Below are positions 1-64,000 of a stretch of DNA of 64,000 nt, piece after piece; position 1 is the stretch's first letter; each line of letters begins with the position of its first letter. Position numbers and translations under genes: made by a program. The notes under the pieces were generated by a model that was not told the DNA's origin, did not search any database, and saw nothing but the letters and a program-made list of their open reading frames with translations. This DNA comes from Piromyces finnis finn (taxonomy: Eukaryota > Fungi > Neocallimastigomycota), in contig MCFH01000001.1 of the NCBI GenBank assembly GCA_002104945.1, positions 682,001-746,000 of the forward strand, read 5' to 3'.

Positions 1-196
1 ATTATTATTATTATTATTATTTAATAATAGCTATTATCATATTTATATATATATATATATATGCAATAAATTATAATAAATATAGAAAATATTGTAATAC
101 TATAACTTAATATTAATTTTTATTTAATAATAATAATCCTTAATTTAAATAATTAAAAATCGATTTAAAAGAATATTAACCATTATAAATATTCGC

Positions 197-230
<34 letters not shown>

Positions 231-312
231 CTTTCTTTTTTCTTTTTCTTAATTTATAATTTTACATTAAATATAATACATCCATATGCAAGGAAATATG
301 TGTTTAAGCTTT

Positions 313-1316
313 TTAATCATCACTATCATTATCATTATCATTATCATGATTATCATTATTAATGAATGGTTGTTGTTCTTGGTTAATATCTCCGTTTATA
401 TTCTAAATTTTATATGTATTATGTAATTTAAAAAAAAAAAATTAGTATATTGTATAATAATATATTATATTGTTTTTAATTATTATTAGATAAGAATATA
501 AAAATAATTTTATAGAATAACTAATATAAATTATGATATTTACATAGTTTGGTGATGATGTTTCAATACTCCAGTAATGAATACACTGCATAATAATTAA
601 AAAGTCAATAAATAATTGGAAGAAACCACAATATATAAATTGACTTGGTGAATTATTTAAAATGAAATATCCAGTCTTGAAGGAATCTCCTAAAACCCAT
701 GTTAATAATAATGTTTTACTGATAGAAGTATGTTTTCACAATTTATTTTAATATTTCATTATTTATATAATGTAGTTTTGTTGTATAATAAATTATAAAT
801 ATAATCATTTATATTTCATTAGAAATTACTAATATTTCTTTCTTATATCAATAATATGATTATTTTATAAATTATTACCTGAAACCTTTTGATGAGCGTT
901 GTTTTTTAATCTTTAAAAGTTGTGGAATTCCTAAGGTAGCTTCTATGCCTAAGGCTAATGAACCTAAAAGAGAAGGATAGGTTTCACTATTTAATAACAT
1001 AATATTGAATAAAGAAAGAACAATACAAAGCCATGAAAGAATAGTCAAATAAGCATTGAATGAAGTCCATTTCCAGAATTTTTTCCAGTATTTTTTATCA
1101 AAAACATAAAAGAAATTAAAACCATAAAAAGGATTTTCTCCGAAGAATTCATTACTATTGGAGGTATTTATGCAAATATTTAATAATAAAAGTTGCATAA
1201 TTATCATGACTATAGCTTGGAATAATAATGCTTTACTAAAATGATTTAATAACCTATAATTAATTTTTTAAGAATTTCATAAAAACATTTATTATTAATT
1301 TCCATATATAATAAAT

Positions 1317-1359
<43 letters not shown>

Positions 1360-1791
1360 CTATTATAAAAATTTATAGTATTTAAAATATATTATAATTT
1401 ATAATAAATTATTTAAAAAATCTATATTATGAAGATATAAAGAATAAGTAATTTTACCAAAAGAAGACACGAATTATATTACTAAATAATAAAATTCCAC
1501 ATATAGCTAGTGAAAAACCTTCTGAAGATTTTGTCTTTATAACAGTATAATATTGGTCAATATATCTATTGACATTAAAGATTGTATTTTTTTTTTTTTT
1601 TTTTAAATTTTAAAATTAATACAGAATAATTATATTATTACATTACTACATTACTATAGACGATTAAATTTTAAGTTTTTTTTTATAAAATAAATTTAAA
1701 TGATATTTATATTATATTATATATAAAACTTTATCAATTTATAGTACCCTATAATAGGACCAAAAACCATGCAAACATCAACAAGAAACAT
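313..1791 (-). CDS. PQ-loop repeat membrane protein (PQLC1/Any1-like), multi-exon
   Basis: Spliced reading: MFLVDVCMVFGPIIG|YIDQYYTVIKTKSSEGFSLAICGILLFSNIIRVFFW ... LGSLALGIEATLGIPQLLKIKKQRSSKGF ... TWVLGDSFKTGYF ... stop at 313-315. It has two PQ-loop-type repeats and GT-AG introns, and includes ORF 875..1207. Confidence 0.8.
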
Positions 1792-2988
1792 TCTAATTTA
1801 TATATTATATATCATATATTATTTATAAGATAATAATTATTACTTTAATTAAATAGTTTTACTTAGTTTACGTTATATTATTTATCTTAGTACCTTTTTT
1901 TTTTTTATTTCCTTCTTTTAAACTAATTTAGTGTAAATGTAATTTTGTTATATTTTTTTATATTAACTTTAATAAATACTGAAAGAAAAGTTATTATTTT
2001 ATATTTCTAACATTATTTAACAATAATTTATCAAAGCTCTTTTTTATTATATAGATTTTATCTATATATATAGTGGTATCTAGATATTAAAATATTAGTA
2101 TTTCCTTTTTATTTATATATTTAGATTTCACTTTTGTATAACTTTTTTTTTGTTATAGATTATATGCATATATTTTATAAATCTAAAACATTTATATATA
2201 GAAATTTACCATATATATATCTATAGTTTTAAATTAAAATTAATTCATTTAATTAGTAAATCTAAATGAATAAAAAAAGTGGATGATTAATTTTATTATT
2301 ATTTAAATAAATTAAAAAGAAAATTTAAACTTTTTTAATACTTTTTTTTTTTTTTTTAAATGAAGGGTTACAAGACCACTATTTTGCAATATTATAAAAC
2401 TAAAACAACAACAACAACAACAACAACTAAATCCTTAATCAGCAAATTTCTTATTAATACCATTTTTTTTTTTTTTTTAAAAAAACTTGATCTTTAAAAT
2501 TAAATTATATTTTAGAGATGTTATTCAATCTATTGAAAAACTTAAAAACAGGCTAAAAATAAAAAATCTAGAATTTAAAGCAATATATGTATATTTTAAA
2601 TATTTTAAATATTTTATTACTTTATATTTAAAAATGAAATACTTTTTTTTTTTTTTAAAATTTCATTATATAATTATTTTATATGATACTCGATATTATA
2701 TGTGTATAGAGAAAAAAAAAAGTCTAAAATTTTGCTAAAAATTGATGATTATTCTATAAATTAATATATAAAAATTTATATAAATATATATTTTTAAATA
2801 ATATATATTTATATTTATACATATTATTTAATGTTTAAACTTTTAAAATATATAGTGGTAAAAAAACTGAAATTAAATAATAGAACTATAATATAATTAA
2901 TAATAGTATGCAATAAACAACTTTTCAATTATTATTATTATTGTTATATATATATATATTTTCTGAAAAAAAGTTACTTTCATCCTTT

Positions 2989-5900
2989 TTACATTTCCAT
3001 TTCTTCATCTTCCTTAGTTTCCAAATATTCACCATCAACATTTTCATCATTATAAATTTGAGTGTTCCATTTAGGGAATATTCTCTTATATAAGTTCATA
3101 CAAACAGTATCTTGTTGGTTAATTAATCCATCGAATATACATTTCATGTAACCATGTGTACCTTTATTTAAAAATAGGAAAATTTAAATGATTAGTATTA
3201 ATAATTTTTTTTTTTAATCATAAAGTAATAATAAGAAAATTACCAATGGATTCACGAATGTGACCAACATGACCATATTTAGTAGTAAGTTGAATTGGCT
3301 TGAACCAGTTAATATCATCTGGATTGAAGAACATGTAACGAATAACAGCAGATTTTCTGTGAATCTTGAATGGATAACCGGTAAGAACAATCTTTTTAGC
3401 AACAATTCTGTTGGTATCCATATTTAATAATGAACCTGTTGCAATTAAAGTTGGGAATTCTTCTATATAATTTAGGAATTGCAATATTTAATGTAAATAG
3501 GTTAAAAAAATTATAGAATATATTATATTTTAAGCAATGATAAATTATAATTTTTTATATTTACCAATATTTTCATTTTCATTGTATTTAAACATTAATA
3601 CTGGAGCTGGTCCATAGGTAATTGGGGCATATGCAGTAGCAATAGTAGATCTACCTGGTTGAAGGAATCTTTCAGCCTTATGAACATTATTTGTACCACC
3701 ACGTGTATTTGAGGAATAAATTGGTCTCATAACGAATTTTCTAAAACCACAGTGAACAACTACTGGGTCCTTAGCCTTAACGACTTCTTCACAATCAGCA
3801 TGTTTAGTAACAACATAGTTAACAACACACATTTTTTGTTCATGTGGTAATAAACTGAAGACAATGAATGGCTTCTTTGGATTGTAGTTGTCTACAACAA
3901 AACAAATGACAAAAATAATTATTAATCATAATTATTTTTAATTAATAGATTATTTTTTAAAATGTCTATTACTATTAAAAATAATTTATATTAAATAAAA
4001 ATTTTTATTATAAATACCATAAAGTGATTTTGGTACATTATTAATGTAAATGGAGATTCTTCTACCTGGTTGGACGTAGAATTTATCTTCATCTTCATCA
4101 CTAATGTTATTCATGGCCTTGAAAATTCTGGCCTTAGTTCTTTTAAAGTTTTCAAATTGGAATATTCTTGAATAATCAACTGGAAGATTTTCATATGGAT
4201 CCCATGGAGAAGTACGGAAACTACGTAAACCTCTGTATTTTTGGAATCTTTCTCTAGCTGGTACATCTAATGGTGTATCAATTTCATCTGGGAATTCAAG
4301 GTCCATATTAGCTTGATTCTTCTTTTCAACAAATTCCTTATAACTATTTTATTAATATTTATGTTACGAATTACTTTTTAATTTATATCCTAAAATTATT
4401 ATTATTAATCTCTAATGTAAAAATATGTTACTTACGCTCTTTCTTCTTCTTCTTCATCAATTTGAGCATCGAATAAATCATCTTTATTTGGAAGTTCAAG
4501 TTCTTCAAATTCTTCGTCATTTTCGTTAAATTCTGGTTCTATTTCTTCATTAGTGTTCATAGTGCTTTGCCATTCACTAATTCTGTTGTTAATAGAATCT
4601 TGATTGATTTCCATATTAATATCATTATCACTATAGTCGTCATCACTACCTTCTTCATCTTCGGAATCAACAATCCAGGCAGCTTGATAAGTGGAAGTAC
4701 CTTTTGGAACCTTTCTAATATCTTTAGCACCAGTTATAACGGACTTTGGTATTGATACACCGTTCATACCATCTTCCATATTTCTTACTCTTTCTTCAGC
4801 TTCCATTAATTCTTCTTCGGTAGGCCAAGTTTGTTCACCTTCAAATGGATCTGGTTCATTTTCAGAAATTAAATTTTCTTGAATATTTGGATCTGGGAAA
4901 AGGGTTCTTTTGAATGCATTTTCATCTACGGACATACCATTTTTATTGCTATGATCATGTCTAATATCTTCTTCAATTTTTTTAATTTGGAAATTACCAT
5001 AATTATTTAAATAAACTAAACTGTTTACTGAAAGTTGTTGACCTCTAAGATTACCAGTTACCTTTAAAACACCTTCATTACTATCATATTCGATATTATC
5101 ACTTAATAAATATGAGTATTTTTCTCTCCATACTAATTGCTTTGGTGTTTGCATTGTAACTTGTCTTAATAATGTTAAACAATCCTATTATTAATATAGT
5201 TATTTTATATGAAATAATTTAATTATTAATAACAAATTTAAACACAAATAAAACTATTAATATATATTATTTATATATATTACATTTTTTTCAGAAGCGG
5301 AGAATATTTTTTGTTCTCCTGGGAAATGATATTCCATATAATTAGTTAAAGCTTTTTTAATTTCTGATTTCTTTTTTTGTTGAATCTTTTCTAAATGCTA
5401 TTTTTTATAAATAAAAATATTTTTAATTTTAAAATTACTTTTATTTTTACTAAATATTTATTAAATAATTTTATTTTTTGTTGAAAATTTTGATAAATTT
5501 TTACTTGTACAACGGTTAAAACAGTAGGAACACCTTGAGATTTAATGGTTAATAAAACAAGTTCTCCAAATCTATCAACTTCTTCTTCAGCTGATACTAA
5601 GAACATAACATAATCAGCAACTTTAATTGAATCAAGAATTTCATTGACATTTCTTCTACATTGAATAAATTGTACTTTTTGTTTAAAACGTTCGACCCTT
5701 TTAAGTTGAAATTATAAAAATTTGTATATATAAGTTAGTTAAACCTAATTATTAATAGGTCAACTAAATTTATAAAATAAAAAAATAAATTTCGAATAAA
5801 TATACTTTAAAGTAATTGGTCTTCCGTCGTTGTCAACTGGATATTCTTTTTCAACAGCTTCATAAAACTTTTTTGTAACATCAATTGAATTGACATCAGT

Positions 5901-6412
5901 ACATAATGGAACAACAGCCTAATAAATTATAAATAATGTATTAATGTATAATTTTAAATTCAGTATTTCGATATATATATTTCTATAATTGGATTTTTTT
6001 ATAATTTTATTTTAATATTTACAATTATTTTTGGGGTACCGTTAGTTCCACTAAATAATCTATTAATGTTAATAATTTCTTGTCTTTTCTTATTTTGAGC
6101 AATTTTTGCTGCGTTTCTTCTATCAGCTTTAGAAATTTCATTTCTTTTTGCAGAATATTGAATAGATCTATTAACTTTACCTAATAGAATTATAGTTTTC
6201 ATTAAACATTAATATATTTATATAAATATAAATATATATTTGTAAAAAAATATTAATAATTCATTGTATGAACATATTATGAACATATTAAAAATTAAAA
6301 TTATTTTTTAACCTTTATTTTTAATTTTTAATTCCCCCTTTGAAGTAAATTTTGATTTGAAGGGTTTATTAGTTTGCTTCAAAGAAGAACGATGGTGAAA
6401 TGAATCTGACAT
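2989..6412 (-). CDS. TSR1: 40S pre-rRNA processing factor TSR1 (BMS1/TSR1 family), multi-exon
   Basis: N-terminus [21 protein letters not shown]. Conserved blocks [72 protein letters not shown] and [13 protein letters not shown]-terminus [10 protein letters not shown]. Confidence 0.93.
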
Positions 6413-7519
6413 TTTGAGTTGTTTTAAAACCCTAATATGCTTGTTTAAATTTATTCAACAATAATTTAATTAACAATGGGTTTTAGTTTATTAAAAAAAA
6501 AAAAAAAAACGGTTTAATAAAGAATTAAAAAAAAAAAAAATTTAAAAATTCTTTTAATTCGATTGGCTAAAAATAGAAAACTATATATTATAATAAAATC
6601 AAATATATTTATTTTTTTTTGGTTATACTATTAATTAATTTTAATAATAATGAAAATATTCAAAAAATTGTTTTTTCATATTTGAATTAAAATTATTAAA
6701 ATCTTTTTAATATTTTTATAAATACATTATGTAATAAATTTATTAATAGTATTCTTGTATCAATAGTCTATTTATTAAAGATTTTAACCAATCATAAATA
6801 AATATAATAATTTACTTATATAAAATTATTAAAATAATTAATAACATCAATAAAAGGTTGTAAAAACTAGATGATAAAACTGTTATATACGAAATATTAG
6901 TAAAATGATAAAACATTAAGCCTTAACTTTAGGTATAAAATGTAAATGTTTTTAAAATAAAATATTTTAAATAGTTAATTTTAATAATGAATCTACTAAT
7001 AATTTTCATTATAGATTTAAGTTTTTAATTGTTGGAAAATTATATATATATATTTTAATTAATAAAATTATTGATAGAAGTAATATATTATTATAATATA
7101 TTATATTGTATTAAATTTTATATTGAATTTGAAATTTTTATTTGGTGTATAATAATTTCATTTTTTTTTTTAATATTTTTTTTTTCAAGCAATTAAATAT
7201 ATAGAAAAAAAGAAGTAAAAGAAAAAGAAATCAAAAATTGCATTTTAATATTTGATTAAAATTGCAATAATTTATTATAATATATTGAAAGTTATATATA
7301 TTTTTGTTTTCTTTCTTTCTTTTTTTTATATTATTTTATTATTTATTTTTTCTAATATATAAATTATTTTCTAAGAAATTCATCAGCATAAATTACAATT
7401 ATCAAATTAATGTTTCCTTAATTTAATCTACAATTATAATATTCATTAGTAAAAATAAAAGAAATATAAATTTATATCTTTAGCATTATATAAACATTTT
7501 TAATATAATAAATTAAACA

Positions 7520-10500
7520 ATGTCTTCAGTACCTCCTCCAACAGGAGGATATCCAAATGGATTTATACCACATCCCCAAAATCCATCATTGGGTCAACGT
7601 CCATATTATCCACCTCAAAATCAAGCAAAATCACAAAGTCTTGATTTACCAGATGATAAATTAAAGGAAAAAAGTATGAAATGGCAACAAATGAATTCAA
7701 AACGTTATGGAGAAAAAAGAAAGTTTGGTTTTGTTGAACAACAAAAGGAAAATATGCCACAAGAACATTTAAGAAAAATTATAAAAGATCATGGTGATAT
7801 GTCAAGTAAAAAATATAGACATGATAAGAGAATTTATTTAGGTGCATTAAAATATATACCACATGCTGTTTTAAAGTTATTAGAAAATATGCCAATGCCA
7901 TGGGAACAAGTAATTAAATTATAATATTTCATATATTTCTATAAAATTTTAATTTAGTTTTATTTTGTATATAAAATTGATTAAATATATAAAAGAAAAT
8001 TATTTGATTGATAGAATTAATTAAATTATTAAATATTTTTATCAAAACTTATTTAAAATAAACCCTTTTATTTAAAAGGTTCGAGAAGTCCCAGTTTTAT
8101 ACCATATTACTGGTGCTATTACATTTGTAAATGAAATTCCTTGGGTTGTTGAACCAATTTATTTAGCTCAATGGGGTACAATGTGGATTATGATGCGTCG
8201 TGAAAAACGTGATCGTAGACATTTTAAAAGAATGAGATTTCCACCTTTTGGTAATTATATTTATTCATTTATAATTTATTTTATTAATAATGTCTTAACA
8301 TTTGAATTTTAACAAATAAAAAAAAAAAAAAAAATTAAATGTATTAATTTAATGTTTTTTTAAATTGAATAAATTATTTCCATTAAACAGATGATGAAGA
8401 ACCACCACTTGATTATGGTGATAATATTTTAGATGTAGAACCATTAGAAGCAATTCAAATGGAATTAGATGAAGAAGAAGATGCTGCAGTATATGATTGG
8501 TTTTATGATCATAAACCTTTAGTAGATACAAAGTTTATATGTGGATCTTCATATAAAAAATGGAATCTTGATTTACCAATTATGTCAACTTTATATAGAC
8601 TTGCACATCAATTATTATCAGATTTCACAGATAAAAATTATTTTTATTTATTTGATCTCAATTCCTTCATTACAGCAAAATCATTAAATCTTGCAATTCC
8701 AGGAGGTCCAAAATTTGAACCATTATATCGTGATATTGATCCAGTAGATGAAGATTGGAATGAATTTAATGATATTAATAAAATTATTATTCGTCAACAA
8801 ATTAGAACAGAATATAAAATTGCATTCCCATTCTTATATAATTCATTACCTCGTTCAGTAAAAGTCTCATGGTATCATTATCCAATATGTGTATATATAA
8901 GAGCTGAAGACCCAGATCTTCCAGCATTTTATTTTGATCCAATTATTAATCCAATTTCATCAAGAACCATTGAAACTCATGTAAAAATATCCCATGAAGA
9001 TGAAGTATTTGGAGATGATGATGAAGATGATGATGATTTTGAATTACCAGAAGATACTAAACCATTCTTAAGTGATACCCCATTATATACTGATAATACT
9101 GCTAGTGGTATTGAATTATACTGGGCTCCAAGACCATTTGATAAACGTAGTGGTCGTTCAAGACGTGCTGTTGATGTTCCATTAGTTAAAAATTGGTATT
9201 TAGAACATTGTCCTTCAGGATATCCAGTTAAAATTAGAGTTTCATATCAAAAATTATTAAAGTATTATATTTTAAATTCATTAAAGCATCGTCCACCAAA
9301 GGCTTTAAACAAAAAATATTTATTTAGACAATTAGCTGCTACTAAGTTCTTCCAAAAGACTGAACTTGATTGGGTTGAAGTTGGTCTTCAAGTTTGTCGT
9401 CAAGGTTATAATATGCTTAATTTATTAATTCATCGTAAGAATTTAAATTATCTCCATCTTGATTATAACTTTAATTTAAAACCAGTCAAAACATTAACAA
9501 CAAAGGAAAGAAAGAAGTCACGTTTTGGTAATGCATTCCATCTTTGTCGTGAAATTCTTCGTTTAACTAAGTTAGTCGTTGATTCACATGTTCAATATCG
9601 TTTAGGTAATGTTGATGCTTTCCAATTAGCTGATGGTTTACAATACATCTTCTCACATGTAGGTCAATTAACTGGTATGTATCGTTATAAATACAAATTA
9701 ATGCGTCAAATTCGTATGTGTAAGGATCTTAAGCATTTAATGTAAGTATTTCTAATTAAAATTTTTAATTACATAGCTAGTAAAAAACTAATAAAAGTTA
9801 TTAATATTTAATTTAATTTATAATTTTAAATTAATTATTTTCATATAATGATTTTTAAATAATAATATAAATTATTTAATACAAATCAATTATCAATAAT
9901 AAATATAAATATGTGTCAAATAAATTAAAAATAGTTACTACCGTTTTAATAGTGGTCCAGTTGGTAAGGGTCCAGGTTGTGGTTTCTGGGCTCCAGGATG
10001 GAGAGTATGGTTATTCTTTATGCGTGGTATTGTACCATTATTAGAAAGATGGTTAGGTAATTTATTAGCTCGTCACTTTGAAGGTCGTCAATCAAAAGGT
10101 ATTGCTAAAACTGTTACTAAACAACGTGTTGAATCTCACTATGATCTTGAATTACGTGCTGCTGTTATGCATGATATTTTAGATATGATGCCAGAAGGTA
10201 TTAAGGCTAATAAATCTAGAACTATTTTACAACATTTAAGTGAAGCATGGCGTTGTTGGAAAGCTAATATTCCATGGAAGGTACCAGGTTTACCAACTCC
10301 AATTGAAAATATGATCTTACGTTATGTTAAGTCAAAGGCTGATTGGTGGACCAGTGTTTCTCACTATAATAGAGAACGTATTCGTAGAGGTGCTACTGTT
10401 GATAAAACCGTTTGTAAAAAGAATTTAGGTAGATTAACTCGTCTTTGGTTAAAGGCTGAACAAGAAAGACAACACAACTATTTAAAGGATGGTCCATACA

Positions 10501-13500
10501 TTACTGCTGAAGAAGCTGTTGCTATTTACACTAGTACTGTTCATTGGTTAGAAAGTAGAAGATTTTCTCCAATTCCATTCCCACCACTCTCTTACAAACA
10601 TGATACCAAATTATTAACATTAGCTTTAGAAAGATTGAAGGAAGCTTATAGTGTAAAGGGAAGATTAAACCAAAGTCAAAGAGAAGAACTTGGTTTAATT
10701 GAACAAGCTTATGATAACCCACACGATTGTCTTTCACGTATTAAAAGATTATTATTAACACAACGTGCTTTCAAGGAAGTTGGTATTGAATTTATGGATT
10801 TATATAGTCATTTGATCCCAGTATATAGTATTGAACCATTAGAAAAAATTACTGATGCTTATTTAGATCAATATTTATGGTATGAAGCAGATAAACGTCA
10901 TCTCTTCCCAGCATGGATTAAACCAAGTGACTCTGAACCACCACCACTTCTTGTTTATAAATGGTGTCAAGGTATCAATAATTTAGTTGATGTATGGGAA
11001 ACTGGAGATGGTGAATGTAATGTAATGTTAGAAACACAACTTAGTAGAGTATACGAAAAGATTGATTTGACATTGTTGAATAGATTATTAAGATTAATTT
11101 TGGATCACAATATTGCTGATTATATGACTGCTAAGAATAACATTGTATTAAATTATAAGGATATGAATCATGTAAATGCCTATGGTCTTATTAGAGGTTT
11201 ACAATTTGCTAGTTTCATTTTCCAATATTATGGTCTTGTATTAGATCTTCTTATTCTTGGTCTTAAGAGAGCTAGTGAAATGGCTGGTCCACCACAACTT
11301 CCAAATGATTTCTTACAATACAAAGATATTAAAACTGAAACTCGTCATCCAATAAGATTATATTCAAGATATATCGATAAAGTACACATTATGTTTAGAT
11401 TTACTGAAGAAGAAGCTCGTGATTTAATTCAAAGATATTTAACTGAACATCCAGATCCAAATAATGAAAATATTGTTGGTTATCCATCTAAGAAATGCTG
11501 GCCACGTGATTGCCGTATGCGTTTAATGAAGCATGATGTTAATTTAGGTAGAGCTGTATTCTGGGATATTAAAAACCGTCTTCCAAGAAGTCTTACCACT
11601 ATTGAATGGGATGAAAGTTTCGTTAGTGTTTACAGTAAAGATAATCCAAATTTATTATTCTCTATGTGTGGTTTTGAAGTTAGAATTTTACCAAAGATTC
11701 GTAGTATTCATGAAGAATTTACATTAAATGAAGGTGTATGGAATTTAATTAATGAACAAACTAAAGAAAGAACAGCTCAAGCTTTCCTTAGAGTTGATGA
11801 TGCTAGTATGCAAGTATTCCATAACAGAATTCGTCAAATTCTTATGGCATCTGGTAGTACCACTTTCACAAAGATTGTTAATAAATGGAATACTGCTTTA
11901 ATTGGATTAATGACTTATTATCGTGAAGCTGCAGTTCATACTCGTGAACTTTTAGATTTACTTGTTAAATGTGAAAATAAGATTCAAACTCGTATTAAGA
12001 TTGGTTTGAACTCTAAGATGCCAAGTAGATTCCCTCCAGTTGTTTTCTATACACCAAAAGAATTGGGTGGTTTAGGTATGTTAAGTATGGGTCATGTATT
12101 AATTCCACAAAGTGATTTAAGATGGAGTAAACAAACAGAAACTGGTATTACTCACTTTAGAAGTGGTATGTCTCATGAAGAAGATCAAGTTATTCCAAAT
12201 CTTTATAGATACATTCAACCATGGGAATCTGAATTTATTGATTCACAACGTGTTTGGGCAGAATATGCATTAAAAAGACAAGAAGCTAATGCACAAAATA
12301 GAAGATTAACCTTAGAAGATCTTGAAGATAGTTGGGATAGAGGTATTCCAAGAATTAATACTCTTTTCCAAAAAGATAGACATACTCTTGCTTATGATAA
12401 GGGATGGCGTGTACGTACAGATTTCAAGCAATATCAAGTTTTGAAGAATAATCCATTCTGGTGGACTCATACTAGACATGATGGTAAATTATGGAATTTA
12501 AATAATTATCGTACTGATATGATTCAAGCTTTAGGTGGTGTTGAAGGTATTTTAGAACATACATTATTTAAGGGAACATACTTCCCAACATGGGAAGGTT
12601 TATTCTGGGAAAAGGCTTCTGGTTTCGAAGAAAGTATGAAATATAAAAAGTTAACTAATGCTCAACGTTCTGGTCTTAATCAAATTCCAAATCGTCGTTT
12701 CACTCTTTGGTGGTCACCAACAATCAATAGAGCTAACGTTTATGTAGGTTTCAGAGTACAATTAGATTTAACTGGTATTTATATGAATGGTAAGATCCCA
12801 ACTTTAAAGATTTCATTAATTCAAATTTTCAGAGCTCACTTGTGGCAAAAGATTCACGAAAGTATAGTTATGGATTTGTGTCAAGTATTTGATCAAGAAT
12901 TAGAAGCTCTTGAAATTGAAACTGTACAAAAGGAAACTATCCATCCACGTAAATCATATAAAATGAATTCTTCATGTGCTGATATTTTATTATTTGCTGC
13001 TTATAAATGGAATGTTAGTAAGCCAAGTTTATTAAACGATACTAAGGATTCATTTGATGGTGCTACTACTCAAAAATTCTGGATTGATGTTCAATTACGT
13101 TGGGGTGACTTTGATTCTCACGATATTGAACGTTATGTTCGTGCTAAATATTTAGAATACACTACTGATAATATGAGTATTTATCCATCTCCAACAGGTA
13201 CTATGATTGGTATTGATTTAGCTTATAATTTACATAGTGCATATGGTAATTGGTTCGCTGGTATGAAGCCATTGATACAACAAGCAATGGCTAAAATTAT
13301 TAAGGCTAACCCTGCTTTGTATGTATTAAGAGAACGTGTTAGAAAAGGTCTTCAACTTTATTCTTCAGAACCAACTGAACCTTATCTTTCATCCAGTAAC
13401 TATCTTGAACTTTTCAGTAATCAAATTATTTGGTTCGTTGATGATACAAATGTATATCGTGTTACAATTCACAAGACTTTCGAAGGTAACTTAACTACTA

Positions 13501-15143
13501 AACCAATTAATGGTGCTATTTTCATTTTCAATCCAAGAACTGGTCAATTATTCCTTAAGATTATTCATACTAGTGTATGGGCAGGTCAAAAGCGTTTAGG
13601 TCAACTTGCCAAATGGAAGACAGCTGAAGAAGTTGCAGCTCTTATTCGTTCTTTACCAGTTGAAGAACAACCAAAACAAATTATTGTTACTCGTAAGGGT
13701 ATGTTAGATCCACTTGAAGTTCACTTACTCGATTTCCCTAACATTGTTATTAAGGGTAGTGAATTACAACTTCCATTCCAAGCTTGCTTAAAGATTGAAA
13801 AGTTTGGTGATTTAATCTTAAAGGCTATTGAACCACAAATGGTACTCTTTAACTTGTATGATGATTGGTTAAAGACTGTTAGTAGTCATACAGCTTTCTC
13901 TCGTTTAATTATGATTCTTCGTTCACTTCATATTAATAATGAAAAGACCAAAATTATTTTAAGACCAGATAAGAATACTGTCACAGAACCACACCACATT
14001 TGGCCAACTCTTACTGATGATGAATGGATTACACTTGAAAATAAACTTAAAGATCTTATTCTTGGTGATTATGGTAAGAAGAATAATGTAAATGTTGCCA
14101 GTTTGACTGCTCCAGAAATTCGTGATATTATTTTAGGTATGGAAATTTCAGCCCCAAGTTTACAAAGACAACAAATTGTTGAAATCGATAAGCAAAACAA
14201 AGAACAAAGTCAACTTACTGCTGTCACCACTAAGACTCAAAATATTCATGGTGATGAAATGATTGTTACTACTACATCTAATTATGAATCACAAACCTTC
14301 TCATCTAAGACTGAATGGAGAGTTCGTGCTATTTCCAGTACTAATTTACATCTTAGAACTAACCACATTTATGTTGATTCTGATGATATTAAAGAAACAG
14401 GTTACACTTATATTTTACCAAAGAATATATTGAAGAAGTTTATTTGCATTAGTGATTTAAGAACTCAAATTGCTGGTTATCTTTATGGTGTCAGTCCACC
14501 AGACAATGCTCAAGTTAAGGAAATTAGATGTATTGTTTTAGTTCCACAATGGGGTACTCATCAACAAGTTCATTTACCATCTCAAATACCTGAACATGAA
14601 TATTTAAGAAACTTGGAGCCATTAGGTTGGATTCATACTCAGCCAGCACTTTTACCACAACTTAGTCCAATTGATGTATCCATTCATTCTAAGATTATGG
14701 CTGAAAACAAATCATGGAATGGTGAAAAGACTGTTATTATTACTTGTAGTTTCACTCCAGGTTCATGTTCATTAACTGCTTATAAGGTTACTCCAGCTGG
14801 TTATGAATGGGGACGTAATAATAAGGATAATACAGCAAACCCAGCTGGATACTTACCATCACACTATGAAAAGGTACAAATGTTATTAAGTGATCGTTTC
14901 CTTGGTTTCTTCATGGTACCAGAACCAGATGGTATTTGGAATTATCACTTTATGGGTGCTAAACATAGAACTGAAATGAAATATACATTACAACTTGATA
15001 CACCAAAGAGCTTCTTTGATGAATGCCATCGTCCAAGTCACTTCTTAAACTTTTCTGGATTAGAAAGTGATGGCTTTACAAATGTTGGATCTGGTGTTGC
15101 TGAAATGAATCAAGAAGTTGATATTGAAGATGAATTTGCTTAA
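7520..15143 (+). CDS. PRP8: U5 snRNP core splicing factor Prp8, 4 exons (7520-7909, 8079-8250, 8391-9741, 9935-15143), ~2373 aa
   Basis: Contains the PRO8NT/PROCN, RT-like, U5/U6-binding, RNaseH-like and Jab1/MPN sequences of Prp8 (e.g. [45 protein letters not shown]). The four exons sum to 7122 nt in frame. Confidence 0.98.
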
Positions 15144-16433
15144 GTTATGATGTGGCAGCAAATTCATTTAACAATTGTATTCGTATAAACCATATACATC
15201 TTTTTTTTTTTTTTAAAAAAAAAAAAAAAACAACCAAAAAATCATTTGAATAATTTATTAAAATTTCGAATATATATAATTTTTATTAAGCAATTATTTA
15301 CCATATAAAAAAAAAAATGTAATATTTAGTAATATATATAATATAATTTTTTTTTATTTTTCTTAATATAATATTTCTTTTAATATATAATTTTTTTTTA
15401 AATAAACATATAATATACATAAAAAAAGGTGTCTTTTTTTTTTTTTTTTATAATATTTAGTGTTTTTTTTTTTTCTTAATAAAAAGTAATATTATTAAAT
15501 ATACATATATTTATTTATTTTCTATAAAATAGAGTTATAATTAATATCATAATCAAATTATATCAAGTCCAATAATATATAAATATATAAAATAATTATT
15601 CATTCCCAATTTTTATTATGAGAACAAAAGTAATTGTAGTAAATAGTATTTCGTAGAAATTTACGGTTTCTTAAAGATTCAAAGATGTTTTTTTTTTTTT
15701 TTTTTTTTTTTATAATATTTAACCACATAATCTATTTCATAGCAATAGGTATGATTCATTTATGGGAAGACCATTAAAACAATAGTATAAAAATATTTTT
15801 TGAAATGTCTATAATAAATTAAAATAGGATTAAAACAAATTAAACCCTCATGCAAAATGAAGATATTAATATATGAATAATAAATCTTAAAATTTTTATG
15901 TCAAAGGTTTTATTATAAATTAAAATTATACATATTATCATAGATAAAAATGAAAAAAACAAAATAATCATTAAAACTTAATTTCTTATTAATTATATTT
16001 ATTTTATTATTATTATTTTTTTTTTGTTATTATTATTTTTTATTATTATTATTTCATTTTATAAAAAATATTGAGATTAATATAGCTTATACTTTTTTTT
16101 TTTTTTAATTAATGATAAAAAGTTGTCTCATTGATATAATCAAGAATATATTATATATAATCTAGAAAATATTTAAAAAAGAAAAAAAAAATAAATATAT
16201 ATATATATATATATAATATAGAATATATGATTCATTAATATAATTATTAGATATTCTTATCAAATATAAAATATAATAGATTTGGAACAGGTCAAATAAC
16301 AAATTTATATTATTCAATACATAAAGTATTAATAAAAGTAATTTAATTCAAAAATTTATATATATATAAAAAGAAACAAAGAATAATAACAAATATACTA
16401 AAAGGAAAAGGGAGATAAAAAAAAAAAAAAAAG

Positions 16434-19400
16434 ATGATATCAGGACCAGTGAATACTGGAAAAAGAGTAGCGAAACAAGGATGGGTTTATAAAAAGGGAG
16501 GAAATCATTTTTTGTCAAAATGGCGTTTGAAATGGTTTGTTTTATTTGATAAACCAATTGTAGAACTTCATATATACGATAAACGTGATCACGCGGTACA
16601 AGCAACACATCCAAAACATTTAATCAATCCAGAAAATACAATTATTGAAGTTCCTAATGAAACTATAAATTTAAGTAAAGGTCTTTTAAGAAAATCAGAA
16701 AAAATATTACCTTTTATTATCATTACTAAGAATAAAAAAGTAATAATAAAACAAATATCTTTTATTTATTTTTATTAAAAAAAATGATAATGTATATTAT
16801 AACAAACTTCATATAAATTAATAATATTATAATATTAAATGTTAATCATGGAAACACTATTATTATTATTATTATTTTTTTTTGTTTTTATTAATCTTTA
16901 TTTAAACTATTGTATTATATATTACTAATTTTTCAATTAAAAAAAAATGATATATAAATTCATTGACAACAATAATAAATAAATATGGTAAAAAAAGTAT
17001 TATTTTGCTGGACAAACCAAGTTAGATCGTGAAGAATGGATTAAGGTTCTTCAGAATTCCAGTGCATCCACTGTTGTTACTTCAAAAGCTAATAAAGTTG
17101 GAGATGATGAAGAATTATATTCAGTATATTCAGAAGATACTGCTTCGTCATTTTCCGGATCAGCTTATTCTCAAAGTTATGTTTCAGGAAATGAAGCTGA
17201 AAATGGATATACATCTGTTAGCGTTTTGGTAAAGATTATATAAAAAAAATTTTTTAATTATATTTTATTTCGTATTCCATTTTATGAATTATTTAAGACT
17301 TTTAAAGAAATAATAATAATATATATATTATAATATATATTTATTATTATCATAACTAATAAATTTAAATAAATATTAATTATTTAATAGTCTATTGGTG
17401 ATACATCTATTTTAACGTCAGATGAGTTGAATCATTTAAATAGACCAGATGCACATCTTATTACCGCGTAAATAGTATTTTTTTATTGTTAATTCTAATA
17501 CTAAAAAAAAAAAACTAGTTTAACAAATATGAATTAGATAAAAGTATAACAGTAATAGAATTAAAAAAATTTTTATATAATATAAATAATATATATCATT
17601 TTTTAGAGCTCAAAGAATGGATGATTTTAGAAAAAAACAAGGTTAATAATTAGTTTATTATTCATTTATTATTAAACATTTCTAAAAATAATCATATAGA
17701 ATATTTTTAATATATATTTGATGACTATTATTAAAATGGTTATAAAATATTAACTCTAAAATAAATAGAATCAAGCAATTCTCCAAAATCTAAAGACTTT
17801 TTAAATCCAGGAGGTACAAATCGTATATTTATAAATATCAATTTTTCCTTTAATAATATTTCTAAATAATTATATATATAGATAAATGGAATGAAAAGTA
17901 TCAACAATTAATTTCAATAACTGATAATGATAGGGATAATACATTTTTACAAAAGAGTAGGTTTTTTTTTAATATAATTAATAATGCTATTTTTAATTGC
18001 AATAAAATATACATAGTATATTTAATAAATCTAAAGTATAAGATTTGCAAATTTTTTTAAAAAAAGAAAAATATTAAAAATAAAATTAATAAAATACAAT
18101 TATTTTTTTTATCATATATGAAAAAAAATTAATGCATTTTAAAAAAGATATTAAGATTTGTGAATTAGTTGGTGCCTTCCAAGAAGCTTCCCAATACTAT
18201 GGAAGAAAAATTATTGATGAATTACATTCATCATCAAATAATTCTGATTCAATTGATTCATCGCCAAAAAAATATTTATATGGGGAAATATTTTTCCAAT
18301 TTGCTACTGACTATGAAAGTAAATGAAAAAAAAATATACATATTAATATATTTTTTTTAAAATTATTTTTATAGTAATATTTTTATAAAATTTAAAATAA
18401 AAATTTTGATTTTAAGTAATATTAAAATAACCTGATTTTTATTTATTTATTAAATAATGAATAAATATTTTTTTTTTAAAATTAAAAAAAAAAGATGAAG
18501 ATATTAATGTTATTAATGCTGAAGTATCCAAAACAAATCAAGAATTAAAAGCAATAAATGCTATCAATAAATTAAAATCTGATGTATGTACAGCATTATT
18601 TTGTCTTGTTGACTATAAAGGATTCCGTTTAGTTGCTTGTGCATTAATGCCATTGGACGAAAACGTATATATATATAATATTCCCATCTATATTAATATA
18701 TAATTTTAATTTATTCTTTCAAATAATATGAAGATCAAGAATATACAAAAACAAAAAAGAAAATTAAATAAAAAATTTTTTTTTATACTTTATCATTAAA
18801 TATTTTAATTAGAACTCACTTTTATTTGATTTAACGTCAGAGGAACATAAAATAGATAACAATGCAATTTGCATGATTAACGAAATTGGAAATAAATTAA
18901 ACTTGAAAGATCATATCCTTTTTTTCATATATATTTTTTAAATATTGGATTATATAAAATAATATACTTTATATATTTTATTTTATATTATTTTCAATTT
19001 ATATTATAAATATTAATTGTTAATAGTCCTTAATAAATATTTACATCAAGTTATTCTAGACGATAGTCAAAGAATTACTATTAATCTTTCTGGAACTGTT
19101 GAAGTAAATAATATAATTGATTTTTTTTCTGTTAAAAATATTATTAATTCTTTACAAATTGTATTCCTTATTATTAATTCAATCTTTTTTTTTTTTTTTA
19201 AAAAAAATAGGTTTATTATAGCCAACCAACCAACAAATTTTACTTTTTGAATTTATGTGATGTTTTCCCAGTGGATTGTGATAATATAGATGACTTAGAT
19301 AATATTAATGTTCAAAATCGATTAAGACCAGAATTTATTAAAACGCATAAGGCTCAACTTTGTTCTGATGTATTTTCAGAATTTCAAATGAATAAGAAAG

Positions 19401-22025
19401 AAGTTGATGGTTTTGAAGCAGATTTAGTTGAAGCTGGTAGTTACTTGAAAGATGTTATTATTCCTCAATTTGTTAGTCAATTAGATGATTTACAAATAAT
19501 ACCATTGGATAGTGAAGAATTTACGAATACAATTCATGAAAATGGAATTAATGTTAGATATTTAGGTAATTAAAAAAAAAAAAATTTTTTTTATTTGGCT
19601 TTGGTGTTGGTTTTGGTGTGTGTGGAAAGTTGAATTCTAAATAAATAAAAATATATAATAATTATTAAAAATTATTCATTTTTTTTCTATTTCATATCAT
19701 AATTTTATTTATTTTTTTTTATGGAAAAATAGGTTTAATCGCAAAACTTACAAAATTACCATATATTAGAGATTTCTGTTATTCTGAAATGGTTGCAAGA
19801 ACTTGTAAACACATATTTAATGATAAATTAAGAAAAATAGTTTATCATTTCAAGAGTATTGAAGCTTCAAAAATTGATGAAGAAATTCAAACATTTATAA
19901 TTAATTTATTCCAAACTGTTCTTGGAAATAGTCCAAAAGCTAAAAATGTAAATTATATTATTAATAAATAATTATTTATAGTACTTTATATATATATATA
20001 TATTATATAGAGATGTCCTAATTTCAAGGATAGATAGATGATTTTTATTTTTTTTCTAAAATATTCCTATTAATCAGTTTTTTTTATCCCTTTATATTAA
20101 TAATACATACATATATTCATACATTAGTTCTGGAAAGAAAATATTGAAGATATGGTCAATAAAAAATTTAATAGCAAATTAGATTATCAAGCTTTTCAAA
20201 ATATGCATAAACCAATGCTTTTTATGAGCATGCAATATCATGTATATATTTATATATTTATATTTATATTTTTTAAACTTTATTTTCCTCTAATTTTTAT
20301 AAATCAAATTTCTAATTCTACTTATTTTACTATAATATTCTATATTTATAAAAAAAATGATGATATTGTATAAAATATAAAATGTTTTTTTTTTTCTTTA
20401 AAAAAGTGTGGAGTTATTTTTGAAGATACAACAGATTATGATTTCAAACTTCCTAATCCATTTTCAAAGGAGAATTTTATTGGATTTAGTTCAAAGGTAA
20501 AGACCGTTAATGCTAATTTTGAAGTAGCCGAAAGATTATCCGTAGAAGAAAAGGAAGTCTATGATTTAGGTATTCATTTTTCATCCCTCGGTAGTAAATT
20601 AAAGCTTTCTAAAAATAATAAGACAGCGATGAGATTCCTAGGATTAGCTAAATATTATAATAGTATAGGAAAGTATGAAGAAGCCAAGATTTATGGTAAT
20701 TCCGCTTTAAATTTAGTTCATAAGAATCATGCCTATTACGCATTAATTTTAGAATGTTTAATGGAAACTTGCTTTATGCATTCAGAATTCGTGGATATTG
20801 AAACTACAAATAATAATGAAAATTCCGAAAATACCAATAATTTAGAGAATGGTGAACAAAACCTTCAAGATCCGGAACAAGAACAAACGACTACTACGAT
20901 TGAACATACAAATAAAACCTCTAGAGGATATGCTGTTGATGAAAATGTTTTAGATTTATATAATGAAGCTCTTGATGCCATTAGATTCCATTTAAGTGAA
21001 GATCATATTTATTATATTAATATACATAGTAAATTATCTGAATTATATGTTAAATGTGAAGATTATGAACATGGTTATGAAGTTCATAATGAATGTTTAG
21101 AAGCAGCATATAAATTATTAGGAAAGAATCATCAATTAACTGCAAAACATGTTTCAAAGGTAAAATTTAAAAAAAAAAATTTTTTTATAAAATTATATTC
21201 AATATCATAATATGTATCTATCCATATACTTTATAAGAATCTTTTTTTTTTTTTTTTTAATACTTTTCCCTTTAATTTTATTTAATAAAAAATAATATTA
21301 ATATGCTATATATATTTTTCTTTATTTCATTAAAAAAATATTTTTATTTAAAGGTTGGAAATTATTTACTAACCTTAAAGAGAACAGATGAAGCAATACA
21401 AAAGTATTTAGAAGCTATTCAAATATTTGAAGGCATTGGAACGGATGTAAATATTGAAGTTATATCTATTATTCATCATTCCATTGCTGATGCCTATTTC
21501 CAAAAAGATGATGTTGACAATGCTATTGTTCATAGTATGGAAGCCAGAAAATTAAAAGAAAAATGTTTTGGACAATATCATCCTCAAACCGTAAATACAT
21601 ATCGTCAATTAGCCAAACTTGTATTAGCTAATTATACCAATTATCAAGGAGTTATCACTCCACAAATCAAAAAAAGTATTGAAATTGCTATCAATTGTTA
21701 CGAACGTGTATTTAAATATCTTAAATCCAGAAAAGATTTTGGTAAACAAAATGTAGCCTTATTAACTTTAATTAGAACCTTGATTGGATTAAAATTTAAA
21801 CTTTTCAATACCCGTCAAAGAGAAATTTTAAGAAATGTTCGTCAAAGTGATAAAGTTTATTCTCAAGAATCCGTAAGAGATGTTATATTGAAATTAGTTC
21901 ATTTGACTCCTGTAATAGTTATTGATGAAATATTACAAAAACTAGAAGATAAAGATGAAAGTAGTATTAATGAATTAGGTATTATTGTTCAAATTGCTGA
22001 ATCGGAAGATATTACATTTGCTTAG
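16434..22025 (+). CDS. PH domain + Clu (clustered mitochondria/TIF31-like) + CLU-central + TPR protein, many exons
   Basis: PH: KQGWVYKKGGNHFLSKWRLKWFVL...YYFAGQTKLDREEWIKVL. Clu-like blocks: KWNEKYQ, KKYLYGEIFFQFATD, LVDYKGFRLVACA, RLRPEF, IPLDSEEFTNTIHENGINVRYLG, EMVARTCKHIF. TPR-like helices in ORFs 20629..21210 and 21303..22025. The start codon is uncertain. Confidence 0.72.
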
Positions 22026-22378
22026 ATTAATCTAAACAATAATAATTAAAAAACAAAAACGAAAACACATAGATATATATAAAAAACATAAACAAAAACA
22101 AATATATATATAAAGCAAGTATCAACAACAAAAAAGCAAGACTTTATTTTTTTTTTTTTTATATTTTTTTATCATTCAAAAAAATGTTTAAATTTTTTAT
22201 TTTTTAAAATATGTATTTCAACAAATATAAATATATTATATACATATATATATACATATATATTTTTTTTATTAAAGATAAAATACATTTATATTTAGTA
22301 AAAATAAAATAAAATATTATTAATAATATATGCTATTATTATAAATAATTATGAGTATTGTAAAGTTTTATTAAAAAA

Positions 22379-22432
<54 letters not shown>

Positions 22433-22659
22433 GGCATCAAATATTTTAAACTTTATTATTGATTTAATTAAAATTATAATACATGTAATAAAAAAATTAA
22501 ATATAAAAAAAAAATATGTTTAAATAAACACAAATGAATAAAAATTGGGTATAATGTATTCTAGTAATTTTAATTAAAGTAAGAAAGCCACTATCATACT
22601 AAAGTATAATAATTGTATTTGACTTCCAATGGGACACCGAGCCAAAGATCAAAATTTTG

Positions 22660-25600
22660 TCATGGAACAAAATTATGATCTCCATTGGTTGCGCTGGCCC
22701 TCCTGGCCTGTCTTACTGTTTCTTCAGCATTGACGCTCTTGGATGTTGCTTCAAACCTTTTGAACATTGTCCATTGCTGGCCAATAGCAAAAGGCATGAT
22801 TTTGGTTAGAAGTTCCGCGGTTACCGTCAAGAATGGTGTTCCTTCGTTAGTACCAGATTGAATCTGACGCTTACAAAGTTCTTTCCATTTCCTTGAATTG
22901 TAATTAATATTGTTAAAACTTCTTCCCCCAAGAAGGAATTTAAATATTTTACTGCACACACTAGAATAATCATACACATTAATATTCACCGGATTATTAG
23001 AACTATTACTATCATTAACTAAATTACTATCTAAATTAGAATTATTATCTTTACTATTGTTATTATTACTATTGTTATTATTACTGTTACTACTATTGTT
23101 ATTATTACTATTGTTATTATTACTATTGTTACTATTACTATTGTTATTACTACTATTGTTACTATTACTATTAATGTTATTGCTATCTCTACTGATATTA
23201 ACATTTTCATTATTATTGATAGGACTATTGGAATTACGTTGACTGAAAAAATTTAATAGCTGGACTATGGAATCATAATGTTTAATACGGATATCTCTAA
23301 ATGTTGGACAATCTAATAACCAATGTTTAATACTTTGATCTCCACACTTGCAACATGGACAGTAGTTAGGACAAACTGGATCAACAAATTTAGCAGCTTT
23401 GGCAACTCTAGCATCCAACTTGTATCCGCTTCTTGCTTTCAAGAGCCAGTAGAAGCCATAGGCAAACTCTGGGTACTCATAACATAATTTGATAAAATCT
23501 TTAGTTTCAATAAATTTATTATCATCATAATATTGCGCTTTGATTGAATTCCCTTTGAGATCTTTCCAATAAAAGTTTTTAACTGCTTTAACATCTCCAT
23601 GTTTCTTTAATTTTTTATCAAGTGTCCTACTTGATTTGCACTACGTGTATTTTCTAAATTTAGGAATGTAATTGACAAGGTATGAGATAATACAATTTGA
23701 GTTTTTCCATTTGTTAAAACATCTAACCTGAGCTAACGCACATTTGGCTGACAATGGAGGAATATTCAAATCTTTTGAGATAGAGTATAAAGACATAAAC
23801 GATACAGCTTTATGAACTCCGGCAATCCATCGTATTCCTTTGTTAACATGCTTCTGAGCAATCCTAGACCTAGCTTTGTTGGATCCAAGTAATGGTGCAA
23901 AGTATGAAACTCTGCTAATCACTTGTGAGTTAAGTACTAGCTTTTTGAAGGGAATAGGAATATTAGGATTTCTTAAGAATTTACTGACTGAAAAAAGTCC
24001 TTTCAAAACCTTGTTATTAAGAGCTTTAATTACTGGTTTAAGGGACAGATTCTTATCAAATGGAACACCAAGATAAGTATAACAATCAGTAGTTGGAATG
24101 GGTTGTCCTGCTAAGTAAAATGTTGGATCTCTCTTGTTCTGATTTTCTATTGATTCAGGACGAATCACCATCGTTGAACATTTCTGGATACCAAATTCCA
24201 TTTCATTATACAAGGCCCATTCATTAACTCTTCTAAGCATCTTTTTTAAGCATCCTCTTGTTGGAGCACAAATAACTATATCATCTGCAAAAAGTCCACC
24301 ACAGCATCGAGTGTCACCTAAACTGACTCCGAGATCTTCGCACTCTTTAAATATATCATTAATAAAGAGATTAAAGAGAATAGGAGAAAGAGGGCATCCT
24401 TGACGGACTCCTTTCTTCACATCAAAAGATTTCGAGAATTGTCCATCTAATTTGACATTAGCCTTAGATGTTAAATATAAATTTTTGATGAATTGTAAAC
24501 TCTTACCTCGGATTCCTAAACAATCTAATTTATGGAGAATATTACCGATTGGGACTGAATCGTATGCTTTCCTGAGATCTAAAAAGGCCAAATATGTCTC
24601 TTTATTATCTAATTGACGTCTACGGCATATTTCTTGGATTGAGATGAAAAGACTGATACTTTCTTCCTTTTTTCGAAAACCAAATTGTTCAGGTCTAATG
24701 AAATTATTCTTTAAACCATATTCTGAGATTCTAGTGGTGACAATTTTGGAAATCAACTTAATGCCATTATTGATAAGTGATATACCTCGATAGTTATCAC
24801 AATCTGTCAAATCTCCCTTCTTAGGAATAGAAACAATACTGGATTCATTCCATGAGTTGGGGAAGTCTCCATCCCAAATACGGTTGAATAATTTAAGAAT
24901 AAAATTTAAACCATGAGCATCATTATCTGAAGTGGTATTACCAGAAGAATTATTATCTGTAGCATTATTAGAATCATTACTTGATGGAATTAATGCTTTG
25001 TAAAATTCAATTGGAATACCATCCGGACCTGATGCTTTATAATTTGGAGTAGTGAGGATAGCTGACTTGACTTCATCAATACTAATATCTTGGTTGATAT
25101 CCCACTCATCAAGCATAGGAAGTGAAAAACGTTTATTCGTTGGTTCTTCATACCAATGCTCTAAATCAAGACTTACACCACTTGGATCTGATGCAAGCTT
25201 TTCGAAATGATCATGCCACACATCTAGTTGTTCTTCCGTAGCAACAACTAATTCTCCATTTTTATTTTTAATTGGTTGAGCAATAAAGAAAGAATCTTTT
25301 CCAATTTTTGCAGTTTTCTTGATCCATTTCCAGGCCTTCTTAGGATTATGACTCTTCATATACTCACATCCTGTTTTAATCCAATGAAGATATTCTTGTT
25401 TCCTAAATTCATTACATCTTTTGTGGATGTAATCAATGAGCTTACGGTAGATTTTAATTCTTTTAATAAATTCATCTATATCATAAATTCTTTCTTTTTT
25501 AAATCTCTTATACAACTTCATTTTGATTTTTTGAAGATTAAAAATTTGTTGTGAAATATGAAATGAAGACTTTATAACATTATTTGCTGAGGTAATACTG

Positions 25601-27189
25601 AGCTCGTCTGCAATTGAAAAAGCAGTTGAAGTAAACTCTTTGGAAAGTTCATCTGTAGAAACATTAGGATCGTTGAATTTTGCTGAAAGAATTTGGAATT
25701 TATTATGACTAAGAATAGATTCCTTTTCCTCAATACATTTTAATCTATTCCATTTCAGAATTTTCTTAGGAACATTAAAGTCATTAGAAAAATCTTCCAT
25801 AGGAATAATTTTACCATTAATAAGAAGTGGCTTATGGTCTGATACAGGATAAAAATTATTTATAAATGATCCTGAGTGAATAAGATCTTTCATCTTCGAA
25901 TTGATAAGAGCATGGTCAATGTCGGAAGATTGATCACCTCGAGTCCAAGAGATAGTAGACCCTCTAAGCGGAAGAATTTCCCAATCTCCTAATCCATTAG
26001 TTGATAACCAGTTGGATAATTTTACTTTAGACATATTAAAATCACCAACAAGAATCGATGGATGGGATGAATGAGTTTGTAACCACAAGCGAGCTTCTAA
26101 CTTTGCATGATCAACATAGATGTTGTGATGACTATGAGGCATATAAACATTTCCAATCGAGCATTTGAATCTATTCCAGAGACTAAAAGTATAAATAGAA
26201 ATAATATACTTTCCAGAGAAGTTTTCAAGTGAAGCTTGACACGAATTGTGAAAACCTAAATATAAACCTCTCATTCCCGGAACTGATTCGTCAGCTTTCT
26301 TGAAAAAGTGTCTATAGTTTCGCAAAGTAACACGACAAGGATAATCTGTATTCGATCCAGAACCATTACCAGTTTCTTGGAAACATAAAAATAATGGTTT
26401 GAAAATAGCTGTGAAATAGCTAATACTATCTCTCTTTTCGTGATTCCACCCATTGGTGTTCCAACTAAGACAAAAAGAAAAGTTATCAGGCTTGTTGGAT
26501 GAGGAAGAATCGTTGCTATTATTATTATTATTAAAGTCATCGTTATTAATGGATGATGCATCAGAGGAATAAGTAGAACTATTATTAGATGGCTGTGAAA
26601 CTGAAGAACTATCAACTATTGAACTGTTATCAGAGTTGATAGAGCTATTAGAATTAATTGTTGAATGTTGAGATTGAAATTGTGTTTGCTGTAGATCTGG
26701 AATATTTTCATGATGGGAAACTTGTTGAAGATCTTGTTGAAGATCTTGTTGAAGATCGGATTGTTGATGAGATTGTTGAACTGATTGTTGAAATGATTGT
26801 TGAATAGAATGTTGATGTTTATTAGAAACTAAAATTTTACGTTTGAGAGTGGAAAAAGTGTATTTGTGATTCCTTCTACTACGAGCTGAAAAGGAAATTG
26901 AGGTAACTGAAAGTTTCTTCTTTAACATGTGTAAGATTTTAATACAATCTTTCGATGAACCATGAACCTTGACTAAGAAAAAGTGATAATTGAAAGTCTG
27001 AAAATATTTAACACTAATAACTGAATTAAATTTATCTTCTAGAATAACCTCGAGTTTTTCCCATAGCATATTTACTGACCATGATCGAATACCACGGATA
27101 AAGAAGGAGCGAATATCATCTAAGGGGATACCATAAGACCGGGTACCACGTCTGATATAATTCTTATCTTTAATATAAAGGACTGACAT
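22660..27189 (-). pseudogene. LINE polyprotein (N-terminal domain, APE endonuclease, reverse transcriptase, CCHC-like motif), ~1509 codons with one in-frame TAG at 23641-23643
   Basis: APE: CLSWNTNG, CFQET, LVGDFN, SDIDHAL, SDHKP. RT: YRGISL, QFGFR, FLDLRKAYDSV, GVRQGCPLSPILFNLFIND, LFADD, YTYLG. C-terminal CPCCKCGDQSIKHWLLDC. ORFs 23641..27189 and 22660..23442 share a frame, and the 66 codons between them are open. Confidence 0.9.
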
Positions 27190-27840
27190 GATAATTAATT
27201 CTAATTAAAAAATATTGAATATAAAATAAATACTAATAAAAATTATAAATATAACGTATATGGAAAAAAATCTGTCTCTCTCTCTCTTCTTAAAAGTACT
27301 GGATAGTACAAAAATTGTTACGATGCTTTGTTTAAAGTTTCTTTTTTTTTTTTTTGAATACTAGTTGTTAACTTTTTTTAAAAATTCTAGTTTTGGTTTG
27401 TTGTTAGTAAATTCGATTCGCTTTTTGACACTAAACTTGTTTGACTTTACTTATCATTAAATATTTAAATTGGTAAAAAATTTGAATCAAGAATGTCGAC
27501 ACCAGAAAGCTTGTGAATAGTATTTTTACATGATGTAGAGTGAATCAGTCTCTTACAAGAAACAATACAACAATAGCTACATGAATATAAAAATACAATG
27601 CAAATGCTAAAGTTGACTACATTGGATTCTTACAAGAGAAGAGTAGTACTACATGAATACATGAATAAAAGAAAAAAATACAGCAACAAAATGTATTACT
27701 CTTCTAATTAAATACTATACAAACTTACCTGAGTATCAAACATTCAACTTATTCATCAAATACTTAAATTCGATGAATAAAATGTTTTTTAATCGCTCAG
27801 TACCATGAGCTTAGTCCTAATAATTTTCCATTAAAGACTA

Positions 27841-28332
27841 ACCAAGCATCCATTGCGCAATGCTTGGATTTAATTCTTTCTACTCTCTCAGTACCATGAG
27901 CATGAGTAGACCCCCTTGATAAACTCCATTATTAAATAAATGAAGGCACGTTCCTAAGAGGACACCAAGCATCCATTGCGCAATGCTTGGATTTAATTCT
28001 TTCTACTCTCTCAGTACCATGAGCATGAGTAGACCCCCTTGATAAACTCCATTATTAAATAAATGAAGGCACGTTCCTAAGAGGGCACCAAGCATCCATT
28101 GCGCAATGCTTGGATTTAATTCTTTCTACTCTCTCAGTACCATGAGCATGAGTAGACCCCCTTGATAAACTCCATTATTAAATAAATGAAGGCACGTTCC
28201 TAAGAGGGCACCAAGCATCCATTGCGCAATGCTTGGATTTAATTCTTTCTACTCTCTCAGTACCATGAGCATGAGTAGACCCCCTTGAGAAACTACATTT
28301 ATTAAATAAATGAAGGCACGTACCCAAGAGGG
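27841..28332. repeat. Tandem array of four 123-bp units
   Basis: Unit starts (ACCAAGCATCC) at 27841, 27964, 28087 and 28210. The first three copies are near-identical and the fourth is slightly diverged. A partial upstream match (CTCAGTACCATGAGC) lies at ~27796. All six frames of the unit contain stops. Confidence 0.97.
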
Positions 28333-29056
28333 ACGTTCCCAAGAGGGTTTCTTGAAAATATAATTATTTAATTATTTATATTAAATTTTTCAATGGGATT
28401 AAGAAGCCAAGATCTACTTTAACTTGGAGACAAAATTGATTGTGTTTGATCTTGTTGCCATGTTTTATTATTAATCGACGACCACCTTTCAAACATTAAT
28501 AACAGAAATACAATAATAAAAGGAAATTTTTTTTTTAAACATTAATTTTATTAATAATTTTTTTTTTTTTGAATTTTACATATTTTTTATAATTACATTT
28601 TTTTTTTTTTTTAGATAATTAAATTAATTTTTTCATTATAATATTATCAACCTTTAGATAGGTTAAATAATAATATACAAATTTATATTAGCTATTGCAT
28701 TAATTATATGCTAAATTATTTATAAATATATTAACATATAAAAAAAAAAGGTTTTATTTTTCTTTAATAAGATTTTAATATTCATTTTAATGTTCTATTT
28801 AATTCTTTGGGTTTTTTTTTTAATAAAATTTCTATATTGTGTGTATTTTAATTCATTTTTTTTTAATAAAATTTCTATAGTTGTGTGTATTTTATATTCT
28901 ATTAGAATCATAATAATAATTTGATACATCATATATATTTTTTATATATACATAAAATTTTGAAATTCTTCAAACGATAGTTTGAAATATTTACTTTTCT
29001 TTTTTTGTGAAAATTTTGTAGTTGTGTCTAGATTTTTAATTCTACTCAAGATATTT

Positions 29057-30865
29057 TTAACACTTTAAAAGGTCAAATTCATCAACCTTAATATCAGCGT
29101 ATTGTGGATAGTTTTCCATAACATAGTCAACATCCTTATCACCACGACCACTAATATTACATAAAATGATATCATCTGGATATTGCTTAGCTAATTTAAC
29201 AGCTTGAACAAAACCATGAGATGATTCAAGAGCTGGAATAATACCTTCAGCCTTAGAAAGTAAAAAGAAGGCTTCTAAAGCTTCATGATCATTAGCACCA
29301 GATGGAATAGTTCTAGTAATTTCCTTTAAGAAGGCATGTTCTGGACCAACACATGGGTAACAAAGACCACTAGCAATAGAGTGAGATTTGTATTCACCAT
29401 TTTCGTCTTGTAAGACATAAGAGTAAGTACCGTGTAAAGAACCTCTGTGACCGTAAAGTAAACAAGATGCATGATCACCAAACTTAGTACCTCTACCTAA
29501 TGGTTCAACTGGGTACAATTTAATATCCTTGTTATCGAGGAAAGCTGAGAATGTACCTATAGAGTTTGAACCACCACCAAGACAAGCGACGACATGATTT
29601 GGAAGTCTACCGGTTTGATCGAAAAGTTGTTCACGAGCTTCATCACCAATACATCTTTGGAATTCACGAACAAGTAATGGCCATGGATGGACAGCAACAA
29701 CGGAACCAATACATTGGAAGGTTTCTTCTGGATGTTCACCAAAGTATTTTATAGAAGCATCGTTAGCTTCCTTAAGACTCTTGCCACCAAAGTCAACAGG
29801 AATAACTTCAGCACCAAGAACCTTCATTTTAGAAACATTTGGATGTTCCTTAGCAACATCAATGGAACCCATGAATACTTTACAGTCTAAACCAAAGTGA
29901 GCGGCAGCAGTGGCAACAGCTAAACCATGTTGACCAGCACCAGTACCACAACAAAGACAAGTTTTACCTAATTTTTTAGCCATAAGAGCTTCGGCCATAC
30001 AATGGTTAATTTTATGAGCACCAGTGTGATTTAAATCTTCACGTTTAAGGAAAATTCTACCACATTTACCATTATTCTTCTTCTTGATTAATTCTTGAAT
30101 TCTTGTGCATTCGTAAATTGGAGTTGGACGACCTTGGAAGTCTCTACGAATTTTTCTGAGATCATTTCTAAATTCATCAGTTGGAATGTAATTTTTAAGT
30201 AATCCAATAGTTTCAATTAAACAATTAGTAAAGGCGGCTCTATTTGATGCAGTTAATTTTTCTTCCATAATACCACCGAACATTCCGAAATAACCATCGT
30301 TATCTGGATAATTTCCGGTATATTTGTAACTGTACTTATCATCTCTCATTCCCTTCATAATTTTTTCAATCTTTTCAAGTTCTTCACCTTTAATTTCACC
30401 CTTTGGTGGAGAAATTCCAAGTTTCATCATTTCCATGAGCATTTCTGGAGTCATAAATGGTGGGATAATATCAGCTGATGGAGCAGCAGAATTGGCGGTT
30501 GGAGCTTGTTGTTGTTCTTTTGGAGCTTCCTTTGGAGCTTCTTTTGGAGCTTCGGAACCTTGATTACCGACATTTTTCTTTAACATTTCAATAATTTCTG
30601 GTGGTGGACCGTTTGGATATTTTTCCTTAAGATGTGGTGGTGGACCATTTGGGAACATTTTCTTAATAAATTCTGGGATTTCTGGTGGAGCTTGTTGTTT
30701 TTCATTTGGAGCTTCCTTTGGAGCTTCGGAACCTTGATTACCGACACTTTTCTTTAACATTTCAATAATTTCTGGTGGTGGACCGTTTGGATATTTTTCC
30801 TTAAGATGTGGTGGTGGACCATTTGGGAACATTTTCTTAATAAATTCTGGAACTTGATCTTCCAT
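29057..30865 (-). CDS. trpB: Stand-alone tryptophan synthase beta-like PLP enzyme (TrpB1 type) with ~180-aa repetitive N-terminal extension; catalytic Glu replaced by Gly
   Basis: Intronless 602 aa. Motifs: GRPTP, LKREDLNHTGAHKIN (PLP lysine), GTGAGQHG, ACLGGGSN, GIIPALESSH, NISGRGDKD. No TrpA TIM barrel is present. Confidence 0.9.
   Translation of the reverse strand: MEDQVPEFIKKMFPNGPPPHLKEKYPNGPPPEIIEMLKKSVGNQGSEAPKEAPNEKQQAPPEIPEFIKKMFPNGPPPHLKEKYPNGPPPEIIEMLKKNVGNQGSEAPKEAPKEAPKEQQQAPTANSAAPSADIIPPFMTPEMLMEMMKLGISPPKGEIKGEELEKIEKIMKGMRDDKYSYKYTGNYPDNDGYFGMFGGIMEEKLTASNRAAFTNCLIETIGLLKNYIPTDEFRNDLRKIRRDFQGRPTPIYECTRIQELIKKKNNGKCGRIFLKREDLNHTGAHKINHCMAEALMAKKLGKTCLCCGTGAGQHGLAVATAAAHFGLDCKVFMGSIDVAKEHPNVSKMKVLGAEVIPVDFGGKSLKEANDASIKYFGEHPEETFQCIGSVVAVHPWPLLVREFQRCIGDEAREQLFDQTGRLPNHVVACLGGGSNSIGTFSAFLDNKDIKLYPVEPLGRGTKFGDHASCLLYGHRGSLHGTYSYVLQDENGEYKSHSIASGLCYPCVGPEHAFLKEITRTIPSGANDHEALEAFFLLSKAEGIIPALESSHGFVQAVKLAKQYPDDIILCNISGRGDKDVDYVMENYPQYADIKVDEFDLLKC
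30531..30850 (-). repeat. Intragenic direct repeat, two ~146-nt copies with a 174-nt (58-aa) period
   Basis: 30531-30676 and 30705-30850 are near-identical. Both encode PEFIKKMFPNGPPPHLKEKYPNGPPPEIIEMLKKxVGNQGSEAPKEAP. Confidence 0.95.
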
Positions 30866-33800
30866 TTTTCTATTTATTGTAAATTAATTTATTTTTATAG
30901 ATAAAATAAATAGTTAGTAATTATTATTATTATTATATTATTGCTATCTATATTGACATTTTTAAAATTTAGTAAACACAAATTTTTTGTTTATTAAAAT
31001 ATAATTCATCTATTATAATACAATAAATATTTTTATAAACTAATAGGTTTTTCTTTTTTAATTATTATATTTATTTTTATGAATAATTATACTAAACATT
31101 CTCCAACTTTTTAAAAATATTTTTATGTTTTCTTAAATTTGTAATTTTCCATTTAAATATTAATGGACTATTAATGGACTTTTTTTATCTACTTGTTAGA
31201 AAAAAATTTTTTTTATATCTTTATATCTTTCTTTTTTATTTATTTATAATAAAGTCTATTATTTCCTTAATATTTACCTTTTAATAATTATTTAAAATAA
31301 AGTAAAAGTAAATTACAAATAAATAAAAAAAAAAAAAAAAAAGAAAAAGTGCTCTTATATATACCCCAAAAAAATAATAATAAAAGTGCTTTTTTTTTTT
31401 TTTTATTTTTCAAGCTAAAATCAAAATATATTGAAATAATATAATTTTTTTATTAATAATATATTTATTAATTTTTTTTTTTATATTTTTATATTTTCTA
31501 TTCAATTTTAAATTAATTAAAAATAATAAACTCTATTTATTAATAATTAAATTAAATGTTTTTCTTTTTTTTATTTTTCTTAGTCTTGGAAGAATAAAAA
31601 AAAGAAAAAGGTTTATATTCCTATTTTATGGATCAATTTTTTTTTTATATTTATTATATATCTTTTGTAAAAAGAATAATAAAACCTGATGATTTTATTA
31701 TAAATAAATATATATATATATATATATACAAAGATGGTTAGATAGTATAGAGTAAAAAACAAAATAAATTTCTATATTATGGAATTAAAGAAAAAACTGT
31801 TACAAATAAATATATATATTATTTATATGTGTAAAAAATAAATCATATAACGATTTTATAGATTGAAAATTTAATGAAGTGGATGTATTTTTGTTTTTTT
31901 TATATTTTTAAAGTATATATAAAATAAAGGAATAAAAATTCTAGTTAATGCATTACTTCTAATTTGTTTTTGGAAATCCTTTTTATAGTTTTTTTTCTAA
32001 TATAAAAAAAACAGGTATTCCTACCATAAATTATATATTTTTTAGGTAAGAAGCCAATGCCTAGTTATCCTTCCTAACTTCCATTTGAATAGTTACTCTA
32101 ATTCAAGTTTTTTTTTTTTTTTTTGAAATATAAAATTTTTATATTAATTAAAATTTAGATTATCACAAAATATTTTTAAAAGAGAATTTTATATGGATAT
32201 TTATTATATTAAAAATAAATAAACATTTAAATGAAATTAAATTAAATTTTTTGAAAATTTCCATATTTGTTTTGTGTGTGATACATTGTATTTATTGTAG
32301 TGTTGTTGATAAATACAAAATAAACAAGATAGATGGTAGGTAGAAAGGAAGAAGAGAACTCTTTAAAGTAGTGGTAGGGAATTTAAATGCCATCATTTTT
32401 TATTAATTAGTAAAATATTTTATTTTATTATTGATAGGTCCCCTTGAAGAATCGCTATTTTTTTTTAAATCATCAAATACAACAATATCCATAAAAGGAA
32501 GAATGATGGAATATCAATAAGGATGAATAATCCTTCGCCTTCCAAATACATTACTAAATCAAATTAGAATATTTATTTATTAATCAAGTTTTAATTGGTT
32601 TCATAGAATATTTTTTTTAAAAAAGTTTTTTTTATATATTTTATTATTTAAATTAAAATATAATTTCAAAACACAGTTTAAAACAAATCTTAATATATAT
32701 TCATTATTCCAATAAAAAAGTAATTTTATGTTTAAAAATTTTAATAACTTTAAATTTTGTATAATTTTTTTTGTAAAGGGAAAAGGTTTAAAGTTATTAG
32801 GCTTATTCTATATAGACTATATAGATAATATAGATAATTGAAACCTTGTGGACAACTTTATCATTGTTTCAGTGCTAAATATGAAATAATGTACAAGTAT
32901 TTATTGAAAAATAAATATTTTTTAAAATGGAATTAAAAAAGGTAAACATTTTATAGGTTTTTCAAGATGCATAGAAATACCAATTTAATAGTAAAATTAT
33001 TTTATATACAAAATAAAAATGTTCCATATTTGGTAATCCTATTATTAGTTAATTAATAAAATTATTAAATAGAATATTGAAACAAATTAAAAAACTATAC
33101 AGAAATAAATGTACAAAGCACAGATTGAACATAATGAATATACTTTGATAACAATGGAAAACCATTTTCAATATAAATCATTAACTATTAAAACTATAAA
33201 TATTTCTAAATATCTTACATTAAACTGATATTATATCCTTTTTTGCCTCATATATAGGAAAACTTTTTTTTTTTTTATAAATATAACAATTTTTTAAAGT
33301 TAAATGTATTCTAGATTTTCAGTTTTAATGAATTAAAAAAGAAATAAAGAAATTTGTATTTAATTTATTTCATTCATTTTAATATTATTTAAAGTTTATT
33401 TATAAACTTTTTTAATAAAACGAAATTTATTTTTTTATTATTGGGGCTTGAATGTAAATATGTAGAGATTTAATACATATGTATATCCAAAATAATAAAT
33501 ATTTTGGTAATAATTAATAAAAGTATATTAATGGTAAGAAGGATTGCTCAATATATATAAAGATTTTTGATACACCATTTATGGCAATTGAAATATAATT
33601 GTATATTTAAAAATCCAATTCATTTTCATGATATTCATAAAGAACTAATAATATTACAATGTAGGTATAAAAAAGAAAATATCTGAAATGTTAGATGAAA
33701 ATTAATAGTGCTGTAGTTATTAGTCATTAGAAATAATTTATATTTTTATGGCTCATAGATATAATTATTTAAATAAATAGTATAATTAACATAGTGGTAA

Positions 33801-36800
33801 AAAGTAGTTGAAATAAACAAAGCAAAGCAAATATAATTTATAATTAGTTTAAAATTGTTTCATAATTATATTTTAAATTAATACTTTTAAGCAAACATAT
33901 ATTCTTATGATTATAAATCATAATTATTAAAATATATGTTTGTTTAAAAGTATTAATTTAAAATAAAAGATCTTATTTTGATAAAAATATTATAAATTTA
34001 TATCCTTCATTTCTTGTTTATTAACTAGTATTATTATAATTGAAAAACCTATATCCTACACACTTATCATGCTAGAAAAAACTAATATTATTATAGCTTT
34101 GAATAGGAGATAGCTCAACTAATTTTTATATTTATAACTTTACCTAACTATCTTAACTTTAATTTAAATAATTAACATTTAATTTAAATAATTTGTTTAT
34201 GATCCACAAAAGATATATTAATAATTTAAAATTGTTTCATAATTATGATTAGGTATTTACAAAAATGGTTATATTTGATTTATATTAATAAATCTGTACT
34301 ACACTAGTTATTTGTATAATTTCTATTAACAACCAAAAGAATTAAATTATATTTATATTATTAATTTATTACATTGTTATACAAACCCATCTGTTTATGT
34401 ATTTGTATAAATTTAATGTATTTGTATTAGATATTTAGTTGTTAGAATCAAGCCACAAAAAGCATATAAGAAAGAAAATTTTTCATTATTTTAAATTTTC
34501 ATAGCTATCCTATATTAATTATTTTAATATATTAATAAACTTTAAATATTATAAAACAAATATAATATACAGTTTATAATTTCTTTAAATATAAAAGCAA
34601 GCCATAATAAATTATTTCAATAGTTTATATATTGGTCATTTTTATAAACATTAAATAGTATCAACAAATATATAAAAATATATAAAAAAATTTCAAAGGT
34701 ATGTATTTGTTTAGACTTTATTTTTAACAGATATGCTGCCTAGCCAAACTCTCCATATGATAATGACCTTAAACAGGACAAAATGGTTTATTTAATAATA
34801 ATAATAATAATAATTTTTATTTGGGTATTTTTTATATATAATAAAAATTAATAATTTTTATGATTTACTTCATAGTAGTATGACTACTCTATTTAAATAC
34901 ATTTAATTTCAAAAAAAAATAACCAATAGTTTTGCTGATTTCTGATACAATAGCAAATCATATTCCTTTACTTTGATTAATATTACATTAATGTTACATT
35001 AAATTGTAATAAACAAAATTTTTTTTTATATTATCCTAATTTTTATATAGTTTTTTAAATAAATATATATATATTTCAATTATGATAATTAACTTTTAAA
35101 AATATTAACTACACTACAAAATGTAGTTAATATTTTTAAAAGTTAATTATCATAATATCCAAATATTATTTATAGAAAGCTTTGTCGTCGTCTATTTTTA
35201 AATCGCATTAAATGTCAAAGTATTATTAAAAAAGTAAAAAACAACTTTGTTTATAAATTTACCAATGATCATAAATATTAATTTAAAATTGACGAATCAT
35301 ATTCTAATGTTTTTATTAGCAATACATTAATGTTTATGTTAAATTTGGTTATTATTTAATTATAGAATATATATAATTAAATATTAAAATAAATGTATTC
35401 AACATTCATCATTGTCATCATAAATATTTAACAAAAAAAAAAAAAAAAAAGATTAAGAGAACTATTATAACTATTTTTATTAGGTATACCTTGTATTATT
35501 TTATTATTAGTAGAAAAAGACAATTATTATATACATTCATGTTTAAAAAAGTAATTATTTGTTTTAGGTTTTAATACCAATGTAATCATTATTGAATTGA
35601 ATTAATTATATAATATCAATCTATTTAATAAATTAAATTACATATATTATTACATTTAATTTAATTTAATCATTCTAAATATATATACTTTTTTAATGTG
35701 TCATCATGTCATATTTAGAGGATAATTAAAATGTACTATTTATATAGTAAATTAACCATTCACCATTAATTCATTTACTATGATATTTTTAACTACACCA
35801 GAAATCCAACCACCACCAGAGCTGTGGTCAATAATACACTTTCAATAATAAAAAATATTAATTGTACAACATATATATATATTTTTATAAATATTATATA
35901 GTTTATTATTAAAAGTGTGTATTTTTATTATTATTATTTTAATATTTTAATATTAATAATAATAATATTATTATTATAAAAACTTTAATATTATAGAAAA
36001 TTTTAGTAAAAAAAAAAAATTTTTTTTTTTAGGCTTAAACAAAAGAAATTTTTTTTTTTTTTTATTTTATTTTATTTTATTCTTCAATCTTTAAGGAAAT
36101 CAATACTTTTGTTTTTACTTTTTTTTTTTTAAAAAAAAAAAAGAATAGACAGATAAAAAAGAAGAAAAACAAAAAAACAAAAAAAATAAATATTTTTTTT
36201 TTAAAAAAAAGATACTAAAACCAAAATAATAAAAATATTGAAGGAAAGAATAAAAGTATTTATTCCATTTAAATAATATATATAGAAAAAATAAAGGTAG
36301 AATAATAAATGAAAGGAAAATAAATTAAAACAAATTAGAATACAATAAAGAATAGATATGAAAAGGAAAGTCGAGGAAAATAAATAAAAAAAGAATAAAA
36401 TTTAAGTAATTAAAAAATACAATAATATTTTGAATATGAAAAAAAAACATTATATTCATTAAATTACCAAAGTAATCAAAGTAATAATATAAAAAAATTT
36501 AAAAGCCAATTAAAATATTAATAAATATCAAAATAAAAATGCAATCTACTTTAACAAATAAACTTTTAACAAATAAATTAAAAAAATTAAACTGAATGAA
36601 ATATAAAATTTTTTATCTGATAAATAATCGACTATAAATAAAATATAATATTAAAGAAAACAAATGCTTTAAAAAAATAAAGTTACGATAATTATTTCAA
36701 ATCATTATAAATAGTTTAAAATATTTATTGGTTTTTGTAGTGTAGTTATTAGTTGGTCGTAATAAAAGCCTAAATATATAAAGTGTTTTTAATTTTAAAA

Positions 36801-36892
36801 TTTATAAAAATACAAAAACTAATAAACTATTTGTATAATTATTATATATAATATATATTAAAAATATTGTATAAAGGTTAGATAGTAAAAAA

Positions 36893-38578
36893 ATGGCTGG
36901 AAAGAACGACAATTCATACTATTACGACGAAAATAGCTCATACTATAATAAGGACTCCGGCAAGGGCGGAGACAAATATGATAGTAGATACTATGATGAC
37001 AGTCAATACTATGATGACAGTAAATATTATGATAAGGGTAATGACAGTAGATATTACGATGACAGCCAATACTATGATGATAAACGCAGAAGCAATGGTA
37101 GATATGATAGTCAATATTACGATAATAGTCAATACTATGATGACAGTCAGTACTATGATGACAGAGGAGAAAGTCGATATGACGACAGTAGATATGATGA
37201 TAGTAGATATGATGATAGTAGATATGACGATAGTCGTTATGCTGATAGTCGCTATGATGATAGTCGTTATGATGATAGTCAATATTATGATGATAGACGT
37301 GATGACAAGGGAGGATACAAGAACAGTAGTAAGCCAAGAGATTCAGTCTCTGAATTTAATGCTTATTATGATGATGATGATTATAATGATCCACCAAGAG
37401 GAGAATCTCAAGACCCACCAAGAGGTGACTCTTCTAGAAATTATGATGACAGTCGTTATGATGATGGCTACAGCCGTTACGATGATAGTAGATATGACAG
37501 AGATAGTCGTTATGATAGTAGATATGATGATGATACTTACAGAGACAGTCGTTACGACAGTCGTTATGCTTATGATGACGGCTATAATGACAGCCGTTAT
37601 GATGATAATTACAGAGATAGTCGCTATGACAGTCGCTACGATGATAGATACAACGACAATCGTTATGATGATAACAATAATAATAAAGAACCATCAAGAG
37701 ATGTCGATGATCTCAACAAAAAGATGGATGATATGAAGCTTAATAATAAGGATGGTAAAGAAGAAAACATATGTTATTCATGGTAAGTTTTTTTTTTTAT
37801 TTTAAAAAAACATGGATTTATTTGAAAGGAATAATTATGTTAAATAGTATATTTTTTTTTACTATAATAGTGGTAATCCAATTAAAGGTAAGGCTCATCC
37901 AAAGAATGGTCATGTTTATTGTGCTAAGGATTATGTAATGTTATTTGCTCCAAGATGTAAGAAATGTCAAAAACCAATCAAGGGTGAAACTGTTTGTGCT
38001 TTAGGTAACAAATATCACAAGGCTTGCTTCTCATGCATTGTAAGTAGTATTAACATTTATAAATTAAAAAAAGAAATAAGAAAAATAAAATTAATAATGG
38101 AGAAAATTAATAAATAATTATATAAATTTTAAATAAATAGACATGTAATACACCATTCCCAGACAAGTCTTTCTATGTCTTTAACAACAATCCAGTTTGT
38201 CGTCGTCACTACCATCAACTTAATAATTCTCTTTGTATGTATTTTAAAATTTAATATTTTTGCATCGAATTCCAACCATTATTAAAAAATAATTTATTGG
38301 TTAATGCCTAATTTTTAAAAATAAAACGGGCATTCTTTATTGTGAATATTTTTTTAGGTACAAAGTGTGATGAACCAATTGAAGGTCCATGTGCTGAAGT
38401 TATTGAAGGACGTTTCCATCCAAAATGTTTCGTTTGTACTGTTTGCCAAGTTCCATTAACTGGTTTATACTATAACTACCAAGGAGAAGCTTACTGTGAA
38501 GAAGATATTATGAGAATACACAAGGAAAGAATTAATAAGGCTAATAAGAGAAGAACTATCATGAGTTATATCGAATAA
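36893..38578 (+). CDS. LIM-domain (paxillin/Pxl1-like) protein with Tyr/Asp/Arg repeat N-terminus; exons ~36893-37782, 37871-38039, 38141-38234, 38358-38578
   Basis: Spliced C-terminus: CYSCGNPIKG...VYCAKDY, RCKKCQKPI...YHKACFSCITCNTPF...VCRRHY, CTKCDEPIEG...FHPKCFVCTVCQVPL...YCEEDI, ending NKRRTIMSYIE. This gives about 2.5 LIM domains. Confidence 0.85.
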
Positions 38579-39696
38579 AGTAAGAATTAACCTATTCATC
38601 TCCCCAATTTTTACACCCCAAAATATTCTTCACATTTTATAGTATTAAAATTTATATAGATATATAGAACGTAAAAAAAAAATGGAAGAAAGAAAAGAGG
38701 AATAAATAATTATAAATAACAGCTTTTTCACTTTTCTTTATTTAATTAGTACGCTTAGATAAAGAAAGCAAAGGAAAAAGATCAATTGTATATTTATATA
38801 TATATAAGATAAATCTTCTTTTTTCCTTTTTTTTTTTTTTAAAAAAAAAATTTTTAAAATTACCTATATAAAACAAAAAAATAGTTTGATATTATAATAA
38901 TTTTATTTTAATATAGTTAATTATAAAAGTTAAAAAAATTATAAAATATTATACTTTTTAATATCTTTTTAGCTGTTTAAAATTTTATTTCTTTCTTTCA
39001 ATTTCTTTTTTTTTTAAAAAAAAAAAAAAATCAAAGTATTATTAATATATATCTTTTTAATTGTAAAAAAAAAAAAAAAAAAAGATTCATGTTAATATCT
39101 TTGTATTTTTAAAAGGTTATTAAATTGATATAAAATTAAAAATATATATAAAAAAAAAAAATCTATAAAATCTATATATATTTATAATTTTAAATTTTAA
39201 ATTCATGATTTAACGAAACATAAGAAGAATCTCTATAAATTAGATATAAAGTTTTAATAATAATTTAGATGATAATTTATATATAAAACACTTAACCAGT
39301 AAACAAAACAAAAACAAAGCATATAAAATAGACAAAAAATATATTATAAAAAATTAAAAATCAAACCAAAACTAAAAATAAAAAATATATATAAAAAATA
39401 AATAATATATAAATGTATTTCAATATATATAAATTTAAATAAAAATAAAAATAAAAAATAAAAATAACCTCTATATAAAAGATTAGATTTCTTTTTTTTT
39501 TTTTTTTAATTTACATAATTTACATTAAGAATGAATATTGAATATGGGTTTTAGATACTTTTTATTTTTATCTATAAACAATTAAAAAAATAAAAAAAAT
39601 TATAGATATATATTTTTCAAGCATTGCTTTTATATAAACAGGTTATTTACATTAGTTATTGGTATCATATATATATATATAAACATTTTAATTAAC

Positions 39697-39717
39697 ATTA
39701 TTATTATTATTATTTTA

Positions 39718-39754
<37 letters not shown>

Positions 39755-39756
39755 TA

Positions 39757-39838
<82 letters not shown>

Positions 39839-39840
39839 TA

Positions 39841-39880
<40 letters not shown>

Positions 39881-39882
39881 TA

Positions 39883-39919
<37 letters not shown>

Positions 39920-39963
39920 TAATTATTATTATTATTCTAATTATTATTATTATTATTATTATT
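39697..39963. repeat. (ATT)n microsatellite with occasional CTA interruptions
   Basis: Seen directly; about 270 bp. Confidence 0.97.
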
Positions 39964-42580
39964 ATATTTTTATTTAAAAAAAAGTTAATGTGCATAATAT
40001 TTTCAATACAACAACTATAAAAAACATAATTAATCTAGGTCGTTAAATTAATTTTTATTTTAAAGTTTTTAATTATTAAATATATTATCTATCTATCTAT
40101 ATATTTTTTTAATTAAAATAATATTTAAATAATATTTATACTTTTAAAATTCTATATAAAGTTTTTTTTTTTTTTTTTTTAAAAAAAGAAAGAAAAAAAA
40201 ACTGTAAAAGAAAAAAGTAAAAAAAAAAAAAAAAATAAAGAAGGGAAAGAATATACTTTTTTTGTTTTATTTCTTTTATTTCTTTTAAAATAAAATTAAT
40301 AAAATAAAAAAAAAAAAAAAAAAAAAACAATATATTTTTTTTTATTTTTATAGGAAAAAAAGGGAAAAAAATATGTTGTAAAATAATAAAAAGTTTTATT
40401 AAATAAGAAAAAGTCTATTTTTTTTTTAAAAAAATTATATAATCTTTTTCTATATATATTTTACTGTTAATTCAAATAACTATTTATTTCTTATTTTTTT
40501 TTTTTTTGTTATACATTAATTGTAGTATTTTATTTATTTTTTTTTTTTAAAAAAAAAAAAACATCCTTATTTAAAAAATAATATTTTTTTTAAATTATAG
40601 TTTGAATAAGAATATATATTATTTGAATAAAAATAAAACCTTTCAGAGAAAAAAAAAAAGAAAATATTTAATTATCTATTGTATAATATCAATTCAACTT
40701 CTCATAATACCCCAATATGTATTTTTAATAAAAATTAACTAGGAAAGCAAACAACCATACAAAAAAAAAAAGTGAAAATATAATAAAGCAAATAAATAAT
40801 ATATATATATATAATAATGTAAAAAGAACAAAAAAAAAATAAGAAATACCATTTTATTAAAATATAACAAATATATATTATGATATTTAGTTTATAAAAA
40901 AAAAAAAAACTTTACAACTAAATATTTTTCATCAATAATATATATATATGTATATATATGTATAAATTTGTAATATTTTTATAAAAACCATAGTTTTCAA
41001 TAAAGTTATATGTATTATATTTATATATTTTTATCTATATAATCATATATAGAATAATAACAAGACAAAAGAAAAACTAACAATAAGGATATTTAGTCGT
41101 TGTTGCCTATAAATATTTAATTCAATTGAAAATATAAAGAATTAAAATAATAAATTTATATATATATATTTTTTTAAAAAAGTTGATAATTCAATTTATG
41201 TATTATTAATATATATATATTTTAAATAAAAAAATTGGATAAGGTATATATATATATATATATTTAAAAAAAGTAGATATTGGATTCTTTTTAACAAAAA
41301 AGAGTTTTTAACAACAACAACAGTAATAATAAAAAAGAAAAAAAAAAGAATAATAAAGATTTTTTAACAGGAAAGAACGTACAGCTATTAAAAATAAGAA
41401 ACAACAATATTAAAAATAAAAGTAAGCTATTTTTTCTATCATTAGTATATTTATACATAGTATTTTTTTATAAAATTATTTTTTTTTAACAATATACTTT
41501 CTTAAAATAAAATTATCAAAGCTTTTCTATTTTTCATTTCTTTTAAAGGTAAAGTATTAATAATCATTTCAATTTTATTTTTATTTTTATATATATATGA
41601 AGTTGTTTTTTTTTTAAAAGATACTTTTAAATTGATGAATTAAAGAAAATGAAAAAAGAATGAAAACCCCCCAATTTCAAATAAAAATTCGTTGTTATTA
41701 GTTGTAATTGTTGTGATTTCTTTTCTTTTTTTTTTTTTTTCAAAAGGTTAAAGCAATAAAAAAATGTCAATTTGGAGAATTTAAAATTTTGAAATTAAAC
41801 TTTTTTTAAAGTTTTGAAAAATTCAATTTCACCAATAATATTGCAGTATAATATATGATCAAAATTAATTAATGTATTCGTAATTCAATGAAACAACAAA
41901 TTATTTATATATTATATTATATTATTATACACCTACACAAACTAAAAATTTTTTATATGATAAGAAATAAAAATTTACTATATATTATAATATAATGTAA
42001 TATATTATTTGATTTAATTCATTATCATATCAAAAAAGTTTTTTTTTTTTTTTTTAACCTTTGTTTAAATAAAGATGAAGCAGTAGAATGAGCAAATTAA
42101 TCTTTATATGTTTTTAATGTTACAATAAAATAGTATAAATATTATAGAATAACAAGCAATGATCATCAAAACATAATATTGTATTTATAAATATTACAAA
42201 AAGTATTAATTATTTAAGTAAACAAACAAACAAAAAAAAAAAACAACCACAAAATATTATTTACAAAGTTGAAAATAACTTGATTTATATTTTAATAAAA
42301 GAAAGAAATCAACAATTTTATTTTTTCTTGTATAATATATTTATAATAGTTTTAAATTAAATATTTATTTTTTGTTTTTATTAATACATTTTATTATCAA
42401 TACCTCTATTTATTTTATTATCATAAATGTTAATATTCAATTATCATTTCAAATAATCCAATTTTTGATTAATCATTTTTAATATATCCATTATACTTAT
42501 CATATATCGTATATAAACAATATAAAAAACAATTATTTATTTTATTTATATTCTATCACAAATTCTATTGTATAATTAAA

Positions 42581-44131
42581 ATGACAAAAAAAAAATACAT
42601 TTATCTTATGGATTTAGGAAAAAATAAAGCCAATATGCTTAGAGATCCTTCATCCTATGTTAACAGAGCCCCTCCAAGAAAAACGTATAAGCATAAAGGA
42701 TCAACTTTTAGTAGAAATAATACGGAATTCAACGAAGAAGCAAGTAAATTTCCAATTACTGTTCCAATAAATAATGTTTTAGATAAATTATATCATAATG
42801 AACATTTAGGAGAAAGTATTCATAAAATTATTAAAGTGGTACAGTCACAATATTTACCACAAATAAAGAAATTGGAACAATTATTGTTAAATAATCCAAC
42901 CTATATTTATATTACTAAAATTTTGGGAATTTCAAAAGAAAATGCTTTAAGAGTAACTGGTGCTATCGCAACATTTTCTATCATTTATATCGCTAATAGC
43001 ATCTTGAGAAGACATAAGAGTATGGTATTAGATACCTTTATTTACGCCACACCAATTATGTCAATATACGAAATTTTAAAAAAAGAACCAGAATTAATGA
43101 GTGAAAAGAAGAAAAAAGTAAGAAATTTAATGGACAATAAAGAAATTGTACGTAGTGAATTTACTAAAATCCATGAATTAAAGACTTGGATGATCTATCT
43201 TATGATTTGCTCATTATTTAATATTACAGATAATTTCTTTATTAATCGTAGCAAACCAGTGGTTGAATCTTCTATTACACAAACTGTAATTACAACAACT
43301 CCATACCTTCTTCGTGATACAAACAAACAAGTATTTACTACTATTGCTCAGGTTACCCCTTTTTCTGAAAGATTCTATAATTCATTTAGTCAAAAGGTTA
43401 AAAATACTTTTAAATATTCATGGTATTGGGTATTAAAATTAGGTGTTTCTTATTGGTTAGGTTATAAGGATGGACGTGAAATTATTTATAACAAATTCGT
43501 AATTCCATTAATAAGAAAGTATTATGAATATGAACTTAAAGTTAATAATACCATTTCTGAAGATGATATTTCTTTTGAAGATGGTGAATCTTTTTCAAAA
43601 AGCTATAACTATTTTCCATCAAATCTCCCAAAACCTTCATCTAACACAAGAGATCATGGATTACAACCACCAGAAAATGTTGGCGTAAACAATAATGATT
43701 CTATCGAGTTTTATAAATTAAGAGAAAATAGCAGTAATAGCATAAATGATGGATACTATTCAGATAGTTATTACGAATCTTCTGAACCAATTAATCTAAA
43801 GTTGAATAATAGTGGTATTTTTAATTCAATGAAATTAAATAATACAAATAATAATCAAAGAGTTGTTCAAAATACTGATTCTTTAAGTGTTGAAGATCCA
43901 TGGAAAAGCAATTCTTTCATTGGAAATAATGCATCAATAAGACGTAATCGTAGTTTTTCACTCAATAGTATCAATCATTATAATAATAGTTTAAATAATT
44001 ACAGAGCTACTATTCGTGATAATAATAATAGACTGTCAGAATATTATAATGATACAGGCGTGGATAAAGATAATAATAATACCTTTTATGCCAATAGCAT
44101 TTTAAGATCCAGAAATCAAGAATCTTCCTAA
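42581..44131 (+). CDS. Intronless 516-aa protein with a divergent TB2/DP1/HVA22 (REEP/Yop1-like) domain
   Basis: TFIYATPIMSIYEIL, KTWMIYLMICSLFNITD and WYWVLKLGVSYWL...GREIIYNKFVIPLIRKY resemble the HVA22/REEP pattern. The C-terminal tail is long and Asn/Ser-rich. Confidence 0.55.
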   Translation: MTKKKYIYLMDLGKNKANMLRDPSSYVNRAPPRKTYKHKGSTFSRNNTEFNEEASKFPITVPINNVLDKLYHNEHLGESIHKIIKVVQSQYLPQIKKLEQLLLNNPTYIYITKILGISKENALRVTGAIATFSIIYIANSILRRHKSMVLDTFIYATPIMSIYEILKKEPELMSEKKKKVRNLMDNKEIVRSEFTKIHELKTWMIYLMICSLFNITDNFFINRSKPVVESSITQTVITTTPYLLRDTNKQVFTTIAQVTPFSERFYNSFSQKVKNTFKYSWYWVLKLGVSYWLGYKDGREIIYNKFVIPLIRKYYEYELKVNNTISEDDISFEDGESFSKSYNYFPSNLPKPSSNTRDHGLQPPENVGVNNNDSIEFYKLRENSSNSINDGYYSDSYYESSEPINLKLNNSGIFNSMKLNNTNNNQRVVQNTDSLSVEDPWKSNSFIGNNASIRRNRSFSLNSINHYNNSLNNYRATIRDNNNRLSEYYNDTGVDKDNNNTFYANSILRSRNQESS

Positions 44132-44504
44132 AAATAGCCATTTTTTTATTTTTTTTTATTTTATTTAAAAAAAAATATAGTAACGTAAACTTTCTCCTAT
44201 TTCTGTTTTTTCGAACAATGATGATTTCATGAATTGAATACATATAAAATAATCAATAGTGCGATTTATTGTTAATATTAAATATTTAACAACAGTATAA
44301 AGAAAAAAGATATATATAATCTCAATTTTTATTTTTTTTTTTTTAATTATTATTTATAAACGACTATCCTCAATTAAACATTTTCCATATTAAGTTTTAA
44401 TTATTTCCTCAATATTTTACAAATTTTATGCTCAATTTCCATTTATATATATATATATATTTATTCATTATTTAATAACACATGAATTATTATCCTCTAT
44501 TACC

Positions 44505-44539
<35 letters not shown>

Positions 44540-44930
44540 TATTATTATTATCATTATAATTTTTGAATATATTTTATTTATATATATATTTTTTTTTATT
44601 TTTTTTTTTCTTTTTGTATTAAAAATATTTTTTATCTCTTTAATATTATAATTAATAATTAATGAAGTTAAAAAAAAAAAAAATAATGATAAAGTAAAAA
44701 AGAAAAATATAAAAAAGAAATAAAAATAAAATAAAATAAAATAAAAATAAAATAAATAATAATAATAATAATAATAATAATAAACTATTATAATAAATAA
44801 AATTTTAGTAAAACTGAAATAAAGTGTTTATTTAATAATAATTTTTTATTTTTTATTTATTTATTTATTTATTTTTTTTTTTTTACAAACTACATAATTC
44901 TATCTATTCTTTTATATATGATGACGCTAT

Positions 44931-46358
44931 TTATAAAAATGATGAAGATGTAACTGTGGATAGATTTGAAGAAAAGGCAAAATTCTTATTACCATATTCA
45001 TCTTCAGTTTGAGGAGTGGAATATTCTGAATCATAAGAGGAAAACAAATTAGAAGTTTCCTATAAAAAGTTAATAGAAAAATAAGTAGTAGAAAAAAAAA
45101 AATAGTGAAATTATTAATATTTTGTTAATTATTAAAATTCCCTCTTTTTTTAATATAAATTTATTATAAATTTTTTATATATATGTATTTTTAAATAAAT
45201 ACTTACAGAATCATTGGAATTATAACTAGTTAATTTAGTTATATTTAAAGGATCATTATTTTCTAAATTTTTTAAATTCTTATGTGGTTTTTTATTTTGT
45301 TTGGTTTGTTTTTCACCTTCATTATTCTTCTCAACTTTATTCGTTCCTTCCAAATAATCATCAGAAGAATCATTATAACTTAATGAGGTTGATATATTTT
45401 CAAATGAAAAATCGGATTCAAGTGATGATTTTTCATTAGTAAAAATGGACATATCTGATATATTTGAAAGTTCTGAAATATCATAGAGATTATTGGTAAA
45501 GGTGTTTCCCTCCATTTTTCTTTCTTTAAATTTTTTCTTTGGAGTATTGGTAGAATAAATTTCATCTGATAAACTCTGCTGTTGATTTGAATCAATGAGG
45601 AAGTTTGTTGATATATCGTAGGAAGTGGTTAAGGTATCATTAGAGTCACTTTGAATGGAAGGGGTATATAAATCAATACTTTTATTTTTTAATAAGGATG
45701 AATGATCATCATCATTACAATAGTTATATTTAATTTTATTTAAATTATCATGAATTGTATTGAGTAGCTCATAAACCGCCGGTTTATTATTATTTATATG
45801 ATTGACTAGTTCAATTTCTGATTTTGATTCTGATTTAGATTCCCACTCGGAATTTAATTCGGGATTTGTGAGGTCATGTCTTATTTTTTGAATTTCTTCT
45901 TTAGCCTTTTCAATAGTTAGGTTTTTATCAATTAATTGTGGTTTAAAGGGATAATTATTTTTGTTTTTAGAATTATTATTTTTAACCTTGAGTATTGTGC
46001 TACTATTATTATCATTGCTATTAATGTTATTGTTAATAGTGTCTGTGGTATATTTAGAAGACACTATTTGTCGGGTATCTTCTGTGGGTATAGAGGTTGC
46101 CTTTATTTCAGAAAATTCAGAAATAGAAGTATCATCATCATTATTACTTCCATAGATCGTTGAAGAATTAGATGATTTTTTTGTAGTATTATTAATCTTA
46201 TTTAGGTTGGTTTGAATTTTATTACGATAAGCAATGATATTATTGATATGACTAGAAATATATTTATAACTGAGAATGTAATTATTAAAGAACATAGGAC
46301 TAATATTTTTGATAAACTTCCATTTTATTATAGATTTTCTAATAATAATCATATATCA

Positions 46359-46452
<94 letters not shown>

Positions 46453-49400
46453 ATTTATATTATTAGTATTATTTTTTAATTTTTTTTTTAAAAAAGAAAA
46501 AGATTTTTGTTTATATATATTTTTAATTTCACTTACTTTGTTCTATTAATAAATATAATGGCATTAACTACACGTTTTAAACTTGAATATGCTCGTTTTT
46601 CCACATGTTTTATATGCTTTTTATTTTTCGCATTTTCATTACAACTTTTTATATAACTTATTTGTTTTTTTAATATTTCTTTTTCTTTATTTGCAATCTT
46701 TATTTTATAAAAGAAGATAGAAATAATAGAAATAAGATAGTTTTTATTGTATAAAGGATCCTATTAAATATATGTAAGTATATATGTATTATAATAAAAT
46801 TTTAGTTTAATGCTAAATATTAAAAATATATATATATTATTTTTTCTATCTTTACCGTATTTTTTTGATTTTTTAATTGAATTACTTTTATTTTTAATTT
46901 TGATATTTCTGCTTTAAGTAAACTGATTAAATCTTCATTATTTTGATTAATACTTTTAATTTTTAAATTATTATTTTGTTTTTGTTTAATTAATAATAAA
47001 TCTAATTCTTTTTTAATAGTTTGTTTTTCATTTGTTAATTTTTGAATATTGGTTTTGAAATGTTCAATTTCTTTTTGATCTTTAGATTTTTCTCTATTTA
47101 AACTTTGAATCTTTTTATTTTGATTAACAATTTCTTTATTTATTTTATTTAGCTGACTTGTCAATTCCATATAGATTTTACCTTTTTCTTTATGTTAAGA
47201 ATTTTTTTAAATTATTTATTTACGCATTAATATATTTTGATAGTAAAAAATAAAAAAAAAAAAAAAAAAAAAAAATTAGAAATTTGTATTGGTCTAATTA
47301 AAAAAAATATAAATGTTAGTGTTTTTTTTTTACCATCTGTTATTTTTTCAAGTTGACAATTTAGGTCTTTTATTATTTTTTCAGATTCTTCTAATCGATC
47401 GGTGAGCGTTTTAATTTGATCTTCATTTGTTTCATATTCACTATTTTTTTTTTCAATATCATTTAATTTCTGATGTATAAAAAAAAAAAAAAAGAAAGAA
47501 AATATATGTATATGAATAAATTTTTTTTTATATTAATCTATTTCATTTTATTCATTTCATTATTTAGATATATATATATATATATATATTATAGAAATTA
47601 AAAAATTTACCATCATTCTTTTGTTATATTCTTCAAGTCTTCGATCATAGAATTTTTTTGTTTTGTTATAATTTTCATTTAATTGTTCAATCTTATTTAA
47701 AAGATCCTTTATTTTATTTGATATATGAGAATATATAATAAAATTTTTAATATTTTATTTTCAAAGTGTGATTATATATATAAAAAAATTATATATATAT
47801 ATATTTAAATATACATTTTTAATAGATTTGTGTTTTTCTATTTCAATTTCAAATTCTCTTTTATCATCTTTAATTTGATCAACTTCTCTTTTAAATATAT
47901 TTTTTTCATCATTCAAACGATTATACCTAATTTCATATATTTGTTTTAATTTTTCAAGTTCACTATTAGATCTTGATCTTTCTTTTGTGAGTAATTCTTT
48001 TGCCTGATTAAGTTCATTCGTTAACCTTTCTGTTTCATCTTCTAACATTTTTACTAATTCATTATTAGAATTATCCTAAAAATTAATATTTAAATTAAAT
48101 CATAAAGGTTAATAATAAATAAATATAATAACAAGTAATACTGTTTAGATATTTTATTATAATTATCAATATATATATATACTTTTAATTTTAATAATAA
48201 TTTTTGTAAATCATTCACTTCATTTTGTAATCTATTATTATTATTTTCTAGGGTTTCTTTTATTTTTGTTAAATTTTTGATTGTTCCATTCATATTGTTA
48301 ATTTCATTCTTAACATTTCTTTTGGTATTTTCTAATTCATATTCAGTTTCTTTTAATTTACCCTCTAATTCTTGATTCTTGGATAATAAATTACTATTTT
48401 CATTTATGATGCTTGAAACCTTTTATTTAGTATCATAAAGAAAATCATTAATAATTTTTATTGGAAAGAAAATAAAAAAAGAAAAATTAAAAGAACTTTT
48501 TTATTAAATTTAAAATTACTGAAGTCTCTCTCTCTCTCTCTATATATATATAAATAGATAGATAAATAGAGAGATTTATATTTTACCTTCTTTTTATCAA
48601 AATAATCGTTCGATAGAGCATCATTATTAAGATTATTTAGATTTTTGGAAAGGTTATCAATTTTATAAATTAAATTATTTTTTTTATATTGAAGTATTTC
48701 ATCCTCACGATTCTTTTTATTTTTTAATTCGATAATCAATTTTTCTATTTTTTTTGTTAATTTAATATTTTGATCATTAAGAACTTTATTTTTATTTTTT
48801 AGGTCATTTTCTACGTTTGTATTTTCTTTTAATAAATTCTTGTATTTATCAATCACATCTTTCATACTCTTTTTTTCATCTAAGGATTTGGATTTTAAAT
48901 TGTCGAACGATTTTTTCAAATTTTCATATTTGTTAAAAAGTTCACTTTTATTGTTAAATAGCCATTAATTTAAATAAAAAAAAAATTTTTTTTGTTATTA
49001 AAATTATATATTTAAAAATAATTTTTTTTAAACTATATAAAAATAATTTATTATATAAATATATTATACGAAAAAAGCTTTATACTTGTATTTATTCATT
49101 TCAAATTTCCATAATCTCAAAAGTCCTTTTGTTTTTTCTTCAAGTTTTCCTTTTATTTCATTGCTAAGATTTAACGATTTAATTACATCATCTAAACGTG
49201 CCAAAAGTTTAAGATTTTCATTTGACTCTTTATTTATAGTGTCATCAAAATTAAATGATGAAACGTCTAGTGAATCTATGTTTTCTGACGTGGTCGTATT
49301 AGAAATCAGTTCGGAATCTCCATCGTTATGGTTGATTAATCTTAAATCTTTCATATGCTTATTTAGGTAATCCTTAATCTTATTTTGAATTTGTAATAAT

Positions 49401-52400
49401 TTATTTAACTCGGTCATTAACTTATCACTATCTTTTTTTGTAAGAGATAATATATTTTTATTTTTATTCATTTTCTTTTGACAGGCATTTTTAATTATTT
49501 TAGATTTTTTACTTTCACCTTCTAACAGTTTATTTAGGGTATTTAATAATTTATAAAACTTTTTATCTAAATAGCATTGTTTATTTAAGTAACTATCATT
49601 TTCCCTATTCGATTGCTGATCTGAAATAGAAACATCATTAGAAATTATGGGACTTTCTTTAAAATTAATATTTTCATTATTTGTTTGAGAATACGAGTCA
49701 ATTTTTAATATACTTTCTTCTGACGTTTGTATTTTGGCATCAACAAATATTGGTTTTTTAATAAAAGAGGAATTGATTTCATTCGAATCGCATTTAATAA
49801 ATGGTCCATTTGAAAATGTAGTGGATTTATCAACATGTTCTGGAGTGGAAGAAATAAATGAATCAAATTGGAAATTGTAAATTTTTGTTAACTCATATAT
49901 ACTATTAACATTTTCTATATATTGTTTCAAAAAATTTGATATATCTTCAATGGTATATGAATTTGTGTTGATATCCTTTATAAATATTTTCATTTTTTCA
50001 ATTAAATCTTCAATTTGATCCTCCCGTTCTTTATTATCGTTTTGAATTTCAAGTATAATATTTTTAATTTTATAAAAATCTTCTTTATCTAATAAAAATT
50101 CTTTATTTTTTAAGTTATTTTCTAGATCAGTACTTGAATCCGATTCTGGTTTTTTTAGTATTGAACTCGTACTTTGTTCAATAGTTTGCTTTGATGGATC
50201 GGACATAATTTCAGGATGACGATTACCATTTTCATATATAACAAATGACTCATCTGTATTGTTTTTTTCTATATCTGAAAATTCCATAATTAAATTTGTT
50301 TTCGCATCTAGAGCCTCCTTTAGTTTTGTTATTTGCATCCTTAATTCTTCTAATTCTTTGGTGTTATTATTATTATTGTCAGATTGAATCAAATTACTAT
50401 TTTCAGTATATAGTCTGCCATTTTCTACAATATTATTTGAATAATCACTATTAGTATTATTGGTATCCTCTGAATTTGCAAACATTTCCTTTTGATGAAG
50501 TAGTACATTTAGTTTTTTGTTTAATGATTGAATTTCTAAATCTTTATCATTAATGATTTTTTGAAATTCTGAAATACTACTTGTATTCATATTGGTACTC
50601 AATATATCTTTTGAACTTTTGGTATTATTATTACTATTACTATTACTACCACTATCATCATTACTACTTTCATATTTTATATCTTCTGAATGTTTCATTT
50701 TATCAAAAAAGCCATAATGTAATACTATATTATTTGTGAATTTTTTGTTTTCAACAAAGGCATTTTCTAAATATTCAATATATTTTGCAGCACATTTATT
50801 TGTTTGACTGAAAGATAACGATTTATTTGTACTGTCTGATTCTAGTGTATTAGAATAATAGGTTATCTTATTATTTAAAAATTCAATAGTATTTTCATAT
50901 TGTTTATTTTTTTCTATTTCTTCTTGAATACTTTTGTCTTTACTTAAAATTATTTGATCTTTAGAGTCAAGCTCTTGTTTCATTGTATTACATTCATTTA
51001 CTAATAAATTAATTTTATCGGTCATATCACGGAACTGTAATGCATAATTTTCATCTAATTCTTTGATACTTTCGGTTATTACTTCAATTTTTCCTGTTGG
51101 ATTTGCTTCATCAATAAGATTTGCTTTAATTTCTAGTTGTTTTTTAAAATCTTTCAATAAATTCATATATTCTAAGGATTGTGAAATACCATTATTAATA
51201 TTTTCTTCTGATTTTAATTTTGAATTCTCAAATTCTATTTGTTTTAAATGAAAATTTTCTTCTACTTCTTTTAACTTTTCAAATTGAGGAATTATTTTGG
51301 AAAGTTCATCGGCTAATAAATCTCTTTCACTTTTAACCATTTCAATTGTTAGCTTTAAATCATTAAATTTTTCCTTTTCAATGGTTAAATTATTAATTAA
51401 TTCATTCTTTTCATCAATTAAAAAGATATTTTCTTTTTCTTCTTTATCTAACTTTTCTTTAAAATATGCTATTTCCATTTGATAATTTTTAAGTTCAATT
51501 TGTGTAGCTGCTATATCATTGATATATTTCCTTTTTTCATTTCCTAATTCTTCATCCAAATTTGTACATATATTTTGAAAATTTTTGATGGCATTATTTG
51601 CTACCTCTAATTGATTTTGAAATTGTGAAATTTCTAATTTAAATTTATATTCAAGATGTTCCTTTTCCCTTATTAATTGGAAAAGGTTGTTTTTATAAGG
51701 ATCATTTATATTCAGTTCATTATCAGCATTACTGAAATAGCTACTTTTACTATAACTCTCATTTATATTTCTTTCATCACTTTCATCCGATATAGAATCT
51801 GTAGTGTCTTTCTCAACATCTTCTTTATTAATTGGCATTTTATCTATTTTATTTTTTATTGGAATACCTGAAGATTTATCATTTTCAATAGAGTTTGAAT
51901 CAATTTTTTTTATTTCACTGTTTTGTTTATCTTTTTCTACTACTTTTTTTTCTATAGTATCATTATTCATATCGTTATTGTTGTTGTTGTTATTGTTTTT
52001 GTTACTATTTTCATCAGTATCAATACTATTAGTATTTTCATTTTCTTCTGTTATTTCATTTTGTTTTTCTAAAATTTTATTTGAATCATTAATTAGTTTA
52101 TTATCTTCAGCTATTTCTTTTTGTTTTTCTAAAATTTTATTTGATTCATTAATTAGCTTATTATCTTCAGCTATTTCTTTTTGTTTTTCAAAAATTTTAT
52201 TTGAATCATTATTTATCTCTTTTTTTTTATTTTCAATTGATTCGGTATTCTCATTACTTTTTATAATATTAATTTCGTTTTTATAATGTAGCTCATCTAA
52301 AGTATTCTTATTATTATTATTATTATTTGATAAAGATTTTTCTTGGTTCATTCTTTCATTATAAATTGATTCAGAATTAGCATTTATAGTTACAGAACTT

Positions 52401-55101
52401 AAACTGTTATAAAAGAATTTTTTGTTACTGTTATTAGATTCTTTTAATGATAAAGGAACTACAGTAGAATCAAAATGACTTGAATTGATATCAATTTCTT
52501 TAGTGCCTTCACTGATATTTATCGAATCAGAAAGTATGCTATCAATATTTAATGATAGGAATCTATTATTATCTTGTATTAATTTTTCGGTTTTCTTTTT
52601 TAATCGTTCAATTTCTGAGTCAATATGCGAAATATTATCTTTCATAGTTTCTCTTTCCTCCTCACTGTTATCCGATAACATTTTGTAATTTTTTCTTTCT
52701 TTGACCTTATCTTCAAAATTATTTATTGTCTTCAAATTACCTGAATCTTCAATGTCAAAATAGGTTAGACTATCAATAATTTTTATTGGTTTTTTTTCAC
52801 ATTTATTGACAACTAGTAAATTAATAAAAATAAAAGTATAATGTTAACCTTTTGCTCTAACATATGGTATTAATACGATTATGAAATTAACATACCTATT
52901 TCTTCCTTTTCTATTTCCATACTATTTTCTTGGTTAATATTAGTATATTTATTATCTATTAAATTTTGTTCCATATTAATTTTAATATTCTCGTTTTCAA
53001 TTACTTCTAATTCAGTATTATTATTATATATATCTATTATATCTAACTTAATTTTTTCAATTTTATTTGATATTACAGAAACTTCGTTATCATTTAATGA
53101 TTTATTTAAATTTTTCTCTTCTTGTTCAAGATCGCTTTTATCTATATTTTTTTCTATTTGAACGTTCATTTTAATGTCTTTTAAAATTTTTTTATCTTTT
53201 TCATTATTTTCTTCATTGCATTTCTTAATATTGTTTAAAGCATCGTTTTCTATAGTTGAAGACATTTTCGAAGATAAATTATCTATATCTAATGAATTTC
53301 CCTTTTTTATCAAATGTTTACTTGTAATTTTATTAATTTGAATTTTGTTTAATGCAATACGTTCATCAATCATTTTTGATACTTCTAAAAATTTATTTTG
53401 AATCTTATTAATTTCATTATTATCTTTAATTTTAAAAAAAAAAATTAATAATTTTTATAAGTATATTATTATAAATATTATCTATATAATTTATTGATTT
53501 AAATATATAATTTATTATTACCAGTTTGGTAATTAGTCGTTGTTTTTAGATTATCATTATTATATATATTTATGGAATATATGTCACTTGGTTTTGCCAT
53601 TTCAATCTTAATATTATCATTATGATTTAAATTAGGTTTCTCTTCTTCATCTGAGGATTCAAAAAATGAATCAGAATCATCTTCAAATCTTTCTTTTTTA
53701 TCACTATTTTCTGAATTATAATTATATTCTTTTTCATATTCTTTAATTTCAATTTCTTTTATAATTTTATTTTCATTAATATTTTTATTATTATTATTAT
53801 TACTATTGTTATTATTATTGTTATTATTATTATTAATATAATTTAAAATATTTGTCTTAATATTTTTATTTTTATCAATAGAATCTTGTTGATCATATTC
53901 TGATAACGCTTCATCAATTACTTTATTATCTTCGATGTCATTCTTTGTACACTTTAGTAAATGTTCTTCTATTTCATTTATAATAGTTAAGTTACCTTTG
54001 AATTGAGTTTTTTGGGGTAATTCATTAATTTTTTCAGACGATATTGATTCATTGTCATGAAAAGATTCATCGGTTAATTGATAAATGATTTCAGTTTCAA
54101 TCTCACCTTTATTAAGATTAATATAACTCTCATTATCAGTAATGACAACACTTTTTTGACTTTGAGTATCTGAATTTTCCTTTAAATTAATTTGGTTATT
54201 TTCAATATTACTAATTATATTAATTTCATTATTCAGATTATCCTCCTCATTAATAGGATTTCTATATATATTAAAATCAGAAACTTTTAAATTCATTCTA
54301 GCTGGTGTTGGTGTTGGTGTTGGTGTTGATGAATTATCCGAAATATCACTTTCGCTATCTTCCATAATAGTATTAGTTGGTGTTATTAAAGATAAATTGC
54401 TTTCACTATCATCTTCATCATCAACTGATATATTATCCTTATTATTGGTTTTTATATTATTTTTATTTATCATTTTTGGATTAATAATGGAATTAATAAT
54501 GCTCACTTTATTTTTATTATTTATTTGACTATTTTTGTTTTCTGTAAAGGTATTTGATTCATCACTAATATCAAAATCATATTCATCAACACTAAATGAA
54601 ATATCATTATTGTTAGATAATGAATTTTCATTACTATCACTTAAATTATCATTTTTACCATAGTTATTATTATTATTACTGTCAGCAAAGTCTGAATTAG
54701 ATGAATGATCCGCAAAATCTGATTCCGATTCTACCTTTCTTTTGTTATATTCATAATTGGTCATTTTATTTGTATTATTAATTAATTCTGTTTCTTCATT
54801 TAACCTTAATTCTTTCTCAATATCCATTGATTTAAAATATAAAGTATTATTTTTATAATTATTTTCTTCTACTTCTGTTTTATAATTTTGATTTTGTTTT
54901 GATTCAAAAGCTTTAAGTATATTATTAATACCTAAACTAATACTTCTTTTAATAAAATTTTGTTTTTGTTCTTCTTCTTCTTCTTCTAGTATTGCCGTGT
55001 TTCTTTTTGGTAACTCTATATTAATATTTTCATTTGAAGATGATTTTGTTGAAGTTTCATCATCAGAAGTAATACTTGAAGTTGAATCATATTCATTACT
55101 A

Positions 55102-55133
<32 letters not shown>

Positions 55134-56447
55134 GTCTGGAACAGAGGAAATTGTTTTATCTATGTTATCTAGTACATTTGTAGTTGAACCAATTGGATTC
55201 ACTAAATTTGATTTATTTTCAGATTCAGATTCGTCAGTTTCCATAGTAGAATTTGAATATATAGCAGATTTATATTCTTCTGAAATAGAAGAAGTTGTTT
55301 CTTCACTTGAATTATTAATTCCAGATGAATTTAAATGTGTATTTTTCATTGTTGTACTTAAAGAAGTTGTTGAAGAAGATATATCATTACTACTTTCCTG
55401 ATTATTATGTAATTCCACCACATAATTATTGTTTTGAGCAATTGAATGTTTTTTTAATGTAGGTGTCGAAGTTATAGTTGTTGAAGAAGTAATACTAGAA
55501 TCAGTAGAATCGTTGTCATCATATGATTCTGTAATAATATCTGTTGATTTTTCTTTAGATGAAATTGTCGATGTTGTTTTAGTAAATGAGTTGTCATCTG
55601 ACAAAGAATTTTCATCTAAATTATTCATATTAGTATCATTATTAGATTCATTATTTTTTGAATTAATTAAAGAAAAATTATTTTTTTCTTCATTATTAGT
55701 GTCATTATGGTATGACGATTCATTTTCAGTTGATGAAATTAAATAATCACTGCTAAAATTATTGTTTTCCTTAATATATGAATTACTATAATAATCTTTT
55801 ATTGATTGAAGGGGTATATTTTTATTTTTATTAATATTAGTAATAAATTCTTTATTTGAATTTGATGATAGAGATGATAATGATGAAGTTATAGTTGTGG
55901 TTGTTGATGATGTAATTTCTTCTGTGGTATCTGTAGTTAGTTCTGAAGAATACTCTGTATTATTATCTGATTTTTCTGTTTCTGATGTTAATAATGATGA
56001 ATTAAATATTGTTTTATTATTTATTTTTTTCTTTTCTTTATCCGATTTATTTGGCATTAATGGTATACCTCTCATAGAATGATTTAAATTAATGGTATCA
56101 ATACTATAACTACCTTTTAGTGATTGATTGGTATTAGAATCATTTTGTTTTTCAAAGTAAAAATTAGTATTATGTTGATCAGTTGTATTATCATAACTTA
56201 AATTTATTCTACGTCTTAATTTATTTTTAATAGAATTATATAGCACAGAATCACTAGAGTAATCTACTGAGTTTTTTTGATCACCTTCATTATATCTGGC
56301 ATTATTATCATGGTATTTATAATTGTTTCTAATAGATGACAAATTAAAACTATTCTTTCTTTTTAATTTATTTATAAAATTTTTTAAATTACTATCTGAA
56401 GTAATAGAATCATTAGAGGAATAAGAGGTATTATTATTTAAATTCAT
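44931..56447 (-). CDS. Very large (~3,300 aa) low-complexity/coiled-coil protein with a PACT-like motif (pericentrin/Pcp1/Spc110-like); ~12 exons, single-gene model inferred
   Basis: Same-strand ORFs 53499..56447, 52879..53373, 49064..52735, 48458..48919, 48090..48293, 47761..48048, 46820..47170 and 45150..46352 are separated by GT-AG intron-like gaps. An unlisted exon 46537-46760 joins its two neighbours in phase. The last exon ends VTSSSFL* at 44931. Confidence 0.6.
46362..46450. repeat. (AAAT)n microsatellite within an intron
   Basis: Seen directly; ~22 units. Confidence 0.95.
52053..52211 (-). repeat. Coding 60-nt tandem repeat (~2.6 copies), encoding SNKILEKQKEIAEDNKLIN-type units
   Basis: Lines 52021-52211 repeat with a 60-nt period and few substitutions. 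Confidence 0.9.
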
Positions 56448-57567
56448 AATTATTATTTAACTTTTCTATTTTTCAATTTCTCTTTATTGCCTTCTTTTAA
56501 TTAATTAAAAAAAAATAAAATAAAACTTTTATATATTTTTTATCTTTACTTTAGACTATTCTGTTTTTGATAAATAATGGTTAATAATAAAATTATTTTT
56601 ACACTTTATTTTTTATTATAAATAAAATTTCAAAATATTTTATAGTTACTCAGATTTAATTAATAAATAATTATTTATATAGAGATTAAAGTTTTTGTGT
56701 ATTAAATTTTATTTTTAATAATAATATGATCAAATTATAATAAATAAAGTCTTGATATAATTCAGCAATTTCTTTGTTTAAATAAAAATAAAATAAAATA
56801 AAATTATATATAAAAGTTTTAATAATTTTCACCTTTCCTTTTTAATATAGTATTATTTCAAATTACTAAAATCAAAATGTTAAAAATAATATTTAAAAAA
56901 AAAATGAAAGGCTTTTAATGGTAATTATTAAAATTAAATAAATCCCATTTAATAGTAATTTTTAAAACAATTTATTTCTTCAATTAGTAAATGTCAATTA
57001 CTAATAATTTATTTTTATTTTGAAATAGTTATAAATTATTAAATATCATATTTCGTAAATTATATGAAATAAAGGAAAAAAAAAAAAAAAAAAGCTTTAT
57101 GTAGCTTTAAATTAATATTTATTCTATTATTGAAACATTTTTAGTAAGCAAAAATAAAAATAAAATATATATTTTATTTTGTTTATTTTATTTATTTTTA
57201 TAATTATTATATTAATTATTATTTTACTTTATTTTTAATTATATTTTAATTGCTTGATATTTTTATTGTATTTTTATAAATTTTATAAGTTGTATTTAAT
57301 TTAATATTGCATTTCTTTATAATTTTTTCTTATATGTATAAAAAAAAAGGCATAAAGGATGTATTATGTTACCATTTTAAAAAAACATTGATGTTTGTTT
57401 TTATATCATCAAAAAAATATTTTTAAAACAATATTAATGCATTATTGAAATTAATATTCTTTCTTTTTTATTTTTTATTACTGTTTTGTTATTATGTAAA
57501 TTTAGTTATTTTTTTATTTCATATTTATGGTAATATTGTGAAACTGTATGTGTATTTATTCATTAAT

Positions 57568-59416
57568 CTAGAAAATAACATCTTCATCACGGATTGAATC
57601 GAGAATGTTAGCTATTATTTTAGATTTAAAAGATTTATATAAATAATTTTAAAATAAAAAGTATATAAAATATATATATACATTTAGATAAAAAAAAATA
57701 AAATAAAATTCATTAGTATTTTTAATATTAATAAATATATTCATTCCTCTATTCTTAATAATTTCTTACCCTTTAATTCACCAGATTCGATATTCTTAGC
57801 ATTTTCTTCATCAGCCTTTCCTTGGTTCTTCTTCTTTTGAATCATCTTTAATCTTTATTATATTAATATATTTAAATAAATAATCATTAATACATACATA
57901 CATACATTATTTTTTACTATATATATCTTTATAAAAAAAAATTACCTGAAGAATTCTTCACGATCTTGTTCATCCAATTCAGAAATAATATAGGCAATAG
58001 TGTTTTCATACTTTGGGATAGTAACATGTTCAATAGCATTAACACGACGGTTAGTTAATCTAATAACTTCATCAAGAACAACGAAAGCAGTCTTTATATA
58101 AAATTATTTTAATAATATTAATCATTTATATATATATGAATTTAATATGTATATTTCAAAATGTTTTTTGCCATACTTGTAATGAAGCTAATTCAATTAA
58201 AACCTTGGCGGCACCAATGTAAGTGTCCTTACATTTTTGAACTTGTTGACCACCACGACCTAAACCGGTTAATTCAAAAGCTGATTATCCCAAAAAAAAA
58301 TAATATTCAAAAATACTTAGTAAAAACATTACCAATTTATAATTTAATTTAATTTTAAAATTCCATATACTTACCATTTTGTCCATCAATGTAGTATTCA
58401 AAGTTTGGTAATTGAACACCAGAAACATTTTCAGACTTAGCACGAACTCTGAGTTGAGCAGTGGAAACACTTTCACGAACTTGGAAACTATTCAAATTAA
58501 TTCACATTAGTTGTTATCCTAATTTATTTTTAAAATTTAAATTTCACTTAATATATGAATTTACCTGATATCACCAGTGGTGTAGGCAACTTCAGCAAGA
58601 GAGAAAGAAGCAACTTGCATAATCTTACCCATCTTTCTCTTAGACTAAAGAATTATAAATTAATATTAAAATAATATTTTTATTAATTTTACCTTTTCAA
58701 ACAATAGAATTAATTATATTAATAATTTTATATTTACATCTTCAATCTTCTTGGTAATTTCTCTGAAACGTCTAGTTAAAGCTTCACTCTTTCTCTTTAA
58801 AAGATTGTGACCATTTTGAGCACCCTTCAACTTGGCCTTCATGTTGGTGAGGGCCCTATTATAATTACGAAAAATATTTCAGTATACAATGATTGATTTT
58901 AAAGAATGAATTTATAAATAAAAGTTGATACAAATTAATTATATTGAATATAGGCAAAAGTATTCTTAACAAAAAAATTGTTTTATTATTTATTTTTGTT
59001 GTTATTATTGTTATTTGTTATTTTTCCTATATCATTTTTTTTCCTTTTTTTTTGTATAATCTTTAAATTTATAAATAAATGATTTTTATAAATAATCATA
59101 TTAATTTAATTATAATTCCTTTTTTTTTTTTTAGGTTCTTCTCTCCATTTATTTATTTTTTGGGTTTATATGTTTAATTTAAATCAAATAAATCATAAAA
59201 TTAAATTAAATCCTTTAATATTTCGGTAATCCTTTAATTTATTAAAATTATTATATCGCAATGAAAAAAACTTTCACGAATGATTTTATCACTTCTCTTG
59301 AATTTTTTTTATTGAACTCTTTTTCTTAATTATTTTATTACATATTTACAAATATTTATTTTTATTTATTCATACATTCTAGTTGGGAAGACATTAAATC
59401 TAGCGTTTGAAGACAT
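57568..59416 (-). CDS. VMA8: V-type ATPase V1 subunit D, 8 exons
   Basis: Spliced: [14 protein letters not shown]|[31 protein letters not shown]...[15 protein letters not shown]...LASLQ|[51 protein letters not shown]...[13 protein letters not shown]. Confidence 0.95.
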
Positions 59417-60556
59417 CTTTATTAATTAGAATTTTTTTAAATTTATTCTTAATTTTTAAATAAAAAAAATTAAAAAATGGAAAAAAAAAATTTTTTTTTA
59501 TTATATTATTATTACAGATTTGATAAAATAATATATTTATTATTAAAATTTTGGTTTTTTTTTTTGTATAATATTTTGGTAATAATATAAATTTAATGTA
59601 GATTTGCACCCACAAATTAGCTTACTTGAAAATAATTATCGATAATAGTTATTATGATAATATTATAATTATTATCAAAGTTAAATGATCAAAAGTATAA
59701 ACATTATATATTGTTCATATATTATAATATATATTAATATATTAAAACAATTAATATACATTATACATTAAATATATTATCCATATTTCATAAATTCTTA
59801 TAATTTATATTAATATAAATCTTTATTATAGGGTTAGATTTTTAATAAAATTCAGTATTTATTTTATTTATAATATTACTATTTTTTATTAGCATTTCTT
59901 TTCCTTATTATTATAAATATAAATTATTATTATATTATTAATAGTTGTAATATTGATATTATTAGTATTATTATATTCTTTATTATTTACTATAAAATTT
60001 AGTAATTTCTTAAAACTAACCAATATATTTTGAGATGGCTGTTTTTCAATGGCATTGATTGAATAAAAATTTAAATATAAATTAATAAATTATATACTTA
60101 TTAATACATTAATAATAAATGTTAAATACAACAATATATGAATAAATTTTTGTTGGATATTAATTAATAAAATGACATAATATACATTATATTTATTGGA
60201 TAAAATTATTTCTTAAAGAATTAATGTATTTCAAAAATGTACATAAAATTTGATAAGAAAAAATAATAATTTTTATAAAAATTATTCAAAATGTTTTTTT
60301 TTTTTTTTAATATTAAAAATTAGAATGCATTATTCCTTATTAATATATATAAAAGTAAAAATTATAATTTTTTTTTAAAAAAAAAATAGCAATAATATAA
60401 ATATGATATTTGTATATTTGCGTGTTTTTTTAATTTTTATTAATGATGTATTATGTAATTTAGATATATTGAGGATTTCGAAACATTTAAAATTAATTTT
60501 GAAGAATAGAAAGTTTTATAAATTTGAATTAGGAATAATTATAAAACTGTTAAACA

Positions 60557-61187
60557 TTATTCTTGTACGCATATTTCAAGCTATAAAAGAAAAGTATAAA
60601 AGATGTTAAAATAATAAAATACAAATAAAAATATATATATAACAATAGAAATTTTATAAAATTTATTAAAAACTTACAAAGAGAAATGCATTTTCCCTTG
60701 GGTCCTATATAATAATATTATAATATATATATTAATTATATAATTACATTTCAAATTAATTTTTTTTTTTTTTAATTTTCTTTATTGAATTACTAACATT
60801 AATATGTAAGCCTTTCGGTTCATATATAATTCTATTTTGTTCAGCTATAGTATTACTTAATTTTTTTAGTTTTTTTTCATATGTTGTTTTATAACAAAAA
60901 TCAATAGTATATATGGTTAAACAAGAAATTAATACATCGAAAAAATTTAAAAATGAAATTTTTTCAGCATCATAAAGTTGTTGATTAATTAAATTGAGGG
61001 TATCTAAGAATATTGTTTTTTCTATCCGACCTGCCAACATTGGAGGAAATTCAACATTAAATTGGCAAATTTCTCCATGGCTATAATCTCTTTCAATTCT
61101 TACATAGCGTTCAACGCTTGGCATTTTTTTTCCATCAAAACTCAATGGTCTTGGTTGATCAGCTCTTATTGAAAATCTATTAGACAT
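60557..61187 (-). CDS. ERF4: ERF4/Golgin A7 family palmitoyltransferase accessory subunit, 3 exons
   Basis: YVRIERDYSHGEICQFNVEFPPMLAGRI...LNLINQQLYDAE...IYEPKGLHIN|DPRENAFLF|LEICVQE*. Confidence 0.8.
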
Positions 61188-61292
61188 GTTTTATATTTTA
61201 TTTTTAATTGTTATTTTGTGTGTTTATGCTTGTTTTTTAAGAGTATATTATTTTGTTTTAATATATTGCTTGAGATTTCATAAATTGATTTT

Positions 61293-61376
61293 ATTTGATT
61301 TTTAATTATTTGAAATTCAATTTAAAATTTAAGTATTTGATTTTTAATTATTTGAAATTCAATTTAAAATTTAAGT
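61293..61376. repeat. Perfect 42-bp tandem duplication upstream of ERF4
   Basis: ATTTGATTTTTAATTATTTGAAATTCAATTTAAAATTTAAGT occurs twice (61293-61334, 61335-61376). Confidence 0.9.
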
Positions 61377-61483
61377 AATTTATATTGATTTGAAAAATTT
61401 CAAAACTTTTATTATTATTGTATATGTATCTTTATATGTAATTTATTTCGCTTTTTAATTTTATTTTCAAAGATTCATGTTTT

Positions 61484-61522
<39 letters not shown>

Positions 61523-61560
61523 ATTTAAAAGTCTTAACAACATCTTTTTCTAAATTAAAT

Positions 61561-61741
<181 letters not shown>

Positions 61742-62227
61742 TTAGTTATTTATTTAACAAGAAAATTTTATATATATTCTATTTATTCAAAATTTAATAT
61801 TTAAAATTTCATATATTTTTAATTTATTTTTAATTTCCAATAAACTTTATTTATTAATAATTTAAATTAACTAACTTTAATTAAATAAAAAAGATGGTTA
61901 AGTTTTTATCTTTAAAAATAAAAATATATTTTATTATTTTAAGGAAGGTGAATGATACCATTTATAGATTTTATATATTTAACTTTATAAAATATATTAA
62001 TAAAAATTAAAATTAGAATGATATTCATATGCATAGTTCATTAGTTTTTTTTAGTATATTATTCTTTTACTACATATATTTAAAAACTATTTATAAATTA
62101 TCATAAGAAAATAATTCGAGAAATTCCTTCTCTCTTTTTCATTTTTACCAAATTTCGTATAATTTAATTTTAAACTCTTGTAAATAGTATTAAATATCTA
62201 AAGTTTTTCGAATCGTTAGGGGAAAAA

Positions 62228-64000
62228 ATGAATGAATTAAAAATAACTAATGAAAATTCTCTTTCAGAAACAATTTCATCATATGTTGAAATTCTTAAAA
62301 AAGTACCATATTAAAATTCAATATTTTTAAATATCAAAAAATTTTGTTTTTACTAAATATTTAATAAATTTTATATTGTTGTTGTTGTTGTTGTTGTGAT
62401 GTTGTTGTTATAGGTAACACATTTTAAATATATTTCAGACAAAAACTTAATTAAAATTGCATCAAGAGTTTCCGAAGTCAAATTTCAATCTAATCATGAA
62501 ATCTTTAGAAAAGTAATTAACAATATTACAATGATATTTGCAATTAATATTACATATTTTCAAAACATTAACATATATGCATATATATAGGGAGATATGT
62601 CAAATGACATTTATATCTTAATTGAAGGAAATGTATGCTATTCTTTATATGAATATATTTATAATTATAATTTTAAAAAAAAAAACATAAAATACTTACA
62701 TATTACAATATATTTAATTACTTAATTATTATAACATATTAAAAAAGGCCTATCGTGATTATTTAAATGGAAGATCTGGAACATATATTCATAAATTTTC
62801 GTATTTTGGAGAAAGAAGTGTATATATCATGATACTAAAAAAAAAAAATTAATCATAATATTTTCATGAATGAATATTTATAAAAATATTTATATTTTAA
62901 TTGTATATTATTAATAATTCAATAATAAGTGCTTATTTGATGAACCAAGAAGATGCACTGTATCAACTACTTGTACTAGTCGTTGTCTTCAATTAAAAGG
63001 TGAAGATTTCATATATATGATTCTTCATGAACTCCCCTTTGCTACAGCAGTTGGTAACTATCATATAGAATTATTTTAATGTTATATAAACGTTAATTTG
63101 AAAATTAATTAAATAATATATAATAAAAAGGACGTTCTTTAAGAGTTAAGCAACATATCTTCGGTAAATTTATATTATTTATATAATCATTTAATTAAAT
63201 TACATTCAATAATTTCAATATTTTCCTATTCATATATTAATATATATTGATCAATATTTGTTTGAAAAATAGATAACTTTGAAGCTTTCAATAATTATTT
63301 ATTTAGTTGTGTTGCTAAGAAAAAAATTAATTTCCAAAAATTATTAAATCTCTACGCTAACATGAAACCTGCTATGCATCCAAACGTTAAAACAGCAAAA
63401 CTTGAAACAAGTGCTTGGGTTTATGCTATTAAGCGTTTACCAACAAATATTTGTTCAACTAGTACTATTGTTATGTCTACTAAAATCATTCCAGTAAGTT
63501 ATTAATATATATTTAGAAAAAGTAGTATTTTAATAATTAAAAATAAATATATATATCATATCCTCCAAAAAAAAAAAAAAAAAGATCCTAATGGATGAAA
63601 TGAAGAGAAATAACACCGGTAATGTTAAGACAATATGTAGAAGAAGATCTACCTGGAACTTAGGTAATGGTAAAATATTTATCCTTTTAAGAGACTCGGA
63701 AACCGATATTATTGATCTTATGACATGTCTTTGTTTACATGCCATTGAAGCTAAAAAATTAAGAAATTTATTATCTAAAAATCCAAGAAATATAAGTTTA
63801 TTGGTATATTATTTATAATATATAAATATATATAAATATATATATATAATGTATATTAAATTAATCATTTTATATAATTTTTATTCTTAGTATGATGCTA
63901 TTCAAGAAATAAAAAATGGGGCTAATGAAACTTTTGAAATGCAAGAAAAAATTTTATCCAAAATAAAAGAATTAACACCAGATGATGTTGAAGGTATTTT
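62228..64000 (+). CDS. Cyclic nucleotide-binding (cNMP) domain protein with an uncharacterised downstream domain; multi-exon, truncated by the window end
   Basis: Spliced: HFKYISDKNLIKIASRVSEVKFQSNHEIFRK|GDMSNDIYILIEGN|...SYFGERS|CLFDEPRRCTVSTTCTSRCLQLKGEDF. This matches the cNMP FGE...R phosphate-binding cassette pattern. Confidence 0.75.

Follow-up and report, generated by a model that had tools for sequence, protein, structure and literature searches.

Described TrpB relatives and the fungal locus

TrpB is a leading platform for non-canonical amino acids, and removal of its catalytic Glu is a key laboratory step toward new nucleophiles. To our knowledge, the plant TSB-like proteins are the only characterized natural TrpB homologs without an equivalent of this residue (Glu109 in Salmonella numbering). 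Glu109 is essential for activating indole (PMC9512447), and its replacement in plant TSB (E190A) abolishes Trp formation (PMC12727527). A bridge between Asp305 and Arg141 stabilizes the closed state, in which solvent is kept away from the aminoacrylate (PMC9512447). The TSB-like proteins (Florean et al. 2025, Nat Chem Biol, PMC12727527) are lineage-conserved natural TrpB paralogs substituted at the equivalents of both Glu109 and Asp305; they are non-catalytic TrpA activators and form no tyrosine from phenol (PMC12727527). Engineered enzymes provide another comparison. The T. maritima tyrosine synthases TmTyrS1/4/6 (PDB 8egy, 8eh1) have Gly at the catalytic Glu, carry other COMM-domain mutations, and were derived in the laboratory from a stand-alone variant that had already been evolved (PMC13174591). 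TrpB2/TrpB-like proteins (TIGR01415, NF009057) are also relatives of TrpB, and some of them act independently of TrpA on altered substrates.

We characterized a TrpB-like gene in the window (i.e., the whole 64,000-nucleotide stretch of DNA from the anaerobic gut fungus Piromyces finnis analyzed here; Table 1). The encoded protein matches PF00291 (E = 2.6e-32, 112.8 bits; Pfam). It scores above the cutoff of the TIGR00263 trpB profile (417.9 versus 392.45 bits) and far below those of TIGR01415 (138.6 versus 518.85 bits) and NF009057 (134.4 versus 366 bits); judged by these profiles, it is clearly of TrpB1 descent. The closest canonical TrpB1 proteins, 53 to 58% identical to it, belong to a bacterial stand-alone-type subfamily ("N-H-C-M") of Lentisphaerae, Verrucomicrobia, Epsilonproteobacteria, and Clostridia. 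The fungal protein shares with canonical TrpB1 the modeled fold (AlphaFold model versus P. furiosus TrpB [PfTrpB]: TM 0.94, rmsd 1.9 A, 46% identity), the PLP set, His115, and the Phe306/Tyr position. It differs from canonical TrpB1 at positions 109 (Glu to Gly), 305 (Asp to Cys), 170 (to Asn), 186 (Tyr to Gln), 193 and 194 (Gly-Pro to Ala-Val), 197 (to Trp), and 282 (to Thr), in the loss of a G-G-x-[FY]-[IVL]-P segment, and in a 180-aa extension N-terminal to the beta domain.

The fungal protein shares with the TmTyrS enzymes the Gly, the fold, and, presumably, the PLP chemistry, but it has Cys where these enzymes, judged by the cited mutation lists, keep Asp300. Its changes (109, 170, 186, 193-197, 282, and 305, in Salmonella numbering) have the look of a different set from the TyrS COMM-domain mutations, which are listed in T. 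maritima numbering. Compared with the plant TSB-like proteins, in which the Asp305 equivalent is universally Glu (PMC12727527), it carries Cys at that position, and its family stems from a bacterial transfer rather than from duplication of plant TSB. In the plant chloroplast, moreover, free TSA is available as a partner, and the plant proteins as described bear no N-terminal repeat module (PMC12727527).

Table 1. Features of the TrpB-like gene and its convergent neighbor (window positions)
Feature	Position	Strand	Basis
TrpB-like PLP enzyme with N-terminal extension, complete intronless CDS, 602 aa plus stop	29057..30865	-	ORF, profiles
N-terminal repeat 1, aa 6-39, 34-aa motif with two P-N-G-P-P-P turns	30749..30850	-	
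N-terminal repeat 2, aa 64-97	30575..30676	-	
Conserved helical segment, aa 134-173, between disordered linker and beta domain	30347..30466	-	
TrpB1-type beta domain, aa 181-602	29060..30325	-	E = 4e-112 to solved TrpB structures
Lys285 codon, PLP Schiff-base lysine (Lys87 equivalent), retained	30011..30013	-	HTGAHK motif
Gly307 codon GGT, position of Salmonella Glu109/P. furiosus Glu104	29945..29947	-	Alignment, ORF residue 307
Asn368, residue-170 position	29762..29764	-	Alignment
Gln384, Tyr186 position	29714..29716	-	Alignment
A-V-H-P-W replacing the near-universal G-P-H-P-[YF] loop, positions 193-197	29681..29695	-	Alignment
Thr480, residue-282 position (Phe in nearest bacterial subfamily)	29426..29428	-	Alignment
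Cys502 codon TGT, position of Salmonella Asp305/P. furiosus Asp300, closed-state salt-bridge residue	29360..29362	-	Alignment
PRP8, two large exon ORFs, convergent neighbor (context only)	8459..15143	+	Pfam PRP8 domains

Genomic setting, transcription, and the N-terminal extension

The 602-aa ORF is unbroken and is the sole long ORF at the locus. GC content is 13 to 33%, one ortholog has a 301-nt GT-AG intron, and a convergent PRP8 also lies beside the ortholog in two Neocallimastix assemblies, i.e., the synteny is conserved. The gene is thus a genuine fungal chromosomal gene, and contamination by bacterial DNA was rejected on the same three grounds. Positions 28696 to 30777 are spanned without differences by contigs from one DNA run and three RNA-type runs, the latter drawn from three studies; over this interval the word depth of the RNA-type contigs is 70 to 240, compared with about 0 to 40 in the flanks; the gene is transcribed. 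No candidate co-substrate emerged from the gene context, as the fungal neighbors were uninformative.

The extension is specific to the family and consists of one to three small helical repeats and flexible linkers rich in Pro, Ala, Glu, and Lys, followed by the conserved helical segment. In the window protein, the repeat units, linkers included, share 92% identity in their DNA, and repeat 1 is modeled by AlphaFold as three short helices (pLDDT about 70); orthologs contain one to three copies of the 34-aa repeat. The segment at aa 134-173 is conserved across genera in the alignment, and the model places helices at residues 140-148 and 160-175 (pLDDT 71-91). Searches for the N-terminal module outside the TrpB-like family found none (carriers were 331 to 1053 aa long and all belonged to the family), and an ESM Atlas search returned just noise-level proline-rich matches. 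The probable role of the extension is to anchor the enzyme to a scaffold or partner.

Replaced and retained residues and their evolutionary history

The original prediction placed Gly at the position of the catalytic Glu109, and this was confirmed: the HMMER alignment to solved TrpB structures is gapless over K-T-C-L-C-C-G-T-G-A-G-Q-H-G and sets Gly307 opposite PfTrpB Glu104. The plus-strand letters "acc" read as GGT (Gly) on the minus strand, two changes from GAA/GAG. The codon is identical in the RNA-type and DNA contigs, so that a sequencing or assembly error, already judged unlikely in that prediction, was rejected. Among eight orthologs from several genera, the position is Gly (GGT) in seven and Ser (AGT) in one (L005). 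Outgroup frequencies were taken from the 149 nearest representatives of clusters built at 50% identity, fewer of which align at individual sites; Glu occupies position 109 in 127 of the 139 representatives aligned there, and Gly in none, so that the fungal Gly is no chance occurrence. The near-universality claimed for Glu109 holds, the plant TSB-like proteins being the published natural exception.

The replacements extend well beyond this residue. Counting along the PfTrpB alignment, Asp305 corresponds to Cys502, which is Cys (TGT) in all eight orthologs; Asp is found at this position in 112/112 near outgroups and in 99/121 cluster representatives. The salt-bridge partner position, residue 141, is Lys both in the fungal protein and in the bacterial outgroups. 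Residue 170 is Cys in Salmonella and Val, Ile, or Thr in most TrpBs; the fungal clade has an invariant Asn, which occurs in 1 of 145 representatives. At position 186, Tyr in 131/144 representatives is replaced by Gln (CAA) in 8/8 orthologs. Residues 170, 186, and 282 are ones that we take to line the TrpS tunnel or the nucleophile site. Gly193 and Pro194 are each retained in 138/147 representatives, and the fungal clade has Ala at 193, Val or Ile at 194 (Asn in L005), and Trp at 197, with Ala391 and Trp395 present in all eight orthologs. The N-terminal G-G-x-[FY]-[IVL]-P segment, otherwise universal, is replaced by a variable longer loop in the clade. Cys502 and the polar replacements at positions 170, 186, and 282 had been missed in the original prediction. 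Taken with Gly307, these four changes point to a wider remodeling and not to a Glu-to-Gly switch on a normal TrpB.

The PLP machinery is retained, as had been stated along with the unbroken frame. The motifs HTGAHK (aa 280-285), GTGAGQHG (307-314), GGGSN (430-434), PALESSH (544-550), and SGRGDKD (572-578) are all present. Lys87 (i.e., Lys285), the GGGSN phosphate loop, Ser377, Glu350, and the Thr110-His115 loop are invariant in the eight fungal orthologs, and the indole-sandwiching His115 and Phe306 positions are kept as His313 and Tyr503. Pairwise dN/dS values are 0.11 to 0.26 (375 codons, eight genes, several genera); the family is under purifying selection, and the Gly is not private to this assembly. 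L005, which has Ser109, shows further changes (Gly111 to Ala and His to Ile in G-P-E-H-A), with somewhat higher dN/dS values of 0.20 to 0.24.

The fungal sequences form a single monophyletic group in the tree (support 100), with a stem of at least 0.93 substitutions per site and crown branches of 0.05 to 0.2. The closest relatives in searches were bacterial TrpBs and the Basidiobolus TrpB, which likewise passed from bacteria to a fungus and has short branches. The long stem, absent in the Basidiobolus protein, indicates that constraint has changed. With the Basidiobolus TrpB as the query, a protein search returned just Verrucomicrobia-like and other bacterial TrpBs. Two candidate fungal transcripts (P0069 and P0037) were rejected as bacterial, one on account of its GC content (61%) and the other because it lies in an operon. 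A metagenome scan for Glu109-type TrpB genes (E-T-G-A-G-Q-H-G in AT-rich fungal codons) yielded no anaerobic-fungus gene among the matches listed, which included bacteria of low GC content and yeast-like TRP5 fusions (L026, L038, L073, and L132). No TrpA or TRP5 of anaerobic fungi was found among these listed matches or by the Basidiobolus-seeded search. Among 185,579 prokaryote species, the pattern [Gly/Ala]-TGAGQHGVA matched only five real TrpB genes, one of them in an ordinary trpDCFBA operon; all five retain Asp305 and a canonical pocket. A bacterial donor with Gly109 and Cys305, sought for its operon context, was not found among these pattern matches.

The bacterial origin of TrpB in anaerobic fungi has been listed previously as a horizontal transfer, alongside a transferred tryptophanase (10.1101/487215; PMC10978972). 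The transfer itself is thus already known; what seems to be undescribed is the combination of Gly307, Cys502, and the pocket changes with intact PLP motifs, purifying selection, the long stem, and the N-terminal repeats. The family is specific to Neocallimastigomycota and goes back to a stand-alone bacterial TrpB gained by horizontal transfer; in the reading that we favor, it was later repurposed, with loss of indole activation.

Possible functions of the fungal family

With modest confidence, we favor a repurposed PLP enzyme: it would still form the aminoacrylate, and it very probably no longer carries out ordinary tryptophan synthesis. The protein would bind PLP together with L-serine (or another amino acid with a comparable beta substituent) and reach the aminoacrylate with the retained Schiff-base Lys, Thr110-His115 carboxylate loop, GGGSN, Glu350, and Ser377. 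The change of Glu109 to Gly would remove the carboxylate that activates indole, and that of Asp305 to Cys would take away the Asp that bridges to residue 141 and stabilizes the closed, solvent-excluding state; Asn170, Gln186, and Thr282 would make the nucleophile site more polar. The aminoacrylate might then be captured by a non-indole partner or released as pyruvate and ammonia. With all of the PLP machinery in place, it is reasonable to expect that the aminoacrylate forms while normal indole coupling is lost, and to this extent the original prediction, which had also proposed another nucleophile, stands. From the replaced and conserved residues we infer that the PLP chemistry persists, that indole is no longer coupled efficiently, and that a different substrate may be used. 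An indole-sized aromatic ligand remains compatible with the retained His313 and Tyr503. More tentatively, and with a good deal less confidence, the family may be a TrpB-derived synthase of a non-tryptophan amino acid, in which the aminoacrylate would react with a non-indole nucleophile of the rumen, for example a phenol, a thiol or sulfide, or an N-heterocycle.

Another possibility is that the protein is still a tryptophan synthase beta chain, slower and less selective but adequate for salvaging rumen indole with serine. It exceeds the TIGR00263 equivalog cutoff, the Neocallimastix copy is annotated "tryptophan synthase," the gene was listed as a transferred TrpB beside the tryptophanase (10.1101/487215; PMC10978972), and both indole-sandwiching positions are kept. 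Engineered E105G enzymes, moreover, still turn over some indole (PMC13174591); this observation and the profile score also count against the repurposed reading. We nevertheless consider indole salvage unlikely, because Glu109 is essential for indole activation and the plant E190A enzyme makes no Trp, because Glu109 was lost together with Asp305 and the near-universal Tyr186, Gly193, and Pro194, and because the stem is long, unlike that of the equally transferred Basidiobolus TrpB. A decaying transferred gene drifting toward a pseudogene, or a sequencing artifact, would account for the loss of two catalytic residues and for the further changes in L005. This is barely credible given intact ORFs in eight genes from several genera, dN/dS values well below 1 throughout, invariant replacement residues, transcription in three studies, and the agreement of RNA-type and DNA codons.

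The protein could also be a pseudoenzyme of the TSB-like kind, making no product of its own but binding and allosterically activating TrpA (the TRP5 alpha domain or a separate protein) so that free indole escapes. The same two positions are hit in both lineages (Glu to Ala/Ser/Pro and Asp to Glu in plants; Glu to Gly/Ser and Asp to Cys in fungi), and the plant proteins likewise keep the TrpB fold (PMC12727527). Conservation of the PLP site does not separate the two readings: alpha-site activation is triggered by the beta-site aminoacrylate, and such conservation fits a true enzyme and a TSB-like activator alike. However, the plant Asp-to-Glu change is proposed to lock the salt bridge permanently (PMC12727527), which Cys is incapable of doing; the G-G-x-[FY]-[IVL]-P segment is exchanged for a variable loop in the fungal clade, and the origin is independent. 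In fungi, TrpA and its TrpB normally form one fusion protein, which leaves no obvious free partner for such a role, and we regard it as improbable.

The original prediction had put forward a natural tyrosine synthase, in which phenol or a cresol would add through its para carbon to the aminoacrylate formed from serine. The rumen is rich in phenolics, and the retained His313 and Tyr503 make an aromatic-sized pocket plausible. E105G/A/S changes are reported to open bacterial TrpBs to phenols (as cited in PMC12727527), and TmTyrS1 is a close structural match, as are all other TrpBs. The Gly is shared, but the engineered synthases carry several further mutations besides E105G and required COMM-domain changes (I128V, N167D, I174T, F184A, and L147Q) in a pre-evolved parent (PMC13174591). 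The additional polar residues and the Asp305-to-Cys change are absent from that published solution, the plant TSB-like proteins with a natural Glu-to-Ala change make no tyrosine from phenol (PMC12727527), and neither the sequence nor its context points to phenol. A tyrosine synthase is therefore very unlikely, and the repurposed PLP enzyme remains our preferred reading.

The protein exceeds the trpB cutoff, is named "tryptophan synthase" in public fungal genomes, and has been counted as such in transfer studies; with this annotation, metabolic models may credit anaerobic fungi with an indole-salvage step that is absent. The family may carry out a new biosynthetic reaction, act as a deaminase, or represent a second regulatory pseudoenzyme of the TSB-like kind with an origin of its own. 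A natural family that lacks both Glu109 and the Asp305 latch and is maintained by purifying selection in several genera would show how evolution has used the same move as the laboratory. If the family is indeed a synthase of a non-tryptophan amino acid, evolution would have repeated the Glu-to-Gly opening to new nucleophiles that directed evolution achieved.

Glycine codon and setting of the TrpB-like gene

The original prediction that the TrpB-like gene of Piromyces finnis carries Gly in place of the catalytic Glu109 (Salmonella TrpB numbering), in an unbroken ORF with intact PLP and catalytic motifs, was borne out. The codon encodes residue 307 of a 602-aa protein from the sole long ORF locally, of which the C-terminal 420 residues form a TrpB1-type PLP domain. 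This protein matched PF00291 (2.6e-32) and NCBIfam TIGR00263 "trpB" (417.9 bits, slightly over the 392.45 cutoff), scored far under the cutoffs of TrpB2-type models, and aligned with solved TrpB structures at an E value of 1e-111. The stretch K-T-C-L-C-C-G-T-G-A-G-Q-H-G is free of gaps in these alignments and places the Gly opposite Glu104 of Pyrococcus furiosus TrpB (i.e., Salmonella Glu109), an equivalence counted by hand on the structure alignment. In an AlphaFold model built from an alignment of 31 sequences (mean pLDDT overall, 77.6), the beta domain is confident; the model superposes on P. furiosus TrpB with a TM score of 0.94 and 1.9 Å.

Contigs from three RNA-type runs (three separate studies) and one DNA run span positions 28696-30777 and have an identical codon, confirming that a sequencing error is unlikely; contig breaks in the gene are confined to its repeated N-terminal part. 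Word depth was 70 to 240 across the gene versus about 0 to 40 in the flanks. The Gly codon is genuine, and the gene is in use.

The GC content of the window is 13 to 33%. PRP8 lies convergent to the TrpB-like gene here and in two Neocallimastix assemblies, and a metagenomic orthologue (L009) has gained one GT-AG intron of 301 nt (GC, 10%) near the start of the beta domain; the window, Neocallimastix, and Piromyces copies are intronless. Contamination is ruled out by the shared convergent PRP8 and also by the L009 intron, and the gene is a resident fungal gene. A LINE-type retroelement ORF between the two genes makes up most of the added spacing relative to Neocallimastix.

Coordinates of features in the window and in compared loci
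Feature	Location	Strand	Remarks
PRP8	8459-15143		convergent to TrpB-like gene
TPR-repeat ORF	21303-22025	+
LINE-type ORF	23641-27189	-	1182 aa; endonuclease and reverse transcriptase
TrpB-like gene	29057-30865	-	602 aa, no breaks
Gly307 codon	29945-29947	-	GGT (plus strand, acc)
Cys-rich run	29948-29959	-	directly before Gly307 (C-L-C-C-G)
N-terminal repeat 1	aa 6-39
N-terminal repeat 2	aa 64-97
Conserved helical segment	aa 134-173
Intron of metagenomic orthologue	L009:1728-2028
Piromyces sp. E2 orthologue	L001:2260-4287	+	675 aa
Luteolibacter TrpB	L139:4844-6151	+	Ala at 109; stand-alone
Verrucomicrobiota MAG TrpB	L142:3054-4265	-	Gly at 109; ordinary trpD-C-F-B-A operon
Two Planctomycetia MAG TrpBs	L133, L136		Ala at 109
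Streptococcus mitis isolate TrpB	L135:2488-3738	+	Gly at 109

Residue replacements and N-terminal module of the fungal clade

The fungal clade was compared with 112 near outgroups and 149 nearest 50%-identity cluster representatives from 1.84 billion proteins. The position of Glu109 (Glu in 127 of 139 representatives and Gly in none) is Gly, or Ser in one member, and that of Asp305 (Asp in 99 of 121) is Cys, encoded by TGT in all eight genes. In addition, Tyr186 is replaced by Gln (Tyr in 131/144 representatives), Gly193-Pro194 by Ala-Val/Ile (each residue kept in 138/147), and Arg148 by Lys, with Asn, Trp, and Thr at residues 170, 197, and 282, respectively. Positions 170, 186, and 282 presumably line the tunnel or the nucleophile site, as in TrpS structures. 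Toward the N terminus of the domain, a longer, variable loop takes the place of the otherwise universal segment G-G-x-[FY]-[IVL]-P. Lys87, His86, Thr110-His115 (including His115), GGGSN, Glu350, Ser377, and the Phe306/Tyr position are unchanged. The predicted Gly at Glu109 is confirmed and, in these alignments, extended by further replaced positions. Indole activation requires Glu109, and the Asp305-Arg141 pairing stabilizes the closed state and keeps solvent from the aminoacrylate (PMC9512447). The literature searched did not describe the fungal family as having lost Glu109 and Asp305.

Within the Cys-rich run of this species, Cys303 is shared by 7/8 orthologues and residues 305 and 306 vary (Cys/Val and Cys/Ala); together with the invariant Cys502 (Asp305 position), the run brings several thiols close to the active site. 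Elsewhere, several TrpB-like 50%-identity clusters that have Ala, His, Leu, Gln, Tyr, or Cys instead of the PLP Schiff-base lysine (P0286, P0299, P0323, P0330, P0342, P0344, P0345, P0348, P0360, and P0373) often also have Asp/Pro at 109 and non-Asp at 305 in pairwise alignments, and are candidate TrpB-derived pseudoenzymes.

The 180-residue N-terminal extension contains a 34-residue motif bearing two P-N-G-P-P-P turns, present in two copies here (92% DNA identity of units plus linkers) and in one to three in orthologues (three in both L009 and Piromyces sp. E2, whose truncated public gene model, P0001, has 428 aa). Pro/Ala/Glu/Lys-rich linkers separate the repeats, and a conserved helical segment follows. 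The model predicts three short helices per repeat (pLDDT of about 70), disordered linkers, and helices at residues 140 to 175 (pLDDT, 71 to 91). The module was absent outside the family among proteins of 331 to 1053 aa, and an ESM Atlas search gave no usable match; our guess is a tether or docking module.

Origin and constraint

The nearest proteins come from Piromyces sp. E2 (86% identity) and Neocallimastix (83%), followed by five further clusters from rumen and fungal transcriptome/metagenome data. Beyond these, identity falls to 52 to 58%, with Basidiobolus and bacterial stand-alone TrpBs (Lentisphaerae, Christensenellaceae, and others). TrpB is listed among the horizontally acquired genes of anaerobic gut fungi (10.1101/487215) and in a tortoise-fungus study naming Verrucomicrobia as donor (PMC10978972); the family and its transfer are thus already published. 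In a comparison with P0121-P0175, the stand-alone Basidiobolus TrpBs (P0009 and P0010), which retain both Glu109 and Asp305, share 83 to 84% identity with Opitutae/Puniceicoccales homologs (e.g., Ereboglobus luteus), which indicates a recent separate Verrucomicrobia transfer into that gut fungus.

Among the window gene and the DNA of seven orthologues, GGT occupies the Glu109 position in seven of eight, and Nei-Gojobori dN/dS over 375 shared codons was 0.11 to 0.26 in all 28 pairs, in agreement with Gly being conserved under purifying selection. The exception (L005; P0007), with AGT (Ser), is the most divergent orthologue (dN/dS, 0.20 to 0.24) and also has Gly111 replaced by Ala, Asn at 194, Gln at 280, and His replaced by Ile in G-P-E-H-A; it shares one JGI sample with locus L006 and may be a second paralogue or stem from another species. 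Maximum-likelihood analysis grouped the fungal genes into a single clade (support, 100) on a stem of at least 0.93 substitutions/site, versus 0.05 to 0.2 for branches within the clade; branches are short for the Basidiobolus TrpB, which is likewise of bacterial origin and resides in a gut fungus. The pattern is a burst of change and then constraint, which would be expected after a change of function.

A scan for [Gly/Ala]-T-G-A-G-Q-H-G-V-A in 185,579 prokaryotic species, with one genome each, gave 12 matches. Five of these are real TrpBs, and they may represent errors, auxotrophs, or true variants. Because all five keep Asp305 and the canonical pocket, the fungal combination would have arisen after transfer or come from an unsampled donor; no donor with this combination, and hence no operon clue to function, was found among them. 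Separately, P0008, a 561-aa canonical TrpB on an ENA contig, has an exact internal tandem duplication of ~150 residues spanning the PLP-lysine and Glu109 region, probably an assembly artifact.

Possible functions

Plant TSB-like is a TrpB paralogue with Ala (Ser/Pro in Solanaceae) at the Glu109 equivalent and Glu at that of Asp305; it makes no tryptophan and instead binds and activates TrpA, thereby freeing indole, and the E-to-A change abolishes Trp synthesis in normal plant TSB (PMC12727527). The fungal family is altered independently at the same two positions, which favors a similar noncatalytic partner; however, its Cys at 305 is incapable of the salt-bridge lock proposed for the plant Glu. 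Moreover, TrpA in fungi usually forms a fusion with a TrpB of its own, and we consider such a role unlikely. A sluggish TrpB for indole salvage appears equally improbable, and decay or artifact is scarcely credible.

The original prediction also proposed a new nucleophile, such as phenol, possibly yielding tyrosine. The fungal Gly matches E105G of engineered tyrosine synthases, which combine it with several other mutations in a pre-evolved parent (PMC13174591). Nothing supported phenol or tyrosine, and plant TSB-like forms no tyrosine from phenol (PMC12727527), which counts indirectly against this activity; a tyrosine synthase is thus very unlikely, whereas an altered scope in general fits the reading that we somewhat favor. 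This is a repurposed stand-alone PLP enzyme that would still reach the aminoacrylate intermediate and would have lost efficient indole coupling, the aminoacrylate being taken by another, probably more polar, nucleophile or let go as pyruvate and ammonia. To a known, horizontally transferred fungal TrpB family, these results add the loss of Glu109 and Asp305.
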